DNA from: Escherichia phage dhaeg | Strand: one strand, 5' to 3' | Sequence record: MN850609.1 | DNA: 64,000 bases | In this document: one piece after another, positions 1 to 64,000 of the stretch | How positions within the stretch are numbered: the stretch's first letter is position 1 | How the letters are laid out: every line of letters starts with the position of its first letter | The notes under the pieces: model-generated | Told to the model about the DNA's origin: nothing | Database searches by the model: none | Seen by the model: the letters and a program-made list of their open reading frames with translations, nothing else | Made by a program: the position numbers and the translations under genes

Positions 1-43
1 TCATAATCGCTGGATGGTGGTTCGATTCCACCCAGGGCCACCA
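1..43 (+). tRNA. 3' portion of a tRNA (anticodon loop reads U-CAU-AA; Ile2/Met-like), truncated by window edge
   Basis: T-arm GGTGGTTCGATTCCACC, acceptor 3' strand + CCA at 41-43; anticodon CAT at 3-5. Confidence 0.5.
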
Positions 44-47
44 ATTT

Positions 48-122
48 GGATGTGTAGCTCAGTGGTAGAGCAGTTGACTGTTAATCAATTGGTCCATGGT
101 TCGAATCCATGCATGTCCGCCA
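48..122 (+). tRNA. tRNA-Asn (anticodon GTT)
   Basis: Cloverleaf by hand: acceptor GGATGTG/CATGTCC, D-arm GCTC..GAGC, anticodon stem GTTGA/TCAAT loop CTGTTAA, T-loop TTCGAAT, CCA end. Confidence 0.65.
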
Positions 123-126
123 AATA

Positions 127-202
127 CGAGGCATAGCTCAGAAGGAAGAGCAAGGACCTTCTAAGTCCTGGGTCGTAGGTTCGATCCCTACTGTCTCGAC
201 CA
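127..202 (+). tRNA. tRNA-Arg (anticodon TCT)
   Basis: Cloverleaf: acceptor CGAGGCA/TGTCTCG, anticodon stem AGGAC/GTCCT loop CTTCTAA, T-arm GTAGG-TTCGATC-CCTAC, CCA; T4 encodes tRNA-Arg(UCU). Confidence 0.8.
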
Positions 203-371
203 AACAAGAAACCGGGTCGCTACCGGTAAGTCGTCGGACTGAAGTTCCCTGAATAAGACCCGACTTTAAGGCGTACATGAGTTCCTCTTAAAGTCCCTTA
301 TCTCACAGCTGAAACGGCGCACCGAACACTTGCCTAGCAGGTGGAACCCCGACAAGGTTACCCTAGGTTAA
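203..371 (+). ncRNA. Candidate small stable RNA co-transcribed downstream of the tRNAs
   Basis: No ORF, GC-richer than surroundings, lies between tRNA-Arg and an intrinsic terminator; T4 encodes stable RNAs of unknown function next to its tRNA cluster. Confidence 0.3.
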
Positions 372-400
372 AGGCCCTTCCGAAAGGTTGGGCCTTTTTT
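372..400 (+). terminator. Rho-independent terminator
   Basis: AGGCCC...GGGCCT hairpin followed by TTTTTT. Confidence 0.65.
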
Positions 401-401
401 G

Positions 402-409
402 TATAAATA
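402..409 (+). promoter_or_regulatory. T4-type late promoter box TATAAATA
   Basis: Exact TATAAATA about 29 nt upstream of the Ip-like gene start. Confidence 0.5.
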
Positions 410-437
410 GATAAGTTAATTAACACAGGAAACAATA

Positions 438-1061
438 ATGAAAACTTACAATGAATTTTTGAACGAAAGCGTTCTGACTGAAGCCAGCGTGCGCATGACT
501 AAAGATATGTGGCAAGCTGCTTATGATAAAATTTCCGGGACTAAAACCACTACCGAGTTCTTTAAAAACGTTTATGATATGTATGGTTTTGATACTAGTA
601 ACCAGAAAGAATATTACAAAGCTTCCAAAGCTTTTAAAGATATCGTAGCCGGTGGCGCTACTAAACCTGCTAAACCAGCTAAAGCTCCTGTTGCTAAACC
701 TGCAGCCCCAACCAAAGTTGCACCACCTAAACCTGCGGCAGCACCTAAAGCAGAGCCTGTAAAAGAAGCTCCTAAACCTAAAATCAAGTTCGACACCAGC
801 ACTATTGTTAAAAAATATAACCAACTGGCTTCTTTGGTTTCTGAAATAGAATCCGAAACTAAACACCTTGTTCGTGAATTCAATGTTCTTCGTAACGGTC
901 AACACATTAACAACCTGGACACACCAGACCTTTATCGTCTCTATCTGACGGTTGAAGGCCTTAAGTACACCCAGCCTATGCGCGAAGAAATTGACAACAA
1001 ACTTCGTCAAGCACGCCGACTGGCCGGTGACGCAGCTCAGTTCGAAAAGACTCGTAAATAA
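438..1061 (+). CDS. Internal head protein (IpIII-like) with capsid-targeting N-terminus and Lys/Ala/Pro-rich basic region
   Basis: N-term MKTYNEFLNE resembles T4 internal-protein CTS (MKTYQEF..E cleavage context); KPAKPAKAPVAKP repeats; late promoter upstream; SD AGGAAAC. Confidence 0.55.
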   Translation: MKTYNEFLNESVLTEASVRMTKDMWQAAYDKISGTKTTTEFFKNVYDMYGFDTSNQKEYYKASKAFKDIVAGGATKPAKPAKAPVAKPAAPTKVAPPKPAAAPKAEPVKEAPKPKIKFDTSTIVKKYNQLASLVSEIESETKHLVREFNVLRNGQHINNLDTPDLYRLYLTVEGLKYTQPMREEIDNKLRQARRLAGDAAQFEKTRK

Positions 1062-1063
1062 TG

Positions 1064-1086
1064 AAAGGAGACTTCGGTCTCCTTTT
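1064..1086 (+). terminator. Rho-independent terminator (UUCG tetraloop)
   Basis: GGAGAC-TTCG-GTCTCC followed by TTTT. Confidence 0.6.
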
Positions 1087-1120
1087 AGGGGGTTTAAACT
1101 AAAAATAATTTCACAAAGTT

Positions 1121-1164
1121 GTTTACACCTCCTTTAAACGTGATACTATAGACCTATCAAAACA
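1121..1164 (+). promoter_or_regulatory. Early promoter cassette (PeSL-like): -35 GTTTAC, N17, extended -10 TGaTACTAT, conserved AGACCTATCAA box
   Basis: GTTTAC 1121-1126, TACTAT 1144-1149; element repeated about 20 times in window. Confidence 0.6.
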
Positions 1165-1184
1165 ACAGAGTGAAGGAGAGTAAA

Positions 1185-1448
1185 ATGGATAATTATGGTG
1201 AATTGTTTAATTTCTTTATGAAATGCGTTCCTGAAGAATTTGGTGCTACTGTTAACGATATTAAGGTTATAGGTGATGACCATCCCATATTTGAAACCTA
1301 CGCAGTAATGGGTAATGACGATGGACAGTGGTATACCGTAAAGGTTGTGGTTAATATGTTTGCTGCCGAAGGGTACGTCAAATTGTCTACCAAAGTTTAT
1401 CACGATAACGATTTTGATGCGGAAGATTATTTCAATAATATGAAATAA
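1185..1448 (+). CDS. Hypothetical small protein
   Basis: ATG with SD GAAGGAGAG; track ORF 1170 starts at GTG inside the SD. Confidence 0.6.
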   Translation: MDNYGELFNFFMKCVPEEFGATVNDIKVIGDDHPIFETYAVMGNDDGQWYTVKVVVNMFAAEGYVKLSTKVYHDNDFDAEDYFNNMK

Positions 1449-1505
1449 TTGTTTACACGGGCTCATGATTGAGATATTATGAGCCCGTAATTTGAGGAGA
1501 GCATA

Positions 1506-1904
1506 ATGAATATCGAAGATAAAGAAATGCAAGAGTTGTATAATTCATTAACGCCTGAACAACAAAAAGCTGCCAAAGAATTAGAGAAAGCTCTTACTTT
1601 CAGCTTGGCAAAAACTGATTGGGCCGCCATGTATGAAGAAAAAAGGAGATCGGAAATTGAAGCTGTCGAGAGAAATGAATGGATTGTAGAAACCAAGATT
1701 TCTGATGGTGGTTGCTCTGTTGAGGTGTCAGCTGTGGTTAAAGGTACTCATGGTGAAAAATCACTAGGTTGGCATAATGAGGCAAACAAATATATTGTTC
1801 TCTCAACGTCAAAAACTTATGGTCAAAGGGTTCCTGTATCCAAAGCTATTATTAAGCAAGCTCAATGGGAAGCCAATGAAATTTGCCTAGCAAAAATGAA
1901 ATAA
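1506..1904 (+). CDS. Hypothetical protein
   Basis: ORF with SD GAGGAGAGCATAATG. Confidence 0.65.
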
Positions 1905-1906
1905 AA

Positions 1907-1937
1907 TGTTTACAACCCTCAGAGGACAGGGTATAAT
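1907..1937 (+). promoter_or_regulatory. Early promoter (GTTTAC -35, TATAAT -10 embedded in inverted repeat GAGGACA/TGTCCTC)
   Basis: GTTTAC 1907-1912, TATAAT 1932-1937 flanked by a 7-bp inverted repeat. Confidence 0.5.
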
Positions 1938-1980
1938 GTCCTCATGGATTACAAAATATCAACCGACTGAAGGAAATACT

Positions 1981-2574
1981 ATGAACACTTTAAAGAAAAT
2001 CGTTGAATTCATCCGTTCTAAACTGGGTACCGCAATGACTCAGAACCTGTCAATCGAAGACCAGTATACTAAAGCTGCTTCTACCCTGATTGATAAAATT
2101 ACTGAACTCCAGACTGCTCATGTTAAGTCTGTGAATGAAGAAAAACGTATTCGCGAGTTAGCGAATGAAAAAGACCAACTCGCCGCTTCAAAAGAGCGTG
2201 AAATTCGTAAACTGATTAAAGAAGGCGCCGATGTCCAGGTGCATGCTAAACTTGGCCTCCTTTATCGTCGTACAGCTAATCAACTTCGTAAGAAAGCAGA
2301 CGATTATATCGAAATGCGTAATGAAATTAAACTGAAGGTCAAGGAACTTGATGACTCTCGTCAAGAACTGGCTGTTAAGCTCGAGTACATCCGTGAAACT
2401 CGTAATATGGCTGCCCTTGGTATTGCTACTGCCGATGATGTGGTTGAAATCGCTGCACTGACTAAGATTGATATTGAAGATACCCTGCTGCGTGTAGAAA
2501 CGTTTAAAGGCCCACAAGTTGGAATGGATACGACTTCAGCCGATATCGAAGACTACATTAATTCACTTAAGTAA
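1981..2574 (+). CDS. Hypothetical coiled-coil protein
   Basis: ATG 1981 preceded by SD GAAGGAAAT; track start 1906 lies inside the promoter; heptad-rich, charged sequence. Confidence 0.6.
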
Positions 2575-2581
2575 TATTACC

Positions 2582-2604
2582 GGGAGACTTCGGTCTCCCT
2601 ATTT
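2582..2604 (+). terminator. Hairpin terminator (weak T-tract)
   Basis: GGGAGAC-TTCG-GTCTCCC then TATTT. Confidence 0.45.
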
Positions 2605-2622
2605 GGAGGAGAGGAGAATATT

Positions 2623-3177
2623 ATGAGTTTATATGATAACCTTATATCAAATATTGATTGGTTTAAAAATAGTGGTCTTTCCCATGAAACCAATTCAGTT
2701 CTTTATAGAATTCGCCAAGACCTAGGCTATTCAAACGATTTCTTAAGCAGAACATCTAGCCGTGGCGATACTACCAAATTACCTTTTATTTTTGCTTTAG
2801 CTGAAGACCTTTCTTTTGAAGATGCTTTGGAAATTATTGACGTAAATCTGGCTATTCAACGAGTGGAATTCGCTGGACTACGTTATTCAGTATATTCTTT
2901 AAATGAGAGCAATGATTGCGTGCTTCTTAATATGGCAGACGATGATTACCATTTAGTATGCTATGTGGCTTTAGAAAATGGTGATGTATTTGGAATGGTC
3001 GACCGCCGCCCAACTTATACTGATATTAAAAATTATGATAAAGATGAGCTTCTTGATTTGGCGGCTGAGTACACATTAGAGAGTCGTAAACGGAAACGTA
3101 AGCTTAATCGTTTTATTGCTGAATGTCGTGAATATGCTAAAGGGGTTCAAAATGCGAACGTTATATCTGCCAAGTAA
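2623..3177 (+). CDS. Hypothetical protein
   Basis: SD GGAGGAGAGGAGAATATTATG. Confidence 0.65.
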   Translation: MSLYDNLISNIDWFKNSGLSHETNSVLYRIRQDLGYSNDFLSRTSSRGDTTKLPFIFALAEDLSFEDALEIIDVNLAIQRVEFAGLRYSVYSLNESNDCVLLNMADDDYHLVCYVALENGDVFGMVDRRPTYTDIKNYDKDELLDLAAEYTLESRKRKRKLNRFIAECREYAKGVQNANVISAK

Positions 3178-3511
3178 ACCAGAAAAATTTGTATACGCAG
3201 ACAAGATTGATAAAGACCTTATGCCTCCATTTGGGGCTCTGTCCATGTGCATCGTTGGAATTATAATGATGGTTGTTTGTGGAGATATGAATATCATCAG
3301 TGTTGGAGTCGCCTGGACGCTAGTAATTACAGCTCCTTTTATTACAGTCCTGTGTATGGTATTGATAAATGTGTGGCATCAAAATCATATGAATAAAGGA
3401 TATCGTGGGCGAGTTAAAGAGTGGGAACAAAAATGTGTTTCCCTACAAGAAGAGCACAAAATTAAATGTGCCGAAGAATTTATTAAGGAGGTTCGTAATG
3501 GAACGGCCTAA
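3152..3511 (+). CDS. Hypothetical membrane protein
   Basis: ATG 3152 after SD AGGGG; two long hydrophobic segments. Confidence 0.5.
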   Translation: MRTLYLPSKPEKFVYADKIDKDLMPPFGALSMCIVGIIMMVVCGDMNIISVGVAWTLVITAPFITVLCMVLINVWHQNHMNKGYRGRVKEWEQKCVSLQEEHKIKCAEEFIKEVRNGTA

Positions 3512-3851
3512 TCTTGCATCACATGTTTATCAATTGGCTGAATATGATATTGGTGCCAATTTATTATTAGGGATTGCCACCGGTATGCTTGGCGGCTTGG
3601 TTGGTCTGGTAATGACCACGGTTATGGCTGCAATCGAGGGAGTCATGCCCATTGAGATGGGTTTCTATATGATAATCGCTCCGGCTGTCGTGGCTTATTT
3701 TATCCCTCTAGTGTATGATATTTGCCATACAAATGCTTTGAATGCTCCCATCCGTAAGAGATATGCTTTAGAGATGGCTAATTATAATGAGTATGTAAAA
3801 CAAACCAAACGTAATGACCTTGAAACCTTTATTAAGGAATGTAAATCATGA
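3498..3851 (+). CDS. Hypothetical membrane protein
   Basis: ATG 3498 after SD AAGGAGG; hydrophobic segments LLLGIATGMLGGLVGLVMTTV and YMIIAPAVVAYFIPLV. Confidence 0.55.
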   Translation: MERPNLASHVYQLAEYDIGANLLLGIATGMLGGLVGLVMTTVMAAIEGVMPIEMGFYMIIAPAVVAYFIPLVYDICHTNALNAPIRKRYALEMANYNEYVKQTKRNDLETFIKECKS

Positions 3852-4138
3852 ATAAAATTGAAATTGAAATCCCTGAATACAACGACGAGAAATCTGCAGA
3901 AAAAGCTATCTATGCTCTTCTGAATAAAGTAGATATCATCGAATCCAAATGTGAAGCTATTGCCGATAAGTACGGTATTCAATTCGGAACAGGTGATTAT
4001 GGCTCAGGACGTACATACTATCCGGTCGGTTATGAATGCTCCCAGTGGTTTAAAGATGAAATTGAAAACAATGGCGGTGAAGTTGAAAATGGCGTCGTTA
4101 CAGTTGGTGCCTGGGTCTCCTCTTCGGCAATGTGCTAA
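3848..4138 (+). CDS. Small protein, member 1 of tandem family with C-terminal W-x-SSS-x-x-C tail
   Basis: ends ...GAWVSSSAMC; SD+ATG; shares ADKY...GDY motif with member 2. Confidence 0.65.
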   Translation: MNKIEIEIPEYNDEKSAEKAIYALLNKVDIIESKCEAIADKYGIQFGTGDYGSGRTYYPVGYECSQWFKDEIENNGGEVENGVVTVGAWVSSSAMC

Positions 4139-4147
4139 GGAAAAGCT

Positions 4148-4429
4148 ATGATGAATGATAATCATAACCATCCAGAGCTTCTGGCCGCAGTAAAAGAAAT
4201 TCATGAAGCTATTCGTCGTGCCGAGGAAATTGCAGATAAATATGAGACTCATTTTAATATATACCCTGCTCGCGGTATGGGCGGTGACTATTATTCTCCT
4301 GGCGCCTTGAAAGCTGACCTTGCCCATTGGGAAGAAGATGGTCATCCTGAATGGGCTATTGTTAATACTCATGACTATACAACTGACCTCGCAACTGGCG
4401 GTTGGGTGTCCTCTTCTTCTGAATGTTAA
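4148..4429 (+). CDS. Small protein, member 2 of W-x-SSS-x-x-C family
   Basis: ends ...GGWVSSSSEC; SD TAAGGAAAAGCTATG. Confidence 0.65.
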   Translation: MMNDNHNHPELLAAVKEIHEAIRRAEEIADKYETHFNIYPARGMGGDYYSPGALKADLAHWEEDGHPEWAIVNTHDYTTDLATGGWVSSSSEC

Positions 4430-4438
4430 GGAAATATT

Positions 4439-4636
4439 ATGTCTCGTGAATTAGATTGTGCAATCCGAACTGCCGCGGCGGCAATTGAAAACGTTATTCA
4501 AATTTGTAAAGAAGAACGCGAAGAAGCTGATATCTATATTGATGGTGCTCGTGACTTAGAACGACATATAACGCTTTATAACGGTTGTATTACTATTAGT
4601 GGTACCTCTTGGGTGTCCTCTTCTTACGAATGCTAA
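4439..4636 (+). CDS. Small protein, member 3 of W-x-SSS-x-x-C family
   Basis: ends ...TSWVSSSYEC; SD TAAGGAAATATTATG. Confidence 0.65.
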   Translation: MSRELDCAIRTAAAAIENVIQICKEEREEADIYIDGARDLERHITLYNGCITISGTSWVSSSYEC

Positions 4637-4645
4637 GGTAATAAA

Positions 4646-4858
4646 ATGACTATTGATGAAATTGAAAAACAAATCCGTGAATTAGTACGTAAAGGCCAGT
4701 CCGTGGCTGATGAAACAGGTGAAGAATTTTATGTTTCTGGACGCGGTCAATACATTTCTCCAAAGAATCCAGAATATGATGATTACGAATGGGTCCGTGA
4801 TGACTACGGTATCCCAGAAGGTGAAGGTTTCTGGTTTAGCTCCTCTATGTCTTGCTAA
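4646..4858 (+). CDS. Small protein, member 4 of W-x-SSS-x-x-C family
   Basis: ends ...GFWFSSSMSC; SD TAAGGTAATAAAATG. Confidence 0.65.
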   Translation: MTIDEIEKQIRELVRKGQSVADETGEEFYVSGRGQYISPKNPEYDDYEWVRDDYGIPEGEGFWFSSSMSC

Positions 4859-4868
4859 GGAATAAAAA

Positions 4869-5093
4869 ATGTCTAATATTAATGAATTGGAAAAAGCAGC
4901 TCTTGAACTGGCTGCGCTGTATAAGAAAGTAAAAGATATGGCTTCTGCCCAGGATTTTGGTGTTGAGCTAGATGATTACGACGGTGAAGTTCGTCTTGAA
5001 GATTGGCTGAATAGCTCTTGTTATGGTGAAGAAGCTGGTCGTACCTTCGTTGCTCGCTCCGATGGTAAAATCTGGTACCCGAGCTCATGCTAA
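4869..5093 (+). CDS. Small protein, member 5 (diverged) of W-x-SSS-x-x-C family
   Basis: ends ...KIWYPSSC; SD TAAGGAATAAAAAATG. Confidence 0.6.
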   Translation: MSNINELEKAALELAALYKKVKDMASAQDFGVELDDYDGEVRLEDWLNSSCYGEEAGRTFVARSDGKIWYPSSC

Positions 5094-5314
5094 AATTAAA
5101 GAAAAGATACATTCGTAAAATAAATGGTCTTCGCGATTATGCCAAAGGTTGGCCGTTAAGTATTATTATGGCTGATAGACACCCACGTTATAATACCGAG
5201 TTGACCTATTATAAAAAGTATGATTCATATTGTCGGTCTAAAGCCGGTCGTTTAGATGGTTCTTATGAAGAATACTTTGGTAAAAAACCTACTCGTATTT
5301 CGTTAGGAAAATAA
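5087..5314 (+). CDS. Hypothetical basic protein (uncertain)
   Basis: ORF only; no clear SD. Confidence 0.3.
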   Translation: MLKLKKRYIRKINGLRDYAKGWPLSIIMADRHPRYNTELTYYKKYDSYCRSKAGRLDGSYEEYFGKKPTRISLGK

Positions 5315-5344
5315 TTTAGCCACACGGATGTGGTAGGAGGACTT

Positions 5345-5674
5345 ATGCACAAAGATTCAGTATTCAAATATCTTTTGAAAACAGATAAAGAATTCTATAT
5401 GAATGGGCAAGCTTTCTTGTTCGTCCGTGGTAAACGTGAGATGTTTTATAAATGCGACCTCTCAATGCACCATCATATGTATCATACCCACGGCGAGCCT
5501 ATACTAGGGTTCTCTGGTGACGAGACTAGACACATAGCTATGTACTATGACCATTTTAAGCTCAATGATTGTGGTGACAACGCTTTGGTCTGGAACCCAT
5601 CTTGGAGACGTTGGGATACAGTAGACAGCGATAAATTATTTTTAGAATATTGCAGAAGTGATGTACAACTCTAA
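5345..5674 (+). CDS. Hypothetical protein (His-rich segment)
   Basis: ATG 5345 after SD GGAGGA. Confidence 0.55.
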   Translation: MHKDSVFKYLLKTDKEFYMNGQAFLFVRGKREMFYKCDLSMHHHMYHTHGEPILGFSGDETRHIAMYYDHFKLNDCGDNALVWNPSWRRWDTVDSDKLFLEYCRSDVQL

Positions 5675-5718
5675 AAACTTGTGTTACTATTACCTTACAC
5701 AAACATGAGGGGAACATT

Positions 5719-5958
5719 ATGTGGTATTATTCTCCACTGTCTGATAAGTCTGATGAGCCGGTACGCATTAGTCGTGCCAAGTTTAAAAAGATTTATGGCT
5801 TTGCCTATAAGAAGTCTGATTACGGTGTTCGTTTTGAAGATGCCCACTGTATCAACGACCCTTATGCAGAAGAAATCTCTAATGAGATAATTCCTATCAT
5901 TAAGAATAATTCTGATGATATGTGGGAATTGCATAACGATTACGTTGCTGAAATTTAA
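5719..5958 (+). CDS. Hypothetical small protein
   Basis: SD GAGGGGAACATTATG. Confidence 0.6.
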   Translation: MWYYSPLSDKSDEPVRISRAKFKKIYGFAYKKSDYGVRFEDAHCINDPYAEEISNEIIPIIKNNSDDMWELHNDYVAEI

Positions 5959-5979
5959 GTTTACTCTGAGGAAAATATT

Positions 5980-6147
5980 ATGTATAATGTTCTTATTGTT
6001 TTTGTTACTCACCCACAAGGTGGCGTAAGGCAGAATACTTCCCAAGTGGTCCAATTTTCTTCACTAGAGGCTGCTAATCTAGCCGCAACGCGTATTGAAG
6101 CAAAAAAATCTGAACTGGGTAAATATGAAGTAACTCGTCTTTATTAA
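5980..6147 (+). CDS. Hypothetical small protein (55 aa), below ORF-track cutoff
   Basis: SD GAGGAAAATATTATG identical to neighbouring genes; fills gap before 6161. Confidence 0.45.
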   Translation: MYNVLIVFVTHPQGGVRQNTSQVVQFSSLEAANLAATRIEAKKSELGKYEVTRLY

Positions 6148-6160
6148 TGAGGAAAATATT

Positions 6161-7120
6161 ATGATGCTAGTTATTGGTTCTCGTGCACTGCACCACGCTG
6201 GTCTGATTGAAAGTAAGTATATCGAAAATTCTGATTGGGATTTTATTGCCGACCAGGGGTCATGGAATAATTTTAAAGCACAGATGTTTGGCGCCCATGT
6301 ACACGTAGACAACCCTGACGTCCAGGCTTTTAAATGCATGCACAACGGTAAAGAAACCTATTTTGAAGCTTATATCGTCCGCGCCTTGACTAACGTACGT
6401 GAAATTACCGGCGAACTCCAAGATGAGGATTTCACCTCAAGCTACCGCCTTCTGAATTATGCTAAAACACATATTAAGAAAGATCGGATGACGGGTTTCT
6501 ATTGGGCCACGCCTGATATCTGTCTGGCCATCAAAATGAGCCATCGTTATTTGAAGAACAACCCTTTCTTTTTGAAGACGATGTCCCACATCAAATACCT
6601 TCGTAATAAAGGTGTAACCTTGAATGAAGAGCTCCAAGAAATCATGCTGCAACGTCAGAAAGAAACGTTGAGCTATTCTCATCCTAAATTAGATGTAAAC
6701 AAATCATCGTTCTTTAATGATACCATCTATACATTAGACCACGACTCTATTCATGAAGCTGTGGCATTAGCCGGACGCCCAGCGTATACCTTTTATATGA
6801 AAGATGGTTCTGAAGTCATGACCTCTCGTGAGAAGTTTGAAGCTTTGCCTGAAGCTATTAAACTGGCAGGGGTTTATGAAGAAGCATGTGTACTTGCTCT
6901 AGAGCGTTCGCAGGTTCCTAATGACTTTAATATCCCAGCAGCCACAAGTTTCTATATGGCTCTTGAGAAAGTGTGCACCTCAATCACTTCAGGTTGGTTC
7001 CGTGAGTATGCCTGGGAAAACTACCAAGCTGTAGTGAATATGTATAGGACCCTAGGTGAAAGTGACTACATCAACCGGTTTAAGCGTAATCAACATTTAA
7101 TTCGTCCTTTCGAAAAATAA
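6161..7120 (+). CDS. Hypothetical protein (319 aa), accessory region
   Basis: Long ORF, SD GAGGAAAATATTATG; no motif confidently recognised. Confidence 0.7.
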   Translation: MMLVIGSRALHHAGLIESKYIENSDWDFIADQGSWNNFKAQMFGAHVHVDNPDVQAFKCMHNGKETYFEAYIVRALTNVREITGELQDEDFTSSYRLLNYAKTHIKKDRMTGFYWATPDICLAIKMSHRYLKNNPFFLKTMSHIKYLRNKGVTLNEELQEIMLQRQKETLSYSHPKLDVNKSSFFNDTIYTLDHDSIHEAVALAGRPAYTFYMKDGSEVMTSREKFEALPEAIKLAGVYEEACVLALERSQVPNDFNIPAATSFYMALEKVCTSITSGWFREYAWENYQAVVNMYRTLGESDYINRFKRNQHLIRPFEK

Positions 7121-7133
7121 TTGCATAAAACAG

Positions 7134-7172
7134 TGTACAAGGTCTATAGGTGTGATACTATAGACCTATCAA
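7134..7172 (+). promoter_or_regulatory. Early promoter cassette (variant -35 GTGTAC; TGaTACTATAGACCTATCAA)
   Basis: TACTAT 7156-7161, conserved box follows. Confidence 0.5.
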
Positions 7173-7198
7173 AACAACAGAGTGAAATGGAGAATAAA

Positions 7199-7411
7199 AT
7201 GAAACTTTCTAACCAAGCAATCAACATGTTAAACGAAGTTCGTGCAGCTGGTGCTAAATGTCTGATGGTTAACACTCGTGACGGTGACCTTCGTCAAGCA
7301 TTTGGTGAATTGAAATCTGCTGACCTGGTTAAATGTTCGGTTGGTATCGGTAATGCACTTCGTGTATCCTTATCCCCTAAAGGTAAAATGTACTTTTTCA
7401 ACAAAAAGTAA
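7199..7411 (+). CDS. Hypothetical small protein
   Basis: ATG 7199 after SD GGAGAA; track start overlaps promoter. Confidence 0.6.
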   Translation: MKLSNQAINMLNEVRAAGAKCLMVNTRDGDLRQAFGELKSADLVKCSVGIGNALRVSLSPKGKMYFFNKK

Positions 7412-7450
7412 TATACATTCTCGTAAGATATGTTATTATAGACCTATCAA
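7411..7450 (+). promoter_or_regulatory. Degenerate early promoter cassette (TGTTATTATAGACCTATCAA)
   Basis: -10 TATTAT 7434-7439 plus conserved AGACCTATCAA box. Confidence 0.4.
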
Positions 7451-7476
7451 AACAAATGAGTGAATTGGAGAATAAA

Positions 7477-7707
7477 ATGAAAGCCATCATGAGTGTTTTA
7501 GCCCTGAGCTTGGTTGCTTTAGCTGCAGTTCCTTTTATTGTTGATGTTGGAGACGAAACACAAGTTGAATCCTCAATCGTTGTCAGTAAAGATGGTACAT
7601 CGGTTAAGATCGGTAATAATCTCCATATGAATCCTAATGGTACTTTAGGTGTTCAGCTCGGTAACACATGTGTAAGCACAACTGGTAAAGTTAATACTTG
7701 CTTCTGA
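7477..7707 (+). CDS. Small secreted protein (signal peptide)
   Basis: ATG 7477 after SD GGAGAA; N-term MKAIMSVLALSLVALAAVP. Confidence 0.6.
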   Translation: MKAIMSVLALSLVALAAVPFIVDVGDETQVESSIVVSKDGTSVKIGNNLHMNPNGTLGVQLGNTCVSTTGKVNTCF

Positions 7708-7717
7708 GGAAAATATT

Positions 7718-8404
7718 ATGAACAGCCCAAAAACTTTTAATTCTCAAGCTCGTGCAGTAGGCGGTTTCGCTGGTAAAATTTCTAACGATAAAATCAAAAA
7801 CGAAACTATGTTCTTCAACAGCTCATTGGCTTTCGCTTTTGATAATGGTGGCCCTATTACTCGTAGCTTTATAATGAGTCTGCCGGATGATTGGAACACC
7901 GACCAGGTTGTATTTGATTCTCGGGTTCATATGCTGATGCCTGGTTGGTATCCTGCTATCCCAGGTTATCACCATGATGATGTACCACGCCCGGATATTC
8001 CGGTTGGTCAACACTTTATTACTGCAGGGCAACCTGATTATGATAACCCTCGATACCATTCTGAACATATTCTTGGTCTTGTTAACGCTGATGTGTGTCC
8101 TACTTATTTTGCAACCGGAACTGCACAATTTAGCCAGATTCCTGATGGCGAACTTATCTATCGCCAGTGGCATAAAGAAGTTCTGGAAAAAATTGAGTCT
8201 AATGAATTAACCAAGTGGGATGCTCCTGACCGTACATTGCTCCAGTTTGATTGGCAGACATGGCATACAGGTTCCCGTGCAGTAAGTAACGGATGGCGCT
8301 GGTTTGGTCGTGTGTCTCGTAATACCGACCGTGTTAAAAAGATTACAAATGAAATCCGCGTTAATGCTCAAGTATATCTGGAATTCCCTATGGAGGGCTG
8401 GTAA
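7718..8404 (+). CDS. Hypothetical protein (228 aa)
   Basis: SD GAGGAAAATATTATG. Confidence 0.7.
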   Translation: MNSPKTFNSQARAVGGFAGKISNDKIKNETMFFNSSLAFAFDNGGPITRSFIMSLPDDWNTDQVVFDSRVHMLMPGWYPAIPGYHHDDVPRPDIPVGQHFITAGQPDYDNPRYHSEHILGLVNADVCPTYFATGTAQFSQIPDGELIYRQWHKEVLEKIESNELTKWDAPDRTLLQFDWQTWHTGSRAVSNGWRWFGRVSRNTDRVKKITNEIRVNAQVYLEFPMEGW

Positions 8405-8991
8405 TGGCCCTTTATGAACCTGGTTGCATGGGTGTTGATGTAAACTTCATCCGTCGGTCTGAAAATGCCGGAATCATTATCCCAAATGGTGAGAATATGA
8501 TTATTAAAAAGTCCTGGCGAAATATTGATGATGCTGATGAAGGAATTTCAGCCAGTACAGTAGATTGGTCAGGATGTACTGCTGAAATGAAACAACTTTT
8601 AATTGAGGAATATAAAATGGGCTATATCGTAAATGGTTGGCAACCGGAACCCCATAAAGAACAGACGCCAGACCCATTGATTTGTTATAGCAAAAAATAC
8701 GGCTTCCGTACATGGAGTGATGAATACGACAAATTGGTGAGTTCTAGGTTCTATGTTTGGATGGGGATATTATTTTTCCCACTCCTAGGGTTTTTCCTGA
8801 CAACGGATAATGACCTGCCTATTACGCTATTTGCTTCAGCGATGTCTGCGGCTATCTTAGGACTTATCGCATCATTTTTATGGACTGCAGTTATTGAAGT
8901 ACCTTTTCGTATTTCTAAAGTTAAAAAGGTATATGACGATATCACTAAGAAAAATACATTAAACTCTTTTATTGAGGAATGCCGTAAATGA
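8404..8991 (+). CDS. Hypothetical protein with C-terminal transmembrane segments
   Basis: Start overlaps previous stop (TAATG); hydrophobic C-terminal half. Confidence 0.7.
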   Translation: MALYEPGCMGVDVNFIRRSENAGIIIPNGENMIIKKSWRNIDDADEGISASTVDWSGCTAEMKQLLIEEYKMGYIVNGWQPEPHKEQTPDPLICYSKKYGFRTWSDEYDKLVSSRFYVWMGILFFPLLGFFLTTDNDLPITLFASAMSAAILGLIASFLWTAVIEVPFRISKVKKVYDDITKKNTLNSFIEECRK

Positions 8992-9224
8992 GTATTGCGA
9001 TTTATATTAAATCTGAGTCATGCGATTCTTATCTGTATTCCTATGACACTGGAACATCAGAAGAGAAAATCAAAGAAGATTTAGAAAGCGACTTGGATAT
9101 GTTCCGACCTATTTCTGATTATATGGTCCAAATATCTGATAGTGAAAGTCCGTCATTAGAAAATAGACTTGAAATTTTAATGAGCGACATTTTTAACCAA
9201 TCATGGAAACGAGACGATGAGTAA
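8988..9224 (+). CDS. Small acidic protein
   Basis: ATGA overlap start; Asp/Glu/Ser-rich. Confidence 0.6.
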   Translation: MSIAIYIKSESCDSYLYSYDTGTSEEKIKEDLESDLDMFRPISDYMVQISDSESPSLENRLEILMSDIFNQSWKRDDE

Positions 9225-9666
9225 AAAAGTTAAAGAACTATCCGCCGGTATTTTGTTTATGACCGCCGATAAAGAATTGGTTATGGGTCGTGTAACAGGT
9301 TCTCGTAATCCAGAGAATATGCGTCATAAATGGGACATCCCTAAAGGTCATGTCGAACCGGGTGAAGAGCCTATTCAAGCAGCAATGCGTGAAACTGAAG
9401 AAGAGATTGGATTCACTGCATACGATCCTGCGTTCCTGAAAGACCTAGGTGAGTTCAAATATTCTAGCAATAAGAATCTACACCTGTTCTTATATACTGT
9501 GCCTGTCGAACACGAGCAGTTCAAGAATTGCAAATGTACAGCTTACCACACGTTCCCTGATGGTCGTACGATTCCTGAATTTGATGCCTTCGCCTTGATT
9601 AAACGCCCGCAATGGGAATACGTCATGGGCCCGTCGATGTTTAAGGTTTTAGATTCGCTCTTTTGA
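9217..9666 (+). CDS. nudE: Nudix hydrolase
   Basis: Nudix box GHVEPGEEPIQAAMRETEEEIGF; immediately upstream of e as in T4 (e.1/nudE). Confidence 0.8.
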   Translation: MSKKVKELSAGILFMTADKELVMGRVTGSRNPENMRHKWDIPKGHVEPGEEPIQAAMRETEEEIGFTAYDPAFLKDLGEFKYSSNKNLHLFLYTVPVEHEQFKNCKCTAYHTFPDGRTIPEFDAFALIKRPQWEYVMGPSMFKVLDSLF

Positions 9667-9674
9667 TATAAATA
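9667..9674 (+). promoter_or_regulatory. T4-type late promoter TATAAATA for lysozyme gene, inside SD-sequestering hairpin region
   Basis: Exact TATAAATA; followed by inverted repeat CCTCC-TATAATCA-GGAGG that contains the SD of e. Confidence 0.55.
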
Positions 9675-9696
9675 CCTCCTATAATCAGGAGGTATT

Positions 9697-10185
9697 ATGG
9701 ATATTTTTGATATGTTACGTCAAGACGAAGGTCTTGATTTAAATCTTTATAAAGACACCGAAGGTTATTGGACTATTGGTATAGGCCAATTGATTACTAA
9801 GAACCCATCTAAAGATGTTGCTCGCGCTGAACTTGATAAGCTTATGGGTCGAGTTTGTAATGGTCGTATTACTATGGCTGAAGCCGAACAACTCTTTAAT
9901 CGTTCAGTAGAAAATGCCCGTAGAGCTATAACGCGCAATCCTAAATTGAAACCGGTTTATGATGTGCTAGACGAAGTTCGTCGTTGCGCATTGATTAATA
10001 TGGTCTTCCAAATGGGTGAAGCTGGTGTAGCGGGATTTACCAACTCTCTGCGTATGCTCCAACAAAAACGTTGGGATGACGCCGCAGTTAACCTGGCGCA
10101 GTCTCGTTGGTACAAGCAAACCCCTAATCGTGCCAAGCGTGTTATCGCCACCTTTAAAACAGGTACTTGGGCCGCTTATAGATAA
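9697..10185 (+). CDS. e: Endolysin, T4 lysozyme (GH24)
   Basis: Near-colinear with T4 lysozyme ([13 protein letters not shown]...[13 protein letters not shown]...; catalytic E11/D20/T26 context conserved). Confidence 0.95.
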
Positions 10186-10190
10186 AAGCA

Positions 10191-10231
10191 GTTTACATCT
10201 CCGGTAGGCATGATACTATAGACCTATCAAC
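10191..10231 (+). promoter_or_regulatory. Early promoter cassette (GTTTAC-N17-TGaTACTATAGACCTATCAAC) with stem-loop arms ATCTCCGGTAG / CTACAGGAGAT
   Basis: GTTTAC 10191-10196, TACTAT 10214-10219; downstream arm includes SD of denV. Confidence 0.6.
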
Positions 10232-10245
10232 TACAGGAGATTAAA

Positions 10246-10662
10246 ATGACTCGTATCAACCTTACCTTAGTATCTGAATTGGCTGACCAACACTTAATGG
10301 CTGAATATCGTGAATTGCCACGTGTTTTCGGTGCAGTTCGAAAGCATGTTGCTAACGGTAAACGTGTTCGTGATTTTAAAATCAGCCCTACTTTTATCCT
10401 TGGTACAGGCCATGTCACATTCTTTTATGATAAGCTTGAATTTTTACGTAAGCGTCAAATCGAGCTTATAGCCGAATGTTTAAAACGTGGCTTTAATATC
10501 AAGGATACTACGGTCCAGGACATTAGTGATATTCCTCAGGAATTCCGTGGTGATTATGTTCTTCACGAAGCTTCTATCGCTATTTCACAAGCCCGTTTGG
10601 ATGAAAAAATTGCACAACGTCCTACCTGGTACAAACATTATGGTAAGGCGATTTATGCATAA
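10246..10662 (+). CDS. denV: Endonuclease V, pyrimidine-dimer DNA glycosylase
   Basis: Near-identical over full length to T4 endo V as I recall it ([35 protein letters not shown]...). Confidence 0.95.
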
Positions 10663-10800
10663 GGGAGCAACCTGGACCTCACAATTCTGTGAGGGACTCC
10701 CGCCAACCTGTAATAAGGTCGAGCCCAAGTGCGGTAATGGGTAAATGCAGAAAGGGACGAATTAATGTGCCAAGGAACGGCCCACAACTAAGAGACAACT

Positions 10801-11328
10801 ATGAAATTTTTAACCCCCATTTATCTAACCTTAATGCACGCCTTCGCTGAACGCGCCATTGAACGTTTAGACTCAGACCAATATACCTGGTATGAACCTA
10901 CTTCAAGAATGCAAGAGTTTGGTACTCTTCGACTTGACGGTGGGCGTCAAACAGGTAAAACAAGTGCCATTGCCCAGTTCGCAGCTGATTGGGTTTCCAA
11001 GGGTAATGATGTGATTGTTATGTCAAGTTCTTCGCACCGGTCACGCGAAATTTGTAATGTAATAAAAAGGGTTTCTAAGGCCCAACCACACCTTCAAGTA
11101 GAAGGTCCTGGGTTTGTTGTATATGATACCGTACGTTCATTTTTAGACGAAGATAACTTCCATAAGTATCGTGGTCTATCAGTTACTCGATTATTGATTA
11201 TTATCGAAGAGCCAATGCGCCTTCCAGCGATGGATAAGTTCTATGAAGCTTACCAGGTAATGATGAATAAATTTATGTGCCAGGGTTCTAAACCTCTGCC
11301 GCTGTTCTTTGTGATAGGAATGCAATGA
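10801..11328 (+). CDS. Hypothetical protein with Walker A-like motif
   Basis: GGRQTGKTS P-loop-like motif; ORF. Confidence 0.55.
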   Translation: MKFLTPIYLTLMHAFAERAIERLDSDQYTWYEPTSRMQEFGTLRLDGGRQTGKTSAIAQFAADWVSKGNDVIVMSSSSHRSREICNVIKRVSKAQPHLQVEGPGFVVYDTVRSFLDEDNFHKYRGLSVTRLLIIIEEPMRLPAMDKFYEAYQVMMNKFMCQGSKPLPLFFVIGMQ

Positions 11329-11621
11329 TGACTGATGAAGAGCTTTTTGAGTTCTGTTATTTCTCACGTAAGGTTCGAAGAGAGGACCTTACTACAAATT
11401 TCGAATATGCTTATTTCTATCCATTAGAATATGTATTCATGTCAGGGCCCTTTAAGGGCTCTCGTTTTAGATGTCATGCCCCAAGCATCCGATTAATGAA
11501 ACAGGTTCCTTACTTCACTCTCGAGTTCATCTCTGGGCCGTGTAAGGGTATTATTACTCGCAGTCTCTTGACGTATGACCAAGAGATTCATATGATTTCT
11601 GACTGGAAAAAATATGTCTAA
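11325..11621 (+). CDS. Hypothetical protein
   Basis: ATGATG overlap with upstream stop. Confidence 0.55.
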   Translation: MMTDEELFEFCYFSRKVRREDLTTNFEYAYFYPLEYVFMSGPFKGSRFRCHAPSIRLMKQVPYFTLEFISGPCKGIITRSLLTYDQEIHMISDWKKYV

Positions 11622-11832
11622 ATTGACAATTGAAGGCTCTGATGAAGCTCTGAAGAGATTTGTTGAATGGTTTAATGGGCCGGGTGAACAAGACTTTCTG
11701 GAAGTCTGGGACGGCGGCCAATGGAATGGTAAAGAAATTGTTTACCCAACTACTTATATCTCCGTGCAAGGTTGGACTGAAGGCCTTCGTTTGGTGGAAT
11801 ATGATATCGCAACTGGCGAGGAAGTGAAATGA
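11614..11832 (+). CDS. Hypothetical small protein
   Basis: ORF, overlapping start. Confidence 0.55.
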   Translation: MSKLTIEGSDEALKRFVEWFNGPGEQDFLEVWDGGQWNGKEIVYPTTYISVQGWTEGLRLVEYDIATGEEVK

Positions 11833-12107
11833 TTGAAGACATCAAAGGTTACAAGCCACATACCGACGATAAAATAGGTAAAGTGAATGCCATTAAAGAT
11901 GCTGAAGTTCGATTGGGCTTAATCTTTAAAGCATTAGAAGAAGAATATGTTGAAGCCTTTACATGCTCCGGTGTTGATAAAATGAGTGATGAAGAATTCG
12001 ACCTTACTCATGAACGCCTCGCCCAGATTCGTACGGCAATCGAACGCTTGAAAGAAGCATCCATGTGGGCCTGTCGTTCCGTTTTCCAACCGGAAGAGAA
12101 ATACTAA
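11829..12107 (+). CDS. Hypothetical small protein
   Basis: SD GAGGAAGTGAAATG. Confidence 0.55.
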   Translation: MIEDIKGYKPHTDDKIGKVNAIKDAEVRLGLIFKALEEEYVEAFTCSGVDKMSDEEFDLTHERLAQIRTAIERLKEASMWACRSVFQPEEKY

Positions 12108-12316
12108 TGAAAATCGAAAGTTTGCAAGAATTCCAACGTATCATCAGTGAAGCCTGTACTGGCTACCACAAATACTTGCTTGACGACCAAATGGCTTGTA
12201 TTGAAGAAGGTGAATTGCAGTACGCAGCCCAGCGCCTTGAACAGGTGAAAGAGTTTTATCCGGTGCTGGTAGAAATTTGTTCTGCTGTCGGAAAACTTAC
12301 CCCATTCCAAGAATAA
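12107..12316 (+). CDS. Hypothetical small protein
   Basis: TAATGA overlap start; SD GGAAGAGAAA. Confidence 0.5.
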   Translation: MKIESLQEFQRIISEACTGYHKYLLDDQMACIEEGELQYAAQRLEQVKEFYPVLVEICSAVGKLTPFQE

Positions 12317-12320
12317 AGCA

Positions 12321-12361
12321 GTTTACATCTCCTGTAGACGTGGTACTATAGACCTATCAAC
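12321..12361 (+). promoter_or_regulatory. Early promoter cassette with stem-loop (ATCTCCTGTAG / CTACAGGAGAT perfect 11-bp arms)
   Basis: GTTTAC 12321-12326, TACTAT 12344-12349, conserved AGACCTATCAAC. Confidence 0.6.
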
Positions 12362-12377
12362 TACAGGAGATTACAAA

Positions 12378-12836
12378 ATGTCAGAAATTAATTCAGAAGT
12401 ATTCATCCGCCGCAACAAATTACGTCGTCAGTTCGAAACCGAATTTCGTGAACTTAACGCGTCCATCAAAAAAGCCGCCATTAAGAGCGGTGTCCCAGCT
12501 TTCTTTATTAAGTACTCTAATCACTTGTTGGACCGTGCTATCCAACGTGAAATTGACGAAAAATATGTTTTCTCTTTGTTCAAGAAGCTCCATAATCATG
12601 TTAAAGAAATCCATGAATTTTTAATCCAGGAGCCTCTTCCTGACATAGAATCTGAAATTGTCCCAGGTAAAGTGTATCGTCCACTGCGTCTCGAGATTAC
12701 CGATAAAACCTTATGGTTGGGTATGACCGTAGATCGTAAACATCCTGATAAAGGATATTCATTAAAATGTCGTATGGCATTTGTTAATTCTAAACGTTTA
12801 GAAGGTAAAACCAGCACGAAAGTAATCTATCTTTAA
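12378..12836 (+). CDS. Hypothetical protein (152 aa)
   Basis: SD CTACAGGAGATTACAAAATG. Confidence 0.65.
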   Translation: MSEINSEVFIRRNKLRRQFETEFRELNASIKKAAIKSGVPAFFIKYSNHLLDRAIQREIDEKYVFSLFKKLHNHVKEIHEFLIQEPLPDIESEIVPGKVYRPLRLEITDKTLWLGMTVDRKHPDKGYSLKCRMAFVNSKRLEGKTSTKVIYL

Positions 12837-12848
12837 TAATGAGGTCTC

Positions 12849-13388
12849 ATGAAAAAAGTATTAGCCACTTTACTATTGACAGTTAGTATGTCTGCCTATA
12901 GCGTAGAGCCTACTTTCAGTAATGAACAACTCGATAATTTACATTATGCGTATGCTTTCGGTGAACAATACCAAAAGTCGGGAAAGTTCAAAGAAAACCC
13001 TAATCAAAAAGGATTAGGATATATAATGGCCGGATTATTATGGCAGGAATCATCTGCTGGAATTAATCAAGGTTTAAATAAAGATAAGCACCATGCTTAT
13101 GGCATGTTCCAAAATTACTTGCCTACGTTAAGAAGTCGTGTTCAACAGGTAGGTTGGAAGATGTCAGACAAAGAAATAATTCGCATGGTCCAAAAACGAC
13201 AGAACAGTGCCTCTTGGGCCTACATTGAGCTGTCTTATTGGATTGATGTTCACAAAGGTGACCTGAGAAAAGCGATTGCTTCTTATAATGCGGGCTGGAA
13301 TGTCAAAGCAGGCAGTAAATATGCTTCCGAAGTTCTAGAAAAGGCCAATTACCTAAAATCTAAAAAGATGTTTGAGGCGGTATATTAA
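12849..13388 (+). CDS. Secreted lytic transglycosylase (SLT-domain)-like protein
   Basis: Signal peptide MKKVLATLLLTVSMSAYS; motif WQESS...GMFQ resembles SLT catalytic E-S...G(L/M)(M/F)Q. Confidence 0.5.
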   Translation: MKKVLATLLLTVSMSAYSVEPTFSNEQLDNLHYAYAFGEQYQKSGKFKENPNQKGLGYIMAGLLWQESSAGINQGLNKDKHHAYGMFQNYLPTLRSRVQQVGWKMSDKEIIRMVQKRQNSASWAYIELSYWIDVHKGDLRKAIASYNAGWNVKAGSKYASEVLEKANYLKSKKMFEAVY

Positions 13389-13745
13389 ATGATTAAACAG
13401 ATGACTATAGCGCTTATGTTGATTGCTCCGGGAGTATTAGCATCACAGGTTGATGATACAAATAATTCAATTGTCGAGTATGCCACCCGTACAGCAAAAG
13501 ATTATTGTCATCCGAGTAATACTGAATGTGTTATTGAATTCAGTTCAAAAATAACAGCTGCTTTTAAAGATGGACAGAACGACGTCGAGCATCGCCGAAT
13601 GAAAGAGAAAACTCTTTCTAAAAGATACGAGCAACGTCTAAACGTTACTGAATGTGTTCCGTCTGATAAAAAGTACAAAGAAATGTGCGCGTCTATGGTA
13701 GACAGACTCGTTGACTCTTACAACCGAGGGCTAAACTCTAAATGA
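13389..13745 (+). CDS. Secreted Cys-containing hypothetical protein
   Basis: Signal peptide MIKQMTIALMLIAPGVLAS. Confidence 0.6.
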   Translation: MIKQMTIALMLIAPGVLASQVDDTNNSIVEYATRTAKDYCHPSNTECVIEFSSKITAAFKDGQNDVEHRRMKEKTLSKRYEQRLNVTECVPSDKKYKEMCASMVDRLVDSYNRGLNSK

Positions 13746-14221
13746 TTATTGATTATATTAAGGGCGATATCGTCGCCCTGTTTCTTCAAGGTAATATTAT
13801 TGCACACGGGTGCAACTGTTTTCATACTATGGGTTCAGGTGTGGCTGGTCAATTAGCAAAGGCCTATCCTAAAATATTAGAAATTGATAAGACCACTACT
13901 GAATATGGTTCTCGTGATAAATTGGGTGATATGTCTATTGTTTTTAAACATAAGCCTAATGGATTTGCAATGTGCTATAATTTATACACCCAATACGAAC
14001 CAGGCCCTAATCTTGATTACGGTGCTTTAGTAAACTGTATGATAGAATTAAATCTACAAGCAAATGACCTTTTGTTTAAACCAAGAATTTATATTCCTCG
14101 CATTGGTTGTGGTATTGCTGGTGGTGATTGGGACAAGGTTTCTAAATTAATCGACATGTTTACTCCTGATATTGATTTAATAGTGGTGGATTATGAAAGC
14201 ACATTACCCACATCCGTTTGA
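13742..14221 (+). CDS. Macro-domain protein (ADP-ribose binding/hydrolase-like)
   Basis: GDIV...IIAHGCNCFHTMGSGVAGQL and IGCGIAGGDWDKV resemble macro-domain motifs (NAAN...GGGVAGAI ; IGxGxxGG). Confidence 0.6.
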   Translation: MIIDYIKGDIVALFLQGNIIAHGCNCFHTMGSGVAGQLAKAYPKILEIDKTTTEYGSRDKLGDMSIVFKHKPNGFAMCYNLYTQYEPGPNLDYGALVNCMIELNLQANDLLFKPRIYIPRIGCGIAGGDWDKVSKLIDMFTPDIDLIVVDYESTLPTSV

Positions 14222-14405
14222 CCCTAAAAATAAAGCTGAAATTATTCGGCGCTGGACTGAAACTCGAGTAACCAAATGCCCTATAAAAAGTCAGCATAAC
14301 ACCGATAAATGGTATATTGGTGAATATGTTGAATATACTTTTATAGATAAAAATAAACGTAAACAGCATGTAGAAGAATATTGCTTAAAGGTACAATGGT
14401 TATGA
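14193..14405 (+). CDS. Hypothetical small protein
   Basis: ORF overlapping previous gene end by 29 nt. Confidence 0.4.
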   Translation: MKAHYPHPFDPKNKAEIIRRWTETRVTKCPIKSQHNTDKWYIGEYVEYTFIDKNKRKQHVEEYCLKVQWL

Positions 14406-14608
14406 GCCAAGCCCGAATTCTTAAAACAGCCAAATGTGAAAAATGCGAATGGCCGGTAATCGCAGCTTTATGCAACGATGAAATGAATTGCGAATATGAT
14501 TACTGGTGGTACTGTTCTAATAAAGGATGTTCTAATCATAAAGGTGAAGGTTTTCATTCTGGTTATTGCGAACATCCTAAATTTGTGCGATATGGTGAAC
14601 CTAAATGA
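14396..14608 (+). CDS. Small Cys-rich (zinc-binding?) protein
   Basis: CEKCEW...C...C...C pattern; track start 14381 is TTG, ATG at 14396. Confidence 0.5.
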   Translation: MVMSQARILKTAKCEKCEWPVIAALCNDEMNCEYDYWWYCSNKGCSNHKGEGFHSGYCEHPKFVRYGEPK

Positions 14609-14790
14609 GTTTGAGTAAAGAACAGAAAGACAAATTGTTTGAGCTTATCCATGAGCTTTTGGATGAACATGCCGAAGCAAACGCTTTTTACGATGAATAT
14701 GGCCCGATAGATGCCGACCATCAGGAAGAATTTGCTAATCGATTTGATGAGAAAGAAAACGAATTAATTGCTTATGTGAATAGTCTTTAA
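14605..14790 (+). CDS. Small acidic protein
   Basis: ATGA overlap start; Asp/Glu-rich. Confidence 0.5.
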   Translation: MSLSKEQKDKLFELIHELLDEHAEANAFYDEYGPIDADHQEEFANRFDEKENELIAYVNSL

Positions 14791-14799
14791 GAAGGTAAT

Positions 14800-15372
14800 A
14801 TGGCTCAACTTTATTTTCACTATGCGGCAATGAACTCAGGTAAGACAGCTTCATTGCTAACGGCGGCTCATAACTACAAAGAACGTGGTATGGGCGTGCT
14901 CCTTTTAAAGCCTGCGATAGACAATAGAGAATCAAGCCATACCATTTCGTCTCGTATAGGGATTAGTCAAGAGGCTAATGCAGTGACTCCGGATATGGAC
15001 CTATACGAGTTCTATCGTTGGGCTGAATCTCAAAAAGATATCCACTGTGTGTTTGTGGATGAAGCACAGTTCTTAGAACCTGCACAGATAAAACAACTGG
15101 CAAAGATAGTAGACAATTATAATGTTCCAGTTATGTGTTATGGACTAAGAACTGATTTTCAGGGTAAACTGTTTCCTGGTTCTGCCGAATTACTCGCTAC
15201 GGCAGATAAACTCGTTGAGTACAAAGGTGTGTGCCATTGTGGCCGTAAAGCTACTATGACTGCTAGGGTCCAAGATGGTATCGCAATTAAGGACGGAGCC
15301 CAAGTTTCTATAGGTGGCAACGATTCTTACGTGTCATTGTGCAGGAAGCACTGGATAGAAATAACGAGTTGA
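14800..15372 (+). CDS. tk: Thymidine kinase
   Basis: MAQLYFHYAAMNSGKTASLL P-loop, C-terminal zinc ribbon CHCG...C; matches T4 Tk. Confidence 0.9.
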   Translation: MAQLYFHYAAMNSGKTASLLTAAHNYKERGMGVLLLKPAIDNRESSHTISSRIGISQEANAVTPDMDLYEFYRWAESQKDIHCVFVDEAQFLEPAQIKQLAKIVDNYNVPVMCYGLRTDFQGKLFPGSAELLATADKLVEYKGVCHCGRKATMTARVQDGIAIKDGAQVSIGGNDSYVSLCRKHWIEITS

Positions 15373-15379
15373 GGGTACT

Positions 15380-15658
15380 ATGGACCTAAATTCAAAGATT
15401 TTAATTCTAGCGTTCGCTGTGGCCATCTCTTATATTGTTCTTTCGCCCATCATGGATGATGTGGCTTACAAAAGAGAGATAGAAGTTGTAGCAGCGACGT
15501 ATAATGCTAATAATAAAGAATGTCCTAATAAAAATGGAATGGATTTAATTAAAGCGCATTATATGCTTTCCATTACCTCGCCTATACAGAGGAATTGGGT
15601 TGAATATAATTTTAACGACGTGTTCTATTCTTATTGTCGTAAGCTTAAAAAGCTATAA
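15380..15658 (+). CDS. Hypothetical membrane protein
   Basis: N-terminal TM helix; SD GAGGGTACTATG. Confidence 0.55.
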   Translation: MDLNSKILILAFAVAISYIVLSPIMDDVAYKREIEVVAATYNANNKECPNKNGMDLIKAHYMLSITSPIQRNWVEYNFNDVFYSYCRKLKKL

Positions 15659-15661
15659 ATA
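15654..15661 (+). promoter_or_regulatory. Possible late promoter TATAAATA
   Basis: Exact octamer about 90 nt upstream of 15752. Confidence 0.3.
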
Positions 15662-15751
15662 GTAATACTAACCGTAGAGCTTTAGCTTTTGGTAATCGCT
15701 ATCGGTTAAGGCCGAAAGGCAAATTCGTATAAAATAACAAAGGACTTTTGT

Positions 15752-16045
15752 ATGGGTATTTTCCGTACAGTGGCTTGTATCCTTATGATTGGATGTTTAA
15801 GCCCGACATCTTCACTAGCAAACAAATCCGACCCTAAATTGATGGATGCCTTTGCTAGTAGTGCGATGCCAGTTTATGCGCAAATGAGTAAACCTAGTGT
15901 AAAGGCTTCCGAAGACTACTGGGCTTATGTAACTGCTTCTTGGAAAATTTCAAATTGCAATACAATAGAGTCTTGCTCGATTGAAGGTCGGGCTATCGGA
16001 GAACGATACGCTAAACTAATGAAGGTAGATGATGAAATTCAATGA
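15752..16045 (+). CDS. Putative lipoprotein/secreted protein
   Basis: Signal peptide with Cys (LMIGC). Confidence 0.6.
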   Translation: MGIFRTVACILMIGCLSPTSSLANKSDPKLMDAFASSAMPVYAQMSKPSVKASEDYWAYVTASWKISNCNTIESCSIEGRAIGERYAKLMKVDDEIQ

Positions 16046-16415
16046 TTTCGTACTTAGTCGAGGGACTGAAGTAGATTCTTATATTGGCTGGCTGTTGGTT
16101 TCTTTAGCCTATTTTAAGTCAGCCCATTTGGAAACCAAAAGCTATGCAAGACACAAAGCATATGACTTCTATTATACAGAAGTTCAAGGACCACTAGACC
16201 AGTTCAGTGAACAGTATTTAGGATTTAGTGGCAAAGAATATAAAGCATCACTACCGTCTGCTTCAGAACTGCCTAAAGACCCCATAGATTTTCTTGATGA
16301 ACTTATTAAAGCGTCTGATAAAATCTACAAAAATCTTCCTAAGGCCATCCAATCGACTTTGGACGACATCACTGGTGTCTTTTACCAGACTAAGTATTTG
16401 TTAACGTTAGAATAA
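16029..16415 (+). CDS. Hypothetical protein
   Basis: ORF, SD GAAGG. Confidence 0.6.
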   Translation: MMKFNDFVLSRGTEVDSYIGWLLVSLAYFKSAHLETKSYARHKAYDFYYTEVQGPLDQFSEQYLGFSGKEYKASLPSASELPKDPIDFLDELIKASDKIYKNLPKAIQSTLDDITGVFYQTKYLLTLE

Positions 16416-16420
16416 TCAAA

Positions 16421-16446
16421 GGTCTCACTTCGGTGGGACCTTTTTT
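16421..16446 (+). terminator. Rho-independent terminator
   Basis: GGTCTCAC-TTCG-GTGGGACC followed by TTTTTT. Confidence 0.6.
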
Positions 16447-16455
16447 CGTTTTAGT

Positions 16456-16496
16456 GTTTACATCCTCTAGGAACGTGATACTATAGACCTATCAAC
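16456..16496 (+). promoter_or_regulatory. Early promoter cassette (GTTTAC-N17-TGaTACTATAGACCTATCAAC)
   Basis: GTTTAC 16456-16461, TACTAT 16479-16484. Confidence 0.6.
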
Positions 16497-16512
16497 TAAT
16501 GAGGAGAATAAA

Positions 16513-16743
16513 ATGAAAACCATCACCAACCTGAAAGTTATCGATATCGCTAAAGCTTCTAAAGCACTTAAAGTTAAAGCTGAAGATTTTGAAAACGCTA
16601 CCTTTGCTATTATCGAACAAAACGGTAAAGTAACTGGTTTAGAAGTTTATGAAGCTACTAAGTTCCAATCACAGCCTAAAATGGTTATTGGTACTAAATC
16701 TGTAGCTATCGAAAAAGCTTTGGCATTATTCGAAAAAATTTAA
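16513..16743 (+). CDS. Hypothetical small protein
   Basis: SD CTAATGAGGAGAATAAAATG. Confidence 0.6.
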   Translation: MKTITNLKVIDIAKASKALKVKAEDFENATFAIIEQNGKVTGLEVYEATKFQSQPKMVIGTKSVAIEKALALFEKI

Positions 16744-16756
16744 TGAGGAAAATATT

Positions 16757-16939
16757 ATGTTAACTACCGAACAGATTGAGAAAATTATCAAACTCGCCCA
16801 GCACATTGAAAACGCATCCAATGACCTGGCTGTTGAATATTGTGAAGGTTATTCGTATTCCGGAATAGAGCAGTGTAAACGAGATTTGGCTAACTCTAAA
16901 GCAGCCTTGGTTGAGTATCTTAATGGGTTGAAAGCATAG
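16757..16939 (+). CDS. Hypothetical small protein
   Basis: SD TGAGGAAAATATTATG. Confidence 0.5.
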   Translation: MLTTEQIEKIIKLAQHIENASNDLAVEYCEGYSYSGIEQCKRDLANSKAALVEYLNGLKA

Positions 16940-17196
16940 TGGCCGTTGGATTTGCTAAGGACGGGGCCGAACAGCTCGAAATGGAAGCGGTCGTACAGGC
17001 CGCTATAGTACACGCCCGTAAGCAAGTAGCAGTTGAACGTGAATCGGCTAAATATTGTTTTGATTGTGATGAAGAGATTCCTGAAGCACGACGTCAAGCT
17101 ATTAAGGGTGTGATATACTGTGTAGGTTGTCAGTCAATGCATGATGAAATTTTTAAACGTGAGCCACGTAACTGTTGGCATAGGAGCATGAGATGA
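16939..17196 (+). CDS. DksA/TraR-type C4 zinc-finger protein
   Basis: CFDCDEEIPEARRQAIKGVIYCVGCQ motif; GTG start overlapping upstream stop. Confidence 0.5.
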   Translation: MAVGFAKDGAEQLEMEAVVQAAIVHARKQVAVERESAKYCFDCDEEIPEARRQAIKGVIYCVGCQSMHDEIFKREPRNCWHRSMR

Positions 17197-17287
17197 TTTA
17201 CTATCTTGAACCTTGGGCTTGGCTTACAATGCTTATTGGTCCAGTTTTAATAGGTTTATTCTTTTCACGGTTAGCGAGGAAACTGTA

Positions 17288-17497
17288 ATGTTATACGACC
17301 CGAGTGGTAATTCTGAAGATGGTGTTATTGTTTTGAAACCTGAAACATTAGCAGGTTCAGGTGATGATATGACTGTTGAAGTGGTAGAGTGGAATCTTAT
17401 TAAAGGCGGAATTGTCCTGGAACAAGATGACGAGGTCATTTATCTGGATGCAAGCCAAGTCGAAGAGCTTTATAGTATTTTAAAACATAACCGGTGA
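17288..17497 (+). CDS. Hypothetical small acidic protein
   Basis: ATG 17288 after SD GCGAGGAAA. Confidence 0.5.
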   Translation: MLYDPSGNSEDGVIVLKPETLAGSGDDMTVEVVEWNLIKGGIVLEQDDEVIYLDASQVEELYSILKHNR

Positions 17498-17500
17498 TTT

Positions 17501-17683
17501 ATGAAAACCAAAGAAAAGCACTTAAAGCTTGAAGAGCTTATCGAGGCCTATGCTGGTACAGTTGCCAGATTCGAAACAGCATTTTGTCACCATTACTCGG
17601 TTGATGATTGTACTAGGCTTTCTAAAGAAGAAGATAAAGCCCTTAAAGAATTGCTAAATTTTATTAAACAAAATGTGAAATGA
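17501..17683 (+). CDS. Hypothetical small protein
   Basis: ORF. Confidence 0.5.
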   Translation: MKTKEKHLKLEELIEAYAGTVARFETAFCHHYSVDDCTRLSKEEDKALKELLNFIKQNVK

Positions 17684-17693
17684 GGAACGGAAA

Positions 17694-18254
17694 ATGATTA
17701 TTGAAACATCTGGGCTGTTTGGTGACCTGACTGCTGAAGTAGTTGATAATGCAATTGTGCTTTCACAAGAAGACGATAAAATCGTACTGACTATCCAAGA
17801 TATCAAGCCGCTTTATGATTTAAAGGTTTTGGACAAACACGAATATCTTAATGGCAGATTTAGAGGTGTATTTGATATTAATGATGGTTTATGGGCCCAG
17901 ATTTATAACCATGACAAAGGGTTTAATTTGGAAACAGACGGAGAATGTCTGAGCATTAGCGATTCTAGTAATTTCTTTAAATGTATTTTTAAACTGTTCC
18001 AGGAAGAATGCAAGCCGGAAGTTGAATGGAAAGTCCCTGGTCAAGATGCCGTAATTCGTTCTAGTGAAACATTTGAAGGTGATGAAGAAGAAATGGATTA
18101 TGATACCGAACTAACCGTGTATCAACACCAGGGCCGTGATTTGCTATCCTTGGTCCAAAGACACGACGGTGAAAATGAAGTTGTATTTACGAAGGACGAG
18201 CTAAAAGTTTTAGTATCTTATCTGAACTCTGTTATCCCAACTATGAACTCTTAA
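17694..18254 (+). CDS. Acidic hypothetical protein (186 aa)
   Basis: SD TGAGGAACGGAAAATG; strongly acidic composition. Confidence 0.65.
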   Translation: MIIETSGLFGDLTAEVVDNAIVLSQEDDKIVLTIQDIKPLYDLKVLDKHEYLNGRFRGVFDINDGLWAQIYNHDKGFNLETDGECLSISDSSNFFKCIFKLFQEECKPEVEWKVPGQDAVIRSSETFEGDEEEMDYDTELTVYQHQGRDLLSLVQRHDGENEVVFTKDELKVLVSYLNSVIPTMNS

Positions 18255-18263
18255 GGAAATATT

Positions 18264-18716
18264 ATGATTATCAATGAAAACTCTTGGCATGTTAAATTAC
18301 ATGACCGCTTTTATGCCAGTTATTCGCGTCCGCGATCATTATGCGCATACTTCTGGAAAATGGTTTGGGTGTGCTTTATGTGTTCTGTGCTTGCAGGTAG
18401 TACTATTTTCGGCTTAACTGTTGCAGGTGCCGGTATATTGGAGCAGTTCTTTGTATTGAGTACTCCTGTTGGTTTAAGTTTAGGTTTTATTTTAGGACTG
18501 ATTATAATAGCCCTTATTCTAGCGGTAGCTTTTGGTTTGGTGTATGGTCTAATGAATTTATGGGCCCGGTACGATTTACGTAAAGAAGAAAAAGAATGGG
18601 AACGCATTAAAGCTAAACGTGAAGGAAAGGAAATTAAAGAAAATGTTTTCATTCAATATATTAAAGCTCGTAAATCTAAGATGTGTCCGGTAATCCATTT
18701 TGAGGCTAAGAAATGA
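18264..18716 (+). CDS. Membrane protein (two TM segments)
   Basis: SD TAAGGAAATATTATG; hydrophobic core, Lys/Glu-rich tail. Confidence 0.6.
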   Translation: MIINENSWHVKLHDRFYASYSRPRSLCAYFWKMVWVCFMCSVLAGSTIFGLTVAGAGILEQFFVLSTPVGLSLGFILGLIIIALILAVAFGLVYGLMNLWARYDLRKEEKEWERIKAKREGKEIKENVFIQYIKARKSKMCPVIHFEAKK

Positions 18717-19723
18717 GAACAGTTATGAAAGGCTACTTCGGTAGCCACCTTTATGGAACAAGTACTCCGGAATCTGATGTCGATTTTAAAGAAATCTTTG
18801 TTCCACATCCGCGTGATATTCTGTTAGGTACGGCAATGAACCATACCAACCTGAACACGAATAACACTGCTTCCAAAAACACTAAAGATGATGTTGACCA
18901 TGAGCTTTACAGTCTGAAATATTTCTTTAAACTAGCTGCTGAAGGCGAAACCGTTGCTCTGGATATGCTCCACACTCCGCCTGAAATGGTGGTTAAATCT
19001 GATTTACCTGATGTATGGAAATTTATCCAAGATAACCGTTCGCGTTTCTATACAACCAACATGAAAGCCTATTTAGGGTACGTCCGTAAGCAAGCTTCTA
19101 AATATGGTGTTAAGGGTTCTCGACTGGCTGCTTTACGTGGTGTACTGGCAATTGTTAACCAGATTCCTGAACAGTGGGTTGATTATCAAGAAGATGGTTC
19201 TACTAAGCAACGACGTACTAAGGTAGAAGATATTAAGCACCGGCTCCCTGAAAATGAGTTCTGTGAATGGGTATTTCATAACCACGAGAAAACAGGTCCT
19301 CAAACGTTCTATACCGTCCTCGGTCGTAAATACCAAACTACTTTGTCATTAATCGAGCTCAAGCAATCTCTGAATAAACTTGATGCCGAATATGGTGAAC
19401 GTGCTCGTAAGGCCGAAGCCAATGAAGGTATTGACTGGAAAGCTCTGAGCCACGCTTATCGTGCTGGATATCAGTTGAAGGAAATCTATCAAACAGGCGA
19501 TTTGGTTTATCCACTTAAAAATGCTTCTATTATTAAAGCAATAAAAGCAGGTGATATGCCTTTTAAAGTGGTCCAAGGGCTGCTAGAAAACATTGTTGAT
19601 GAAGTTGAAGTCCTGGCTGTACAAGCTCATAAGAACGGTATACCTGAGAAGGTGGACATGAAGTTCTGGGACAAGTTCGTCGAAGAGGTGTATCTTGACA
19701 ACCACAACTCTTATTACCGCTAA
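18713..19723 (+). CDS. Pol-beta-superfamily nucleotidyltransferase-like protein
   Basis: GS-x10-D-x-D signature (YFGSHLYGTSTPESDVDFKEIF). Confidence 0.65.
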   Translation: MRTVMKGYFGSHLYGTSTPESDVDFKEIFVPHPRDILLGTAMNHTNLNTNNTASKNTKDDVDHELYSLKYFFKLAAEGETVALDMLHTPPEMVVKSDLPDVWKFIQDNRSRFYTTNMKAYLGYVRKQASKYGVKGSRLAALRGVLAIVNQIPEQWVDYQEDGSTKQRRTKVEDIKHRLPENEFCEWVFHNHEKTGPQTFYTVLGRKYQTTLSLIELKQSLNKLDAEYGERARKAEANEGIDWKALSHAYRAGYQLKEIYQTGDLVYPLKNASIIKAIKAGDMPFKVVQGLLENIVDEVEVLAVQAHKNGIPEKVDMKFWDKFVEEVYLDNHNSYYR

Positions 19724-19919
19724 AGAAGAAATCAAGGTTTTCCTGTCATATGGAAGACCTCATAAAACCTGTCGTTGGTATCTTGAAGTAGTTTGTAGAG
19801 AAACCGGTAGACGAATCAATTTCAAGTACGTATGCAAGCCTACGTCTAAGCAGATAAGACGGTGTATTAACTGGGCTATCAATAATATCCGCTTCCATAA
19901 TTATTGGAGCGCAATTTAG
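19695..19919 (+). CDS. Possible small basic Cys-containing protein with TTG start
   Basis: Open frame without ATG; TTG preceded by GAAGAGG SD; uncertain. Confidence 0.3.
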   Translation: MTTTTLITAKEEIKVFLSYGRPHKTCRWYLEVVCRETGRRINFKYVCKPTSKQIRRCINWAINNIRFHNYWSAI

Positions 19920-19940
19920 GAACCTTCGGGTTCCTTTTTT
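19919..19940 (+). terminator. Rho-independent terminator
   Basis: GGAACC-TTCG-GGTTCC followed by TTTTTTT. Confidence 0.65.
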
Positions 19941-19960
19941 TGGGTTCAGCACAAAAAAGT

Positions 19961-20001
19961 GTTTACAACCTAGTAGAGCATGTTATTATGGACCTATCAA
20001 A
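19961..20001 (+). promoter_or_regulatory. Early promoter cassette (GTTTAC-N17-TGTTATTATGGACCTATCAA)
   Basis: GTTTAC 19961-19966, -10 TATTAT 19984-19989. Confidence 0.55.
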
Positions 20002-20026
20002 TCTACTGAGTGAAACGGAGAATATA

Positions 20027-21007
20027 ATGTTAACTATCAAAATCAACAAAGGTATCTATCGAGGTAATGAAATCTCTGGTACGTTCATGAGTTCAGGTAA
20101 AACCTGGTTCCCTAATAAAATTCATGAATCCGAAGCTCACCTCGGTGACGGCAAGGTATTTGTACAGATTGATGGTGTTGAACGTGGTGTGTGGGTGTTC
20201 AAATGTGACATCGAAATGGAAGGTGCTGAAGCTCCTGCAATGGTCACCGAATCCGCTGAAGAAATGAAACACCGCATCAACAAACGTTTTAAAGTAATGA
20301 ACATGATGACTAACGGAATCATCGATGGTAAAATTCGTTCCCTTATCATCTCTGGTGCCGCAGGTATTGGTAAAACATACTCTTTGGATAAAGCATTACA
20401 AAATGCCCATGAAAATGAAACTATCGAATATAAATCAATCAACGGAAAGATTAGTGGAATCGGTCTTTACGAGCAGCTTTGGAATAACCGCGGCCCTAAT
20501 AGTGTTCTTCTTATTGATGATGTTGATGTATTCTCTGACATGGATATCCTGAACCTTCTGAAAGCCGCATTGGATACTGGTGAAAAACGTAAGGTGTGTT
20601 GGAGCACTTCAAGTTCTTACCTCGACGATAAAAATATCGATAAAGAATTCGAATACGAAGGCACCATCGTGTTCATCACCAACGTTGATATTGACCGTGA
20701 ATTAGAGCGTGGAACTAAACTTGCTCCACACCTCCAGGCTTTAGTATCTCGTTCCGTTTATCTCGACTTGGGTGTTCACTCAAACGAAGAGATTATGGTT
20801 CGGGTTGAAGACGTTATCCTGTCCACTGATATGATGCAAAACCGAGGTCTGACCGATGCCGAGACTTATCAAGCTTTAGCATGGATGAAGGCTAATGTAT
20901 CTCGTCTTCGTAACGTATCATTACGTACAGCTCTTTATCTGGCGGACTTCATTGCCACCGATAAAAATGACTGGAGCGAAATCGCTGAAGTTACACTTCT
21001 GAAATAA
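20027..21007 (+). CDS. AAA+/P-loop ATPase-like protein
   Basis: Walker A GAAGIGKT, Walker B LLIDDVD; ATG 20027 after SD ACGGAGAA (track start lies in terminator/promoter). Confidence 0.65.
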   Translation: MLTIKINKGIYRGNEISGTFMSSGKTWFPNKIHESEAHLGDGKVFVQIDGVERGVWVFKCDIEMEGAEAPAMVTESAEEMKHRINKRFKVMNMMTNGIIDGKIRSLIISGAAGIGKTYSLDKALQNAHENETIEYKSINGKISGIGLYEQLWNNRGPNSVLLIDDVDVFSDMDILNLLKAALDTGEKRKVCWSTSSSYLDDKNIDKEFEYEGTIVFITNVDIDRELERGTKLAPHLQALVSRSVYLDLGVHSNEEIMVRVEDVILSTDMMQNRGLTDAETYQALAWMKANVSRLRNVSLRTALYLADFIATDKNDWSEIAEVTLLK

Positions 21008-21017
21008 AGGTGAAATT

Positions 21018-21359
21018 ATGTTCGAACAATTTAGTTATGACCTTATAAAAACAGAGTTGAAATACTCTAATGCCATGAAACAGTCTATTGAAGACTATGA
21101 TAATGAATTTAAACACCAATTCGCCGAGAAGGTTTACAAAACCGATTGTGAAGAAGGAGACTACAAGAGACTGGCCTTGGCCGCGAAGACCCAAGCCTTA
21201 ATAAATCTAGACCGTAAGCAGGTTAAGTTGGCAGGCGACTTCAGAGATGAACTCTGCGCCATCAGGAACGAATACCTTATTCGTATTAAACACCAACGGA
21301 AAGAGAACACCCAATCCGCATGGTTTAGTGGGCAAGCCGGTGAAAAAAGTTTTTATTAG
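21018..21359 (+). CDS. Hypothetical protein
   Basis: SD AAGGTGAAATTATG. Confidence 0.6.
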   Translation: MFEQFSYDLIKTELKYSNAMKQSIEDYDNEFKHQFAEKVYKTDCEEGDYKRLALAAKTQALINLDRKQVKLAGDFRDELCAIRNEYLIRIKHQRKENTQSAWFSGQAGEKSFY

Positions 21360-21361
21360 TT

Positions 21362-21402
21362 GTTTACATCTCCAGTAGAAATGATACTATAGACCTATCA
21401 AC
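21362..21402 (+). promoter_or_regulatory. Early promoter cassette with stem-loop (CTCCAGTAG / CTAATGGAG)
   Basis: GTTTAC 21362-21367, TACTAT 21385-21390. Confidence 0.6.
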
Positions 21403-21416
21403 TAATGGAGGTTATC

Positions 21417-21941
21417 ATGAACGCTAAAGATATTTTTTCACTGATTAATTTTAACAATGGTAATTTCAAATCTGAAAAACAAAGCAAGTTCTTTAACGAC
21501 GTTGCTTGTGGTAATGAGATTACCGTATCTGGAGGAGAGATTTACAAAAGCCGTTGGAACTGGATTGTTATCATCGATTCAGTTGGTATTGTAGAGCTCT
21601 ATAAAAACACTAACAAAAAACGTACTCTTCACTGGAGTCGTGAAACCAATCAAGCTTATCAAGCCGAGCGTAATAAACGTTTAATGCCTACTGAATCTGA
21701 CCTGGCAAACGTTAAATCAGATATCGCTTATTTTGATAACTTGATTGCCGAACAACAAGCGGTTATTGATAAGTTTGACGAAATCAAAGCTTGTAAAGAG
21801 ATTCCTGAATTTATGCGGGAATCAGTAAACGAACAGTATGCCCTCACTTCAGGTCGTATCGAGCAGTACAAATCACAACGAGCTGAACGCCAAGCTCTGC
21901 TTCAGAAATTTGAAGAGCGTTTAAAGACGGTTCTCGCATAA
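21417..21941 (+). CDS. Hypothetical protein
   Basis: ATG 21417 after SD GGAGG. Confidence 0.6.
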   Translation: MNAKDIFSLINFNNGNFKSEKQSKFFNDVACGNEITVSGGEIYKSRWNWIVIIDSVGIVELYKNTNKKRTLHWSRETNQAYQAERNKRLMPTESDLANVKSDIAYFDNLIAEQQAVIDKFDEIKACKEIPEFMRESVNEQYALTSGRIEQYKSQRAERQALLQKFEERLKTVLA

Positions 21942-22004
21942 ACGCTTTATACCAAGGATGGTATAATGGTTCTAGGTTCTTAATTACTTACTGAGGAAAT
22001 TATT

Positions 22005-22850
22005 ATGTCACAAGCAATTAATCAAATTCGTTCTGAAGTTAAAAAAGTTGTTAAATTTGGTCGTATTCCTAGTTCTAAAGAAGTGGTTGAAAAGGTCCTA
22101 TATATGATGTGGGACAAGTTCAATGTTTGTACTGTTAAAGATGACTTTATTAAAATCTTTGACAAGACTAAAGGTTCGTTTACGTTAGAAGACCGGGTCA
22201 TGAAAACTCTTCGTAAAACAGGTATGTTGTCTCGTGCTAATGCCAAAATTATTCTTAAAAATTATAACAAAGGCTACGACCTTTATGGTCGTTTAATCCC
22301 GGCGATGTCATTTGGTGAAGTTGTTCAAGACCTTCATGCCAACCAACGACGTTTACTGGCTCTTGGCGCTCGACTTGCAAAAGGTCTTGATAAACAAATG
22401 ACATTTAAGACTAACGGTTCAGGTGATTGGATTATCTTTAATATTGTTAACCACCCTGGAAATGAAAATGAGTATACCATTTCGACTTTTAGTGGTTGTC
22501 AATACGACAACTGGAAGTTCCATCTGCGCTTGGCCCTGTCTGAATTAGAACAACACGGTGTTCTTAGTTTTGGTGATGCTGAAACTGGAGTAGGTCAGCG
22601 TATTAAACTTTATAAAATTAAAGACCTGGCTGAAGAGCATTCAGAACAAGCTCCTAAAATGGAACCTGTACCAGTGCGCAGCAATGAGAAACATCAGGCC
22701 CAGATTGAGTATTTTAGCAATTTGCTTACTTGCTTGAATGTTACAATCCAACAACAAGATGATGAGATTTTCCGACTCTCTGGTCTTAATGCCAAAGCTA
22801 AGGCTGAACGCCAGAAATATATCGATATCCTAAATCTTCTTAAGGATTAA
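22005..22850 (+). CDS. Hypothetical protein (281 aa)
   Basis: SD CTGAGGAAATTATTATG. Confidence 0.7.
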   Translation: MSQAINQIRSEVKKVVKFGRIPSSKEVVEKVLYMMWDKFNVCTVKDDFIKIFDKTKGSFTLEDRVMKTLRKTGMLSRANAKIILKNYNKGYDLYGRLIPAMSFGEVVQDLHANQRRLLALGARLAKGLDKQMTFKTNGSGDWIIFNIVNHPGNENEYTISTFSGCQYDNWKFHLRLALSELEQHGVLSFGDAETGVGQRIKLYKIKDLAEEHSEQAPKMEPVPVRSNEKHQAQIEYFSNLLTCLNVTIQQQDDEIFRLSGLNAKAKAERQKYIDILNLLKD

Positions 22851-22852
22851 TT

Positions 22853-22933
22853 ATGGAATGGCTCGCTGTTCTTGGTTATGTAATCGTAGCCACGGGTGTT
22901 CTGTGGCTAATTTTCTCAAACATTATAGGTTAA
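22853..22933 (+). CDS. Possible 26-aa hydrophobic peptide
   Basis: SD AAGGA 7 nt upstream; MEWLAVLGYVIVATGVLWLIFSNIIG. Confidence 0.35.
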   Translation: MEWLAVLGYVIVATGVLWLIFSNIIG

Positions 22934-22934
22934 T

Positions 22935-23150
22935 ATGGAAATCTTAGGTTTTATTCTCCTTTACTTTGTGCTAGGATTTATGACGACCTTTATCATTCAT
23001 AAATCAGGTGATTGGAATCCGATCGAAATTGAATCAAGCTATGATGCAGTATTCATTACACTAGTATGGCCCCTACTTTGGGTTGTTTTGGTCATTATGA
23101 TGGTGTTTTGGCCTATCGCTAAATTCTATGAAAAATTATTTGGACTTTAA
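22935..23150 (+). CDS. Small membrane protein
   Basis: Two hydrophobic helices. Confidence 0.5.
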   Translation: MEILGFILLYFVLGFMTTFIIHKSGDWNPIEIESSYDAVFITLVWPLLWVVLVIMMVFWPIAKFYEKLFGL

Positions 23151-23151
23151 T

Positions 23152-24021
23152 ATGAACATTAAAACACGTAAAGAATACTCTATATACGACCATGACACAA
23201 CTCGTCGTATCGCTATTGACAGGTTAGCCGACTTTGGTCATATTTGTAATGGTAATTATACTTATGGCGTAGGTCGTAAAGGAACTTATATTTCTTCTTT
23301 GAACGATTATTGCCGTCGCCCAGCCCACCTGTTTGGTGCAACATTACGAGCTAATATCAAAGACCTCTTGGCTACTGCAGGACGTATTTCTACGGTTCCT
23401 GTTAATATCAAGAATATTAATTTTACGGCCCGTAACCTAGTCATTAATATTCTGTCTGACGGTATTCAAGTTCGTTTTCGCCCCACCTCAAAAGGTAATA
23501 AGGCCCTTCGTGAAGCATTCGAAACCTTATTCAGAGAAGCAATGACTCGTATTAAGGCCGTAGAATCATATAAAGTTACAACCGATGAATATGCTGATTG
23601 TTCCGGGCAAGCCGATGCAGTGTATATCAGAGTTAAACTAACTAGCGAATATCTTTTATCTTATGCCCCTTATCAACCCCAACAAAAGGACCCACAAATG
23701 GAACGTCGTATCTCTGCAGTATCATGTGACAGCGTAGGCCAGTATGCAGCCTATGACAAATTCAAAACCACCGCTGTGCCTAGTCCATTCAATTCCGAAC
23801 CGTATCATTGGAAAATTAAACCTGATAATTCTTTGGTTGTTACTAACCCTACGATGAAACCTATTGAGACCTATTATGCAGATAGCATTCAGGAATCAAT
23901 CCATCGTTTAAATGGTCAGATTGAAGATGAGAAAAAGAGCATTCAAGACGTTCTTAATCGCATCAAGAATATGGAAAACCAGCGTGACAAGCTTCGCGCG
24001 GCACTATTAGCTCTAAAATAA
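23152..24021 (+). CDS. Hypothetical protein
   Basis: ATG right after upstream stop (TAATATG); alternative start 23128. Confidence 0.6.
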   Translation: MNIKTRKEYSIYDHDTTRRIAIDRLADFGHICNGNYTYGVGRKGTYISSLNDYCRRPAHLFGATLRANIKDLLATAGRISTVPVNIKNINFTARNLVINILSDGIQVRFRPTSKGNKALREAFETLFREAMTRIKAVESYKVTTDEYADCSGQADAVYIRVKLTSEYLLSYAPYQPQQKDPQMERRISAVSCDSVGQYAAYDKFKTTAVPSPFNSEPYHWKIKPDNSLVVTNPTMKPIETYYADSIQESIHRLNGQIEDEKKSIQDVLNRIKNMENQRDKLRAALLALK

Positions 24022-24022
24022 T

Positions 24023-24052
24023 GTTTACATCCAAGGACGGATGGAGTATAAT
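24023..24052 (+). promoter_or_regulatory. Early promoter (GTTTAC -35, GAGTATAAT -10 within AAGGA/TCCTT inverted repeat)
   Basis: GTTTAC 24023-24028, TATAAT 24047-24052. Confidence 0.45.
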
Positions 24053-24080
24053 CCTTTTATCAACTACTGAGGAGAATATC

Positions 24081-25091
24081 ATGACCCGTACTGAATACAT
24101 CAATGCCTTTACTACGTATATCACTGACAATACCCCTCCATTAACCCCATATGAGGTGATAGTTTCCAATATCAATAAATGGGTAGACCAAATTGATGAA
24201 GATTTGTCGCTGTATTTTAAATCTGAAATAGAAAAGATTGCAGGGCGTTTGTTTATCCCTGATATCATAGATACATTTAAAGGTTCTCGACTTCTTTCGC
24301 GGCTGGTTAATAAGGATATCCTTTCAGAGTTTGGCAAAGAGAAACACCCAGGTTCCAGCCACGTTGTTAGCTACCAATGGTTTGGTGATGTTTTAAAAAG
24401 CTATATCAAAATGAAAGGTATGGATCCTAGTGGTCTATTTCCACAGCGTTGGACTAGTGAATTTAAGGCTAACTCTGCATTAATTCTCAAAGCGGCCTCT
24501 AAAACCATAGTTTCTGGTGATTCCCGTACTATTCACCCTATGGCTAATTGCATGATTAAAACAAATAGTTATAAAGGAAAAGCAATTATTTCTGTTATTT
24601 GGTCACCTAATAGGAAACCTAAAGATGACGCGGAAGTTGTAAAGTATCAAGATATTGCTTACGACACCTTGAATATTATCGAACAAGCCTTAGCTTTTAT
24701 GGATACAGTAGAGAAATATGAGACTCAAGAAGTAAAACATTTCTATGGCTGGAAAGGATACGAGGTCTTAGTAAAAGTTCGCGAAATCAAATGCCATGTT
24801 CCAAAAACTGACGCTGAAATTTACCAAGAAAAATGTGAGGAAATTGTGAACACTGATAAAGAGCCTGCTACATTAGAAGACTTGATTAACGACTTGAATA
24901 GCCCTATCATGGCTCCTACACCAATTACTAAATCCAAGTTACCGGAAATCGTTGCCTTAGAAAAAGCGTATAAAGATGCCCTTGCTATTAACAAAAAACT
25001 GACTGGCCAATATACCGCTGCCAAGAAACTTTGGGAAGAGTCTACCAATCGTTTAGACCGTCTTGAACAAGCTCTGGAGCTGTTGAAATGA
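24081..25091 (+). CDS. Hypothetical protein (336 aa)
   Basis: ATG 24081 after SD GAGGAGAATATC. Confidence 0.65.
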   Translation: MTRTEYINAFTTYITDNTPPLTPYEVIVSNINKWVDQIDEDLSLYFKSEIEKIAGRLFIPDIIDTFKGSRLLSRLVNKDILSEFGKEKHPGSSHVVSYQWFGDVLKSYIKMKGMDPSGLFPQRWTSEFKANSALILKAASKTIVSGDSRTIHPMANCMIKTNSYKGKAIISVIWSPNRKPKDDAEVVKYQDIAYDTLNIIEQALAFMDTVEKYETQEVKHFYGWKGYEVLVKVREIKCHVPKTDAEIYQEKCEEIVNTDKEPATLEDLINDLNSPIMAPTPITKSKLPEIVALEKAYKDALAINKKLTGQYTAAKKLWEESTNRLDRLEQALELLK

Positions 25092-25309
25092 AATATCAAT
25101 TAGCCGATGATATCGACCAAACTATTCCTGATTGGAATCAAATTATTAAAATTGTCGAACGTCGTGAAAAAGCTTCTAAGAACGTTCCTAACTGTCCTGA
25201 GTGCGGAACTGAACAAGTCCAGTTGACTCAATGGCGTCATAATCCGCTTCAGTATAAATGCCGTCATTGTAAACACCGATTTGAGCGAGATGAAAATGGC
25301 AAAGCGTAA
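25088..25309 (+). CDS. Small zinc-ribbon protein
   Basis: CPECG...CRHC motifs. Confidence 0.55.
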
Positions 25310-25532
25310 AGAATATGTAGAGGCCGCTGATAAGGCGGTCCGTGAACTTACTTTGGCTTATTATAAAGAGCACGGTAAATTTCCGGACAGTTATTCAGTA
25401 TTGAAATCTGCTTTAACTCGTTCGTATAATAATATACTATCTGATGTATATGATTTAAAATACGAACACCTCGAAAAATACGGAACAGAACTTGACCGTT
25501 CTGAAGCATTCAAACAAGTATTAGGAATTTAA
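25281..25532 (+). CDS. Hypothetical small protein (start uncertain, 25281/25296)
   Basis: ORF. Confidence 0.5.
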
Positions 25533-25533
25533 A

Positions 25534-25797
25534 ATGTTTAAAGTTTATGGTTACGATTCAAATATTCACCGTTGTGTTTTCTGTGATAATGCCAAACGTC
25601 TACTTGATGTTAAGAAACAACCTTACGAATTCATTAACGTGATGCCGGAAAAAGGTGTATTTGATGATAAGAAGATTGCTGAACTCTTGGCTGCTCTTGG
25701 TCGTGAATCTCAAGTAGGTTTGACCATGCCTCAGGTATTTGCTCCTGACGGAACTTCTATTGGTGGCTTTGACCAACTGCGAGCATATTTCAAATGA
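25534..25797 (+). CDS. nrdC: Thioredoxin/glutaredoxin (RNR reductant)
   Basis: CVFC redox motif in MFKVYGYDSNIHRCVFCDNAKRLL; 87 aa, matches T4 NrdC. Confidence 0.85.
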   Translation: MFKVYGYDSNIHRCVFCDNAKRLLDVKKQPYEFINVMPEKGVFDDKKIAELLAALGRESQVGLTMPQVFAPDGTSIGGFDQLRAYFK

Positions 25798-25961
25798 TTG
25801 AATTATTGTTGGGTATTTTGTATCTTATCATCGGTATTGGTTATGCTAAGACCCTAGCTAAATTAGATGATTTCGGTGCAGGTGACTTTTGTTGGTGGCT
25901 GACGTCTATGATTTGTTGGCCTTTATTTCTGGTTGGTGCTTCATTCTGGAACTTTAAATGA
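25794..25961 (+). CDS. Possible small membrane protein (55 aa)
   Basis: ATGA overlap with nrdC stop; hydrophobic. Confidence 0.4.
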   Translation: MIELLLGILYLIIGIGYAKTLAKLDDFGAGDFCWWLTSMICWPLFLVGASFWNFK

Positions 25962-26266
25962 TTGGATTAAATGAACAGACCATTTTTCTAGGTGATGGTA
26001 CTGAAGACGACCTAGAATATAAACTATACGAATATATGGTTTGGTTGGCTAAAGCAGAAGGTATTGATTTTGTTGTGGCTAACCCGTATGGCGAGAATAC
26101 TGTTGTAATCGGTGGCACTGCTTATGAAGTCCAATGGCAATACGTTGGGCTAGAATCTGAAGAATTTGAAGAAGATGAGCATGGTGATTGGCATCCGGTT
26201 GGCCCTTGGTATTGGGAAAACGGCGAGCCTGATTTTGAAGTAAGTAGTTGGTGGTGTGACCGTTAA
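25958..26266 (+). CDS. Acidic Trp-rich hypothetical protein
   Basis: ORF, ATGA overlap start. Confidence 0.55.
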   Translation: MIGLNEQTIFLGDGTEDDLEYKLYEYMVWLAKAEGIDFVVANPYGENTVVIGGTAYEVQWQYVGLESEEFEEDEHGDWHPVGPWYWENGEPDFEVSSWWCDR

Positions 26267-26382
26267 GCCATGGTATGTCGCTCGGTGGGAAACTACCGAG
26301 CCAGAGGAACCGGTTTACAACGATTCCGAAATAGAGTATAATGAACCTTCAAACAATGATTTAATCGATATGGAGTTTGGAT

Positions 26383-26556
26383 ATGAGTACCAAAATTGAA
26401 GTTGGCCGTCACAAAGGCCGTCTGATTGAGCATTCGCTTTACGAGTTGTCGGATTCGGGTTCTTTACCTGACCTAGAATCCGATTTGATTAAAGCTGCTG
26501 CTGACTATATCCATTGGCTTGAAGCTCAACTTCGCTTTGCTGATAAGGCGTTCTGA
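26383..26556 (+). CDS. Possible small protein (57 aa)
   Basis: SD GGAGTTTGG before ATG. Confidence 0.4.
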   Translation: MSTKIEVGRHKGRLIEHSLYELSDSGSLPDLESDLIKAAADYIHWLEAQLRFADKAF

Positions 26557-26632
26557 TGAAAACTTCTACTGTAATCTTGTGCTTATGGGGAATTTTTAAT
26601 TTGGGTATGCTTGTTTACTTGGTGGGTCAATT

Positions 26633-26809
26633 ATGAAAACTAAATTAGTCTATACTGAAAAGTTAAATGGTGACAAGGTCTGGAAACTTCTTATCAAAGG
26701 AAGTCCTACCGACCAGTTTATGGCCACCTGTATAGGGTTGTATACCCGTCCTACCAAAAAGATGATTCGTCAATTTAAACGGTTGCATCGCTCATTTTAT
26801 AATGTTTAA
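26633..26809 (+). CDS. Possible small basic protein (58 aa)
   Basis: ORF below track cutoff. Confidence 0.4.
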   Translation: MKTKLVYTEKLNGDKVWKLLIKGSPTDQFMATCIGLYTRPTKKMIRQFKRLHRSFYNV

Positions 26810-26815
26810 TAAATA
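26808..26815 (+). promoter_or_regulatory. Late-promoter-like box AATAAATA upstream of gene 49, followed by CCCTTA...TAAGGG hairpin
   Basis: 7/8 match to TATAAATA; inverted repeat around SD. Confidence 0.35.
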
Positions 26816-26844
26816 CCCTTATCTAATAATGGTAAGGGTTTATT

Positions 26845-27318
26845 ATGTTGCTGACTGGCAAATTATACAAAGAAGAAAAACAAAATCTTTATGATGCACA
26901 ACATGGTAAGTGTTTGATTTGTAAACGTGAATTAAACCCTGATGTTCAAAGTAACCACCTTGACCACGACCATGAATTGAATGGGCCAAAAGCCGGTAAG
27001 GTTCGTGGTTTACTATGTAATCTGTGCAATGCTGCAGAAGGACAAATGAAGCATAAGTTCAACCGTTCTGGTTTGAAAGGTCAAAACGTTGACTACCTCG
27101 AATGGTTAGAGAATTTGCTGGTCTATCTGAAAGCTGATTATACCGAAAATAATATCCATCCTAATTTCGTTCCTGATAAAACCAAAGAGTTCAGTAGATT
27201 AGGTAAGGAAGAAATGATTGCTGAAATGCTTTCACATGGAATGACTTATAATGAATCTGACACAAAGAAACAAATGGTCGATTCATTTAAAAAACAACTG
27301 AGGAAATCGCTTAAATGA
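26845..27318 (+). CDS. 49: Endonuclease VII (Holliday junction resolvase)
   Basis: Near-colinear with T4 gp49 (MLLTGKLYKEEKQ..., Zn-binding CLICKR...C..C, HDHELNGPKAGKVRGLLCNLCN). Confidence 0.9.
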   Translation: MLLTGKLYKEEKQNLYDAQHGKCLICKRELNPDVQSNHLDHDHELNGPKAGKVRGLLCNLCNAAEGQMKHKFNRSGLKGQNVDYLEWLENLLVYLKADYTENNIHPNFVPDKTKEFSRLGKEEMIAEMLSHGMTYNESDTKKQMVDSFKKQLRKSLK

Positions 27319-27439
27319 TTAATTTTTATGGCTACACATTCTATGCTTTAGCCGAATCAGTGAATGATGCTGTACGTCTTATGGGTGTTGAGTATCCTGC
27401 TCAATGGTTATTTGTTGTAACTAACATGTGGGTTCTTTA

Positions 27440-27655
27440 ATGAATAAATTTCGTAATGCAGTTTCTGATATCTTGGCCAATATTACATTTGTCTTGTTTA
27501 TTGTGTGCCTTTTAATCCTAGTCATCCCATTTGGATTGCTGTTCGTTATTATTGGTGCGCTGAGTACTGAAAAGGGTCTCGAAGAGTCTGAGTTCGAAAA
27601 ACGAATCCAGTCTGTCCATAGTGTTATTTCTAAAATGATGAAGGTGAAAGAATGA
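27440..27655 (+). CDS. Small membrane protein
   Basis: Hydrophobic helix ANITFVLFIVCLLILVIPFGLLFVIIGAL. Confidence 0.5.
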   Translation: MNKFRNAVSDILANITFVLFIVCLLILVIPFGLLFVIIGALSTEKGLEESEFEKRIQSVHSVISKMMKVKE

Positions 27656-27948
27656 AACGTTTTGAAGAATATGTAGCTACTGATTGGGGTGCCTGGGACA
27701 AGTTCGGTCAAGAATGGTATTTCCATGATTGCGACCTTAACCCGGAATTCTTTAAAGATAAGGAAGATGACCTCAAGGACATCTATGCTCTATCAGAGAT
27801 TCACGGTATTAAACCTACTGTCTACTTCTCTTTTGATGATATGGGATTCCTTATCCAGATTTACGTCCCGTATGGAACTAATGAAGACGAAGTTATCAAA
27901 ACTTGGGACTACCAAGGAGTTATTTCCTGTGGACCAAAAGTTAACTAA
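27652..27948 (+). CDS. Hypothetical acidic protein
   Basis: ATGA overlap start. Confidence 0.55.
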   Translation: MKRFEEYVATDWGAWDKFGQEWYFHDCDLNPEFFKDKEDDLKDIYALSEIHGIKPTVYFSFDDMGFLIQIYVPYGTNEDEVIKTWDYQGVISCGPKVN

Positions 27949-28246
27949 AATTGAGATTTACGGTATCCCTGAGACAGTCATGCGCTGTCCAGGGTGCATT
28001 GCAGTTCTATCGCTCCTAAATTCCCTTTCTATCCCACATACTTTCTATCCTGTGATTAACCAGACGCCGTCAGGCGCAGTATATGACAAGCCTCTTATAG
28101 TATCATTGGCCAAACGCGCCGGCTTCAAGAGCTTAGCTATACGCTATCCTGTCATCTTTGTTGATAATAAGAAAATAGAAAATATTCCTGCTTTTAAAGC
28201 ACTTTTGATTGAACTTGGTTATGACCGAGATTTAATTGAAGATTAG
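27929..28246 (+). CDS. Glutaredoxin/NrdH-like redoxin (GTG start)
   Basis: KIEIYGIP..CPGC..YPVIFVDNKKIENIPAF resembles Grx fold; GTG 27929 after SD AAGGAG; no ATG in frame. Confidence 0.45.
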   Translation: MDQKLTKIEIYGIPETVMRCPGCIAVLSLLNSLSIPHTFYPVINQTPSGAVYDKPLIVSLAKRAGFKSLAIRYPVIFVDNKKIENIPAFKALLIELGYDRDLIED

Positions 28247-28288
28247 TGTTTACTTCCTCTCCTCACGTGTTATAGTCTATCCTATCAA
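28247..28288 (+). promoter_or_regulatory. Early promoter cassette with stem-loop (CTCCTCACGTG / CACATGAGGAG)
   Basis: GTTTAC 28247-28252, -10 TATAGT 28271-28276. Confidence 0.55.
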
Positions 28289-28305
28289 CACATGAGGAGA
28301 ACATT

Positions 28306-28482
28306 ATGACTATCCAAGATAAAGAAATTAAAGTCCACCAGTATTATTCAATCAACGGCAAAGCTGTTCTAGTAACTGAAATATCTAGCCTGGACGTGTG
28401 GTATACCATAATTGACCTTAATATTAAAATGATTTGTGACCGTGGTGTATTTTGTTCGATAGCTAAGGAAATTAAATTATGA
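28306..28482 (+). CDS. Possible small protein (58 aa)
   Basis: SD GAGGAGAACATTATG. Confidence 0.45.
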   Translation: MTIQDKEIKVHQYYSINGKAVLVTEISSLDVWYTIIDLNIKMICDRGVFCSIAKEIKL

Positions 28483-28733
28483 GCCTGAAATTACATTCAA
28501 TGAAAAATGTCATCACCCTTAATCTGGATGATGAGCGCCTAATTTTTCTCACCGTCACTGATAAGAATATTGAAATTGCAAATGGTCCTAAGACTTATTG
28601 CTGCCCAGTGAAGAATTGGAAGCATGTAACCTTTTTGACCCTGGCCGACCGTCTGAAAGACCTTAAGTTGGATTTGGATATCAAAGATATCCAGTACATT
28701 AAAAATCTTATTGGATACAAACTGTTGAGGTAA
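28479..28733 (+). CDS. Hypothetical small protein
   Basis: ATGA overlap start. Confidence 0.55.
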   Translation: MSLKLHSMKNVITLNLDDERLIFLTVTDKNIEIANGPKTYCCPVKNWKHVTFLTLADRLKDLKLDLDIKDIQYIKNLIGYKLLR

Positions 28734-28735
28734 CT

Positions 28736-29029
28736 ATGGGTAAAACTATCCGTCGTAAAGAATTGCCTGTAAAAGATTTTTATTATTCCGGACGCCGTAA
28801 AGCACCATACGGCGTAAGTCAGGAAAGAGTTGAAGAAAATATCTTCCGTTCTGACAAGTGGAAACGTATGCGTGGCGTTGATTCTGAAGTTAAGAATGAA
28901 ATGAACCGCCAACTTCGTAAAGAAGTAAGAAAACTGAAAAAAGATGTTTACAGCGACGATGAACCTGATTACAATACTTCTCATCGAGTTGCAAAACGTA
29001 AATCAAACGAATGCTATCGTTACAGCTGA
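28736..29029 (+). CDS. Basic hypothetical protein
   Basis: SD TGAGGTAACTATG. Confidence 0.6.
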   Translation: MGKTIRRKELPVKDFYYSGRRKAPYGVSQERVEENIFRSDKWKRMRGVDSEVKNEMNRQLRKEVRKLKKDVYSDDEPDYNTSHRVAKRKSNECYRYS

Positions 29030-29036
29030 GGAAAAT

Positions 29037-29168
29037 ATGAATATCAAACGTATGCTTTTTAAACAAGGATTATACACTTTAAATGTTGCTCCAAAAGGCG
29101 ATACGACTAAGTGGTCAGTAAATGACTGGATTGAATTTATTGATGAAAACGGTAACTGGAAAATTTAA
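29037..29168 (+). CDS. Possible small protein (43 aa)
   Basis: SD GAGGAAAATATG. Confidence 0.35.
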   Translation: MNIKRMLFKQGLYTLNVAPKGDTTKWSVNDWIEFIDENGNWKI

Positions 29169-29369
29169 ATGAATCCTGAATCTAAATTATCACAACGAAT
29201 TGCTGAAGCCCGTCGTCAGTTCTTTGAAAATATGATAGCCCAAGGTATTGATGACGAAGTTTTTCTAAACTGGTTTTGGAATAACAAATATTCAAAATGC
29301 TCAGGAGCAATATTGATATCAGCCGCGATGATGTATGAAGGCTGGAAAGGCGCCAAAGCACAAAAATAG
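29169..29369 (+). CDS. Hypothetical small protein
   Basis: ORF. Confidence 0.5.
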   Translation: MNPESKLSQRIAEARRQFFENMIAQGIDDEVFLNWFWNNKYSKCSGAILISAAMMYEGWKGAKAQK

Positions 29370-29398
29370 TTTACAAACTCTTGGGACCAGAGTATAAT
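29369..29398 (+). promoter_or_regulatory. Early promoter (GTTTAC -35, TATAAT -10 inside GGGACCA/TGGTCCC inverted repeat)
   Basis: GTTTAC 29369-29374, TATAAT 29393-29398. Confidence 0.5.
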
Positions 29399-29437
29399 GG
29401 TCCCACGGATTATAAATTTTAAACTGAGGAAATTATT

Positions 29438-29767
29438 ATGTCACAAGCTATTAAAAACGTACTGAACTCTTTCGCTTTCGATAAAGTTAACGAACTGATG
29501 AAAACCGGCTTTGTAACTCCTCAGGTTCTTGACCAATGGGTTGCTGAACTGTTACCAATCATGCACTCTAAAGACCAAAAAATTGGTAAGAACGGTATTC
29601 GTGAAATCCTGGTTCAATATATTCTCGACGAGTTTGATGTGGCCGCCTTTGGTGTCGAATCTAAAGCTTGGCAGCCGGGTGAAATCACAGACAAAACCAT
29701 CCGTCGTATGAAGAATCAACGTAAGAAAAAATTCGTTGACCTGAAAATTGTTAAGGCTGCTAAATGA
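29438..29767 (+). CDS. Hypothetical protein
   Basis: SD CTGAGGAAATTATTATG. Confidence 0.6.
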   Translation: MSQAIKNVLNSFAFDKVNELMKTGFVTPQVLDQWVAELLPIMHSKDQKIGKNGIREILVQYILDEFDVAAFGVESKAWQPGEITDKTIRRMKNQRKKKFVDLKIVKAAK

Positions 29768-30012
29768 GTAATTTGCCTGAAGATGTATCGGTTATAATAG
29801 TCCTTAAAGCTTTAGCCGGTTTCCAACGTACCCCTATGATGAATAATAGCGAAACTATTATAAAAGCGGCTAATATGTTAAGTGGAAGTCATCGCGATTT
29901 CAGGATATTTCCTATAAGCTCTAAGACCACTTATATGAAAATGCCCGATCCTAAAATAGCTTGGGACGAAGGCATGACATTAAATGAATTTGAGGATTAT
30001 TTAAATGATTAA
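29764..30012 (+). CDS. Hypothetical small protein
   Basis: ATGA overlap start. Confidence 0.5.
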   Translation: MSNLPEDVSVIIVLKALAGFQRTPMMNNSETIIKAANMLSGSHRDFRIFPISSKTTYMKMPDPKIAWDEGMTLNEFEDYLND

Positions 30013-30271
30013 AATAAAACTCTCTAATTACGATAAAAACTTGGAAATGATTGCTATGAAAGAAGAACTCCTGAATGATGTCCGCTTTACTGGTTATGCA
30101 GTTCAATTTAATAGTGATGGGGTTCTCCAGATTGAGGGTGACCACTTTATTATTGAATATGAATTTAAACAGTACTGGCTATACGCTAAAGATGAGGTCG
30201 GCGGTATTGATTACGTTGATGAGTTTGATAATCTTGATGATGCACTAGAAGGAGCCCGATTCCTACAATGA
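30005..30271 (+). CDS. Hypothetical small protein
   Basis: ORF. Confidence 0.55.
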   Translation: MIKIKLSNYDKNLEMIAMKEELLNDVRFTGYAVQFNSDGVLQIEGDHFIIEYEFKQYWLYAKDEVGGIDYVDEFDNLDDALEGARFLQ

Positions 30272-30531
30272 CGCCTGTATCCATAACATTAGCTTATGAA
30301 GGCTTAGGATTTTTCTTAATAGATAACTATATGAATGTTGAGTTTATTTGCGGAGAGACTTCTGAAGTGTGGAAGTCTCATATTTCCAAATACAACCAAT
30401 CCGAATATTTAGTCCTTTACCAACAATTCTGCCTTTATATTCAAAGCCAAGGATTTGAAGGAGCCCCTTCCTTCGAAGAGTTCAAAAAAATTCTTGAAAC
30501 AGTATTTCAGGCTTATTGCTTACTCCGTTGA
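30268..30531 (+). CDS. Hypothetical small protein
   Basis: ORF. Confidence 0.55.
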   Translation: MTPVSITLAYEGLGFFLIDNYMNVEFICGETSEVWKSHISKYNQSEYLVLYQQFCLYIQSQGFEGAPSFEEFKKILETVFQAYCLLR

Positions 30532-30558
30532 TGCTTTAAACGGGTCTTCAAATACTAT
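30532..30558 (+). promoter_or_regulatory. Candidate MotA-dependent middle promoter (TGCTTTA box + TACTAT -10) upstream of gene 55
   Basis: TGCTTTA 30532-30538, 14-nt gap, TACTAT 30553-30558. Confidence 0.3.
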
Positions 30559-30597
30559 GATATAATAGACCTATGATTTGAGTTATCTGAGGTAACA

Positions 30598-31155
30598 ATG
30601 ACCGAAATTAAACTGACTAAAAATAACTATGTAAATAATAAGGAGCTTCTGAAAGCCATTACCCAGTGGAAAACAGAGCTCCGAGAAAATACCGATCCTA
30701 ATAAAATAGTTCGTCAGAACGATGTTATCGGCTTGGCTATTATGCTCATTGCTGAAGGCCTTTCTAAGCGTTTCAACTTCTCCGGGTATACCCAATCTTG
30801 GAAGCAAGAAATGATTGCTGATGGAATCGAAGCTTCTATTAAAGGCCTTCACAACTTCGACGAAACAAAATACGACAACCCACATGCATATATCACTATG
30901 GCTTGTTTTAATGCCTTTGTTCAGCGTATCAAGAAAGAACGTAAAGAAATGGCAAAGAAATACAGCTACTTCGTCCATAACGTTTATGACGCTAATGACG
31001 ACGACATGGTAGGTATCGCAGATGAAACTTTTATCCAGGATATTTACGACAAAATGACTCAGTATGAAACCTCTTTAGTTAAAGCGCCAGGGTCTGATAA
31101 GAGCGCCGAATCTAAAGTTGGTGAGCTGGATTTTTTATATGGAACTCAAGATTAA
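30598..31155 (+). CDS. 55: Late-transcription sigma factor gp55
   Basis: 185 aa, colinear with T4 gp55 as recalled; position upstream of 47/46. Confidence 0.8.
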
Positions 31156-31366
31156 CCTGGTAGGCCTTTTAGAAGAAGTAGATGGAGAGTATTCGGCAAT
31201 TCCTTATGTTCTTAAAATGTATCTTAAGGATATTGCCAAGCTTCCTATTGTAATAGACCCAAAACACCCTGATTCGGTAGAAATTAAAGCTGAAAAAGGA
31301 ACATTAACTTATAACTATCACGTTACCGACGAAGATTTTTATATAAAACTGAATTACAAGGATTAA
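31139..31366 (+). CDS. Hypothetical small protein
   Basis: ATG overlapping end of 55. Confidence 0.5.
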
Positions 31367-31367
31367 T

Positions 31368-31679
31368 ATGCAAAGCACCGACATTTCTCAATTGACCGAA
31401 GAGCAAATTGAAGAAGCCCAGAAGCGTTTAGAAGAGAATAATGCTAAAGAAGCCGCTTCTCAAGCTGCCAAAATTCTTAAAAAGAATGCCCGTGAAATTA
31501 AGCGTCTTAATACACATGCTCAGGGCGCTGTTCTCGAAAACAATTTCGAAGCTTACAAATATGCTATAATTAAATTACGTGGTATTTACCGTCAACCAAC
31601 TACTGACGAAATCGTTAGAGTTATGTGGGAAACTACGCGTAAACAGATTTGGGAAATTATCAATGGCGCTAGTAAATAA
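31368..31679 (+). CDS. Hypothetical coiled-coil small protein
   Basis: ORF. Confidence 0.6.
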   Translation: MQSTDISQLTEEQIEEAQKRLEENNAKEAASQAAKILKKNAREIKRLNTHAQGAVLENNFEAYKYAIIKLRGIYRQPTTDEIVRVMWETTRKQIWEIINGASK

Positions 31680-31866
31680 ACCCTTTAAACGGCTTCTTAT
31701 TGGAGCCGCCTTCAGACTTCGCTCATACGGTAATATTTGTATTAAGCAGACTGAAACCGAATATAAAATGGTTGGGCAATATTCCGATGAAATTTTTCGG
31801 ATTGAGCCTGTAGCCAAGGTTTGGGTGGATTCTCATCAACTTAAGAAATGGTGGAAACGATGGTAG
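31663..31866 (+). CDS. Possible small basic protein
   Basis: ATG 31663; overlaps previous gene by 17 nt. Confidence 0.4.
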   Translation: MALVNKPFKRLLIGAAFRLRSYGNICIKQTETEYKMVGQYSDEIFRIEPVAKVWVDSHQLKKWWKRW

Positions 31867-31956
31867 GATTTTATGAAAGCGGATGTAACGAAGACGAACA
31901 TCCGGATTTTTAAGCTTATGAATGACGAATACGAAAAAGTTTAAGAGGTCGTATGA

Positions 31957-32130
31957 ATGACGAATTCGATGGATTTTGATAAGATTAAATCTGACAAAAA
32001 TGAGATGATACTTAAATTTGAAGCTGCTCGTATTAAAGCGGAAAATGAAGGTACTATTACTTATAAGAAAATCAAGTTCAGGTCTTCTCATGAACCTCTG
32101 TATGGCGTATTAATTGGTAAAGGAGCTTAG
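31957..32130 (+). CDS. Possible small protein (57 aa)
   Basis: SD AAGAGG 8 nt upstream. Confidence 0.4.
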   Translation: MTNSMDFDKIKSDKNEMILKFEAARIKAENEGTITYKKIKFRSSHEPLYGVLIGKGA

Positions 32131-32142
32131 GCTCCTTTTTTG
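32122..32142 (+). terminator. Rho-independent terminator
   Basis: GGAGC-TTAG-GCTCC followed by TTTTTT. Confidence 0.55.
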
Positions 32143-32187
32143 CTTTCTGAATGGATGATAAAATAGATTTAATTAAGCGAGGATATT

Positions 32188-33210
32188 ATGAAAATATTAA
32201 ACACAGGTGACTGGCACCTTGGAGTTAAGAACGACGACCCTTGGGTCCAAAACATTCAATTGACCGGCATTAAAGATGCTATCAATTATTCTAAAGCAAA
32301 TGGTATTACTGTATGGATTCAATACGGTGATATTTTTGATGTCCGTAAAGCCATTACTCATAAGTGTATGGAATTTGCTAGACATATTTCAGATTTGCTT
32401 AAAGAAAACGGCATTACCATGTATACCGTTGTTGGTAACCATGATGCCCACTACAAAAATACCTTGACTCCTAATGCTGCTTCTGAAGTTCTCGGTAAAT
32501 ATGACCATATCAAGGTTATTGAAAAACCTACTACGGTTAACTTTGATGGCACCGAAATTGATTTGATTCCATGGATGTGTGAAGAAAACACGACTGATAT
32601 CATGGACCATATCAAAAATACCACAGCAGATTTCTGTGTTGGTCATTGGGAATTAAATGGTTTCTATTTCTATAAAGGAATGAAATCCCATGGTTTAGAA
32701 CCTGATTTCCTTAAAAAGTATAAGCAAGTTTGGTCTGGTCACTTCCACACTATTTCTGATGCAGCAAATGTTAAGTACATTGGTACTCCATGGACCCTGA
32801 CTGCAGGTGATGAGAACGACCCTCGTGGTTTCTGGATTTTCGATACCGAAACCCATAAAATGGATTTCATCATTAATGAAACCTGTTGGCATCGTAAGAT
32901 TCATTATCCTAATGCGACTATCGATTACAAAGATTTTACCAACATAGCAGTTCGTGTTATAGTCGATAAAATTGATGATGGCCTTACTAAGTTCGAATCA
33001 GAGCTTGAAAAGGTTGTTCACTCTTTACGTATTGTGTCTAAGGTAGATAATAGTGTTGATATCGATGATTCTGAAGAGGAAGATGAAGTTAAATCTCTCT
33101 TGGATATGATGTATGATTATATCGACGCCCTTCCTGATGGCCACACTGAAGCCGATGTTAAAGCCCTTAAGACTATGGCTGCACAACTTTATAATGAGGT
33201 TACACGATGA
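32188..33210 (+). CDS. 47: Recombination nuclease subunit gp47 (Mre11-like)
   Basis: Phosphoesterase motifs (GDWHLG, GNHD, GHWE...); 340 aa; adjacent to gp46. Confidence 0.9.
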   Translation: MKILNTGDWHLGVKNDDPWVQNIQLTGIKDAINYSKANGITVWIQYGDIFDVRKAITHKCMEFARHISDLLKENGITMYTVVGNHDAHYKNTLTPNAASEVLGKYDHIKVIEKPTTVNFDGTEIDLIPWMCEENTTDIMDHIKNTTADFCVGHWELNGFYFYKGMKSHGLEPDFLKKYKQVWSGHFHTISDAANVKYIGTPWTLTAGDENDPRGFWIFDTETHKMDFIINETCWHRKIHYPNATIDYKDFTNIAVRVIVDKIDDGLTKFESELEKVVHSLRIVSKVDNSVDIDDSEEEDEVKSLLDMMYDYIDALPDGHTEADVKALKTMAAQLYNEVTR

Positions 33211-33470
33211 CTTTAGATGAATTCAAAAAATCGGGACTTGAACTGGAACACGACTGTATAGTTATTGATGATGATGGTCAACCTAGTACAATTAAGTTCT
33301 GGTTTGAAGCCGTGAGCACTCGTGATACCGGCGAGCTTATTAAAGTTTATGTTGCTACCGATTGGGCTGTAGAATTTAGTTTTAATGTAATGGAAGATGA
33401 TACTCCAGAGGCATTAATTCATATGGCTGAATCATGCATCAAGGATGCTTATAACGATGAAGACTTTTAA
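33207..33470 (+). CDS. Hypothetical small acidic protein
   Basis: ORF between 47 and 46. Confidence 0.55.
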   Translation: MTLDEFKKSGLELEHDCIVIDDDGQPSTIKFWFEAVSTRDTGELIKVYVATDWAVEFSFNVMEDDTPEALIHMAESCIKDAYNDEDF

Positions 33471-35139
33471 GTTAAAGAAAGTAACGTATAAAAATATTAT
33501 GTCGGTAGGGCAGCAGCCTATTACAATCCAACTTGACAAGGTCCAAAAGACCTTAGTCACTGGTAAAAATGGTGCAGGGAAATCAACATTCCTTGAAGCT
33601 GTAACATTTGCTCTGTTCGGTAAGCCTTTTCGCGATGTTAAGAAAGGGCAGTTGATTAACTCAAGTAACAAGAAAGACCTTTTGGTCGAACTGTGGATGG
33701 AATATGATGGCAAAGAATACTATATCAAACGCGGGCAAAAACCCAACGTTTTTGAAATCTCTTGTGACGGTGAACGTCTTGATGAATCTGCCAGCAGTAA
33801 AGACTTCCAAGCGGAATTTGAACAGCTTATCGGAATGTCCTACGCAAGCTTTAAACAAATTGTCGTACTCGGCACAGCTGGATATACCCCTTTTATGGGC
33901 CTATCCACTCCTGCAAGAAGAAAACTCGTCGAAGACCTCTTAGAGGTTTCTGTATTAGCGGATATGGATAAGTTGAACAAATCTTTGATTCGTGAGACTA
34001 ATAGCCAAATCCAAGTAATAGACGTTAAGCAAGATTCTATTACCCAACAAATTAAAATTTATAACGACAACGAAGAACGTCAACGTAAATTATCCGGCGA
34101 GAACGCTGCCCGTCTACAATTAATGTATGATGAGCTCGTTAAAGAAGCCAGGACTGCGAAGGCGAGCATAGAATCCCTGACTGATGAATTACTCAATGTT
34201 ATCGTAGATGATGACCCTAGCAACTCCATGAGTGACCTGAGTAATAAAGGATTTGCAATCAAAAATGATATGGCAACCTTTACAAAGGTAATTAAGTTAT
34301 ACGAAACCGGTGGCCATTGTCCTACGTGTATGCAAGGGTTAGAAGAGCATGGTAATATCCTTACTAAAATTAAGGATAAAAACTTTGAGCTTCAAAAATC
34401 TTTGGATAAGATTAATGAGCAATACCAAGAACTCAAGCTCATTAAAGACCAAGTAACCGAACAACGCAATAAAGCTTTGGCTATTAAATCTCAGATAGCT
34501 ACTCATAAGCAGCAAGCCATTACTGCTGTAGAGAAAGCTAAAAAGGTTAAGGTATTAATTGACCAGGCAGCAGCTGAGTTCGTAAGTAATGCCGAAGAGA
34601 TTGCTGCGCTTCAAGCAGAGCTTGATAAAATCGTCTCTACCAAATCGTCCTTGGTAATGGAAAAATATCATCGTGGAATTCTGACAGAAATGTTGAAGGA
34701 TACTGGTATTAAAGGTTCCATTATTAAGAAATACATTCCTATCTTTAATAAGCAGATTAATTCTTATTTGAAGATTATGGAAGCGGACTACGTCTTTACC
34801 CTAGACGAAGAATTCAATGAGACGATTAAATCACGTGGACGTGAAGACTTTAGTTATGCTTCATTTTCACAGGGTGAGAAAGCACGTATTGATATCGCAC
34901 TACTTTTTACATGGCGTGATATTGCTTCTAGGGTATCAGGTGTTAATATATCCACACTGATTCTTGATGAGGTATTTGACAGTGCAACTGACGCTGAAGG
35001 CGTTAAGAGCATTGCAACCATCTTGAATAGCCTTGAGGATACGAACGTGTTCATTATCTCTCACCGAGACCATGACCCACAAGCTTATGGCCAACATCTT
35101 CAAATGAAGAAAGTTGGACGATTCACGGTGATGGAATGA
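33457..35139 (+). CDS. 46: Recombination ATPase gp46 (Rad50/SbcC-like)
   Basis: Walker A GKNGAGKST, coiled coil, CPTC zinc hook, signature/D-loop LILDEVFD; colinear with T4 gp46. Confidence 0.9.
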   Translation: MKTFKLKKVTYKNIMSVGQQPITIQLDKVQKTLVTGKNGAGKSTFLEAVTFALFGKPFRDVKKGQLINSSNKKDLLVELWMEYDGKEYYIKRGQKPNVFEISCDGERLDESASSKDFQAEFEQLIGMSYASFKQIVVLGTAGYTPFMGLSTPARRKLVEDLLEVSVLADMDKLNKSLIRETNSQIQVIDVKQDSITQQIKIYNDNEERQRKLSGENAARLQLMYDELVKEARTAKASIESLTDELLNVIVDDDPSNSMSDLSNKGFAIKNDMATFTKVIKLYETGGHCPTCMQGLEEHGNILTKIKDKNFELQKSLDKINEQYQELKLIKDQVTEQRNKALAIKSQIATHKQQAITAVEKAKKVKVLIDQAAAEFVSNAEEIAALQAELDKIVSTKSSLVMEKYHRGILTEMLKDTGIKGSIIKKYIPIFNKQINSYLKIMEADYVFTLDEEFNETIKSRGREDFSYASFSQGEKARIDIALLFTWRDIASRVSGVNISTLILDEVFDSATDAEGVKSIATILNSLEDTNVFIISHRDHDPQAYGQHLQMKKVGRFTVME

Positions 35140-35327
35140 GTGATTTTATAACAGGCCAGCATTTGTTGGCCGTTCCAGAAATAAAGAGATACGTTTTAGT
35201 TAACAACTTCTCTGGAGATGAACATCTTGTTACTGAAGAATATCTCCAAAATGCTTTTAAGTCAGAATATGATAAAATCATGTCAAATAGAAATCCAGCA
35301 TGGTTTGTCTACGAGTACTTTGATTAA
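35136..35327 (+). CDS. Hypothetical small protein
   Basis: ATGA overlap start. Confidence 0.5.
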   Translation: MSDFITGQHLLAVPEIKRYVLVNNFSGDEHLVTEEYLQNAFKSEYDKIMSNRNPAWFVYEYFD

Positions 35328-35383
35328 ATTGCTTTAAAATATTGATTTATAATACATTTACCAACCAAATGAGAGAAAATATT

Positions 35384-35803
35384 ATGTTTGCTACTTCTAA
35401 TGGCGTTACCGTTAAAGATATCCAAGTTAAAACCATCCGTACTGATTCCAACCCACATAATCAGAACCGTATTCGTAAATCATGGGTACTGAATATTGAT
35501 ACCAACTCTGCACGTCGATTGCAGTCTCTTCCACAAGAAACTAAGTTCATGCTCTACGGTATTATTGATAACGACGTATCTGATAAGTGGGTAGAAATCA
35601 TGCGTCGCCATTATAATGATTCACTGGCTGCAGGTGCTAAACTTGTTATCGACCGCGACGGTTCTGAACGTTTAGAAGATGATTATTGCGTCGACCCTGA
35701 TGAGCAGTTGCTTGAAGCCGGTGCTATTGTTGCTTCCCAGATTCCAGAGTATATTGAATCTCTGCCTGAATCCATTCGTAAACAAATGATCGTAATTGCT
35801 TAA
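35384..35803 (+). CDS. Hypothetical protein at the T4 rpbA position
   Basis: Position between 46 and 45; no motif recognised; ATG after SD GAGAGAAAATATTATG. Confidence 0.5.
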   Translation: MFATSNGVTVKDIQVKTIRTDSNPHNQNRIRKSWVLNIDTNSARRLQSLPQETKFMLYGIIDNDVSDKWVEIMRRHYNDSLAAGAKLVIDRDGSERLEDDYCVDPDEQLLEAGAIVASQIPEYIESLPESIRKQMIVIA

Positions 35804-35828
35804 TAATTTGACTTGATAAGGAAACATT

Positions 35829-36527
35829 ATGAAATTCTCTAAAGAAACCCTGAATATTCTTAAAAACTTCTCCGGTATTAACCCAGGCATTATGCTTAAA
35901 CCAGGTAACACCATTCTGACCCGATCTGTTACCGGTGCAAGTTATGGTGAAGCTACTGTAAGTGATACATTCGATATCGAAGCAGCCATCTATGATTTGA
36001 ACGGCTTCTTAAGTATTCTGTCTTTGGTATCGGAAAGTGCTGAAGTTTCAGTAAGTGAAGACCAAACCACATTAATTATTAAAGACCAACGTTCAACAAT
36101 TAAGTGGCCTATTGCTGACCCAAGCACAATCGCATTCCCAAGTAAAGCTATCCCGTTCCCTGTGGCTGAAGTTATTTTCGATTTGAAAGCCGAAGATTAT
36201 CAACAGTTGATGCGTGTGTCCTCTGGTCTGAGTATTGATACATTTGCAATCACTGTAGACGATGGTAAAATTGTTATCAACGGTTATAAACAAGTCGACG
36301 ATAAAGAATTAACTCGTCCATTGTATTCTCTGGTCGTGGCTGACCATGATGGTCCTGACTTTAAGTTCATCATTAACAAAACCAATATGAAAATGATGCC
36401 AGCCGATTATCATGTATTGCTATGGGCGCGCGGTGAAGGTCAGGATGCTCGATTTGCAGCTAAGTTTGAAGGTACACAAGCTTCTTATGTATTAGCTATG
36501 GAAGCAGGCTCAAGCCACTCGTTCTAA
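35829..36527 (+). CDS. 45: Sliding clamp gp45
   Basis: Colinear with T4 gp45 as recalled (MKFSKETLNILKNFSGINPGIMLK...). Confidence 0.9.
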   Translation: MKFSKETLNILKNFSGINPGIMLKPGNTILTRSVTGASYGEATVSDTFDIEAAIYDLNGFLSILSLVSESAEVSVSEDQTTLIIKDQRSTIKWPIADPSTIAFPSKAIPFPVAEVIFDLKAEDYQQLMRVSSGLSIDTFAITVDDGKIVINGYKQVDDKELTRPLYSLVVADHDGPDFKFIINKTNMKMMPADYHVLLWARGEGQDARFAAKFEGTQASYVLAMEAGSSHSF

Positions 36528-36588
36528 AGCATAGGGAGGAATTTCCTCCCTTGGAGTATAATGTAAAAACAAACCTGAGGAAATTAAT

Positions 36589-37548
36589 ATGCTTACAGTA
36601 AATAATAATGAATTCATGTTCGAACAGAAATATCGTCCAGGTACTTTATCTGAATGTATTCTGCCTGCTCATGATAAAGAAACTCTCCAAGCCATTGTTA
36701 ATAAGGGCCTAATCCCTAACATTATCCTAGTCTCTGCTTCACCAGGCACAGGTAAAACTACCGTGGCTAAAGCATTGTGTGCTGATACAAATTCAGACAT
36801 GTTGTTTGTTAACGGTTCCGACTGTCGTATTGATTTCGTTCGTAACGAACTTACTCGTTTTGCATCTTCTAAATCTATCGAAGGTAAACGTAAGGTAATT
36901 GTTATTGACGAATTCGACCGTGCTGGTGTAGCTGAAGCTCAACGCCACCTTCGTTCATTCTTAGAGGCCTATTCCTCAAACTGTTCTGTAATTATTACAG
37001 CAAACAATATTGATGGTATCATCGGTCCACTTCAATCTCGTTGTCGCGTAATTAAATTTGGTGAAGCCACTCCAGCTGACCAAACAGCCATGATGAAAGA
37101 AATGATTCATCGTGCTGTAGCAATTTGTAAAAACGAAAATATCGAAGTCGAAGACCTTAAAGTTATTGCTGCTTTAGTTAAACAAAACTTCCCTGACTTC
37201 CGTAAAACAGTTAACCAACTAGACCGTTATTCCTCAAGTGGTAAAATCGATGCAGGCATTTTGAGTATTGTAATGAATACCAATTCGCCTATTGATGAAG
37301 TAGTGGCTGCACTGAAAGATAAAAACTTTAAAGAACTCCGTGCATTAGCTCCTCGTCATGTCAATGATTACGCCAACTTTATTATGGCACTGGCTAACGA
37401 ACTCTATGGTAAATTGCCTGGACCGAGCATTGTTAGAATGTATGAAATCGTCGGTGAAAATAACCAATACCATGGTATTGCTGCTAACCCAGAAATTCAC
37501 CTGACTTATCTTTTTATCCAACTTGCTCTGGAGCTCCAATGGCTATAA
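36589..37548 (+). CDS. 44: Clamp loader large subunit gp44 (AAA+)
   Basis: Walker A SPGTGKTT, DEFD, SRC motif; colinear with T4 gp44. Confidence 0.9.
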   Translation: MLTVNNNEFMFEQKYRPGTLSECILPAHDKETLQAIVNKGLIPNIILVSASPGTGKTTVAKALCADTNSDMLFVNGSDCRIDFVRNELTRFASSKSIEGKRKVIVIDEFDRAGVAEAQRHLRSFLEAYSSNCSVIITANNIDGIIGPLQSRCRVIKFGEATPADQTAMMKEMIHRAVAICKNENIEVEDLKVIAALVKQNFPDFRKTVNQLDRYSSSGKIDAGILSIVMNTNSPIDEVVAALKDKNFKELRALAPRHVNDYANFIMALANELYGKLPGPSIVRMYEIVGENNQYHGIAANPEIHLTYLFIQLALELQWL

Positions 37549-38111
37549 GTCTTTTTGATGATGACGTTGAACTGAATGAACATGAAGTTGCTTGGAAACA
37601 ACGTAACGACGCTGCTATTCAAGCCTTAGCCGATTCATTTAAAGAAAAGGCTGAAAACGAATTGTTTGCCATTATGAACGATATCACATACGGTAAAAAA
37701 CAACGTAACTTAGCTCAATCAGAAAACTATAATCAATTTTGGCTAGATAATAGTTTGAGCCAACACGTAGATTGCATTATGCAAGCCGCGATGGTTAACT
37801 GTCTTAAACTTGACGACCAAAGCCACTTCAACTATCTTTTACATGCTGTTCCTAAGGGTAAGAGATTTGGTAAATGGGCTAAGGCCCATGATGATGAAGT
37901 TAGTGTAGTTTTTATTACTCGTTTATTAATGAAATACCATTCAATTAATAATGATGACGCTTATCGTTATCTCGAGACTTATAAAATTAAAGGCCATCTT
38001 CCGGCGATGCTTAAGAAGATGAAAGGGTTGGTTACGGACGAGTTCCTGAAATCCGTAACTAAAAATGTGAAAGAACAAAAAGACTTGAAAAAGAAAGCAT
38101 TGGAATGGTAA
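37539..38111 (+). CDS. 62: Clamp loader small subunit gp62
   Basis: Position after 44 with overlapping start; about 190 aa. Confidence 0.75.
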   Translation: MAISLFDDDVELNEHEVAWKQRNDAAIQALADSFKEKAENELFAIMNDITYGKKQRNLAQSENYNQFWLDNSLSQHVDCIMQAAMVNCLKLDDQSHFNYLLHAVPKGKRFGKWAKAHDDEVSVVFITRLLMKYHSINNDDAYRYLETYKIKGHLPAMLKKMKGLVTDEFLKSVTKNVKEQKDLKKKALEW

Positions 38112-38117
38112 ATTAAA

Positions 38118-38480
38118 ATGATTGAAATTACTCTGAAGCAACCTGAAGACTTCCTAAAAGTGAAAGAGACCCTGACTCGTATGGGTATCGCTAATAATAA
38201 AGAAAAGAAACTATATCAATCCTGCCACATTTTGCAAAAGCAAGGACGGTATTATATTGTCCACTTTAAAGAGATGTTGCGTATGGACGGTCGCCAGGTA
38301 GATATCGATGGTGAAGACTACCAACGCCGCGATTCTATCGCCCAGCTTCTTAAGGATTGGGGACTTATTGATATTGTAGACGATTCTGAATTGTTCGAAA
38401 TTACTAATAATTTCCGTGTCATTTCCTTTAAACAGAAAAATGACTGGGAACTATTGTCTAAGTATACCATTGGTAATTAA
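38118..38480 (+). CDS. regA: Translational repressor RegA
   Basis: Near-colinear with T4 RegA as recalled (MIEITLKQPEDFLKVKETLTRMGIANNKEK...). Confidence 0.85.
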   Translation: MIEITLKQPEDFLKVKETLTRMGIANNKEKKLYQSCHILQKQGRYYIVHFKEMLRMDGRQVDIDGEDYQRRDSIAQLLKDWGLIDIVDDSELFEITNNFRVISFKQKNDWELLSKYTIGN

Positions 38481-38481
38481 T

Positions 38482-38697
38482 ATGATTCTTGAAATTGAAA
38501 TGTGTGAACGTCTTAAAGAGGTGTACGGGCTTTCACCAACTCAAACTGTTTTTGACCTTTCCGAAGAGCTCCAAATAGAATTTCAAAAGGACCTCCATAA
38601 GTTACTACATCCAGGTCAGCAAGTCTTCCAGGCTATGATTAGAACTAAAGGCGAAGATGGCAATCCGACTATTAAACGTTTGACAATAGAAATTTAA
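38482..38697 (+). CDS. Hypothetical small protein
   Basis: TAATATG junction with regA. Confidence 0.5.
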   Translation: MILEIEMCERLKEVYGLSPTQTVFDLSEELQIEFQKDLHKLLHPGQQVFQAMIRTKGEDGNPTIKRLTIEI

Positions 38698-38700
38698 GCA

Positions 38701-38722
38701 AAGGGACTTCGGTCCCTTTTTT
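38701..38722 (+). terminator. Rho-independent terminator / structured element upstream of gene 43
   Basis: GGGAC-TTCG-GTCCC followed by TTTTTT. Confidence 0.55.
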
Positions 38723-38780
38723 GGAGTATAATGATTCATCAACAAACAAAAGACAATCACTCGTCTATAAAGGAAATGAA

Positions 38781-41492
38781 ATGCAAGAATTCTATTTGAC
38801 AGTCGAACAAATCGGTGATAATATTCTCGAACGTTACATCGATAAAAATGGTAACGAACGTAGTCGTGAAGTTCCTTACAAGCCTACAATGTTTATGCAT
38901 GCTAACCCAGAGCAAGCCGTAAAATATATTGACATCTACGGTAAGGGCTGTGTTAAGAAAGAATTCGATTCAATGCGCGATGCTTCTCAGTGGATGAAGC
39001 GCATGGACGATATGGGTCTCGAAGCCCTTGGTATGGATGACTATAAATTAGCCTATTTGTCTGATACCTATCGTAAAGAAATCAAGTATGATTCTTCTAA
39101 GATTCGTATTGCTAACTTCGACATCGAGGTAACATCTCCTGATGGATTCCCTGAACCTGCCCAGGCTAAACATCCTATCGATGCCATTACTCACTACGAC
39201 TCGATTGATGATAAATTCTATGTATTCGACCTTTTAGTTTCACCTTATGGTACGGTCGAAGAGTGGTCGATTAAAATCGCTGAGAAACTCCAAGACGAAG
39301 GTGGTGACGAAGTTCCACAGGAAATCATTGACAAAATCGTTTATCTTCCGTTTAATTCTGAAGAAGAAATGATGCTTGAGTATCTTAATTTCTGGCAACA
39401 AAAAACTCCTGTGATTTTGACTGGATGGAACGTTGAATCATTTGACGTGCCATACGTTTATAACCGTCTGAAAAATCTGTTTGGTGAGAACACTGCTAAG
39501 CGATTAAGCCCGCATCGTAAGACTCGTGTTAAAGTTATCGAGAACATGTACGGCGCTCGCGAAATTATTACACTGTTCGGTATCTCTGTTCTGGATTATA
39601 TCGACCTTTATAAAAAATTCAGCTTTACTAACCAGCCTTCTTATTCTCTGGATTACGTTTCTGAATATGAATTGAAAGTAGGTAAGTTGAAATATGATGG
39701 TCCTATCTCCAAGTTACGTGAGACGAACCACCAACGATATATTTCCTATAACATTATCGACGTATATCGTGTTGTGCAGATTGATATGAAACGCCAGTTC
39801 ATTCTTCTTAGTCTGGACATGGGTTACTATGCCAAGATGCAGATTCAGTCGGTGTTCAGTCCAATTAAGACTTGGGACGCTATTATCTTTAATAGCCTTA
39901 AAGAACAGGGTAAAGTTATTCCTCAGGCCAAATCGCATGCGGTTCAACCTTATCCAGGCGCTTTCGTTAAGGAACCTATTCCTAACGCGTACAAATATGT
40001 AATGAGTTTCGACCTTACATCTCTGTACCCGAGTATCATTCGACAAGTGAATATAAGCCCAGAGACCATCGCAGGGACATTCGCAAACGCGCCGATACAT
40101 GAATATATTGCCGGAACTGCTCCGCGTCCTAGCGACACCTACAGTTGCTCTCCTAACGGCATGATGTACTATAAAGACCGTGATGGTGTGATTCCTACAG
40201 AAATCACGAAGGTGTTCTTACAACGTAAAGAACATAAAGGTTATATGCTTGCAGCTCAACGTAATGGTGAGTTAATTAAAGAAGCATTAGAAAATCCTAA
40301 TCTGTCTGTTGATAGTCCATTGGATGTTGATTATCGTTTCGACTTCTCTGACGAAGTCAAAGCCCAGATTAAAAAATTGTCAGCCTCTTCTTTAAAAGAA
40401 ATGTTGTTCAAAGCCGAACGTACTGAAGTCGCAGGTATGACTGCTCAGATTAACCGTAAATTGCTTATCAACTCCCTTTATGGTGCACTTGGTAACGTAT
40501 GGTTCCGTTACTATGACCTCAGGAACGCAACTGCAATAACATTGTTTGGTCAAATGGCCCTCCAATGGATTGAACGTAAGGTTAACGAATATCTGAATGG
40601 TGTGTGCAAGACTGAAAACCAGAAGTTCGTGCTCTATGGTGATACCGACTCCATTTATGTTAAGGCCGATGCAATCATCAATAAAGTAGGCGAAGACAAA
40701 TTCCGTGATACCAACCACTGGGTCGACTTCTTAGATAAATTTGCACGTGAACGTATGGAACCAGCTATTGATGCAGGCTTCCGTGAGATGTGTGAATACA
40801 TGAACAATAAACAGCACTTGATGTTCATGGACCGAGAAGCTATCGCTGGTCCTCCACTTGGTTCTAAAGGTCTTGGTGGATTCTGGACAGGCAAGAAACG
40901 TTATGCACTGAACGTTTGGGACATGGAAGGTACTCGCTATGCCGAACCACACTTGAAAATCATGGGTCTCGAAACCCAGAAATCAAGTACACCTAAAGCG
41001 GTTCAGAAAGCTCTGAAAGAATGTATCCGACGTATGCTTCAAGAAGGCGAGGCCTCTTTGCAAGAATATTTCAAACAGTTTAATAAGGAATTTAACGAAC
41101 TAGACTATGTAAGCATTGCTGCAGTATCCAGTGCTAACAACATCGAGAAATATAATGAAGGCGGTTTCCCTGGTTCTAAATGTCCGTACCACATCAAAGG
41201 TTGCTTAGCTTACATGCGTGCTTCTGCCGGTGATTTGACTATGCCTCGTATCGTTGATGGTGAAAAGGTATATGTACTGCCACTTAAAGAAGGCAACCCG
41301 TTCGGTGAAGCTTGTATGGCATGGCCGTCAGGTATTGAACTTCCGATTCAGATTCGTGACCAAGTCCTCCGTTGGATGGACTACAATGTACTGTTCCAAA
41401 AGACCTTTATCAAACCTCTGACCGGTTTTACTGAGTCTGCTAAAATCGACTACGAGAAAAAAGCAACATTATTTGACATGTTTGACTTTTAA
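38781..41492 (+). CDS. 43: DNA polymerase gp43 (family B, 3'-5' exonuclease + polymerase)
   Basis: Colinear with T4 gp43 from MQEFY...; Exo motifs (FDIE, YNIIDV), pol motifs (DLTSLYPSI, YGDTDS); SD AAAGGAAATG. Confidence 0.95.
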   Translation: MQEFYLTVEQIGDNILERYIDKNGNERSREVPYKPTMFMHANPEQAVKYIDIYGKGCVKKEFDSMRDASQWMKRMDDMGLEALGMDDYKLAYLSDTYRKEIKYDSSKIRIANFDIEVTSPDGFPEPAQAKHPIDAITHYDSIDDKFYVFDLLVSPYGTVEEWSIKIAEKLQDEGGDEVPQEIIDKIVYLPFNSEEEMMLEYLNFWQQKTPVILTGWNVESFDVPYVYNRLKNLFGENTAKRLSPHRKTRVKVIENMYGAREIITLFGISVLDYIDLYKKFSFTNQPSYSLDYVSEYELKVGKLKYDGPISKLRETNHQRYISYNIIDVYRVVQIDMKRQFILLSLDMGYYAKMQIQSVFSPIKTWDAIIFNSLKEQGKVIPQAKSHAVQPYPGAFVKEPIPNAYKYVMSFDLTSLYPSIIRQVNISPETIAGTFANAPIHEYIAGTAPRPSDTYSCSPNGMMYYKDRDGVIPTEITKVFLQRKEHKGYMLAAQRNGELIKEALENPNLSVDSPLDVDYRFDFSDEVKAQIKKLSASSLKEMLFKAERTEVAGMTAQINRKLLINSLYGALGNVWFRYYDLRNATAITLFGQMALQWIERKVNEYLNGVCKTENQKFVLYGDTDSIYVKADAIINKVGEDKFRDTNHWVDFLDKFARERMEPAIDAGFREMCEYMNNKQHLMFMDREAIAGPPLGSKGLGGFWTGKKRYALNVWDMEGTRYAEPHLKIMGLETQKSSTPKAVQKALKECIRRMLQEGEASLQEYFKQFNKEFNELDYVSIAAVSSANNIEKYNEGGFPGSKCPYHIKGCLAYMRASAGDLTMPRIVDGEKVYVLPLKEGNPFGEACMAWPSGIELPIQIRDQVLRWMDYNVLFQKTFIKPLTGFTESAKIDYEKKATLFDMFDF

Positions 41493-41494
41493 GT

Positions 41495-41536
41495 GTTTAC
41501 ATACCACATGGAACGTGGTAGTATCCTTCCTATCAA
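41495..41536 (+). promoter_or_regulatory. Early promoter cassette (GTTTAC-N18-TGgTAGTATCCTTCCTATCAAC)
   Basis: GTTTAC 41495-41500, -10 TAGTAT 41519-41524. Confidence 0.5.
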
Positions 41537-41554
41537 CTACATGAGGAAATTATA

Positions 41555-41791
41555 ATGGAAGCTTTAATCGTTAGTGCTGGTGTTTTAGGATTCGGTTCTC
41601 TGGTTATTATGTTCATTGGTTACTTTTTACCATGGATTCTGGCTCTTCTGCGAGGCACTCGTAGCAATGTCGGAATCTTCTTCCTTAATCTCCTGTTAGG
41701 ATGGACGATGATTGGTTGGGTAGTGGCTTTAATCTGGGCTATCGTCGCTGAACGTAAATCAAACGCACAAATCATTATCGTTAAACAATGA
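41555..41791 (+). CDS. imm: Superinfection immunity protein (Imm family membrane protein)
   Basis: Two TM helices; motif LPWILALLRG...NLLLGWTMIGWVVALIWA typical of Imm superinfection-immunity family; position after gene 43. Confidence 0.7.
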   Translation: MEALIVSAGVLGFGSLVIMFIGYFLPWILALLRGTRSNVGIFFLNLLLGWTMIGWVVALIWAIVAERKSNAQIIIVKQ

Positions 41792-41922
41792 AGATAATTA
41801 TTTTATTTCTTATAATGGTTGCCTTTACCATTTATTGGGCAGTGGCAATTCCTCCAATGATTCCAACATTAATCATGGGATGGATTATTCTTATAGCACA
41901 AATTAAGTATAACTGTTTTAAT
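41788..41922 (+). CDS. Possible small hydrophobic peptide (44 aa)
   Basis: ATGA overlap with imm stop. Confidence 0.3.
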
Positions 41923-41932
41923 TGAGGATATT

Positions 41933-42433
41933 ATGAAAAAGTTAATTATCGCAATGAGTATGCTCCTATCAGGTTGCGCGGTCCAATACGGCGATGCAGT
42001 TTCGGCTGATGAAGTTGGTAAAGCTCGTATTGCAGCTGAACAGAAACAATTCGACGGCGAAATGAAATTCCGTGCTGGTTCTGGACTTGTGTATACCCGA
42101 GCTAATAATCAATGTGGTAATAACTGTGCAAAATATGCTCAAAGGGAAATCGAATTCCAACGTGAACAAGAGTCTAAGCGTGAAGCGGTACTAGCCAAAC
42201 ACCAGGCAGAAATGAAGCGCCAAGATGATTTGTACAAAAAGCAGAAACTGTACGCGATGTGTGTAAACCATATCAATCTACAGATTTCCGTCCACGAGGC
42301 CCGTTATTACGAAATGCTCGAAACCGAGAGCTTCGATAAGGCGCGCGATTATAAGAAACAAATCAACAAGCTTAAGACCAAAGTGCCTGCTGCAGTAGAA
42401 CAGTGCATGGAATACGGTAAAGATAAGATTTAA
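41933..42433 (+). CDS. Lipoprotein
   Basis: Lipobox LLSGC; SD GAGGATATTATG. Confidence 0.6.
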   Translation: MKKLIIAMSMLLSGCAVQYGDAVSADEVGKARIAAEQKQFDGEMKFRAGSGLVYTRANNQCGNNCAKYAQREIEFQREQESKREAVLAKHQAEMKRQDDLYKKQKLYAMCVNHINLQISVHEARYYEMLETESFDKARDYKKQINKLKTKVPAAVEQCMEYGKDKI

Positions 42434-42493
42434 GCAATAGAAATTTATTAAAAATAGTGTATAATGTATCTACATTCACTTGAGGAACAGATA

Positions 42494-44167
42494 ATGAAAA
42501 AGGTTGTTATTTTAGGCGCAGGTCTTGGCTCACGGTTGTATCCAATTACTAACGAAATCCCGAAGGTATTGGTTAACTACAAACAACATACTGTATTAAA
42601 ACATTTGTATGATTTGTATAGTAACCAATCAGATGAAATTATTCTGGTTATCCACAGCAAATTTAACGACCTCGTTAAAGGCTATATTAAATCCATTAAC
42701 ATGATTACTGGCGATAAGCCTAAATTCACTATTCGTAACGTTGATGTTGCTAATGGTTCGGCCCATGCTATCGATTGCATTGCCGAAGATATCATTGGCC
42801 ATAATGTCTTGTTTAACTGGTGTGACATCATTCCTATCGGTCATAAAGTTGAATGGGGTAACGACTACTGTTATACCTATGGAACCGACTGTCGTTTTAC
42901 ATTCGAAGAACCATATTTACGTGAAATTGGTACTGGTGGTGGCGTAGTTGGTTTGTATCAGGTGGCTAACTGGACAGGTTTCGACCGTTCTAATTATGGT
43001 GAAGACCTTGCTGATAACCTGGATTCAATGGTCTATTTGACCGAACGTAAACTAGACTTTGTAGTTGATGTCGGTGACAAATTGAAACTGGCTAAGGCCC
43101 ATGAAGAATCTGAAATCAATCGTGAATTTAATAAATTAGAATTCACTGAGAATCTGGCCATTAAAGTACCAACTAACGAATTAGGTAAAGAAATTCAATC
43201 TAAAGAAATCAATTGGTATAATTCTATTGATTCTGAATTTGTTCCTAGTATTGTGGACTTTTCTCCAGGCGAATTCATTAAAATGGAACGTATCTTTGGT
43301 CGTACCATGGCAGATGCCTACCGCTTTATGTCCAAAGAAACTAAAGTCCTCATGGTTTATAAGGTCATTAGTGCATTACGTTCATTTGGTGGAACTATCG
43401 ATAATCCGTCCGATGAACAATGGTATTCTGATGTTAAGAAAGAAGTATTGGACAAGGTCCTTATTCGTAATGCTTCTATTGCTGGATTGATTGAAGGCTT
43501 TGCTCCACAAGGCATTACCCACGTTAACGATTTCAAAGTAGGCGACCCTGAAAAACTTCTCCGCCATGCACTAGAAATTCTGTCTGAACATAAAGAACCA
43601 TACCAACTTATTCATGGCGACCCGCACTACAGTAATATTATGCTGTCGGACGAAGGTGATATTAAAATCATCGACCCACGCGGTTATTTCGGTAATAGTT
43701 CTAAAGGCCCTGCGATTTATGATGAAGCTAAGGTGCTTTATTCTATCGATGGCTATGATAAATTTAACTCAGACCCTCTATGGGGTGGATTAACTCGTAA
43801 CGGAACTCGTGTATTCGTTGATATCGAAAAGGTTATGCCTTTAGACGATATCCCTATGTGCACATTTAAGCACAAGCTCTGGATTGCCGTTATTTGGATG
43901 GCTCTGGCAGGTTACTTTAAGAATAACCCTCTGAAAGCTCTGGGTGCTTATTATAATGGTTTGTATCAACTGAGTGTGCTGCTGAAGCGGCATCCTCGTA
44001 AGCGTAAGCTTATTACGGGTGAATTTGTCGATGAAGTTCGTGACCCTATTACGGCTCAAATTATTACTCGTTGTCCTGATAAGTGGGTTTTGCTTGACCA
44101 GGAAACTGGTGTAAAATATAAACCTACAGGTTCTACTGAACTCCACAAACAATGGAAGAAAATTTAA
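42494..44167 (+). CDS. Bifunctional sugar-1-phosphate nucleotidyltransferase / APH-fold (anomeric sugar or choline-type) kinase
   Basis: N-term MKKVVILGAGLGSRLYPITNEIPKVL (GxGxR..PxT..PK NTase signature); C-term HGDPHYSNIM ... IIDPRGYFG kinase catalytic/ Mg loops; ATG after SD GAGGAA. Confidence 0.65.
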   Translation: MKKVVILGAGLGSRLYPITNEIPKVLVNYKQHTVLKHLYDLYSNQSDEIILVIHSKFNDLVKGYIKSINMITGDKPKFTIRNVDVANGSAHAIDCIAEDIIGHNVLFNWCDIIPIGHKVEWGNDYCYTYGTDCRFTFEEPYLREIGTGGGVVGLYQVANWTGFDRSNYGEDLADNLDSMVYLTERKLDFVVDVGDKLKLAKAHEESEINREFNKLEFTENLAIKVPTNELGKEIQSKEINWYNSIDSEFVPSIVDFSPGEFIKMERIFGRTMADAYRFMSKETKVLMVYKVISALRSFGGTIDNPSDEQWYSDVKKEVLDKVLIRNASIAGLIEGFAPQGITHVNDFKVGDPEKLLRHALEILSEHKEPYQLIHGDPHYSNIMLSDEGDIKIIDPRGYFGNSSKGPAIYDEAKVLYSIDGYDKFNSDPLWGGLTRNGTRVFVDIEKVMPLDDIPMCTFKHKLWIAVIWMALAGYFKNNPLKALGAYYNGLYQLSVLLKRHPRKRKLITGEFVDEVRDPITAQIITRCPDKWVLLDQETGVKYKPTGSTELHKQWKKI

Positions 44168-44550
44168 TGTCGCATCGAGTAGAAAATAAGCCACATTTAT
44201 GTTTTGATATCGATAACACAATCACGATTTGGAACCATGACCGTGATTATGAGAACTTTAAACCGGACACCGAAATGGTGTCCATGATTAATAAGCTTTA
44301 TGATGAAGGGTACGAGATTACATTGTTCACTGCCCGTGGCATGACTTCATGTGGCCCAGGTCGAATCTTGGTTGAAGTAGTTCCTGCATTGGTTAAGAAT
44401 CTTGAAAAAATTGGATTGAAATATCACAATTTGCTTACACACAAGCCGAGTTATACTTTTATCATCGATGACCGAGCAATCCGTCCTGACCACTTTAAAG
44501 AATTGGTTCGTGAAGGAACTCTTGATAGTTATAAGGCCTATCATCCATGA
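44167..44550 (+). CDS. HAD-superfamily phosphatase-like protein
   Basis: Motif I CFDIDNTIT (DxDxT); 127 aa. Confidence 0.55.
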   Translation: MSHRVENKPHLCFDIDNTITIWNHDRDYENFKPDTEMVSMINKLYDEGYEITLFTARGMTSCGPGRILVEVVPALVKNLEKIGLKYHNLLTHKPSYTFIIDDRAIRPDHFKELVREGTLDSYKAYHP

Positions 44551-45083
44551 ATCCAAAAATCATTGTTATAGACGGCCCGGATAATTCCGGGAAGTCCACT
44601 TTAATTAAAAATCTGTTATCCAATAAGAAATACCGCCTTATTGATTTTCCTAAAAAGATTAATGGCAAGTGTATTTCATTAGGAACTGATAACGATAAGG
44701 CTTTAGTTGAAACTCTGTATAAGTTTTTAGACCCTAATTTCGTTTATATCCTTGACCGTGGTTATCCAAGTAATATTGTTTACTCAGGATTCCTTCGTGG
44801 TGAAATGGACCCTTATGTAGAACTGGAAGATTGGAAAGGGTTTAAATCTGAATTTAACGTTATCGAGGTTATTTTAACTCGCAACCCATTAGACGAAGAC
44901 TTCGAAGATGACCTTATTAAATTAACCAAAGATGAGTTCAACCTAACTATCCAGCAATACGAAACATGTTTTGAAAACGTGTTTAAAATCTTAAATCATG
45001 ACGGTCATAATAATTTGCTTAATGTTGATATGGTAGAATTAAAACGTCTGAACGAATATATTGAAAATAAGGTGAATAAATGA
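44547..45083 (+). CDS. P-loop nucleotide kinase (thymidylate/dNMP kinase-like)
   Basis: IVIDGPDNSGKSTL Walker A and LDRGYPS; 178 aa. Confidence 0.55.
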   Translation: MNPKIIVIDGPDNSGKSTLIKNLLSNKKYRLIDFPKKINGKCISLGTDNDKALVETLYKFLDPNFVYILDRGYPSNIVYSGFLRGEMDPYVELEDWKGFKSEFNVIEVILTRNPLDEDFEDDLIKLTKDEFNLTIQQYETCFENVFKILNHDGHNNLLNVDMVELKRLNEYIENKVNK

Positions 45084-45778
45084 AACACATTACCGCTGTT
45101 AGTTTTGAAAACGCATTTAAACAAATGAACGAAGAAATCCTGGAAGCTCCACAGTTTGCAGTTGATTCTCGTATCGGACGCTGTTATGAAATTGGTTCTG
45201 CTTCAGTAGAAGTACTGGATGCCAGCACCTATAAATTCACCGACCCACGTATCAATCGTATCAGTTATGAATATGCCGAATCCTTTTGGAAATTTATGAT
45301 TTCTGGTGGTACTGACGCTGCCGAAGCATTTAAGGAATACCCTAATGTTGCTAAGTTCATTGATAAGCCGAAAAGTGACGTATTGCCTGCAAACTTCAAC
45401 ACTTTCTATGGACCTCGAATTGTGGCCCAGCTCCCAGCCCTACTTAAAGAGCTTAAAGAAAAGGCTAACTCGCGAAGAGTTGTGTTCCAGATTCTCCAAG
45501 AACAAGACCAAGCCCTCCTTGATTCTGACGAATCCTTAGAATACCCGTGCACCGATTCAGTAACGTATTATATTCGTGATGGTCGTTTGTATGCACATAC
45601 CCATATGCGTTCACAAAACTGCGCTGTTGTTATGCAGCTGGATTTCTATCTGCAGGGTAAACTGATGGCATTTATTGCCGAACAGTGTGGTGTCGGTTTA
45701 GGTACGTATTCCCACACCATGGTAAGTGCACACGTGTTTGAACGTGATTTTGACTACGTCCGAGGTTTCCTGAAATGA
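45080..45778 (+). CDS. Thymidylate-synthase-family pyrimidine hydroxymethylase (diverged gp42-like)
   Basis: YPCTDSVTYYIRDGRLYAHTHMRSQN vs T4 gp42 FMCTNTVQYLIRDKKINAVVNMRSND (catalytic Cys context), position of gene 42. Confidence 0.6.
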   Translation: MKHITAVSFENAFKQMNEEILEAPQFAVDSRIGRCYEIGSASVEVLDASTYKFTDPRINRISYEYAESFWKFMISGGTDAAEAFKEYPNVAKFIDKPKSDVLPANFNTFYGPRIVAQLPALLKELKEKANSRRVVFQILQEQDQALLDSDESLEYPCTDSVTYYIRDGRLYAHTHMRSQNCAVVMQLDFYLQGKLMAFIAEQCGVGLGTYSHTMVSAHVFERDFDYVRGFLK

Positions 45779-46668
45779 GTTTGTTTATCGTTCCTATTTT
45801 CAGTATGCGTAGTTACGAAACAGGTGAATATGCCGTCCTTAAGGACGGTAATTTTCAACTCCATTTAAATCGTGCTCGTCCAGGTGATTATCTGGCTTAT
45901 CCTAGAAATTCGAGCGATATCAAAGAATGCATTGAATTATTCCCAGAACTGAATTTCGTACCACTTTGGTATAAAGAAAATGCTTATGAAACCCGTAAAC
46001 ATTTCTGGTCCGAAAATGAGTTTGTAGTCGATTCACTAATCGAATACTATGATTGCTCAGGACTGGTAACCGATATCACCGGTTATGATGGTGCTCATAC
46101 TGTACAATTCAACTTTAATATCACAATGGACCCTGAAGTTCCTCGTTATTATATCGACGAGTTCATTGATATTGATGTGGCTTCAGTTGAACGTTCACTT
46201 TATACTACAGTCCTGAATCAATGCCAGAAAGACGTCCTGGTGTCACGAGGTGCATCCTCTGATAAGATTTTTGTAGACCAAAAGGTAATTAATCCTGCAG
46301 TAATTGAGCGTTACTCTGATGGTCTAGCGCCTATTAAAATTGATGGTATTTTCCATCCATTCCGTATTTCGGATAAGTGCTATCAATTCGAAAGAGTTGT
46401 AGACCAAGCTGCCGCTGAAGGTGCTCGTCTTTATATCACCGACCCGAATGATTCATTTAAGCGTGAAGACTATCGTCCTGATGTAGAGATTGTTAAATTC
46501 AAACCGAGTAAGGTTGAATATTATCAGATTCTGAAATCAAGACCACATATCATTTATCATGAGAACCCAGGTTTAGTATTCCATCCTGGTCTGGCTGAAT
46601 TCATTTATTTCGGTGCCCATATTCATTCTGAGTACGAAATGCCACGTTATGAGGACGTAGTATGCTAG
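45775..46668 (+). CDS. Unknown 297-aa protein in the beta-gt slot; candidate DNA sugar transferase
   Basis: Position only (between hydroxymethylase and uvsX where T4 has beta-gt); no similarity to T4 beta-gt seen. Confidence 0.35.
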   Translation: MSLFIVPIFSMRSYETGEYAVLKDGNFQLHLNRARPGDYLAYPRNSSDIKECIELFPELNFVPLWYKENAYETRKHFWSENEFVVDSLIEYYDCSGLVTDITGYDGAHTVQFNFNITMDPEVPRYYIDEFIDIDVASVERSLYTTVLNQCQKDVLVSRGASSDKIFVDQKVINPAVIERYSDGLAPIKIDGIFHPFRISDKCYQFERVVDQAAAEGARLYITDPNDSFKREDYRPDVEIVKFKPSKVEYYQILKSRPHIIYHENPGLVFHPGLAEFIYFGAHIHSEYEMPRYEDVVC

Positions 46669-46793
46669 GTCCTCTATTGCTTTTTATAGGTTTGTTATTA
46701 TTCTCTTTCGGAGCCCTTCTAGTATTATGCTGGCTCGAGAAACGAGAAGTTCGGAAGATAGTCGATAAGGCTATCAACCGAGGAATTAAGTAA
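46662..46793 (+). CDS. Possible small membrane peptide (43 aa)
   Basis: ATG overlapping upstream stop; hydrophobic. Confidence 0.3.
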   Translation: MLGPLLLFIGLLLFSFGALLVLCWLEKREVRKIVDKAINRGIK

Positions 46794-46818
46794 TGCTATA
46801 GCTGTGAAGTGATATAAT
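46794..46818 (+). promoter_or_regulatory. Candidate middle promoter upstream of uvsX (TGCTA box + TGaTATAAT)
   Basis: ATGCTAT 46793-46799, TATAAT 46813-46818. Confidence 0.3.
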
Positions 46819-46871
46819 TACCCTATCTTAAAAACGTGAGAAAAATATAATGGTGCCTATGGAAAAATATA

Positions 46872-48044
46872 ATGTCCGATTTAAAATCCCGTTTGATTAA
46901 AGCTTCTACTTCTAAAATGACTGCCGATCTGACCAAATCTAAATTGTTTAATGGTCGTGACGAAGTTCCTACTCGTATTCCTATGCTTAATATTGCATTG
47001 GGTGGTGCGTTGAATGCAGGCTTACAATCAGGTTTGACAATCTTTGCTGCACCGTCTAAACACTTTAAAACGTTGTTTGGATTAACTATGGTTGCGGCAT
47101 ATATGAAGAAATATCCAGACGCAATTTGCTTGTTCTATGACTCTGAGTTCGGTGCTTCAGAATCTTATTTCCGTTCAATGGGTGTTGACCTGGAACGTGT
47201 GGTTCATACGCCAATCCAGTCAGTCGAACAACTGAAGGTTGACATGACCAACCAATTAGAAGAAATTACTCGTGGCGAAAAGGTTATTATCTTTATCGAC
47301 TCCATCGGTAATACTGCTTCTAAGAAAGAAACCGAAGATGCTTTGAACGAGAAAGTTGTAGGTGATATGACTCGTGCTAAGTCTCTGAAATCTCTGTTCC
47401 GTATCGTAACACCTTATTTGACTATCAAGGATATTCCTTGCGTAGCAATTAACCATACGGCTATGGAAATTGGTGGAATGTATCCTAAAGAGATTATGGG
47501 TGGTGGTACTGGTATTCTGTACTCTGCTTCTACCGTATTCTTTATCTCTAAACGTCAGGTTAAAGATGGTACCGAGCTCACTGGTTATGACTTCACCCTT
47601 AAGGCCGAAAAATCTCGTACTGTTAAAGAGAAATCAACGTTCCCAATTACTGTGAACTTTGAAGGTGGTATCGACCCGTTTAGTGGTCTGCTCGAAATGG
47701 CTACTGATATTGGCTTTGTCGTGAAACCTAAAGCTGGTTGGTATAATCGTGCATTCCTTGACGAAACTACAGGTGAAATGGTTCAAGAAGAAAAATCATG
47801 GCGTGCTAAAGCTACCGATTGTGTCGAGTTCTGGGGACCGCTGTTTAAACATGCCCCGTTCCGTGAAGCAATCGAGAATAAGTATAAGCTTGGTGCAATT
47901 AATTCTATTAAAGAAGTCGATGATGCCGTGAACGACCTTATTAACTCTCGTGTCTCTAAGAACGTTGCAGTTAAATTGAGTGGTGACGCTCAAAGTGCTG
48001 CTGATATCGAAAACGATTTAGAAGAGATGGATTTAGATGACTGA
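46872..48044 (+). CDS. uvsX: Recombinase UvsX (RecA-like)
   Basis: Colinear with T4 UvsX as recalled (MSDLKSRLIKASTSK...IPMLNIALGG..., Walker A GPSKHFKT). Confidence 0.9.
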   Translation: MSDLKSRLIKASTSKMTADLTKSKLFNGRDEVPTRIPMLNIALGGALNAGLQSGLTIFAAPSKHFKTLFGLTMVAAYMKKYPDAICLFYDSEFGASESYFRSMGVDLERVVHTPIQSVEQLKVDMTNQLEEITRGEKVIIFIDSIGNTASKKETEDALNEKVVGDMTRAKSLKSLFRIVTPYLTIKDIPCVAINHTAMEIGGMYPKEIMGGGTGILYSASTVFFISKRQVKDGTELTGYDFTLKAEKSRTVKEKSTFPITVNFEGGIDPFSGLLEMATDIGFVVKPKAGWYNRAFLDETTGEMVQEEKSWRAKATDCVEFWGPLFKHAPFREAIENKYKLGAINSIKEVDDAVNDLINSRVSKNVAVKLSGDAQSAADIENDLEEMDLDD

Positions 48045-48366
48045 TTTATCTGATTTAGATAATTTTGTTAAAGATACTGAAGAGGGTCCTAGTGACCCTC
48101 GTTATTATGAGAAATCGTTAGATATAATCCGTAAGTCAATGGGTTCTGTTAAGCAGGAAATTATGCTTACATTACCCGATGGCACTGCTCACATCATTTA
48201 TGTGATGAATATTGTTATTGAGAAAGATGGAAAAGTGTCGGTTGATTTCGGAACTCCTTCCGAAGACCGAAAAGAAGAGCTAGCGCTTCATGTAGAAAAA
48301 TGTGTTACAATGCAAATACAAGAAGAACTGGATAAAATTAAATCTAAGAGGTGGTGGAAGTGGTAG
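48037..48366 (+). CDS. 40: gp40-like small protein (head vertex assembly chaperone position)
   Basis: Position between uvsX and 41; 109 aa. Confidence 0.5.
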   Translation: MTDLSDLDNFVKDTEEGPSDPRYYEKSLDIIRKSMGSVKQEIMLTLPDGTAHIIYVMNIVIEKDGKVSVDFGTPSEDRKEELALHVEKCVTMQIQEELDKIKSKRWWKW

Positions 48367-49790
48367 AAACTATTTTGGCTCAACTGCTAGGCAATAGTGA
48401 TTATTTCACTAAGGTCTGGCCTTATATGAATGATTCTTATTTTGACCAGGGTCCGGCAAAGACCCTTTTCAAAGAAATAAAAAAACATGTCAATGAATAT
48501 AATGCGGTGCCTTCTAAAAATGCTTTGAGTATTGCATTAGATAACAGCACCCTTTCAGAAGTTGAACACCAAGGAGCTAAAGAGCTTTTAAATTCTCTGA
48601 ATGCAGGCCCTGAAGACCAAGAATGGTTGGTTAAAGAGACAGAGAAATATGTTCAGAAGGCAGCGATGTATAATGCCACTTCAAAAATTATTGAAATTCA
48701 AACTAATGCCGACCTTCCGGTTGAGCAACAAAATAGAAAACTCCCAGGTATTGGTGCCATTCCGGATATCATGCGCGATGCATTATCGATTTGTTTCGAT
48801 TCTGAATTAGGCCATGACTGGATGGATGACTATGAAGAACGTTTTAAAAGTTATTCTGATAAAGCCCGTAAGGTTCCATTCCGTCTTAATATTCTGAATA
48901 AGATTACCAAGGGTGGCGCTGAGTTTGGTACTGAAAACGTATTGTTGGCAGGAACAAACGTAGGTAAGTCTCTTGGACTATGTTCATTGGCTGCTGATTA
49001 CCTTCAATCCGGTTATGATGTTCTTTATATCTCCATGGAGATGGCAGAGGAAGTATGTGCTAAGCGTATCGATGCCAACCTTCTGGATGTATCACTGGAT
49101 GATATTGATGATGGTCACGTCTCATGGCCTGAATATAAAGCTAAGATGGATAAGTGGCGTTCAACTGCTACTTTAGGTCGTTTAAAGATTAAACAGTACC
49201 CTACTGGTGGTGCTAATGCCGATACATTCCGTGCATTATTAAACGAATACAAGCTCAAACAAAACTTTGTCCCACAGGTCGTTATCGTCGACTACTTGGC
49301 TATCTGTGCTTCATCTCGTACGAAAGTTTTCTCTGAAAACAGTTACGGATTGATTAAGATGGTTGCCGAAGAACTACGTGGCCTTGCAGTAGAGAAGAAA
49401 TTATTGCTGTGGACTGCAGCCCAGACTACTCGTGGTGCGAATGTTGCGGCCGAAATCGATATGGCCGATATTGCTGAATCCTTTGGTATTGCACATACGG
49501 CAGACTTCATGTTAGGTGTGGTCGAGACAGAAGAGTTTGCTCAGATGGGTATGCAGATGGTTAAGCAGCTTAAATCTCGTTATGGCGATAAGAGCTACTA
49601 CAACAAATTTAAGATTGGTGTTAAGAAAGGAAACCAGCGTTGGTATGAAGTTGAAGACGATTCTAACCCAGGTCCAGTGAACACCGTTCGTGAGGCTACA
49701 GGTGAAATGAACCGCCAAGCAGAGGTCAATCGCCAGTCGCGTGTTAATAGAAGCGATTTAGACGATTTAGCAGCATCTATCAAATTTTAA
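48360..49790 (+). CDS. 41: Replicative DNA helicase gp41 (DnaB-like)
   Basis: Colinear with T4 gp41 (VETILAQL...KVWPYM..., Walker A GTNVGKS); GTG start after SD AAGAGG. Confidence 0.9.
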   Translation: MVETILAQLLGNSDYFTKVWPYMNDSYFDQGPAKTLFKEIKKHVNEYNAVPSKNALSIALDNSTLSEVEHQGAKELLNSLNAGPEDQEWLVKETEKYVQKAAMYNATSKIIEIQTNADLPVEQQNRKLPGIGAIPDIMRDALSICFDSELGHDWMDDYEERFKSYSDKARKVPFRLNILNKITKGGAEFGTENVLLAGTNVGKSLGLCSLAADYLQSGYDVLYISMEMAEEVCAKRIDANLLDVSLDDIDDGHVSWPEYKAKMDKWRSTATLGRLKIKQYPTGGANADTFRALLNEYKLKQNFVPQVVIVDYLAICASSRTKVFSENSYGLIKMVAEELRGLAVEKKLLLWTAAQTTRGANVAAEIDMADIAESFGIAHTADFMLGVVETEEFAQMGMQMVKQLKSRYGDKSYYNKFKIGVKKGNQRWYEVEDDSNPGPVNTVREATGEMNRQAEVNRQSRVNRSDLDDLAASIKF

Positions 49791-49810
49791 GGAGCTTCGG
49801 CTCCTTTTTT
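49791..49810 (+). terminator. Rho-independent terminator
   Basis: GGAGC-TTCG-GCTCC followed by TTTTTT. Confidence 0.65.
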
Positions 49811-49819
49811 GTTTTAAGG

Positions 49820-49860
49820 GTTTACTTCTCCTGTAGGCATGATACTATAGACCTATCAAC
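49820..49860 (+). promoter_or_regulatory. Early promoter cassette (GTTTAC-N17-TGaTACTATAGACCTATCAAC)
   Basis: GTTTAC 49820-49825, TACTAT 49843-49848; arms TTCTCC / GGAGAA. Confidence 0.6.
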
Positions 49861-50190
49861 TTGGAGAACAAAATGAAAACCATCGACTGTAAAGCAGAAT
49901 ATAAAGTGTATTATCATGGAAGTTGTAGTGTTGCTAATATTGGTAATATGCTTTGTCCTCCTGAGGAAACAGGAGTTCTGTCTGAAACTGGTCGTAAGAA
50001 AAACCTAAATCGTGTGTTCTTTACTGAGGACATTGGTTTGGCTAAGATTTATGCTGGACGAGCTGCTCGTTCGGTGGGAGGAGAACCTCGTCTTTATCGT
50101 GTAATTGCTCCGGTAGATGTGGTTTGTTTAAATGATACCAAAGGCGCTACGGTTTATCACGCTGAATGGGCCTTCTGTGAGGAAATCTAA
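49861..50190 (+). CDS. Hypothetical protein
   Basis: SD TTGGAGAACAAAATG. Confidence 0.6.
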   Translation: MENKMKTIDCKAEYKVYYHGSCSVANIGNMLCPPEETGVLSETGRKKNLNRVFFTEDIGLAKIYAGRAARSVGGEPRLYRVIAPVDVVCLNDTKGATVYHAEWAFCEEI

Positions 50191-50394
50191 ATGTATAAAT
50201 TAGAGAACGTAGTGTTTATTGGTTGGTTTGAAAACGGTAATATGTTTACCAAAGAAACTGCGCTGGATGTTAGTGACCAAAAAATGATTGAATGGGTTAC
50301 AGTGCAGTATGCAGAAGTGAATAATGCACTGGTGAAAGCCTTTGTTAATGACAATAAAGTTTTTGAATATGATGCCCGCATTGAGGAAATCTAA
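50191..50394 (+). CDS. Hypothetical small protein
   Basis: SD GAGGAAATCTAAATG. Confidence 0.55.
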   Translation: MYKLENVVFIGWFENGNMFTKETALDVSDQKMIEWVTVQYAEVNNALVKAFVNDNKVFEYDARIEEI

Positions 50395-50535
50395 ATGGAA
50401 GAGGTTGAATGTGTAGTATGTGGTTGTTCGGTATGTGAAGACCAGGCGGTATTTGATGCTTGGGACAACGCAACTTGTTTAGACTGCGATAGCGAATACG
50501 AAGAAATTGCTCATAAACATGAAGACGAGGAATAA
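50395..50535 (+). CDS. Possible small Cys-rich protein (46 aa)
   Basis: Same SD GAGGAAATCTAAATG as upstream gene; CVVCGCSVC...CLDC. Confidence 0.4.
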   Translation: MEEVECVVCGCSVCEDQAVFDAWDNATCLDCDSEYEEIAHKHEDEE

Positions 50536-50775
50536 ATGAATATCGTACTAATGAAGCCAACCCCTAGCTCTTTTTGGAATAAATCTTTTGGTAAGCATAA
50601 TATGTTTATCCAACGCACCGTAAGCAGCTGGGAACTAGTTCTTTCAGTCGGTCACAACGATTATGAACAAGAATATGTAGAGTTCTTCGAATTTCCTGTG
50701 AAGCCTACTAAGCGTCAGATTCGTCAGACCAAACGTAAATTCCGTAAAATTTATTTGGAAGATTCGTTAAAATAA
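50536..50775 (+). CDS. Hypothetical small basic protein
   Basis: SD GAGGAATAAATG. Confidence 0.55.
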   Translation: MNIVLMKPTPSSFWNKSFGKHNMFIQRTVSSWELVLSVGHNDYEQEYVEFFEFPVKPTKRQIRQTKRKFRKIYLEDSLK

Positions 50776-50776
50776 A

Positions 50777-50818
50777 GTTTACATCGGTCTATGGTAGTGA
50801 TACTATAGACCTATCAAC
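50777..50818 (+). promoter_or_regulatory. Early promoter cassette (GTTTAC-N18-TGaTACTATAGACCTATCAAC)
   Basis: GTTTAC 50777-50782, TACTAT 50801-50806. Confidence 0.6.
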
Positions 50819-50834
50819 TAATGAGGAGTTAAAA

Positions 50835-51128
50835 ATGAAAAAGTTATTAATCGCAGCAATCCTTACAGTAGCATCATGTGGCACGGCTCCGGTAACTGCC
50901 GGATTGGATAAAGACCTTTGTGAATGGTCTATGACTGCAGACCAAGAGTCAGTTGAACATCAGATTTACGCTGATATCATGAACATCACTAAACGCGACC
51001 GTCCTGATATGGTTAAAGAAGTATCTGACCAATTGGCTTCTAGTGGTGTTATGCAGTATAACTATGTTCTGTACTGTGATGCTAATTTCGATAACAAAAA
51101 TATTGTTAAAGAGGTGACAGGTGAATAA
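50835..51128 (+). CDS. sp: Spackle periplasmic protein
   Basis: 97 aa, signal peptide, colinear with T4 Sp as recalled (..DKDLCEWSMTADQ..VMQYNYVLYCD..). Confidence 0.75.
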   Translation: MKKLLIAAILTVASCGTAPVTAGLDKDLCEWSMTADQESVEHQIYADIMNITKRDRPDMVKEVSDQLASSGVMQYNYVLYCDANFDNKNIVKEVTGE

Positions 51129-51561
51129 GATTAACAGAAATTTAGTTATCAAAAAGCTTCGTTGTAAAAATCCAAATGCACAAGCATACAGGATGTTTTG
51201 GAGCGACGACCACCAGTACCTAGGTTATTTTCTTGTTGATAGTGATGATAGGATTATATTTGCCCATAAACTTCTTAATAGAGAATTAAACCACTGGGAA
51301 GAACTTATTGCAGTGAAGTCTAAATTATTTTCATGTAATACAATGCACCAATTGGTTTATTTTTTCTCTGATGGTATTCCTGACAAGGTTGAGTTTGAAG
51401 GGTTTGAATTTAAAGATATCCTCCGGGACAACGAATTGAATGATGCCGTTAATATGGATATCCCTAGCAAGTATATCAAAAACAGTCTGTTGAAAATTCT
51501 GGAAGCTCCGGTTTATTCAATCGACGACCAGATTTTTAATGCCTTTATGAACCGAGGTTAA
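51121..51561 (+). CDS. Hypothetical protein (GTG start)
   Basis: GTG preceded by SD AAAGAGG; first in-frame ATG is 72 nt downstream. Confidence 0.5.
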   Translation: MNKINRNLVIKKLRCKNPNAQAYRMFWSDDHQYLGYFLVDSDDRIIFAHKLLNRELNHWEELIAVKSKLFSCNTMHQLVYFFSDGIPDKVEFEGFEFKDILRDNELNDAVNMDIPSKYIKNSLLKILEAPVYSIDDQIFNAFMNRG

Positions 51562-51562
51562 T

Positions 51563-51754
51563 ATGACTGCAATGTGTACAGGCTCTAAGATTTCTGTATT
51601 CGAACTGTTCGAAGAATATGAAATCGTATCAAAAGACCAAGAAGCTATCCATATTATTGCAGGTGATGGCTTAACTTGGATTATTCCACTTTACCACGAA
51701 GATACGTATGAAGTCACTGATGCAAATGGTGATAAAGCTATTTTCGTAATATAA
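51563..51754 (+). CDS. Hypothetical small protein
   Basis: ORF. Confidence 0.5.
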   Translation: MTAMCTGSKISVFELFEEYEIVSKDQEAIHIIAGDGLTWIIPLYHEDTYEVTDANGDKAIFVI

Positions 51755-51757
51755 ATA
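51750..51757 (+). promoter_or_regulatory. Possible late promoter TATAAATA
   Basis: Exact octamer 14 nt upstream of SD of 51771 ORF. Confidence 0.3.
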
Positions 51758-51770
51758 AGGCCAGGAGCCT

Positions 51771-51932
51771 ATGAAATCTTTTAAAGAAGTTATGAACGAA
51801 GATATGGTCGCAGGCGATGCTGATGGAAATCCATCTAATATTGCCTCCGGAACTACCTCAGGCGCAGTCGTCAACAAAGGGCCTGAACAAATCCCATCTA
51901 AAAAGCGTAAAGAAAAATCCGAAAACGAATGA
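51771..51932 (+). CDS. Possible small protein (53 aa)
   Basis: SD AGGAGCCTATG. Confidence 0.4.
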   Translation: MKSFKEVMNEDMVAGDADGNPSNIASGTTSGAVVNKGPEQIPSKKRKEKSENE

Positions 51933-51970
51933 TATAATGGCTCTATTAATTTAGAGCCCAAGGAAAAATA

Positions 51971-52999
51971 ATGTCATATGTCGATAGAGAATTTGCTGTA
52001 CGTGCCTTGAATTACCAACCTAAATTCAGACAAGTAACTGGTAGTGATTTTAAATTAAACTGTCGTTGCCGTGTATGTGGTGACTCCCAAAAAGATGAAA
52101 ACAAAGCTCGATTCTGGGCCTATCCGGCCAATGACGGCTCTGTAATGCTACACTGTTTTAACTGTGATTATTCGGCAGGAATTAAGAAGTACCTATACGA
52201 ATACGAACCTGATTTATATCGGGAATATATTCTTGAGAAACATAAAGAGCAATCGTTCGGGAGACAAGCTGCACCTAAGGTGGAGATATCTGAAAAAATT
52301 AAAGCTAAGATGCCTGTAATCGAAAAGCTTAATTTCTGTGAACGATTAGATAGAATGCCGAAGGACCATCCTATTATCAAATATGTGACGTTACGTTGCA
52401 TTCCTGAAAATAAATGGAATCGTCTATGGTTTACTAAAGAATGGCCTGCATTGGTTAACTCAGTTAATCCAGGAACCTATTCTAAAGAAATGCCTGAGCC
52501 CCGTTTGGTTATTCCTATTTTCAATAAGGATAAACAAATAGAAAGTTTCCAGGGTCGAGCCTTGCGTAAAGATGCCCCACAAAAATATATTACAATAAAA
52601 GCTCATGACCAAGCTACAAAAATATATGGAATGGATACGGTTGACGAACGTCAATTGGTATGGGTTATGGAAGGGCCTATTGATTCTTTATTTGTCCCTA
52701 ATGCCATAGCAATTACTGGTGGGTCATTAGACTTATCAGTAGTTCCATGTAAAGAAACAAGAGCGTGGGTAATGGACAATGAACCCCGTCATCCTGACAC
52801 AATTAAGCGTATGCAACGCCTAGTTGATGCTGGCGAAAGGGTTCTATTCTGGGACAAGGCTCCGTGGCCTTCTAAAGATATAAATGATATGGTTATGAAA
52901 GATAAAGCTGATATAAATGATGTATTGGCATATATGAAAGCTAATATAGCCCAAGGGTTAATGGCAAAAATGAGGCTTTCAAAATATTCTAAAATTTAG
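51971..52999 (+). CDS. 61: DNA primase gp61
   Basis: 342 aa; N-terminal zinc ribbon CRCRVCGD...C..C; TOPRIM-like region; position after 41. Confidence 0.9.
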   Translation: MSYVDREFAVRALNYQPKFRQVTGSDFKLNCRCRVCGDSQKDENKARFWAYPANDGSVMLHCFNCDYSAGIKKYLYEYEPDLYREYILEKHKEQSFGRQAAPKVEISEKIKAKMPVIEKLNFCERLDRMPKDHPIIKYVTLRCIPENKWNRLWFTKEWPALVNSVNPGTYSKEMPEPRLVIPIFNKDKQIESFQGRALRKDAPQKYITIKAHDQATKIYGMDTVDERQLVWVMEGPIDSLFVPNAIAITGGSLDLSVVPCKETRAWVMDNEPRHPDTIKRMQRLVDAGERVLFWDKAPWPSKDINDMVMKDKADINDVLAYMKANIAQGLMAKMRLSKYSKI

Positions 53000-53196
53000 A
53001 CAGGAACTCCGCTAAAGAATCCAATTATGCTTAACACGTGTTCCATTGTAACCGCTGGTAAAATTACCCCTTGGCTAGCGGCTACAGGGACTACTAGAAG
53101 ATTCCAAAGGAATACGTCTAGCGCAAGAAAACCTAACATCATTTTCTTGTCTTTCTTTTCTGCCAATTTCCAGATTTGGTAAAAAATACTGCCCAT
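52996..53196 (-). CDS. Small membrane protein encoded on the opposite strand, convergent with gene 61
   Basis: Only non-overlapping minus-strand ORF; strong SD (AGGAGG 5 nt upstream of ATG on minus strand); two hydrophobic helices. Confidence 0.5.
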   Translation of the reverse strand: MGSIFYQIWKLAEKKDKKMMLGFLALDVFLWNLLVVPVAASQGVILPAVTMEHVLSIIGFFSGVPV

Positions 53197-53287
53197 GTTA
53201 TCCTCCTGTTAAATTAATATTTATTCGCTTTAGTCTAACAGTTTATAATTATCTAACTTATTAATGAATTGAAAAAGGAAAAATATA

Positions 53288-53809
53288 ATGGCTCATTTTA
53301 ATGAATGTTCTCAACTTATTGCTGGTGCTGATAAAGCTGAAGAAGCTTATTTTAATGCTCTGATTCACGAAGATAAAGACCCTCTGCAAGTTATGCTTGA
53401 TATGCAGAAATCATTACAGGTTCGTCTGGCCACTGAAAAATCGGAATTCAACACCAATCCTGATGAACTAGCTACAGCAGGTCAAGTTGTTGATTGGCTT
53501 CGCAACCAGAAAGATTATATTGATGATGAATTCCGTGAACTGCTGACTTCTCTTGGCGGTATGAGTAATGGCGAAAAAGCTGCCTCTAGTGTGTGGAAGC
53601 CTTGGAAAGCCCAACATGCTGAATTCCGTAATCGTCGTATTGACGAGTTGTCTCCTGAAGACCAGCTCGAAATCAAATTCGAGATGATTGATATTCTGCA
53701 CTTTGTTCTTAATATGTTCCAGGGTCTTGGACTGACCGCTGAAGAAATCTTTAAACTGTATTATCTGAAAAATGCCGAGAACTTTGCTCGTCAAGACCGA
53801 GGTTATTAA
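53288..53809 (+). CDS. 56: dCTPase/dUTPase gp56 (MazG-like dNTP pyrophosphatase)
   Basis: 173 aa; similarity to T4 gp56 as recalled (MAHFNEC..., C-terminal YYLKN.ENFARQDRGY). Confidence 0.75.
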   Translation: MAHFNECSQLIAGADKAEEAYFNALIHEDKDPLQVMLDMQKSLQVRLATEKSEFNTNPDELATAGQVVDWLRNQKDYIDDEFRELLTSLGGMSNGEKAASSVWKPWKAQHAEFRNRRIDELSPEDQLEIKFEMIDILHFVLNMFQGLGLTAEEIFKLYYLKNAENFARQDRGY

Positions 53810-53938
53810 TGCCTCGTTTAAATAAACGTCAACTCAAAAAGTTGAATAAGAAAAGGGCTTCGGCCGCTATTTTATTACGTAACGAAATAACTAAAGAAAT
53901 AGACAGAGAAATCATTGAAGCTTTGGCGAATTCAAAGT

Positions 53939-53946
53939 AATAAATA
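53939..53946 (+). promoter_or_regulatory. Late-promoter-like box AATAAATA upstream of soc
   Basis: 7/8 match to TATAAATA about 30 nt upstream of soc start. Confidence 0.35.
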
Positions 53947-53977
53947 CGCCTGTAATTAAACAACAAAGGAGTTAATT

Positions 53978-54211
53978 ATGGGTGGTTTCGTTAATATAAA
54001 AACCTTTACGCATCCAGCTGGTGAAGGTAAAGAAGTTAAAGGTACTGAGGTTTCGGTTCCGTTTGAAATCTATTCTAATGAGCATCGTATCGCTAATTCT
54101 CATTATCAGACTTTCCCTTCTGCAGTTGCGGCCTACTCAACCGTAGTTACTGATGCTGCTGATTGGCGAACTAAGAACGCGGCGATGTTTACGCCAACTG
54201 ATATTGTTTAA
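53978..54211 (+). CDS. soc: Small outer capsid protein Soc
   Basis: 77 aa; GFVNIKTF...HYQTFPS..AAYSTV similar to T4 Soc. Confidence 0.75.
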   Translation: MGGFVNIKTFTHPAGEGKEVKGTEVSVPFEIYSNEHRIANSHYQTFPSAVAAYSTVVTDAADWRTKNAAMFTPTDIV

Positions 54212-54217
54212 TTATAA

Positions 54218-54239
54218 GGAACCTTCGGGTTCCTTTTTT
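54218..54239 (+). terminator. Rho-independent terminator
   Basis: GGAACC-TTCG-GGTTCC followed by TTTTTT (same hairpin as 19919). Confidence 0.65.
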
Positions 54240-54250
54240 CGTTTTTAATG

Positions 54251-54292
54251 GTTTACTTTCTTATTGGACCGAGTTAAGATAGACCTATCTTA
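54251..54292 (+). promoter_or_regulatory. Early promoter cassette, degenerate (GTTTAC ... AGATAGACCTATC)
   Basis: GTTTAC 54251-54256; conserved AGACCTATC box. Confidence 0.4.
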
Positions 54293-54306
54293 TAGAGGAG
54301 AACACT

Positions 54307-54516
54307 ATGTTAAATCGTTGGATTAAACCAAATAAAACTTTGGATGAAATTATCGCTAATCACGTATTGAAAAAGTACTTCTATACTCCTTGGTATACCG
54401 AAGTTATTGTCCATTCATTTATGATGCATGAAGACGGTTCTGTCGAATTTAATGCCGAAATCCGTCACGAGACTGATGATATTGATAAAGTTGAATTTAA
54501 ACGAGGTTTCCTATGA
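54307..54516 (+). CDS. Hypothetical small protein
   Basis: SD AGAGGAGAACACTATG. Confidence 0.55.
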   Translation: MLNRWIKPNKTLDEIIANHVLKKYFYTPWYTEVIVHSFMMHEDGSVEFNAEIRHETDDIDKVEFKRGFL

Positions 54517-54830
54517 TTCGTTGGCTTAAGAATTTTTTCAAGACCAAACCTGGTGAAGGGATGGTTCCTATCTCGGGCCCAAAGGAATACGTTTACATGG
54601 GTGATGGTATGATGGAAGAAGTTATCCGTCAGCCTGAAAAAGCAGGTAATGTTGGTGTTGGTGCGTTACCACTGAATTCTAAAAAGTTAAAAGAACACCT
54701 AGAAACTCGTCGTACAAACCATATTGATACCACTCCTATTATGGTTGCGGCTGCCGTTAGTTCTTGGACCGGCGATTCGTCTTATTCTGACTCAGGAAGC
54801 TGTGACTCTTCGTCAAGCTCGTGTGATTAA
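54513..54830 (+). CDS. Hypothetical protein with Ser/Cys-rich tail
   Basis: ORF. Confidence 0.55.
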   Translation: MIRWLKNFFKTKPGEGMVPISGPKEYVYMGDGMMEEVIRQPEKAGNVGVGALPLNSKKLKEHLETRRTNHIDTTPIMVAAAVSSWTGDSSYSDSGSCDSSSSSCD

Positions 54831-55030
54831 TGAAACCTTTATCATGGCTTAAAGATTGGCTAGACCGTCCTGGTGATTATCTTGATGACGGTTGGTTAGA
54901 CCAAGCTAACGCAGAAATGAAACATGAATCTGAGGAATGGATTCTTAAAGGTATCCGTGAAGAACGCGAAAAGAAATTAGAACGCGAGGCCCTTAGGATT
55001 ATGCGTGATATCTATGGGGATAAATCATGA
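54830..55030 (+). CDS. Hypothetical small protein
   Basis: ORF. Confidence 0.5.
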
Positions 55031-55194
55031 CTATTGAAGAAGCTGAAGCACGTACTAAAGAGGCAATGGATTTGCTTCTTAAAATTGGTAGTAAAATGAT
55101 GGAAGAAAACGAGAAATACATCCAGGAAAATAAAATTCCGGATGGCCCTTTAGTAGGTAAACTAAAAAGAGGAAAACATAATGAAAGTTTATGA
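55027..55194 (+). CDS. Possible small protein (55 aa)
   Basis: ATGA overlap start. Confidence 0.35.
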
Positions 55195-55672
55195 ACTAGA
55201 ATTCCATGTGCGTGATTCATCCGGTCAAACGCGGCCTTATGATGCCACGGCTGCCCTTATCCTTGTTGACAACGGCATGAATTCTATCACCCAATTAGAA
55301 ACACGATTAAAAGATATTAAGCTGCCAGAAAATATTCTAATGAAGGCATATCATAATAAAAATGTTGATGTTGCTGAGGGGTGTCCTTTTAGCCTGGCTG
55401 AAGCATTACATATCAAGGGTTATCGTTATCCGGCGGACCCATATGCCGAAGGAACAATGGATATTTTCTATAAAGATACTGATAGAATGTCCAACGAACG
55501 TCTTAAAGGTCGTACATATTTGATTTCCACCACCGAAGACCTTACTGAAGTCGAACGACAGATTTGGAAACACTTTGATATTGGCTTACGTTTTACTATG
55601 ACTGAAGAAGCTATTCGTGATGCTAAGTTACGAGCTCGTATGTATGGTTATGGTCCTATCGGTGGTTACTAA
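55181..55672 (+). CDS. Hypothetical protein (163 aa; at the T4 mrh position)
   Basis: SD AAGAGGAAAACATAATG; position only. Confidence 0.6.
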
Positions 55673-55860
55673 TGGACTTATTTGATATGTTCGTCATTCC
55701 GGACCCTGAGCCTGAAACAACTCAGGAGCCGCCTATTGACCTTGTCAATGAACTTGATATGATTATACAGAAGCACGGCTTTAAGTTGCCTAAAGATGCC
55801 CTGGCCGACCTAGCTTCTTACTATCAAGACCCTCCACCATGGGCACCTTGGGTAAAATAA
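55672..55860 (+). CDS. Hypothetical small acidic protein
   Basis: ORF. Confidence 0.5.
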   Translation: MDLFDMFVIPDPEPETTQEPPIDLVNELDMIIQKHGFKLPKDALADLASYYQDPPPWAPWVK

Positions 55861-56093
55861 TGAATTGGCTAACAAATATACCTACATCGGCATTAGATAT
55901 AGACCGTAAACAAGCTCGTAAGGAAATCGAGCAAAAAAATATTCAGGCAAAAGCTCCTAAGATTATGACCAAGGCGCCGGAAATAAAAAGCTCTTATCAA
56001 CCAAAAAGCTCTTATACTTCATATACCCAATCCTTAACAGGCCAAGCTGCTGACATTGCAGTGTTTGGCGTCCCACTTGGTGTGTTTAAGTAG
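55860..56093 (+). CDS. Hypothetical small protein
   Basis: TAATGA junction; alternative start 55839. Confidence 0.45.
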   Translation: MNWLTNIPTSALDIDRKQARKEIEQKNIQAKAPKIMTKAPEIKSSYQPKSSYTSYTQSLTGQAADIAVFGVPLGVFK

Positions 56094-56120
56094 TTTACAC
56101 CTCCTCCCTTCATGTTATAA
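56094..56120 (+). promoter_or_regulatory. Early promoter (GTTTAC -35, TGTTATAAT -10), followed by SD-containing hairpin ATGACCTC...GAGGTCAT
   Basis: GTTTAC 56094-56099, TATAAT 56115-56120. Confidence 0.5.
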
Positions 56121-56145
56121 TGACCTCTAAATCACTGGAGGTCAT

Positions 56146-56715
56146 ATGAACATCGAACAAAAATGTCTTTATCAAGACCGAATCAATTCTAAATTTTCAA
56201 AATCTGAACAAGCGTTGTTAGAGAAATGTCTGGATGCCAAAAAAGACCCTAACTTCCATTATGACCTAGACAAACTAGTTCGTAAGCATGTTACTTCGGT
56301 CGTTCCGGTAGAGCTTTATCGTGGGATTACTCCAAGAGAACTTGAGCAACTTGAAGTTCTTTCTGTCGGATGCCAGTGGTCTCCCGGCCGTGTTACTTCT
56401 TTTAGTACACAATACTCTCAGGCTCGTCAGTTCGCAGGGGCGTGGGAATATGGAACTAAAACCATCTTAAGTCTCAGGAATGCACCGTTCATTTTCGACT
56501 ACTACAATCATGCTATCGACCTTGTTCTTGCAGGGAATGTGGACGAACTTGAAATAGATGAAACCCGGATAGACCTCTATGATATGGTCGAAACTGAATG
56601 TGAGTTCATGGTCTCTAGTCTATCACGGTTCGAGATTGTGGAAATCGAAACTATCAAAAGAGACCCATACGAAATCGAGTACAAAATAATTCATTTAAAA
56701 ATGTTAGATTTTTAG
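56146..56715 (+). CDS. ADP-ribosyltransferase (ModA/ModB-like)
   Basis: R-S-E type motifs: LYRGI, SFSTQ, E-x-E (ECEF); paralog of next gene. Confidence 0.65.
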   Translation: MNIEQKCLYQDRINSKFSKSEQALLEKCLDAKKDPNFHYDLDKLVRKHVTSVVPVELYRGITPRELEQLEVLSVGCQWSPGRVTSFSTQYSQARQFAGAWEYGTKTILSLRNAPFIFDYYNHAIDLVLAGNVDELEIDETRIDLYDMVETECEFMVSSLSRFEIVEIETIKRDPYEIEYKIIHLKMLDF

Positions 56716-56756
56716 TTTACAGGCAAGGATGCTTGTGGTACTATCTTTCTATCAAC
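56715..56756 (+). promoter_or_regulatory. Early promoter cassette (GTTTAC-N18-TGgTACTATCTTTCTATCAAC)
   Basis: GTTTAC 56715-56720, TACTAT 56739-56744. Confidence 0.5.
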
Positions 56757-56769
56757 TGAGGAGAATAAT

Positions 56770-57384
56770 ATGTTATATCCAAATCATAAATTATCAGAGT
56801 TCTATGACAATGTTAAATGTGATGATTTCCGTGAAAACATTCAGGGTGAAATAGACGGGCAGTACTCTGATTTAGAACAGAGTGTCCTCTGGCAGTGCAT
56901 GGAAAATAAACCTGATTCTATCCAAGAAACTTTGAACAAAATCATTCGTAAGAATCTAACTTCTGTAGTGCCTGACAAACTGTACCGTGGAATTTCTAAG
57001 AAAACTTTGAAATACCTCGAATCGGTAGGATGTGTTGGTGCCACAATTGAATTTGACAGAGTAATGAGCTTCTCTAAAGATTTTAAGGTGGCCCGTAACT
57101 TTGCTTCATATAATTTTTACGGAACCAAAAATATTTTCTGTATTAATGATGCACCTTTTGCATTTGATTACCAGGAAGCAATCTTTAAAATGATTTGTGG
57201 CGCTCCTCCCGAAGAGTTCAACGGGCCATATCCAGAAATAACTCGTACTTCAAACTTGCAATTAGTAAACGATGAAGATGAGATGATGTTCCCTGCGGGA
57301 ACTACGCTACGCGTAGACTCTATTGAGAGAGTTTGTGGATGGCAAGATTATACATTATGGAATCTTTCCGTTCTTTCTTACTGA
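56770..57384 (+). CDS. ADP-ribosyltransferase (ModA/ModB-like)
   Basis: LYRGIS, MSFSKD, acidic catalytic region; paralog of previous gene. Confidence 0.65.
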   Translation: MLYPNHKLSEFYDNVKCDDFRENIQGEIDGQYSDLEQSVLWQCMENKPDSIQETLNKIIRKNLTSVVPDKLYRGISKKTLKYLESVGCVGATIEFDRVMSFSKDFKVARNFASYNFYGTKNIFCINDAPFAFDYQEAIFKMICGAPPEEFNGPYPEITRTSNLQLVNDEDEMMFPAGTTLRVDSIERVCGWQDYTLWNLSVLSY

Positions 57385-57453
57385 ACCACCCGGTTTAATT
57401 GAAAGGCAAAGTCCTTGATTCATTATACCGTCGAAAATTTAAAGCAAAAAAGT

Positions 57454-57494
57454 GTTTACTTTATTAAGCAACATGATACTATAGACCTATCAAC
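57454..57494 (+). promoter_or_regulatory. Early promoter cassette (GTTTAC-N17-TGaTACTATAGACCTATCAAC)
   Basis: GTTTAC 57454-57459, TACTAT 57477-57482. Confidence 0.6.
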
Positions 57495-57522
57495 TAATCG
57501 TCCGTAAGATGAGAAAAATATC

Positions 57523-58272
57523 ATGCCTACTATTAAAACTAACGATGAATTTGAGTTAAAGGTTTACAACCGCCGCAAACACACCAAAGCTTCTGCTTGT
57601 AAACGCGGTAAGGACTTCAATCTGTCTAGTAAGTATGTTCGTAGACTTCTCGAACAAAAAGTGTGCGCTTATTCGGGCGAGTACTTTGATGAAAATTCAG
57701 TTAATGACAAGATTTCATTTGAACGTTTTAACAACGATATCGGCTATATTGAGGGTAATGTAATCCCAGTTAAAGTTAAGTATAACAGCTTACGTGCCGA
57801 TTTGTCCCTTGATGAACTGAAACGTGCTCAGACTCGTTTAGCAGTTCGTATTTCAGGTAGTTCTAAAATGCCTAATAGTTTTAAAGTTACTCCTGATAAC
57901 TATTATAAAATCCGTAAAATCGTTAAAAATATAAAAGATACCCAAAGAGGTCTTAAAAAACGTGAAAAACGTCTTAAAGACCTTATTAAATCAGGAGCTA
58001 CTGATAAGACTCCTTCTGTTATCGCAGTTAAGGCCCGTATCCACGGTTCTAACGCTTCAATCGGTACTATGGAAAAAGGTCTTAAATCTTTAATTGGTGG
58101 GCCTGATTGGCGTGTCAAGTTTAAATTGTCTGAAGCAGAAACGCGTTACGATATGTATGATAAAATTATTCAAGGTCTGGAGCGTTTAGAACACCTTTCT
58201 TTTATTGACAAATTGAAGTTGAAAAAAGGTCTTCCATTGAATGCTTCAATTTTTTCACTGATTAGAGGTTAA
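57523..58272 (+). CDS. Hypothetical basic protein (249 aa; at the T4 srd position)
   Basis: Position upstream of dda; no motif confirmed. Confidence 0.6.
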   Translation: MPTIKTNDEFELKVYNRRKHTKASACKRGKDFNLSSKYVRRLLEQKVCAYSGEYFDENSVNDKISFERFNNDIGYIEGNVIPVKVKYNSLRADLSLDELKRAQTRLAVRISGSSKMPNSFKVTPDNYYKIRKIVKNIKDTQRGLKKREKRLKDLIKSGATDKTPSVIAVKARIHGSNASIGTMEKGLKSLIGGPDWRVKFKLSEAETRYDMYDKIIQGLERLEHLSFIDKLKLKKGLPLNASIFSLIRG

Positions 58273-58276
58273 CGTG

Positions 58277-58573
58277 ATGTACTATGCATACGTATTAGTT
58301 CACAAAGACAAAGATGGGTACGAACATCCGCTAGAATATGACGGAAAGGTGACCTTATACACCACAAAAGCGGGCGCAGAATATGAACTTGCCAACTATT
58401 CATATACTACAAACCGATATTTACGCATGGGACGTATTGAAACAGTATGCACACCTAGAAAATGGTGGTTTGATAAGTGGGAAACAAAAACTGTTTTTCC
58501 GACTGAAGAACATGCACGAGAATTGAAATTAGTTTTAGACACTTTATATGTTAAGCGAGTAAAATTGGCATGA
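58277..58573 (+). CDS. Hypothetical small protein
   Basis: ATG after SD AGAGG. Confidence 0.55.
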   Translation: MYYAYVLVHKDKDGYEHPLEYDGKVTLYTTKAGAEYELANYSYTTNRYLRMGRIETVCTPRKWWFDKWETKTVFPTEEHARELKLVLDTLYVKRVKLA

Positions 58574-59901
58574 TTACATTTGAAGACTTGAACATCGGCC
58601 AGAGGACGGCCTTTAAAGAAATCATTGAAGCTATTAAACGACGTAAGGGCGAATGGATTACATTGAATGGTCCTGCCGGTACAGGTAAAACGACCCTTAC
58701 TAAATTTATTCTTGACCACTTAGTCAAGAATGGCGAACTCGGAGTTATTTTGACCGCACCCACACACGCGGCCAAGAAGGTATTGTCGAAACTCGCAGGC
58801 CAAGAAGCATCGACAATCCACCGAATCTTAAAGATTAACCCGACTACATACGAAGACCAGGATATTTTTGAACAGCGTGAAGCTCCTGACTTGAGCAAAT
58901 GTAATGTTCTTGTGGTCGACGAAGGCTCAATGATTGACGGTAAGTTGTTTAAGATTATCGAAGCATCGGTTCCACCATGGTGCACTGTACTAGGGATTGG
59001 CGACCGAGCTCAGTTACAGCCAGTAGAACCTGGAAGTGATGGTAGTCCTCAGTTGTCTCCATTCTTTACCCACCCTAAAATTAAACAGCTACACCTTACT
59101 GAAGTAATGCGTAGTAATGCTCCTATCATTGAGGTTGCTACTGAAATCCGTAATGGTGGATGGTTCCGAGATTGTATATTCGAAGGCCATGGTGTCCATG
59201 GTTTCAAATCTCAAACAGCCTTAAAAGATTTTATGATGAATTATTTTTCCATCGTAAAAGATGCCGATGCCTTGTTTGAGAACCGGATGTTTGCTTATAC
59301 GAATAAATCGGTTGAAAAGCTGAATAGCATTATTCGTAAAAAGCTTTATGAAACCGATGCGCCTTATATCAAGGGTGAAATCCTCGTGATGCAAGAGCCT
59401 TTTATGAAGGAGCTTGAATACGACGGTAAGAAATTCTCTGAAACCATTTTTAATAACGGGCAAATGGTTCGTATTTTAGATGTGAACCATACCTCATTGT
59501 TCTTGTCTGCCAAGGATGTAGGCACTCGCCAGATGATTAATTACTGGGACCTCCAGGTTGAATCTATCGATGAAGATGACGAGTACTACGTAGAACACTT
59601 GAAAGTTATTGATGAGGCTTCAGTTGAGAAGTTCCATTATTTCTTGGCTAAGGTGGCTACTGAGTACAAGGCTATGCGTGGAACCGGTAAGAAACCTAAG
59701 TGGGCTGATTTCTGGAAAGCCAAGAGAATGTTCACTAAGGTTAGAGCTCTTCCGGTGAGCACTGTTCATAAATCACAAGGCCTTACTGTCCAAAACAGTT
59801 TCATCTATACTCCGTGCATGCACATGGCTGATGCGAATTTAGCTTCACAGCTGGCTTATGTTAGTATTACCCGTGCTCGTACTGATGCCTATTATGTTTG
59901 A
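58570..59901 (+). CDS. dda: Dda 5'-3' DNA helicase (SF1B)
   Basis: Colinear with T4 Dda as recalled; Walker A GPAGTGKTT, DE..SM, ... Confidence 0.9.
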   Translation: MITFEDLNIGQRTAFKEIIEAIKRRKGEWITLNGPAGTGKTTLTKFILDHLVKNGELGVILTAPTHAAKKVLSKLAGQEASTIHRILKINPTTYEDQDIFEQREAPDLSKCNVLVVDEGSMIDGKLFKIIEASVPPWCTVLGIGDRAQLQPVEPGSDGSPQLSPFFTHPKIKQLHLTEVMRSNAPIIEVATEIRNGGWFRDCIFEGHGVHGFKSQTALKDFMMNYFSIVKDADALFENRMFAYTNKSVEKLNSIIRKKLYETDAPYIKGEILVMQEPFMKELEYDGKKFSETIFNNGQMVRILDVNHTSLFLSAKDVGTRQMINYWDLQVESIDEDDEYYVEHLKVIDEASVEKFHYFLAKVATEYKAMRGTGKKPKWADFWKAKRMFTKVRALPVSTVHKSQGLTVQNSFIYTPCMHMADANLASQLAYVSITRARTDAYYV

Positions 59902-59908
59902 GGAAAAT

Positions 59909-60148
59909 ATGATTAAAGTAACTAAAGACCAGTTTTATAAGTTGAAATTTGAGACGGAATATATTATTAAGGTCAATCAAGACAATACCAATATCCGTGG
60001 CAAGGCTCATAAGGTCTTGCATTCACTTAAAGAGATTGAAAGTGATTTTATTGCAGTGCAAAAACTGATGGACGACAATATCTCTTCGGTTTATATTGAA
60101 GACTATACGGTCGGCCAAATCCGAGACCTTATGAGGTATGTTAAATGA
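59909..60148 (+). CDS. Hypothetical small protein
   Basis: SD TGAGGAAAATATG. Confidence 0.55.
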   Translation: MIKVTKDQFYKLKFETEYIIKVNQDNTNIRGKAHKVLHSLKEIESDFIAVQKLMDDNISSVYIEDYTVGQIRDLMRYVK

Positions 60149-60819
60149 AAGATATAATTATTGACTTCGAAACCTTTGCTACTACTCAAAATGCGGCGGT
60201 TATTGACCTCGCCGTAATTGCTTATGACCCCAATCCAGAGGTAGTAGAATCTTTTGAAGAGCTTACACAACGCGGCCTTCGTATTAAATTCGATTTGGCT
60301 TCTCAACGTGATAAACGTCTGTTCTCTAAAAGCACATTGCAGTGGTGGAAAGAACAAGGACCTGAAGCACGTAAAAACCTGGCTCCGTCTGAAATTGATG
60401 TGAGTACTTCTATCGGCCTTGGTAATTTCTTGGAATACTGCCGTAAAAACGAAGTGGACCAATGGAAATCCCAGATGTGGTGCCGTGGAATGTCCTTTGA
60501 CTTTCCGATCTTAGTGGACCTTATTCGCGATGCTTATCGTTCTGAAGGTGTTCCTGAGAACGAAATCGATACAACTAAGTTGGAACCGGTTAAATTCTGG
60601 AACCAACGTGATATCCGTACAGCTATTGAAGCGTATTCACTGACACGCGGATTGAGCATGTGCCCTCTGCCTAACGGAACCTTGAATGGCTTTGTTGCTC
60701 ACGACTCTATCCATGACTGTGCTAAGGATATCTTGATGCTGAAATATGCCCAACGATATGCTTTAAACCTGGAAGATGTTCCTGAGTATCCAGACCCATT
60801 AAGTATAAAAAATCGGTAA
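60145..60819 (+). CDS. dexA: Exonuclease A (DnaQ-like 3'-5' exonuclease)
   Basis: N-term IIIDFETFA (Exo I DxE), 224 aa; position after dda as in T4. Confidence 0.85.
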   Translation: MKDIIIDFETFATTQNAAVIDLAVIAYDPNPEVVESFEELTQRGLRIKFDLASQRDKRLFSKSTLQWWKEQGPEARKNLAPSEIDVSTSIGLGNFLEYCRKNEVDQWKSQMWCRGMSFDFPILVDLIRDAYRSEGVPENEIDTTKLEPVKFWNQRDIRTAIEAYSLTRGLSMCPLPNGTLNGFVAHDSIHDCAKDILMLKYAQRYALNLEDVPEYPDPLSIKNR

Positions 60820-60823
60820 AAGT

Positions 60824-60864
60824 GTTTACTTCTCCTCATGACATGATACTATAACCCTATCAAC
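60824..60864 (+). promoter_or_regulatory. Early promoter cassette with perfect 11-bp stem arms TTCTCCTCATG / CATGAGGAGAA flanking the -10
   Basis: GTTTAC 60824-60829, TACTAT 60847-60852. Confidence 0.6.
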
Positions 60865-60878
60865 ATGAGGAGAACAAA

Positions 60879-61382
60879 ATGAAAATTTATCGAGTCGAGT
60901 CATCGTTCAGTATCTTAGATAATAGTGATGCTATCGCAATTACTCGCCAGCAATGCCGCCAATTAACACCTTATAGAGGCTCATTTGATGAATGGAGCGA
61001 AGGCTGGTTATTGGAAGTAGGTTTTGACAGGCCTAATTTTAGACACCATCATACTAATAATAAAAGCATCCCACTACCAAGTCAAGATGAATTGTTGGTT
61101 AAAAATTCTAATGCAGTAATTAAAACCAAATTCGAACATGAAGATTATAAAGGTGTAGATAACTATATCCCTGGTTGGTTTGTTAACCTCTACCATTTTG
61201 CTTTTGCCAGCGAGTATGATATGATGCGCTGGTTCACTCGTGAAGAGCGTGCGGAATTATCTTCTAAAGGATTCTACCTTGCTGTTTACGAAATCCCTGA
61301 AGATGAGGTTGTCATTGGTGACCGCCAAGTAATGTTCCGCAAATCCCATGCTGAACTCGTAGATTTTATTGAAATGAGATAA
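60879..61382 (+). CDS. Hypothetical protein
   Basis: SD CATGAGGAGAACAAAATG. Confidence 0.6.
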   Translation: MKIYRVESSFSILDNSDAIAITRQQCRQLTPYRGSFDEWSEGWLLEVGFDRPNFRHHHTNNKSIPLPSQDELLVKNSNAVIKTKFEHEDYKGVDNYIPGWFVNLYHFAFASEYDMMRWFTREERAELSSKGFYLAVYEIPEDEVVIGDRQVMFRKSHAELVDFIEMR

Positions 61383-61384
61383 TT

Positions 61385-61936
61385 ATGAAATTTAATTATA
61401 ATCCTAAATACACACCGAACCCAGCAGCCAAATTGATTGATTTTGATGTTTTAAGCACTTATGTGGCCCCTATTGAACCATTAGAAATTAAGGAAACCAC
61501 TATGACTACTCAGACTATCGAAATCGGCAAAACCTACAAACTGGTTGAACCTGAAATTAAAACTAAGGCCTTGATTTCTGGTTATAAAACTCTGACTGAT
61601 GTTTTTGGCGAAGGCGAATTTATTGTTGAAGAATTCGCCAAAAGTGACTGGTTTACTAAATCTTACGTAATCCACGGCCGCCGGTTAGATAATAATAGAA
61701 TAGAGAAAACCCTAGTCTATGAAGCTGAATTTGGGCTTTTCCGTGAAGTCAGAGTCGAACAAGACCCTACCGACCTGTTGTGTGCTGCTGTGGCTATCCG
61801 TCGTCCTTTTGATAATCCTATCTGTGGTTGGGTAACAGACCAATGGATTGAAGATGGTGTTGAACTGCTGAACGTTGTACATGCTGGTGATTTTAGCATA
61901 GTACCTCGTAGTGCAGTGGTTAATGTATTGAATTAA
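61385..61936 (+). CDS. Hypothetical protein, paralog A (C-terminal GWVTDQWIEDGVEL domain)
   Basis: Shares C-terminal motif with 62010-62576. Confidence 0.6.
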   Translation: MKFNYNPKYTPNPAAKLIDFDVLSTYVAPIEPLEIKETTMTTQTIEIGKTYKLVEPEIKTKALISGYKTLTDVFGEGEFIVEEFAKSDWFTKSYVIHGRRLDNNRIEKTLVYEAEFGLFREVRVEQDPTDLLCAAVAIRRPFDNPICGWVTDQWIEDGVELLNVVHAGDFSIVPRSAVVNVLN

Positions 61937-61938
61937 TA

Positions 61939-61967
61939 GTTTACTTTATCGAGAGCCATGTTATAAT
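61939..61967 (+). promoter_or_regulatory. Early promoter (GTTTAC-N17-TATAAT) with -10 inside inverted repeat GAGAGCCAT/ATGGCTCTC
   Basis: GTTTAC 61939-61944, TATAAT 61962-61967. Confidence 0.5.
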
Positions 61968-62009
61968 GGCTCTCATGGATTATAAACCTTTAACCAAGAG
62001 AGAAAAATT

Positions 62010-62576
62010 ATGATTACTATTTCCGATATCGGCAGTATCGTTCGTGTATCCAAAAAGTCTCGTTCAAAAGCTGCGGGCAGTTTAGTTGAAGTTGTTAGCA
62101 TCCAACTTAAAGAAGGTGTCAGTGAAGAAAATTATGAAGTAAAAGTTCGTATCATTCCTAAAAATCGCCAGACTGAAACTCAATTCGGTTATGTGCGTGC
62201 TAAATTCTTGGAATCGACTGAATTTACCGGATACATCGCTCCTGTAGTTGAAGAAGTTGAATCCCATGATGGGTATGTATGTGAAAGCAATGATATCCGT
62301 GGCGTAGTAGCTCAAGACATTGAAACTATTGACCAATCTCATGTCGGCGTTGATTTCAAATGGAAATTAGGTCGAGGAGTGTGTTTTAATACTCCTAAAC
62401 CGTTCAAATATGTTGACGAACCTTTTGGTACTTACGAAACCAGTAGCATGTCTGGTTACATCACAGACCAGTGGGTTGAAGGTGGCGTTAAGCTCTATAA
62501 CATCGTGTTCCTTGGAACCTTTAAAGTGGTTCCTGAAAGCTTTATTGTTGAATATGCTAATATTCATCGTGCATAA
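62010..62576 (+). CDS. Hypothetical protein, paralog B (C-terminal GYITDQWVEGGVKL domain)
   Basis: SD AGAGAGAAAAATTATG; shares C-terminal motif with 61385-61936. Confidence 0.6.
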   Translation: MITISDIGSIVRVSKKSRSKAAGSLVEVVSIQLKEGVSEENYEVKVRIIPKNRQTETQFGYVRAKFLESTEFTGYIAPVVEEVESHDGYVCESNDIRGVVAQDIETIDQSHVGVDFKWKLGRGVCFNTPKPFKYVDEPFGTYETSSMSGYITDQWVEGGVKLYNIVFLGTFKVVPESFIVEYANIHRA

Positions 62577-62588
62577 AGTTTAAAAACA

Positions 62589-62630
62589 GTATACAATACG
62601 GTAGGGTAGTGATACTATTACCCTATCAAC
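62589..62630 (+). promoter_or_regulatory. Early promoter cassette variant (GTATAC ... TGaTACTATTACCCTATCAAC)
   Basis: TACTAT 62613-62618; conserved CCTATCAAC. Confidence 0.5.
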
Positions 62631-62648
62631 AAATGAGAGGAAAATAAA

Positions 62649-62867
62649 ATGGCTAAAGTTACTGTGAACTCGACTCGTGAAGAATTTGAAGATGTTCTGT
62701 TCAACCCTGATTTAATCGTGGTTCAAAAGGAACATTCTGATACGTTTTCTCATTTATCGTCGGTTTATGTATACGAAAATCAAGGTGATAAAAACCCTAT
62801 ATATGCAGTGTTCCGTGAAATCACTGCTGAAGGCACCGACTTCTGGAAGGAAACTTACAATGCTTAA
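62649..62867 (+). CDS. Hypothetical small protein
   Basis: SD GAGAGGAAAATAAAATG. Confidence 0.55.
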   Translation: MAKVTVNSTREEFEDVLFNPDLIVVQKEHSDTFSHLSSVYVYENQGDKNPIYAVFREITAEGTDFWKETYNA

Positions 62868-63297
62868 TCAAGAACTCGAATTTGAAAAAGGTAAATGGTA
62901 CTATTTTAAAGATGATGCTGCAGAAGCTGAATTCCGTAAGCTGAATTCCCATAATATTAGGACTCCTAATAATTCTTCTATAGCAGATATTATTGTCAAT
63001 TCTGAAGGTTTTTGCCCTGTTAGATTAGCGGCAGGATATGTGATGAACGTAGACTTGGCTTATGGCGATAACATTGATATGGTTTTATATCCAAGCGAGC
63101 GTAAATTCTTTACGGAAATGGTTGTAGTTGACAGTGAAGACGAATGGGCCGAAGATGGTTTCTCTGAAGACGAAGACCAGTCTGAAGATGCGGCTCCATT
63201 TGAACCGAGTGATTTCCCTTTGACTAAAATCACTATCTCTAATAATTCTGAAGCCTGGACTGTTTACCAGATGCTAAAAGCTCACTTTAAGGAATAA
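62860..63297 (+). CDS. Hypothetical acidic protein
   Basis: ATG 62860 after SD GGAAGGAAA. Confidence 0.55.
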   Translation: MLNQELEFEKGKWYYFKDDAAEAEFRKLNSHNIRTPNNSSIADIIVNSEGFCPVRLAAGYVMNVDLAYGDNIDMVLYPSERKFFTEMVVVDSEDEWAEDGFSEDEDQSEDAAPFEPSDFPLTKITISNNSEAWTVYQMLKAHFKE

Positions 63298-63298
63298 T

Positions 63299-63475
63299 AT
63301 GCCACTTTATGATTACAAATGCCAATCCGAAGACTGTGCAAAAGAATACGAAAAAATCAAGAAAATCTCTGAAAGAGATAATGATATTTGTCCTGATTGC
63401 CATAGGCTGGCTGTTCGGTTAGTCTCGGCCCCTAAACATGTTAATGGCGGTTTTTACGACCTGCTGACTAAGTGA
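63299..63475 (+). CDS. Small zinc-ribbon protein (FmdB-like CxxC...CxxC)
   Basis: YKCQSEDCAKEYE...DICPDCH; 58 aa. Confidence 0.4.
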   Translation: MPLYDYKCQSEDCAKEYEKIKKISERDNDICPDCHRLAVRLVSAPKHVNGGFYDLLTK

Positions 63476-63481
63476 GAAATT

Positions 63482-63742
63482 ATGAAATACGTTAATCGTT
63501 CTATTGCAGCTCTGGTACTAGCAGTTTCGTTGGTTGGTTGTACTGATGCCGATAATGCCGCCCGTGTATTGGATGCAAATGGCTACAAACAAATCCAAAT
63601 CACAGGATACAACCTATTTGGCTGTTCTGAAGATGATTTCCAACGTACAGGCTTTATTGCTGTAGGTCCGACAGGTAAAAGGGTTGAAGGAACAGTTTGT
63701 TCTGGGTTATTCTTTAAAAAGTCGACCATCCGATTTGATTAA
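63482..63742 (+). CDS. Small lipoprotein
   Basis: Lipobox LVGC; SD AGTGAGAAATTATG. Confidence 0.55.
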   Translation: MKYVNRSIAALVLAVSLVGCTDADNAARVLDANGYKQIQITGYNLFGCSEDDFQRTGFIAVGPTGKRVEGTVCSGLFFKKSTIRFD

Positions 63743-63760
63743 GGGCTTCGGCCCTTTTAT
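63743..63760 (+). terminator. Hairpin terminator (weak T-tract)
   Basis: GGGC-TTCG-GCCC followed by TTTTAT. Confidence 0.45.
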
Positions 63761-63808
63761 GCTTTAAGTGAAATGGGATAATATTCTCCTACTACATGAG
63801 GAAATAAC

Positions 63809-64000
63809 ATGATTAAGAATGAAATTAAAGTACTGTCCGACATTGAACATATCAAAAAACGTAGTGGGATGTATATTGGCTCTAGTGCTAATGAAGCCCA
63901 TGGTCGATTCCTGTTCGGTAATTTTACACAGGTGAACTATGTTCCAGGGCTAGTTAAATTAATTGATGAAATCATTGATAACTCTGTCGATGAAGCTATT
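63809..64000 (+). CDS. 39: DNA topoisomerase II large subunit gp39, N-terminal fragment (continues beyond window)
   Basis: MIKNEIKVLSDIEHIKKRSGMYIGSS... matches T4 gp39 N-terminus (GyrB-like ATPase). Confidence 0.85.
   Translation, partial: MIKNEIKVLSDIEHIKKRSGMYIGSSANEAHGRFLFGNFTQVNYVPGLVKLIDEIIDNSVDEAI

Follow-up and report, generated by a model that had tools for sequence, protein, structure and literature searches.

A pseudoknotted RNA element upstream of vs.8 in T4-like phages recurs in unrelated lineages of virulent phages

The 138-nt spacer between denV and the vs.8 homologue of Escherichia phage dhaeg (MN850609.1) is a non-coding RNA element, read from the plus strand within the denV-to-vs.8 transcript. 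Nucleotides ~10663-10750 fold into a compact pseudoknotted RNA, and horizontal transfer has distributed the element over five or more unrelated lineages of virulent phages. Positions are those of the window, the whole 64,000-nt stretch of dhaeg DNA under analysis. The novelty is an RNA family, carried by about 1,000 phage genomes including that of T4; that the family is real, structured and located on the gene strand we regard as very nearly certain. As to its role, we favor a cis-acting leader of vs.8 in dhaeg, with a probability of roughly 0.4.

The spacer, its neighbors and its distribution

The window belongs to a T4-like phage whose nearest record is Escherichia phage dhabil, and its gene order around the spacer is nudE, e (lysozyme), denV, spacer, vs.8 homologue. 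The immediate neighbors are:

10246-10662, plus strand: denV, the upstream gene in dhaeg, whose TAA stop ends at 10662
10790-10803, plus strand: Shine-Dalgarno-like AAGAGA and the vs.8 ATG
10801-11328, plus strand: vs.8 homologue (phrog_1488), a single-domain P-loop ATPase of 175 aa

The original prediction, made from the letters of the window alone, had singled out a GC-rich non-coding stretch of 138 nt downstream of denV, at 10663-10800, with nested inverted repeats, no promoter cassette and a P-loop-motif gene downstream. Its coordinates proved exact. The GC content of the spacer is 51.4% against 39.1% for the window, at the 99.6th percentile of all 138-nt windows. The repeats are real, with GGGAG (10663-10667) and CTCCC (10697-10701) enclosing CCTCACA/TGTGAGG (10677-10683/10688-10694), and the downstream gene is the vs.8 homologue, whose Walker A motif is GGRQTGKT. 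Scanning the spacer revealed no sigma-70-like promoter, no intrinsic terminator and no PeSL-type promoter cassette; a promoter-like site lies 5' of denV at 10192-10219.

Other features of the window include tRNA-Asn(gtt) and tRNA-Arg(tct) at its start (48-202, plus strand), 10.5 kb 5' of the element on the same strand. Within an open reading frame at 11325-11621 there is a terminator-like hairpin (11444-11462, plus strand; 8 bp followed by CGTTTTAG) and a match to the group II intron domain 5/6 model (11338-11420, plus strand; 24.2 bits, E = 0.038). The gathering score of that model is 40, above the score of the match, which is probably due to chance.

All the T4-like genera examined (named from the records as Tequatrovirus, Gelderlandvirus, Kanagawavirus, Jiaodavirus, Moonvirus, Tegunavirus and Mosugukvirus) have the element immediately 5' of vs.8, irrespective of the upstream gene. 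denV is not a constant 5' neighbor, and internal-protein or hypothetical genes take its place in other T4-like phages. In some phages an inserted gene splits the intact element from vs.8. The AlphaFold model of vs.8 (pLDDT 86.8) is a single RecA-like/ASCE P-loop ATPase domain with weak likeness to helicase domain 1 of RecD, DEAD-box proteins and RadD and to the terminase ATPases T4 gp17 and phi29 gp16 (E about 1e-3, TM 0.35-0.54). Some vs.8 homologues carry a precomputed Pfam Terminase_6N match.

In BLAST searches the spacer alone matched 1,073 phage records, 540 of which cover at least 80% of it, at identities mostly of about 80-95% and up to 100%. A 701-nt query reaching from denV across the spacer into vs.8 matched many records, T2 and RB33 among them, in its spacer part alone, and vs.8 itself falls below 60% amino-acid identity in 951 of 1,016 records, with about 39% identity to the T4-type protein. 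Conservation is thus much stronger in the spacer than in the gene that follows it. In T4 (AF158101.6) the element occupies about 64,840-64,938 of the minus strand.

A core of 43 nt (10701-10743) recurs in five lineages. Besides T4-like phages, it is found in rV5-like Vequintavirinae (Vequintavirus JES2013, and a record named Campylobacter phage C9 that is classified as Vequintavirus and marked UNVERIFIED), in Pseudomonas Flaumdravirus KIL5 (the KIL phages), in the N4-like Klebsiella phage Pylas (Schitoviridae) and in Phapecoctavirus DE16, as well as in several uncultured viral and metagenomic contigs. A BLAST search of 5,426 complete genomes of E. coli with settings for distant matches gave none, so that no host or prophage copy was found there. 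When GGTCGAGCCNNNNNGCGGTAAT was scanned against 185,579 genomes of bacteria and archaea, it matched 72 times, about as often as chance predicts (~70 matches, given 17 fixed bases and both strands of 596 Gb). All 72 fall in GC-rich coding sequence, such as cysK-like genes, and none has the upstream hairpin of the element. One of these loci, L079, was the sole pass of a loose upstream filter and was rejected, being without the P3 hairpin or any other feature of the core; a looser pattern, GTCGAGCNNNNNNNCGGTAATG, gave mostly chance matches in viral contigs.

vs.8 is absent outside T4-like phages. Other lineages carry the element within tRNA gene arrays, where it occupies non-coding sequence at a distance of 0.13-0.85 kb from the tRNA genes, usually on their 5' side, and abuts no ORF; its strand is that of the tRNAs at 17 of 17 such loci. 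The rV5-like phages have a promoter-like site about 110 nt 5' of the element and a strong promoter between it and the next ORF. In the rV5-like group B2 (L007, L142, L164, L236, L238 and L240), CCCnUAGAGGG-CUUGAnAGUGC occurs on both sides of the element; judged by its sequence, this hairpin with a TTGAnA box may be a phage promoter/stem-loop unit. The element of group C belongs to a ~1-kb non-coding array with several modules closed by stems, its own covarying outer helix being GUUGUGAC/GUCACAAC. Long non-coding arrays beside tRNA clusters were seen in L005 (5100-5980, minus strand), Pylas (L363, 2335-3342) and DE16 (L364, 1143-3709), where AAGAGCAYUG/CAGUGCUCUU hairpins separate modules that are closed by GUUGUGRY...RYCACAAC stems. 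Between the element and tRNA-Ser, L005 has at least one additional structured module (~5110-5260).

Degenerate second copies of 30-41 bits occur at L329 1238-1269 (phage pzk-kv4), L349 5095-5135 and L352 9137-9177, which suggests recombination or duplication at the element. In pzk-kv4, where an inserted gene stands between the intact copy and vs.8, it is the degenerate copy that lies directly 5' of vs.8; the degenerate copies of L349 and L352 lie about 110 nt downstream of the intact ones.

Fold of the element and covariation of its helices

The element consists of a 5' stem (P1/P2), whose internal loop pairs with the 3' tail, and a three-way junction (Px/P3/P4, 10701-10743) in between. Its parts in the window, with the linker that follows, are:

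10663-10667, plus strand: 5' strand of P1 (GGGAG), paired with 10697-10701 by RNAfold and RNAalifold
10668-10676, plus strand: internal loop J1/2, CAACCUGGA, in which CUG (10672-10674) is the 5' strand of the pseudoknot
10677-10694, plus strand: hairpin P2 (CCUCACA AUUC UGUGAGG), whose length and loop vary between lineages
10697-10701, plus strand: 3' strand of P1 (CUCCC), partner of 10663-10667
10702-10705, plus strand: 5' strand of Px (GCC and A), which closes the three-way junction and pairs with 10738 and 10740-10742
10706-10719, plus strand: hairpin P3 (ACCU GUAAUA AGGU), loop consensus G-U-R-R-N-A
10720-10722, plus strand: J3/4 (CGA), invariant in the 33 cores of alignment A1
10723-10732, plus strand: mini-hairpin P4 (GC CCAAGU GC), with GC/GC nearly invariant
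10733-10742, plus strand: J4/x (GGUAA) and the 3' strand of Px (U, bulged G, GGU)
10748-10750, plus strand: 3' strand of the pseudoknot (CAG), partner of CUG at 10672-10674
10753-10785, plus strand: linker confined to T4-like phages, with an AGGGAC motif (consensus AUGGAY) and the hairpin GCC AAGGAAC GGC at 10769-10781

Our case for the element is built on conservation and covariation, and thermodynamics was left out as evidence. The folding energy of the single spacer sequence lies within chance (z = -0.4 to -0.8 against dinucleotide shuffles); it is conservation and covariation, rather than folding energy, that set the element apart from chance. Cores were aligned first as 33 distinct sequences (alignment A1) and then as 46, the latter fitted to the model, and an independent MAFFT alignment agrees. 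In the 46-sequence set 95.6% of core cells are paired, against 19-46% when the partners are slid by 1-3 columns. Seven of the ten core pairs have changed on both sides, and none of 500 shuffles reaches the covariation score. A covariance model has a single match in the 64-kb window, at 10701-10743 (71.9 bits, E = 3.5e-24). The core includes G-U pairs (for example GU 14 and UG 4), and since the opposite strand would have A-C mismatches in their place, the functional strand is the gene strand (plus).

The original prediction had raised the possibility of a structured RNA, serving the P-loop gene as a leader or processing site or acting as a small RNA, with conservation and covariation across related phages as the checks on it. 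The 1,073 matching records and the compensatory changes in the core support that idea on both counts. Two things go beyond it: the essential part is the downstream three-way junction (10701-10743) and not the hairpin noted first, and the element belongs to a widespread family that crosses phage families.

Px occurs with many different pairs. Among the 46 distinct sequences, one pair is CG in 32, GC in 10 and AU in 3; another is CG in 35, UA in 5, GC in 3, AU in 1 and GU in 1; and a third is AU in 31, CG in 5, UA in 5 and UG in 4. The sets seen include GCC/GGU, ACC/GGU, ACU/AGU, GAC/GUU, GGC/GCU, GCA/UGU and CUGG/CCAG. G10739 is bulged in this helix. A hairpin GCCC...GGGU was our first reading and was dropped for Px, and a register of Px without the bulged G is ruled out by covariation.

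The elements held within Px hardly change. P3 is nearly invariant, and its ACCA/UGGU in Pseudomonas phage KIL5 is compensatory. P4 has the loop consensus CnnAGy and one compensatory variant, GG/CC (L227). GGUAA of J4/x is, like CGA, invariant in the 33-core alignment A1. The invariant junction bases change only in distant T4-like phages, with CUA (phiR1-RT) or CAA (PM2) in place of CGA. Both Yersinia phage phiR1-RT (L366 601-643) and Pectobacterium phage PM2 (L367 596-637) keep the element 5' of vs.8, and these natural variants of the junction (CGA to CUA or CAA, GGUAA to GAUAA) would be useful for probing its function.

P1 is present in every lineage, ending directly before Px or one nucleotide earlier; the region is an asymmetric stem-loop that usually bears the variable hairpin P2. 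RNAalifold recovered P1 independently in four lineages, and it covaries within lineages. In T4-type phages GGGAG/CUCCC alternates with GGGAA/UUCCC (AU 11, GC 2), and elsewhere the equivalents are GGAAC/GUUCC, GAAUG/CAUUC against GAGUG/CACUC, and AAAGG/CCUUU against AAAGC/GCUUU. Two pairs of P2 show compensatory changes in T4-type phages (CG 12, UA 1; UA 8, UG 2, CG 1). Elsewhere its site holds an unrelated hairpin, or none in group C.

Pairing of the internal loop with the 3' tail draws its support from aligned covariation in the T4-like lineage. In T4-like phages of the Klebsiella/Enterobacter/Salmonella type, one position of the pseudoknot is CG in 9, AU in 5, UA in 4 and GC in 2, and the next position is GC in 13 and CG in 7. 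In the lineage of the window itself the pseudoknot consists of only 3 invariant base pairs, CUG/CAG. In the other lineages a complementary 3' strand (GCUGG, CCCUUAC, CCUCA, UGCUAU or UCCG) follows Px after 0-8 nt, and the paired strands are unrelated in sequence (CCAGC/GCUGG, GUGAGGG/CCCUUAC, UGAGG/CCUCA, AUAGCA/UGCUAU and CGGA/UCCG). The per-lineage shuffle tests were modest, reaching individual significance only in KIL5 (p = 0.011) and L007 (p = 0.021).

In T4-like phages the linker, AUGGAY and then the hairpin GCCAnGGAAUGGC, runs from the element to the Shine-Dalgarno sequence. It is kept across T4-like genera even though vs.8 falls to about 40% identity, and it is missing from the non-T4 lineages. 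A pairing of AUGGAY with GUCC in P2 was sought, and no consistent covariation was found.

Relation to known RNAs

The element is an RNA family new to Rfam, and each known family that was tested fails on a defining feature. None of the 4,227 models of Rfam 15, ribozyme and riboswitch models included, gave a hit in the spacer even at E <= 10, and the rV5-like, KIL, group C, L242 and L231 versions gave none at E <= 1. ARAGORN found no tRNA or tmRNA cloverleaf at the element, its only calls in the window being the tRNAs at 48-202. A literature search, which included the core sequence, found no description of the element.

The closest precedent within T4 itself is the pair of stable RNAs rnaC and rnaD (species 1 and 2), which are likewise small, structured and linked to tRNAs and demonstrate that T4-type phages do make such RNAs. 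Their locus lies 6 kb from the element in T4, and BLAST gives one element site per T4 record. Model R1 had no match at rnaC or rnaD, and its best score anywhere in the T4 tRNA region was 8.3 bits.

Riboswitch aptamers built on a three-way junction and a pseudoknot resemble the element in having invariant junction nucleotides inside covarying helices. They also share with the T4-like copies the position in a 5' leader and the combination of a conserved core with a lineage-specific downstream platform. The element differs from them in that no gene association is consistent across families, although the one with vs.8 holds within Straboviridae. We looked for a helix sequestering the vs.8 Shine-Dalgarno sequence, or for mutually exclusive pairing over it, and found neither.

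The phi29 pRNA is a phage RNA with a three-way-junction core, and the element adjoins an ASCE ATPase with weak likeness to packaging ATPases, including phi29 gp16. There is no sequence relation between the two RNAs, however, and the other families that carry the element are without vs.8. T4 packaging is not known to need an RNA, and vs.8 is not known to be essential. PeSL (promoter-early stem-loop) cassettes are, like the element, conserved intergenic modules of plastic regions in T4-like genomes, but the element is promoterless and GC-rich, shows covariation in several helices and also occurs outside T4-like phages. Further likenesses, to the 16S 530 loop (GCGGUAAU), RNase P RNA, the UGUAAU of SRP Alu, the K-turn and the sarcin-ricin motif, were set aside as short matches expected by chance or as failing the rules of the motif.

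Possible roles of the element

Our best guess is that the element is an autonomous RNA module which binds a ligand or protein and serves as the leader of vs.8. We propose that its helices would act as a scaffold and that the invariant junction would form a pocket in which a conserved partner, whether protein or small ligand, is recognized (or catalysis takes place). Among T4-like phages the module would be built into the 5' leader of vs.8 and joined to the ribosome-binding site by the lineage-specific linker, and it may control translation or stability of the vs.8 mRNA in cis, like an aptamer with its expression platform. In the other families the module, which lies in tRNA arrays, would act on those untranslated transcripts or be released from them.

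We favor the cis-acting leader because of the universal synteny in T4-like phages (directly 5' of vs.8 regardless of the upstream gene), the conserved linker to the Shine-Dalgarno sequence, and a core followed by sequence that differs in each lineage, which is the usual pattern of aptamer plus platform. Against it stand the lack of vs.8 and of any abutting ORF outside the T4-like phages, the rV5-like promoter that parts the element from the next ORF, and the outer helix in group C, which makes the element resemble a separate RNA gene. The search for Shine-Dalgarno-sequestering pairing or a terminator also came up empty, and some phages have an inserted gene between the intact copy and vs.8. 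A viable T4 deletion mutant (OL964745.1) has lost vs.8 to vs.3 and keeps the element; in this clone (L016 1764-1907) the element is joined, right after AUGGAC, to the regB promoter region. The best guess as a whole must also accommodate the unremarkable folding energy of the single sequence and the shortness of the pseudoknot in the window's lineage.

The main rival, possible but somewhat less likely, is that the element is instead a stand-alone, stable, trans-acting small RNA processed from polycistronic transcripts (denV-vs.8 in dhaeg, tRNA precursors in other phages). Such an RNA would bind or sequester a conserved host or phage protein, its adjacency to vs.8 being inherited synteny. Since the non-T4 carriers have neither vs.8 nor an abutting ORF, a function independent of any gene is the more parsimonious across families. 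The five unrelated phage families share no neighboring ORF, the element lies inside tRNA arrays on the tRNA strand, and the group C module is closed by its own covarying helix among similar modules. Two stable RNAs, rnaC and rnaD, are known to come from the tRNA cluster of T4, and a junction that is near-invariant across families fits recognition by a conserved partner. Two facts speak against a trans-acting RNA: in all T4-like genera examined the element keeps strictly to the 5' side of vs.8 and has a conserved linker, and in the window it has neither promoter nor terminator of its own. A recent study of the T4 transcriptome and proteome gives only RNAC and RNAD as T4 small RNAs and reports no such RNA, a weak argument given a library size-selected for 300-500-bp cDNA.

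It is unlikely that the element is a new catalytic RNA, self-cleaving or other, which would define transcript ends between denV and vs.8 in dhaeg and upstream of the tRNA arrays in the other families. New self-cleaving classes are rare, which gives this idea a low prior. The strand order of the element (P1 5', pseudoknot 5', hairpin, P1 3', Px domain, pseudoknot 3') is the nested double-pseudoknot order of HDV-like ribozymes, and in T4-type phages P1 begins 0-3 nt after the upstream stop codon. The features that define HDV-like ribozymes are missing, however, and no Rfam ribozyme matched. The catalytic C at the first position of J4/2, before the last strand, has no conserved counterpart in the element, where the segment between the 3' strands of Px and the pseudoknot is AAAUG in the window, AAAUA in T4, and elsewhere UUUACAUA, AUA, U, AAUU or absent. 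HDV-like ribozymes have a P3 of 3 bp and a C-containing L3 that forms P1.1, whereas the inner hairpin of the element has 3-7 bp and a variable loop (7 bp and AUUC in the window, GAAA or GACG elsewhere, with no hairpin in group C). Their P1 has 6-7 bp with a G-U at the cleavage site, and that of the element has 4-5 bp and starts with G-C. The conservation of the element sits in the domain equivalent to P4, which is dispensable in HDV-like ribozymes. The theta ribozymes of phages, themselves HDV-like, share with the element a small size, an intergenic phage location and an association with tRNAs (PMC10879173), and a small invariant core independent of context adds to the likeness. Their cleavage site lies within 5 nt of a tRNA (PMC10879173), in contrast to the 130-850 nt that part the element from the nearest tRNA in non-T4 phages and the 10.5 kb in the window.

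An antitermination RNA of the put type, acting on the host RNA polymerase, is less likely. One carrier, Pylas, is an N4-like phage with polymerases of its own, which counts against this reading.

We give very little credence to an element that acts as DNA, whether as a recombination joint, a homing site or a cassette boundary of the hypervariable e/internal-protein/denV region. Upstream genes are indeed swapped between T4-like phages while the element stays, and duplicated and decayed copies flank inserted genes. Compensatory changes with G-U pairs on one strand only, and the presence of the element in tRNA arrays of unrelated phage families, speak against this reading.

Least of all do we expect the region to encode protein, as an N-terminal extension of vs.8 (MRDSRQPVIRSSPSAVMGK..., T4 AF158101) or as a small ORF at 10689-10850, an idea to which we assign next to no weight. 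The T4 record (AF158101.6) annotates a 219-aa vs.8 at 64253-64912 (L017 1490-2149; the window counterpart is 10689-10800), starting inside P2 of the element, 44 codons before the conserved start, and in many T4-type sequences no stop codon interrupts this frame across the core. In the window it is out of frame with vs.8. The would-be start is ATG, GTG, TTG, CTG or absent, with changes that track P2 pairing, and no start codon is present in the rV5-like, KIL, L138 and L227 sequences. Of the 47 sequences compared, L231 and five loci of group C (6 in all) have a TAA at the core; there are also indels of one nucleotide, and each of the six frames is broken in at least one lineage. Third codon positions are as invariant as the rest, and no conserved open frame with a start codon was found across lineages. 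As the frame is not conserved in relatives, the vs.8 start in the T4 GenBank record is probably a mis-annotation. Several other GenBank records place CDSs named 'hypothetical protein' or 'vs.8' over the element.

The element corrects the annotation of vs.8 and offers a first functional lead for this orphan ATPase. In T4 it is more conserved than the surrounding proteins and has been hidden under a CDS of the reference record whose start is probably wrong; it would be a third small RNA of T4 besides the tRNAs, where so far only rnaC and rnaD have been recognized. For unrelated virulent phages to keep a core at about 90% identity implies that they face the same strong constraint, for instance from a host factor, a metabolite or catalysis. 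An object of ~90 nt in a tractable phage, with natural compensatory variants at hand, lends itself to study, and it is common to T4-like phages and four other lineages used in phage therapy and ecology. Tentatively, and with less than even confidence, we hypothesize that it represents a new functional class of RNA, either a self-cleaving ribozyme or a riboswitch or ribonucleoprotein partner of vs.8, that went unnoticed in T4 and is exchanged between phages. If this is true, its exchange among T4-like, rV5-like, phi92-like, N4-like and Pseudomonas phages would reflect the solution of a problem common to large virulent phages with tRNA arrays.

Follow-up and report, generated by a model that had tools for sequence, protein, structure and literature searches.

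Vs.1 and Vs of a Dhakavirus phage as a candidate exported GH23 enzyme and its putative four-helix envelope partner

The adjacent genes vs.1 and vs of Escherichia phage dhaeg, orthologues of the T4 genes of the same names, probably encode an exported GH23 enzyme and an exported four-helix envelope partner, a reading to which we assign a probability of about 0.68. The analysis covered a stretch of 64,000 nucleotides from sequence record MN850609.1 (hereafter the window), which belongs to a JS98-like, T4-type Dhakavirus phage. The vs.1 product was reportedly described as similar to the SLT domain by Miller in 2003. The resemblance of Vs.1 to SLT was also published in 2006 (PMC1524935). This similarity is known already and is placed here on firmer ground, with little changed. 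The added value lies in the second gene, where the signs of export in Vs clash with its textbook intracellular job.

Results

The vs.1-vs pair is conserved in T4-type phages

The preliminary description had placed one ORF at 12849-13388 and a second one directly after it, within 12849-13745. Both are present in the window and correspond to vs.1 (179 aa) and vs (13389-13745, 118 aa), flanked by regB and tk.4. The DNA of the locus is 98-99% identical to Dhakavirus genomes, and the regB-vs.1-vs-tk.4 order is kept in the annotation of JS98 and T4.

12378-12836, plus strand: regB, site-specific endoribonuclease (Pfam REGB_T4, E=2e-69; JS98 annotation)
12849-13388, plus strand: vs.1 coding sequence, 179 aa, ATG to TAA (98-99% DNA identity to Dhakavirus vs.1; phrog_600, E=5e-67)
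13389-13745, plus strand: vs coding sequence, 118 aa, ATG to TGA (phrog_1256, E=4e-34; PF26829; JS98 and T4 annotation)
13742-14221, plus strand: tk.4, macro-domain gene (Pfam Macro, E=4e-8)

The regB stop codon lies only 12 nt upstream of vs.1, and co-transcription of the two genes is therefore likely. The vs start codon begins at the base right after the vs.1 stop, the ATG of tk.4 (13742) overlaps the vs stop, and a Shine-Dalgarno-like GAGG is located 4-8 nt before each of vs.1 and vs. A sigma-70-like site was identified at 12322-12349, though the scan of positions 11500-15500 for promoters and terminators performed overall no better than on shuffled sequence. The T4 Tk.4 protein has been named AdfM, an anti-DarTG2 factor (preprint 10.1101/2025.11.20.689424).

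Both vs.1 and vs are true conserved genes rather than chance ORFs, with relatives of Vs.1 found in 2074 phage records and relatives of Vs in 795; a search of NCBIfam gave no match for either protein. Window Vs.1 is 99% identical to the JS10 and E33 proteins and, by tblastn, 66-67% identical to the T4-type (Tequatrovirus-size) members of phrog_600, which comprises T4 Vs.1 (NP_049725) and its Straboviridae orthologues. It equals T4 Vs.1 in length, motifs, and position between regB and vs, with no difference of substance, and represents the Dhakavirus allele. Window Vs is 45% identical to T4-type Vs (PF26829, phrog_1256; tblastn), with the same length, position, and cysteine pattern.

The two genes are also linked well beyond Dhakavirus. 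A Vs-like gene is located downstream of vs.1 in 64 of 70 Vs.1 loci and abuts or overlaps the vs.1 end in 56 of these 70 (gap of -8 to +7 nt), while vs.1 stands immediately upstream in all 27 Vs loci (gap of -8 to +3 nt). The pair is kept in Acinetobacter-type phages that lack regB and tk.4 at this place. Vs.1-like genes without an adjacent Vs-like gene occur in some Straboviridae and in Felixounavirus. A mirror-tree comparison of Vs.1 with Vs gave r=0.70 versus 0.85 for regB with Vs.1, that is, no excess co-variation over neighbors. Because the genes abut or overlap across distant T4-type phages, we infer a joint function of Vs and Vs.1 in the envelope, and we read the pair as a probable co-exported periplasmic module whose members may act as partners.

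Vs.1 carries the conserved residues of GH23 enzymes

The preliminary description had noted a WQESS...GMFQ motif in the first ORF and had likened it to the catalytic region of soluble lytic transglycosylases. Both parts of the motif were located, together with the remaining positions expected of an SLT domain.

13041-13055, plus strand: WQESS (W65-Q-E67-S-S69), SLT motif I; codon 13047-13049 specifies Glu67, the predicted catalytic residue (conservation and EtgA alignment)
13101-13112, plus strand: GMFQ (G85-M-F-Q88), SLT motif II, equivalent to G-L-M-Q (G85 and Q88 invariant)
13284-13295, plus strand: YNAG (Y146-G149), SLT motif III (Y146, N147, A148, and G149 invariant)
13320-13322, plus strand: Tyr158, conserved C-terminal active-site tyrosine (invariant in alignments A1 and A3)

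Conservation was assessed in an alignment of 38 Vs.1 homologues (A1) and in a second alignment of 64 more distant relatives (A3). W65, E67, and S69 are invariant in 38/38 sequences of A1, as are G85, Q88, Y146, N147, A148, G149, and Y158, with S145-Y-N-A-G149 as the motif context, and E67 is also invariant throughout A3. E67-S68 is aligned with ES in both EtgA and goose-type lysozyme, YNAG aligns with the AYNAG of EtgA, MltD, and goose-type lysozyme, and Tyr158 aligns with the "YA" of EtgA, in which Y133 is given as an active-site residue (PMC10880428).

Profile searches agree with the SLT-like reading. Window Vs.1 alone scored 15.7 bits against Pfam SLT (PF01464; E=0.011), for which the gathering score is 21.3 bits, and a single-sequence search against the PDB gave no match. 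At the level of the family, Pfam SLT matched 37 of the 38 homologues at E<=0.1 (best 1.3e-7) and 31 of the 64 wider relatives at E<=0.001 (best 2.2e-10). The A3 profile reached EtgA (8urn_A) in the PDB at E=1.2e-6 over 117 residues, with the ES, G..Q, YNAG, and YA positions aligned, and EtgA is the only PDB protein significantly reached by the family profile. The A1 profile matched five goose-type lysozymes weakly but consistently, along almost the whole length.

A GH23 fold, on which the preliminary description had staked its reading beforehand, is predicted by the AlphaFold2 model of Vs.1 (pLDDT 86.5). In a Foldseek search of this model against the PDB, ranks 1-14 were all GH23 enzymes, including MltD, Slt, Slt70, and goose-type lysozyme. 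The probabilities were 0.66-0.99, and this fold support is moderate because the E-values were 0.05-0.9 and the TM-scores 0.36-0.49.

Comparison with characterized enzymes points to both a shared core and a distinct setting. EtgA, IpgF, and IagB, the "specialized" glycosidases of type III secretion, resemble Vs.1 in size (~150-180 aa), in the Sec signal peptide, in having a single GH23-like domain, and in the conserved E, Q, Y-N-x-G, and Y positions. However, EtgA has a conserved disulfide and Asp60, whereas Vs.1 has no cysteine and carries Ala83 instead, along with an extra N-terminal helix (residues 25-38). Unlike these glycosidase genes, vs.1 is found in a lytic phage among the early genes regB, vs, and tk.4, with no secretion or conjugation cluster. 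Slt70, MltD, and Slt (family 1, PF01464) and goose-type lysozyme (GH23) share the fold and the ES, G-L-M-Q, and A-Y-N-A-G motifs with Vs.1, and goose-type lysozyme also matches it in overall length and in the position of the glutamate. Superhelical, LysM, and lipoprotein modules are all absent from Vs.1, and identity is only 14-18%.

Ala83 is nearly invariant and falls at the EtgA Asp60 position according to the spacing in the A3-EtgA alignment; Slt70 likewise has Ala, not Asp, before its GLMQ motif (residue roles from PMC10880428). A lytic-transglycosylase reaction, yielding 1,6-anhydroMurNAc, would be the likelier chemistry for Vs.1 because it lacks this second carboxylate of true lysozymes.

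Both proteins have predicted signal peptides

The preliminary description had assigned a cleavable signal peptide to the first ORF and had called the second secreted and cysteine-containing. By sequence rules, both N-termini have the n, h, and c features of signal peptides: the n-region is basic, the hydrophobic stretch is 15-16 residues long and free of charge, and the residues at -3 and -1 are small. The predicted cuts, both after residue 18, fall between AYS and VEP in Vs.1 and between VLA and SQV in Vs.

12849-12902, plus strand: predicted cleavable signal peptide of Vs.1, residues 1-18, MKKVLATLLLTVSMSAYS followed by VEP (sequence rules; conserved hydrophobic character)
13389-13442, plus strand: predicted cleavable signal peptide of Vs, residues 1-18, MIKQMTIALMLIAPGVLA followed by SQV (sequence rules)

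A crude signal-peptide filter was applied to the 171 window ORFs that start with ATG and encode 60 aa or more, and just seven passed, Vs.1 and Vs among them; the others include an rI homologue, a spackle homologue, and two ORFs with lipoprotein-box-like N-termini. The spackle homologue is located at 50835-51128. The same filter was passed by 31/38 Vs.1 homologues, 24/26 Vs homologues, and 46/48 Vs-like neighbors, and the failures had a polar residue within the hydrophobic run or a longer N-terminal extension. In alignment A1 the sequence of the Vs.1 signal region varies while its hydrophobic character is retained. The N-termini are disordered in the AlphaFold2 models, with pLDDT 55-58 for Vs.1 residues 1-20 and below 50 for Vs residues 1-21.

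The Vs family shows the same character in more than one form. The T4 Vs N-terminus reads ...SFSASASA before DTS at the predicted cut, CC31-like relatives have the lipobox LSGC in place of a cleavable signal peptide, and one Vs relative carries the name "Lipoprotein" in BFVD. These features and their conservation suggest that Vs.1 and Vs are both exported. A SAR-type anchor was rejected because the hydrophobic run spans just 15-16 residues and is followed by a cleavage site, and Vs.1 is not a lipoprotein because it contains no cysteine.

Vs is a predicted four-helix protein with four conserved cysteines

The four cysteines of Vs (C40, C47, C89, and C100) are conserved across the family.

13506-13529, plus strand: first cysteine pair, C40 (13506-13508) and C47 (13527-13529), flanking the turn between helix 1 and helix 2 (invariant in alignments A2 and A4)
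13653-13688, plus strand: second cysteine pair, C89 (13653-13655) and C100 (13686-13688), around the turn between helix 3 and helix 4 (invariant in alignments A2 and A4)

The AlphaFold2 model of Vs (pLDDT 79) contains helices at residues 23-39, 45-68, 73-89, and 94-115. Only the four cysteines and two glycines are invariant across 16 diverse mature Vs sequences, and all Vs homologues carry PF26829. A profile of Vs-like proteins matched T4-type phage proteins only and found no cellular relatives. Fold searches with the Vs model gave only generic helical bundles in the PDB, all at E>=1, and only Vs relatives in BFVD. No similarity was detected between Vs and spackle, the T4 periplasmic lysozyme inhibitor. 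Sequence and model together predict that Vs, although annotated as a valyl-tRNA synthetase modifier, is exported and folds into four helices with four conserved cysteines.

In T4 Vs, the first internal methionine does not occur before residue 100, leaving no signal-less form from an internal start. The calculated masses are 11.0 kDa for the mature protein and 13.1 kDa for the precursor. In T4 transposon data, phages mutated in vs or in vs.1 are viable, vs.1 being non-essential. All flanking genes listed took more insertion reads than either of the two.

Discussion

In the reading we favor, Vs.1 would be synthesized as a precursor with a cleavable Sec signal peptide and reach the periplasm of the infected cell as a basic, cysteine-free protein of ~18.6 kDa with a GH23 fold of the SLT or goose-lysozyme type. 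Its most likely action there would be to cut peptidoglycan at the MurNAc-GlcNAc bond, Glu67 serving as the only acid/base. Vs, translated from the same message and likewise exported, would be a four-helix protein of ~11.5 kDa stabilized by the four invariant cysteines, probably in two disulfides. It may contact Vs.1 and act with it in the envelope as a restraint, an activator, or a targeting partner. A small helical partner is known for EtgA, which depends on EscI (PMC10880428).

Other roles for Vs.1 fit the evidence less well. That the protein is non-catalytic and its SLT resemblance superficial seems very unlikely to us; the sub-threshold Pfam match of the single protein and the modest Foldseek E-values would allow it, but none of the four SLT motif positions varies over 38-64 diverged sequences and the family-level matches to Pfam SLT and EtgA are significant. 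Rather doubtful, though considerably more credible, is a role in lysis, in which Vs.1 would be an auxiliary signal-peptide endolysin held inactive in the energized envelope, perhaps by Vs, until holin depolarization frees it to aid the e lysozyme. T4 e mutants fail to lyse though vs.1 is present, and any Vs.1 activity must therefore be weak or tightly restrained. The window phage has its own T4-type e lysozyme (9697-10185), so vs.1 is not the principal endolysin, and vs.1 lies within the early-gene block, away from holin and spanins. The lysis role draws on Felixounavirus, in which the annotation of Vs.1-like genes reads "putative lysin" and spanins are encoded close by, and on signal-peptide endolysins such as fOg44 Lys44 and F352 Lys, with which Vs.1 shares a predicted Sec signal peptide before a muralytic domain. 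[quoted passage not shown] A similar pairing of enzyme and regulator is seen in Firehammervirus and in phage F379, where an SLT endolysin is accompanied by a small overlapping "lysis inhibitor" gene (PMC7692668). However, the F352 and F379 enzymes are the main endolysins of their phages, the F379 inhibitor gene is upstream of its enzyme whereas vs is downstream of vs.1, and no specific homology was detected between F352 Lys and Vs.1 beyond the common Pfam family. A role in superinfection exclusion, as the preliminary description had proposed, or in resistance to lysis from without would have Vs.1 act on incoming phage; we consider this improbable, as we do a virion enzyme that works at infection. 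A predicted periplasmic wall-active protein from the early-gene block would suit exclusion, and T4-type phages send other early proteins, such as spackle, to the periplasm for this purpose, but a wall-cutting enzyme would aid rather than block an incoming tail, and Vs does not resemble spackle. The virion enzyme was rejected, a Sec signal peptide being incompatible with cytoplasmic virion assembly.

The location of Vs is the more consequential question. Classically, T4 Vs binds and alters the cytoplasmic host valyl-tRNA synthetase (1960s-80s work on the tau factor), and the modifier name is used throughout the databases. Vs may thus be a cytoplasmic binder of this synthetase that follows vs.1 merely through tight packing of T4 early genes, which commonly abut or overlap, as regB, vs.1, vs, and tk.4 all do; we regard this as possible but not as the leading explanation. 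The mirror-tree result would agree with it, the four cysteines could bind zinc in the cytoplasm instead of forming disulfides, and variants of it invoke an inefficient hydrophobic N-terminus or dual localization. Against it stand the canonical signal peptide predicted family-wide, the lipobox of one clade, and the four invariant cysteines, which together would contradict a cytoplasmic location. The restriction of invariance to these cysteines and two glycines, the lack of an early internal methionine in T4 Vs, and the persistence of the vs.1-vs pair after other neighbors are lost in distant phages argue in the same direction. The reported size of tau, ~10 kDa, is closer to processed T4 Vs than to its precursor and also counts against the cytoplasmic reading. 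Among the papers searched, none links Vs to the periplasm. In a 2025 T4 transposon screen (HIDEN-SEQ), vs was the strongest minimal-medium fitness gene, an effect that the study interpreted through valyl-tRNA synthetase.

We put forward tentatively a stronger version of the exported reading, in which Vs is a Sec-exported, disulfide-bonded partner (in one clade a lipoprotein) that restrains or directs Vs.1, and in which the tau activity on valyl-tRNA synthetase comes from another ORF or is secondary. If this is true, misregulation of a wall enzyme, rather than an effect on translation, would underlie the plaque defect that T4 vs mutants show on minimal medium. Family-wide signs of export, together with the tight linkage of Vs to a predicted periplasmic wall enzyme across distant T4-type phages, provide a concrete alternative to the valyl-tRNA synthetase role. 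Such a pair would reveal an unstudied early periplasmic module for peptidoglycan remodeling in the best-known phage family.

Identification of vs.1 and vs

The window comes from a T4-type phage (genus Dhakavirus); its bases 12300-14300 share 98-99% identity with Escherichia phages Esco_phi_B-01, JS98, dhabil and CLB_P2. At the corresponding place in JS98 and T4, the annotated gene order is regB, vs.1, vs, tk.4, and the two ORFs under study were therefore identified as follows:

12849-13388 (+), vs.1 CDS, 179 aa, phrog_600 (function not assigned by PHROGs)
13389-13745 (+), vs CDS, 118 aa, phrog_1256, annotated "valyl-tRNA synthetase modifier"

The end of regB lies 12 nt before the start of vs.1, the first base of vs immediately follows the vs.1 stop, and vs and tk.4 overlap at their stop and start codons. 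A GAGG ribosome-binding site precedes each of vs.1 and vs, and a promoter and terminator scan across the regB-vs.1-vs-tk.4 region gave no convincing internal signals.

Vs.1 as a predicted GH23/SLT-type enzyme

The SLT reading of Vs.1 is already published. Nolan et al. in 2006 found that all six vs.1 orthologs then available matched the Pfam SLT family marginally (E 0.012-0.74), in agreement with earlier T4 PSI-BLAST results (PMC1524935), and UniRef and some GenBank entries carry the names "Transglycosylase SLT domain-containing protein" or "SLT transglycosylase". A literature search found no experimental work on Vs.1.

The preliminary description had likewise proposed an SLT-like protein on the basis of the WQESS and GMFQ motifs, both of which are present (residues 65-69 and 85-88). 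Alone, the window Vs.1 matched SLT at E=0.011, under the curated cut-off, and its single-sequence search of the PDB gave no match. At family level, 37 of 38 homologs (42-89% identical) matched SLT at E<=0.1 (best 1.3e-7), as did 31 of 64 more distant relatives at E<=0.001 (best 2.2e-10), the latter drawn from a full HMMER scan with 501 clusters at E<=0.001. The 64-sequence profile aligned over 117 residues with the type III secretion lytic enzyme EtgA (chain in 8urn, E=1.2e-6), with the E-S, G..Q, Y-N-A-G and Y-A positions all in register, and a narrower profile gave weak, consistent full-length alignments with five goose-type lysozymes that place E67 on the catalytic glutamate. The best 14 PDB fold matches of the AlphaFold2 model (pLDDT 86.5, pTM 0.80) were all GH23 enzymes, namely MltD, Pseudomonas Slt, Slt70 and ostrich goose-type lysozyme, with probabilities up to 0.99, yet E values of 0.05-0.9 and TM-scores of 0.36-0.49. 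Residues E67, G85, Q88, N89, Y146, N147, A148, G149 and Y158 are invariant across the 38 sequences, and E67, Y146, G149 and Y158 remain so across the 64-sequence alignment. Because of these SLT, EtgA, fold and motif results, Vs.1 is supported as a predicted GH23/SLT-type enzyme, an assignment settled at family level.

In EtgA, Asp60 supplies the lysozyme-like second carboxylate; Vs.1 has a nearly invariant alanine at this position, and Slt70 likewise carries alanine (residue roles from PMC10880428). This favors lytic-transglycosylase chemistry over hydrolysis as the predicted reaction. Mature Vs.1 (18.6 kDa, pI 9.4) contains no cysteine, so a lipoprotein or disulfide-bonded form was ruled out.

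Predicted export of both proteins

Both N-termini consist of a basic n-region and a 15-16-residue hydrophobic run without charge, with small -3/-1 residues. Cleavage is predicted after residue 18 in both, between AYS and VEP in Vs.1 and between VLA and SQV in Vs, whose start reads MIKQMTIALMLIAPGVLA before SQV. The T4 Vs start, MTKILVLCIGLISFSASASA before DTS, is a textbook signal peptide. Signal-peptide character is kept in both families, the N-terminal sequences themselves vary freely, and the N-terminal residues of both AlphaFold2 models are of low confidence. Export of Vs.1 and Vs, for which the preliminary description had noted signal peptides, is thus a strong prediction.

A crude filter found signal-peptide-like N-termini in 7 of 171 window ORFs, including, besides vs.1 and vs, the rI homolog, the homolog of the periplasmic lysozyme inhibitor spackle, and two lipoprotein-box-like ORFs. 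The spackle homolog (50835-51128, +; phrog_1586, E=1.5e-42) has an N-terminus, ...LTVASCG, that resembles a lipoprotein box more than a plain signal peptide. The other two ORFs with lipoprotein-box N-termini lie at 41933-42433 (+; LLSGC) and 63482-63742 (+; LVGC), in phrog_1754 and phrog_902, both families without assigned function.

Vs as a predicted exported protein with conserved cysteines

In 56 of 70 IMG/VR loci gathered via Vs.1, the ORF directly after vs.1 encodes 99-122 aa at a gap of -8 to +7 nt, with a signal-peptide-like start and four cysteines in a fixed pattern, in line with the earlier reading of a secreted, cysteine-containing second protein. A profile built from these ORFs located a copy about 1.1 kb or less downstream in 8 further loci (total 64/70) and found relatives only in T4-type phages. 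One clade (L029-L031, L035 and L049, including a 165,540-bp genome) has a lipoprotein box, ...ALSGC, at this N-terminus, and BFVD names one Vs relative "Lipoprotein". In a diverse set of 16 mature sequences, which share 17-49% identity with the window Vs, only the four cysteines and two glycines are invariant.

The Vs model (pLDDT 79) has four helices (23-39, 45-68, 73-89 and 94-115), and the turns between helices 1 and 2 and between helices 3 and 4 each carry one cysteine pair; the model had no fold match in the PDB, and Vs showed no similarity to spackle. An allele in the IMG/VR copy of Escherichia phage vB_EcoM_005 (L003 3541-3798; P0105) has a 33-residue in-frame deletion that takes out exactly the first cysteine pair and keeps the second, which fits a predicted C40-C47 / C89-C100 pairing.

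Judged from sequence and model, these features are those expected of a periplasmic disulfide-stabilized protein and not of a cytoplasmic valyl-tRNA synthetase partner. The computed mass of T4 Vs is 11.0 kDa mature and 13.1 kDa as precursor; purified tau, the T4 factor classically linked to valyl-tRNA synthetase modification, is reportedly about 10 kDa. A literature search found no discussion of the conflict between Vs export and the synthetase role. On M9-glucose, vs was the most depleted T4 gene and a vs knockout plates poorly, a defect that the authors interpreted via valyl-tRNA synthetase (2025 preprint, 10.1101/2025.11.20.689424). In a T4 transposon screen in LB, vs.1 and vs were non-essential (46/52 and 30/32 sites hit), with 76 and 103 insertion reads, below every flanking gene listed (170-698; regB, tk.1-tk.4, vs.3, vs.4, vs.5). 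One comparison of unspecified condition in supplement 7 of the preprint (10.1101/2025.11.20.689424) gives vs.1 a log2FC of -1.20 (q=0.015) and vs -1.04, not significant, with flanking genes unchanged.

Linkage of vs.1 and vs

The gene directly upstream of vs is vs.1 in all 27 loci gathered via Vs (gap -8 to +3 nt). Among Acinetobacter-type phages (L052-L055, L059-L061), vs.1 and the Vs-like gene still abut or overlap even though regB and tk.4 are absent from the surrounding 3 kb. By tblastn, Vs.1 was found in 2074 phage records versus 795 for Vs; much of this gap reflects Vs divergence past the reach of tblastn. In L062-L069 (contigs 142-180 kb), an ORF of 131-134 aa that lacks a signal peptide, at about 3530-4030, separates vs.1 from a Vs-like gene 0.4-1.1 kb downstream. 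A Vs.1-like gene without Vs-like neighbor occurs in 6 of 70 loci and in Felixounavirus, there after rIIA/rIIB and near the spanins. In the Felixounavirus Escherichia phage momo (L073 3001-3549; 31% identity, annotated "putative lysin"), it stands right after rIIA/rIIB, with spanins 1.2 kb further on; polynucleotide kinase is the next annotated gene, so no Vs-like partner lies directly behind it.

A mirror-tree comparison of Vs.1 and Vs gave no co-variation above that of adjacent genes, with Vs evolving about twice as fast. Support for a putative Vs.1-Vs partnership thus comes only from conserved translational coupling and a shared predicted compartment.

Neighboring genes

The ORF at 11829-12107 (+; phrog_717, listed without function) encodes the homolog of T4 Vs.4, which is the anti-CBASS sponge Acb2. 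Directly after vs lies the macro-domain gene tk.4 (13742-14221, +; Pfam Macro E=4e-8); a recent transposon screen gave its T4 counterpart the name AdfM and described it as an anti-DarTG2 factor (10.1101/2025.11.20.689424). Anti-defense genes thus stand on both sides of vs.1-vs. A 69-aa ORF (12107-12316, +; phrog_2037, no assigned function) has an ATG overlapping the stop of vs.4. JS98 matches only from 12315 onward and has a vs.4-regB spacing of just 62 nt, an indel difference between close relatives. In this phage denV (10246-10662, +) comes directly after the e lysozyme gene (9697-10185, +); in JS98, ipIII and another ORF lie between them, so internal-protein genes are missing or moved here.

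Proposed mechanism and implications

A single early message may cover regB, vs.1, vs and tk.4. Sec would export Vs.1 and Vs, both would be processed, and Vs.1 would use Glu67 to cut glycan strands, while Vs, folded with DsbA-made disulfides, may limit, activate or position this activity. Precedents can be offered by analogy only: EtgA requires the rod protein EscI, a possible model for a small partner; in Firehammervirus, a small overlapping gene restrains the SLT endolysin; and in Fletchervirus, the endolysin is an SLT protein of 188 aa that carries a signal peptide and awaits the holin (PMC7692668). No relationship to Vs.1 was detectable for F352 Lys, the signal-peptide SLT endolysin of Campylobacter phage F352. 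The phage retains its own e lysozyme (9697-10185), and candidate purposes of Vs.1-Vs are auxiliary lysis, infection-time wall remodeling or a need in slow-growing cells. What goes beyond current annotation is only the predicted export of Vs and the fixed coupling of vs to vs.1, both of which are cheap to test.

Follow-up and report, generated by a model that had tools for sequence, protein, structure and literature searches.

A function was assigned to the T4 gene tk.4 by HIDEN-SEQ, in a November 2025 preprint (bioRxiv 10.1101/2025.11.20.689424) in which a T4 transposon library on DarTG2-expressing E. coli gave tk.4 as the sole significant hit. T4 became sensitive to DarTG2 when tk.4 was cleanly knocked out, and the gene now has the name adfM, for anti-DarT factor macrodomain (10.1101/2025.11.20.689424). 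This result filled a gap, because T4 without both adfA and the NADAR gene adfN had stayed resistant to DarTG2 (PMC11825919). The HIDEN-SEQ evidence is genetic, and enzymatic removal of ADP-ribose from DNA was inferred there as what 'seems likely' (10.1101/2025.11.20.689424). We found no Tk.4 biochemistry in the later literature beyond this preprint. The PhiKZ protein gp104, which was independently also named AdfM, strips DarT2-made ADP-ribose from a TNTC oligonucleotide in vitro (Cell Rep 2026, PMC13309987). T4 AdfN (gp30.3) follows the same strategy: carried by the phage, this 'orphan antitoxin-like' glycohydrolase removes DarT marks from DNA (PMC11825919). However, AdfN has an unrelated NADAR fold, is specific for the guanine-ADP-ribose made by DarT1 and has no action against DarTG2.

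The bacterial macrodomain SCO6735 from Streptomyces coelicolor efficiently hydrolyses DarT-made thymidine-ADP-ribose on single-stranded DNA, is highly processive and also acts on glutamate-linked protein ADP-ribose (PMC9411070). Its Gln85 is structurally equivalent to K84 of TARG1 and K80 of DarG, and the substitutions Q85A, Q85E and N27S all abolish activity (PMC9411070). In the catalysis proposed for SCO6735, a water is held by the Val25 backbone and Gln85 positions the distal ribose; a mobile loop bearing Lys89 and Lys94 has been tied to DNA activity and processivity, with Lys89 mattering for activity on DNA (PMC9411070). Thymine-N3 and Glu/Asp ester linkages are the substrates of the structural class formed by TARG1, DarG and SCO6735 (PMC9411070).

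We analysed a window of 64,000 nucleotides from Escherichia phage dhaeg (MN850609.1), in which an open reading frame on the plus strand (13742-14221) runs from ATG to TGA and encodes a single-domain protein of 159 amino acids. Over the 2.5 kb around this gene, identity is 97% with Escherichia phage JS98 and 92-98% with other Dhakavirus genomes, and we assign dhaeg to Dhakavirus as a JS98-like relative of T4. The gene order regB-vs.1-vs-tk.4-tk.3-...-tk-rI is common to dhaeg, JS98, T2 and T4. The dhaeg protein aligns with T4 Tk.4 (NP_049723) over all 155 residues without gaps, at 57% identity (E=5e-69). By these comparisons of sequence and gene order, 13742-14221 is classed as the Dhakavirus syntenic orthologue of T4 tk.4. 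The two proteins share their position between vs and tk.3, their size, their single-domain architecture and the residues Asn25 and Gln84; they differ at 43% of residues, in the second loop (GAGIGKGNW in T4, GCGIAGGDW in dhaeg) and in a 4-aa C-terminal extension of the dhaeg protein. The gene is not new: it is an already annotated, widely conserved member of the T4 family whose function was assigned in 2025. In JS98, the orthologue is annotated as 'tk.4; phosphatase; contains A1pp phosphatase motif'. The closest match to the dhaeg protein is from Esco_phi_B-01 (99.4%).

Other parts of the window have different affinities. Relative to the Dhakaviruses in the database, dhaeg is a mosaic (12849-15372 compared with 42500-47500 and 56770-57384): phage dhabil matches it at 100% identity in ModA and at 99.9% in the 42.5-47.5 kb block, but for the vs.1-tk region the dhabil alignment is broken into two pieces that cover just 92% of the query, and JS98 (97%) is the best match over the full length. 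Five co-directional open reading frames at 42464-46668 (+) are orthologous to JS98 orf38-42 and RB69 orf047c-052c, with annotations that include 'thymidylate kinase', 'phosphoheptose isomerase', 'capsule biosynthesis protein' and 'deoxycytidylate 5-hydroxymethyltransferase'. The RB69 counterpart is the cluster linked to arabinosyl-hydroxymethylcytosine DNA modification, and dhaeg DNA may accordingly be modified differently from that of T4. The part of the genome that corresponds to the T4 gene 30.3 locus falls outside the window.

The start of tk.4 is closely joined to the gene before it. At 13726-13745 (+), a Shine-Dalgarno-like GAGGG (13726-13730) lies 11 nt 5' of the tk.4 ATG, which overlaps the vs stop codon as ATGA (13742-13745), and the same GAGG...ATGA layout is found in T4, T2 and JS98. 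The overlap suggests that translation is coupled within the regB-vs.1-vs-tk.4-tk.3-tk string. At its other end, tk.4 overlaps the start of tk.3 out of frame (14193-14221, +), by 29 nt in dhaeg compared with only 4 nt in T4; the last three residues of the protein (157-159) are predicted to be disordered (pLDDT < 50 in the AlphaFold2 model). The downstream gene, tk.3 (14193-14405, +), encodes 70 amino acids with a full-length match to DUF7202 (2.5e-37) and to PHROG 2008, a family of unknown function. Directly upstream, vs (13389-13745, +; PHROG 1256) encodes the valyl-tRNA synthetase modifier. In T4, vs was the most strongly depleted gene in minimal medium (HIDEN-SEQ preprint, 10.1101/2025.11.20.689424), so that vs and tk.4 are two conditionally essential genes that are direct neighbours. 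Before vs, vs.1 (12849-13388, +) encodes 179 amino acids with a signal-peptide-like N terminus and has a sub-threshold match to an SLT lytic transglycosylase domain (15.7 bits, cut-off 21.3), which hints at a periplasmic muramidase-like protein.

We did not find a promoter signal in this region: a scan of 11000-16500 gave 15 promoter-like sites where 18.2 were expected, and so did not outperform shuffled sequence. Two terminator-like matches inside the tk.4 coding sequence, at 13761-13779 and 13800-13815, were rejected as not credible. The first is a GC-rich inverted repeat of 8 pairs, AGGGCGAT-ATC-GTCGCCCT on the plus strand, that begins 20 nt into tk.4. T4, T2 and JS98 share its stem without change, and the sole substitution falls in the loop; the hairpin is absent from the Karamvirus, Klebsiella, Erwinia, Acinetobacter and Aeromonas T4-likes that we compared. 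Because it is lost in these more distant T4-likes, the hairpin probably just reflects conservation of the KGDIVAL codons. Downstream of the gene string that runs from regB to rI, the first convincing terminator is a strong intrinsic-terminator-like hairpin at 16418-16443 (+), with 11 pairs followed by a T-run, directly 3' of an rI.-1-like open reading frame (16029-16415).

Five kinds of comparison place the dhaeg protein in the macrodomain family. Pfam Macro (PF01661) matched at 33.7 bits (gathering cut-off 22, E=4e-8) over profile positions 2-117 of 118, that is, 116 positions, and PHROG 335 matched at 7e-71. Among solved macrodomains, phmmer recovered BT1257, Poa1p, SCO6735, Mycobacterium tuberculosis (Mtb) DarG and TARG1. 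AlphaFold2, run with 60 homologues, gave a model (mean pLDDT 94.2, pTM 0.88) with the three-layer alpha/beta/alpha macro fold, and the top Foldseek matches of this model were TARG1, BT1257, Poa1p and DarG. Human TARG1 (OARD1) was the first of these (E=1e-9, TM 0.72-0.81), and both of its loops, together with the beta-strand that ends at Thr83, align residue for residue with Tk.4. On the basis of the Pfam, PHROG, phmmer, AlphaFold2 and Foldseek results, we assign dhaeg Tk.4 to the macrodomains of the ALC1/TARG1-like class, with the fold itself being a prediction. The initial annotation had called this a macro-domain protein and had named structure prediction as a check. The Pfam match above the cut-off, the confident model and the macrodomain hits bear out that description, and the prediction returned a macro fold (pLDDT 94.2) with TARG1 as its best match. 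The motifs that it quoted (KGDIV, HGCNCFHTMGSGVAGQL and IGCGIAGGDW) are present, but the spacing that it gave needs correction: the protein has N25-x4-MGSGV, which corresponds to the canonical N-x6-[G/S]-G-V.

The binding site is conserved in outline. The N-terminal GD motif and both glycine-rich diphosphate loops (G31-A35 and P119-G128) are retained, which is consistent with putative ADP-ribose binding. The first loop (G31-S32-G33-V34-A35, codons 13832-13846, +) is predicted to bind the ADP-ribose diphosphate and aligns with 'MGAGIA' of TARG1, and G33 and A35 are invariant among homologues. The second, predicted phosphate-binding loop (P119-R-I-G-C-G-I-A-G-G-D-W130, codons 14096-14131, +) aligns with 'PRIGCGLDRLQW' of TARG1, and P119, G122, G124 and W130 are invariant among homologues.

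By contrast, the catalytic residues are not those of TARG1. Residue 84 of dhaeg Tk.4, at the position of the catalytic lysine in TARG1 (K84), DarG (K80) and PhiKZ AdfM (K78), is a glutamine (codon CAA, 13991-13993, +) that corresponds to the essential Gln85 of SCO6735, and in the profile alignment A126 occupies the place of the TARG1 catalytic Asp125, so that the TARG1 dyad K84/D125 is replaced by Q84/A126. Gln84 was found in all 120 homologues retrieved and was also invariant in the alignment of 60 homologues. In the profile-to-PDB alignment, 'NlYtQ' (N80-L-Y-T83-Q84) falls on 'NMIGQ' of SCO6735 and BT1257 (from Bacteroides) and on 'YLITK' (K84) of TARG1. The second conserved residue, Asn25 (AAC, 13814-13816), lies within H22-G23-C24-N25-C26 (codons 13805-13819, +), where 'aHGcNC' sits on 'AHVCND' and 'THICND' of 5e3b and 2fg1. 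Asn25 is equivalent to SCO6735 Asn27 and DarG Asn22, and G23 is equivalent to SCO6735 Val25. H22, G23, N25 and C26 are invariant in the 60 homologues; across the larger set, 118 of 120 have N25 and the other two have gaps at this position. Thus, the feature that marks the SCO6735/BT1257 group, a glutamine in place of the lysine together with a conserved asparagine, is present as Q84 and N25. Tk.4 has been called DarG-like in the literature, yet dhaeg Tk.4 and all of its family depart from DarG at the catalytic centre. That the lysine of DarG, TARG1 and PhiKZ AdfM is missing, with Gln84 and Asn25 present as in SCO6735, is a point that the papers we consulted do not state.

The missing lysine and aspartate could be taken to mean that Tk.4 is a non-catalytic ADP-ribose reader, a sponge or a direct inhibitor of DarT2, which would do no more than bind ADP-ribosylated DNA or the toxin. 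We consider this extremely improbable, as SCO6735, which is also of the glutamine type, is a highly processive hydrolase in which Gln85 is essential (PMC9411070), the strict conservation of Asn25 and Gln84 is what would be expected of an active site, and Tk.4 has no DarT-binding domain, aligning to positions 2-144 of 329 of the DarG model alone. Instead, the active site is likely to be of the SCO6735 type, not of the lysine-dependent DarG/TARG1 type. By profile E-value, too, the Tk.4 family matches BT1257 (3e-20) and SCO6735 (2e-16) better than it matches DarG (1.6e-11 and 2e-9).

Tk.4 nevertheless differs from its bacterial relatives. The loop after Gln84 is short (YEPGPN) and has no lysine; the corresponding mobile loop of SCO6735 and BT1257 is 5-6 residues longer, and Tk.4 has no equivalents of SCO6735 Lys89 and Lys94. 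SCO6735 and BT1257 are standalone chromosomal proteins induced by DNA damage, whereas dhaeg Tk.4 is viral. We also tried and rejected an identification of Tk.4 as DarG, the DarTG2 antitoxin (PDB 5M3I, 5M31 and 7OMU). NCBIfam NF048014 scored 28.3 bits against an equivalog cut-off of 250, and the alignment was confined to the macro half of each model, at positions 2-144 of 329 for PADLOC and 1-142 of 338 for NCBIfam. DarG has a catalytic lysine (Lys80 in Taq DarG) where Tk.4 has Gln84, and the gene for Tk.4 encodes no C-terminal DarT-binding domain and has vs and tk.3, not darT, as its neighbours. On sequence grounds, we therefore file the dhaeg protein in the Tk.4/AdfM orthologous group, as neither a DarG nor a full match to the SCO6735 subgroup. 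PhiKZ gp104 is likewise a single phage macrodomain that counters DarTG2, but it belongs to the DarG-type subfamily, with N23 and K78 (PMC13309987), and matches Mtb DarG at 9e-25. It is alignable with dhaeg Tk.4 over only 33 residues (E=8e-4), and it is imported into the phage nucleus. The name 'AdfM' is thus shared by two phage macrodomains of different subtypes, T4 Tk.4 (Gln-type) and PhiKZ gp104 (DarG-type, K78), which could mislead annotation pipelines.

Which ADP-ribose does Tk.4 remove? The initial annotation had favoured the marks set by the phage itself. Alt, ModA and ModB are arginine-specific enzymes that make arginine-linked ADP-ribose, and we know of no ALC1/TARG1-class macrodomain that cleaves arginine-ADP-ribose. 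The window does contain the two ADP-ribosyltransferase genes that had been noted, a modB-like gene at 56146-56715 and a modA-like gene at 56770-57384 (PHROG 832 at 7e-38 and 2e-41, in agreement with the JS98 annotation). Tk.4 might then remove the ADP-ribose or RNA-linked ADP-ribose that Alt, ModA and ModB set on host RNA polymerase, S1, EF-Tu and other targets, and so time or limit these marks; the presence of both genes in the same genome (56146-57384), the general role of macrodomains as ADP-ribose erasers and some activity of SCO6735 on protein ADP-ribose (PMC9411070) all fit such a role. However, the linkages on which the class acts, thymine-N3 and Glu/Asp esters, are not the arginine linkage of the Mod enzymes, and 42 kb separate tk.4 from the Mod genes, which belong to an unrelated gene block. 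The distributions do not agree either. Tk.4 homologues, each in single copy, were found in 2,773 phage records (about 2,770 of 50,697), including 184 from Pseudomonas, 136 from Vibrio, 93 from Acinetobacter and 86 from Aeromonas phages in addition to Bacillus and Cellulophaga phages, whereas Mod homologues were found in 1,075 phage records, essentially all of them enterobacterial T4-likes. Tk.4 is therefore about 2.6 times as frequent, and at least about 1,700 of its carriers have no detectable Mod homologue. A chromosomal homologue from Pelagimonas is standalone, as are SCO6735 and BT1257, with no ADP-ribosyltransferase or DarT gene in its surroundings, which likewise argues against a tie to the Mod enzymes; a second bacterial homologue that we examined sits in a phage-like contig. 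Finally, the sole phenotype that we found for T4 tk.4 is DarTG2-dependent (10.1101/2025.11.20.689424). With distribution, linkage chemistry and the T4 phenotype all against it, the proposal that the phage erases its own ModA/ModB marks found no support, and we regard it as very improbable.

The alternative offered by the initial annotation, counter-defence against DarT-type DNA ADP-ribosylation, fared better: it is supported by orthology to T4 tk.4, the single Tn-seq hit whose knockout sensitised T4 to DarTG2. The same phenotype would be left unexplained if Tk.4 were a small-molecule phosphatase or esterase that, like Poa1p or YmdB, dephosphorylates ADP-ribose-1''-phosphate or deacetylates O-acetyl-ADP-ribose in nucleotide housekeeping. 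Yeast Poa1p is a close structural neighbour, and Tk.4 H22 and T29 align with Poa1p H23 and S30 in the phmmer alignment. The label 'A1pp phosphatase', however, is what the Macro family of Pfam was formerly called and reflects no assay, the YmdB-type NCBIfam equivalog scored 14 bits against a cut-off of 291, and ADP-ribose-1''-phosphate would seem to have no obvious source in infected E. coli. Such a housekeeping function is quite improbable.

A wider defensive role is unlikely, if somewhat easier to entertain. Here, DarT2 would merely be the first toxin tested against a broad-spectrum eraser that also reverses the marks of several other ADP-ribosylating toxins, whether other DarT-like enzymes or those that modify RNA or phosphate ends or protein Glu/Asp residues. 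The very wide spread of Tk.4 homologues over unrelated phage groups is consistent with this breadth, as are the several linkages cut by TARG1, the activity of SCO6735 on both DNA-thymidine and protein marks (PMC9411070) and the proposal that standalone bacterial homologues are protective enzymes. Nonetheless, CmdTAC, an mRNA ADP-ribosyltransferase system, strongly blocks wild-type T4 despite its tk.4 gene, and T4 needs a separate NADAR protein, AdfN, against the guanine-ADP-ribose made by DarT1 (PMC11825919). SCO6735 itself is inactive on 2'-OH RNA ADP-ribosylation; on 5'-phosphate ADP-ribose it is inactive in the results of the paper, yet it is described as active on RNA phosphate ends in the discussion.

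We therefore favour, as the probable explanation, that dhaeg Tk.4 is an adfM orthologue and an SCO6735-type eraser of DarT2-made thymine-ADP-ribose that lets the phage escape DarTG2. Tk.4 would be made from the co-directional regB-vs.1-vs-tk.4-tk.3-tk gene string and would bind the ADP-ribose that the host toxin DarT2 places on thymine, at TNTC motifs, in single-stranded phage DNA. It would then hydrolyse the N-glycosidic bond between ribose and thymine to release free ADP-ribose, restoring the template for replication and transcription so that the phage escapes the abortive defence by DarTG2. Because Tk.4 has no counterpart of the C-terminal DarT-binding domain of DarG, it would act on the modification and not on the toxin. 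In the active site, Asn25 may lock Gln84 in place, Gln84 may position the distal ribose and a water held by the backbone may start catalysis. We infer thymidine-ADP-ribose hydrolysis by dhaeg Tk.4 itself, as well as these catalytic details, by analogy with T4 Tk.4 and SCO6735. Several observations weigh on the other side of this explanation. The DarTG2 phenotype is that of T4, from one genetic preprint, and the 57% identity between the two proteins leaves room for a different specificity. The long mobile loop with its lysines, to which activity on DNA has been ascribed in SCO6735, is missing from the Tk.4 family, and a protein substrate is possible, given that SCO6735 acts also on Glu-linked protein ADP-ribose (PMC9411070).

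The different catalytic residues of the Tk.4-type and PhiKZ-type AdfM proteins suggest independent recruitment. One possible explanation, for and against which we judge the case to be evenly balanced, is that two macrodomain subtypes that differ in mechanism have each been recruited by phages to counter the same toxin. One would be the lysine-dependent, DarG-derived type of PhiKZ gp104; the other, the Tk.4 type, would be no orphaned DarG but a short-loop offshoot of the standalone Gln-type genome-protector enzymes represented by BT1257 and SCO6735, with water- or substrate-assisted catalysis. If this is true, the substrate range of the Tk.4 type may differ from that of DarG and may, for example, be dual, covering DNA-thymidine and protein-Glu/Asp marks as in SCO6735. 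The two proteins called 'AdfM' should not be treated as one family.

With tk.4, dhaeg is one more carrier of a very widespread phage counter-defence. What this analysis adds is mechanistic: the Tk.4 clade is without the lysine of DarG and TARG1 and has an SCO6735-type Asn/Gln pair, which leads to the defined mutants N25A, Q84A and Q84K. The distribution of tk.4 also helps to predict which therapeutic and model T4-like phages escape DarTG2.
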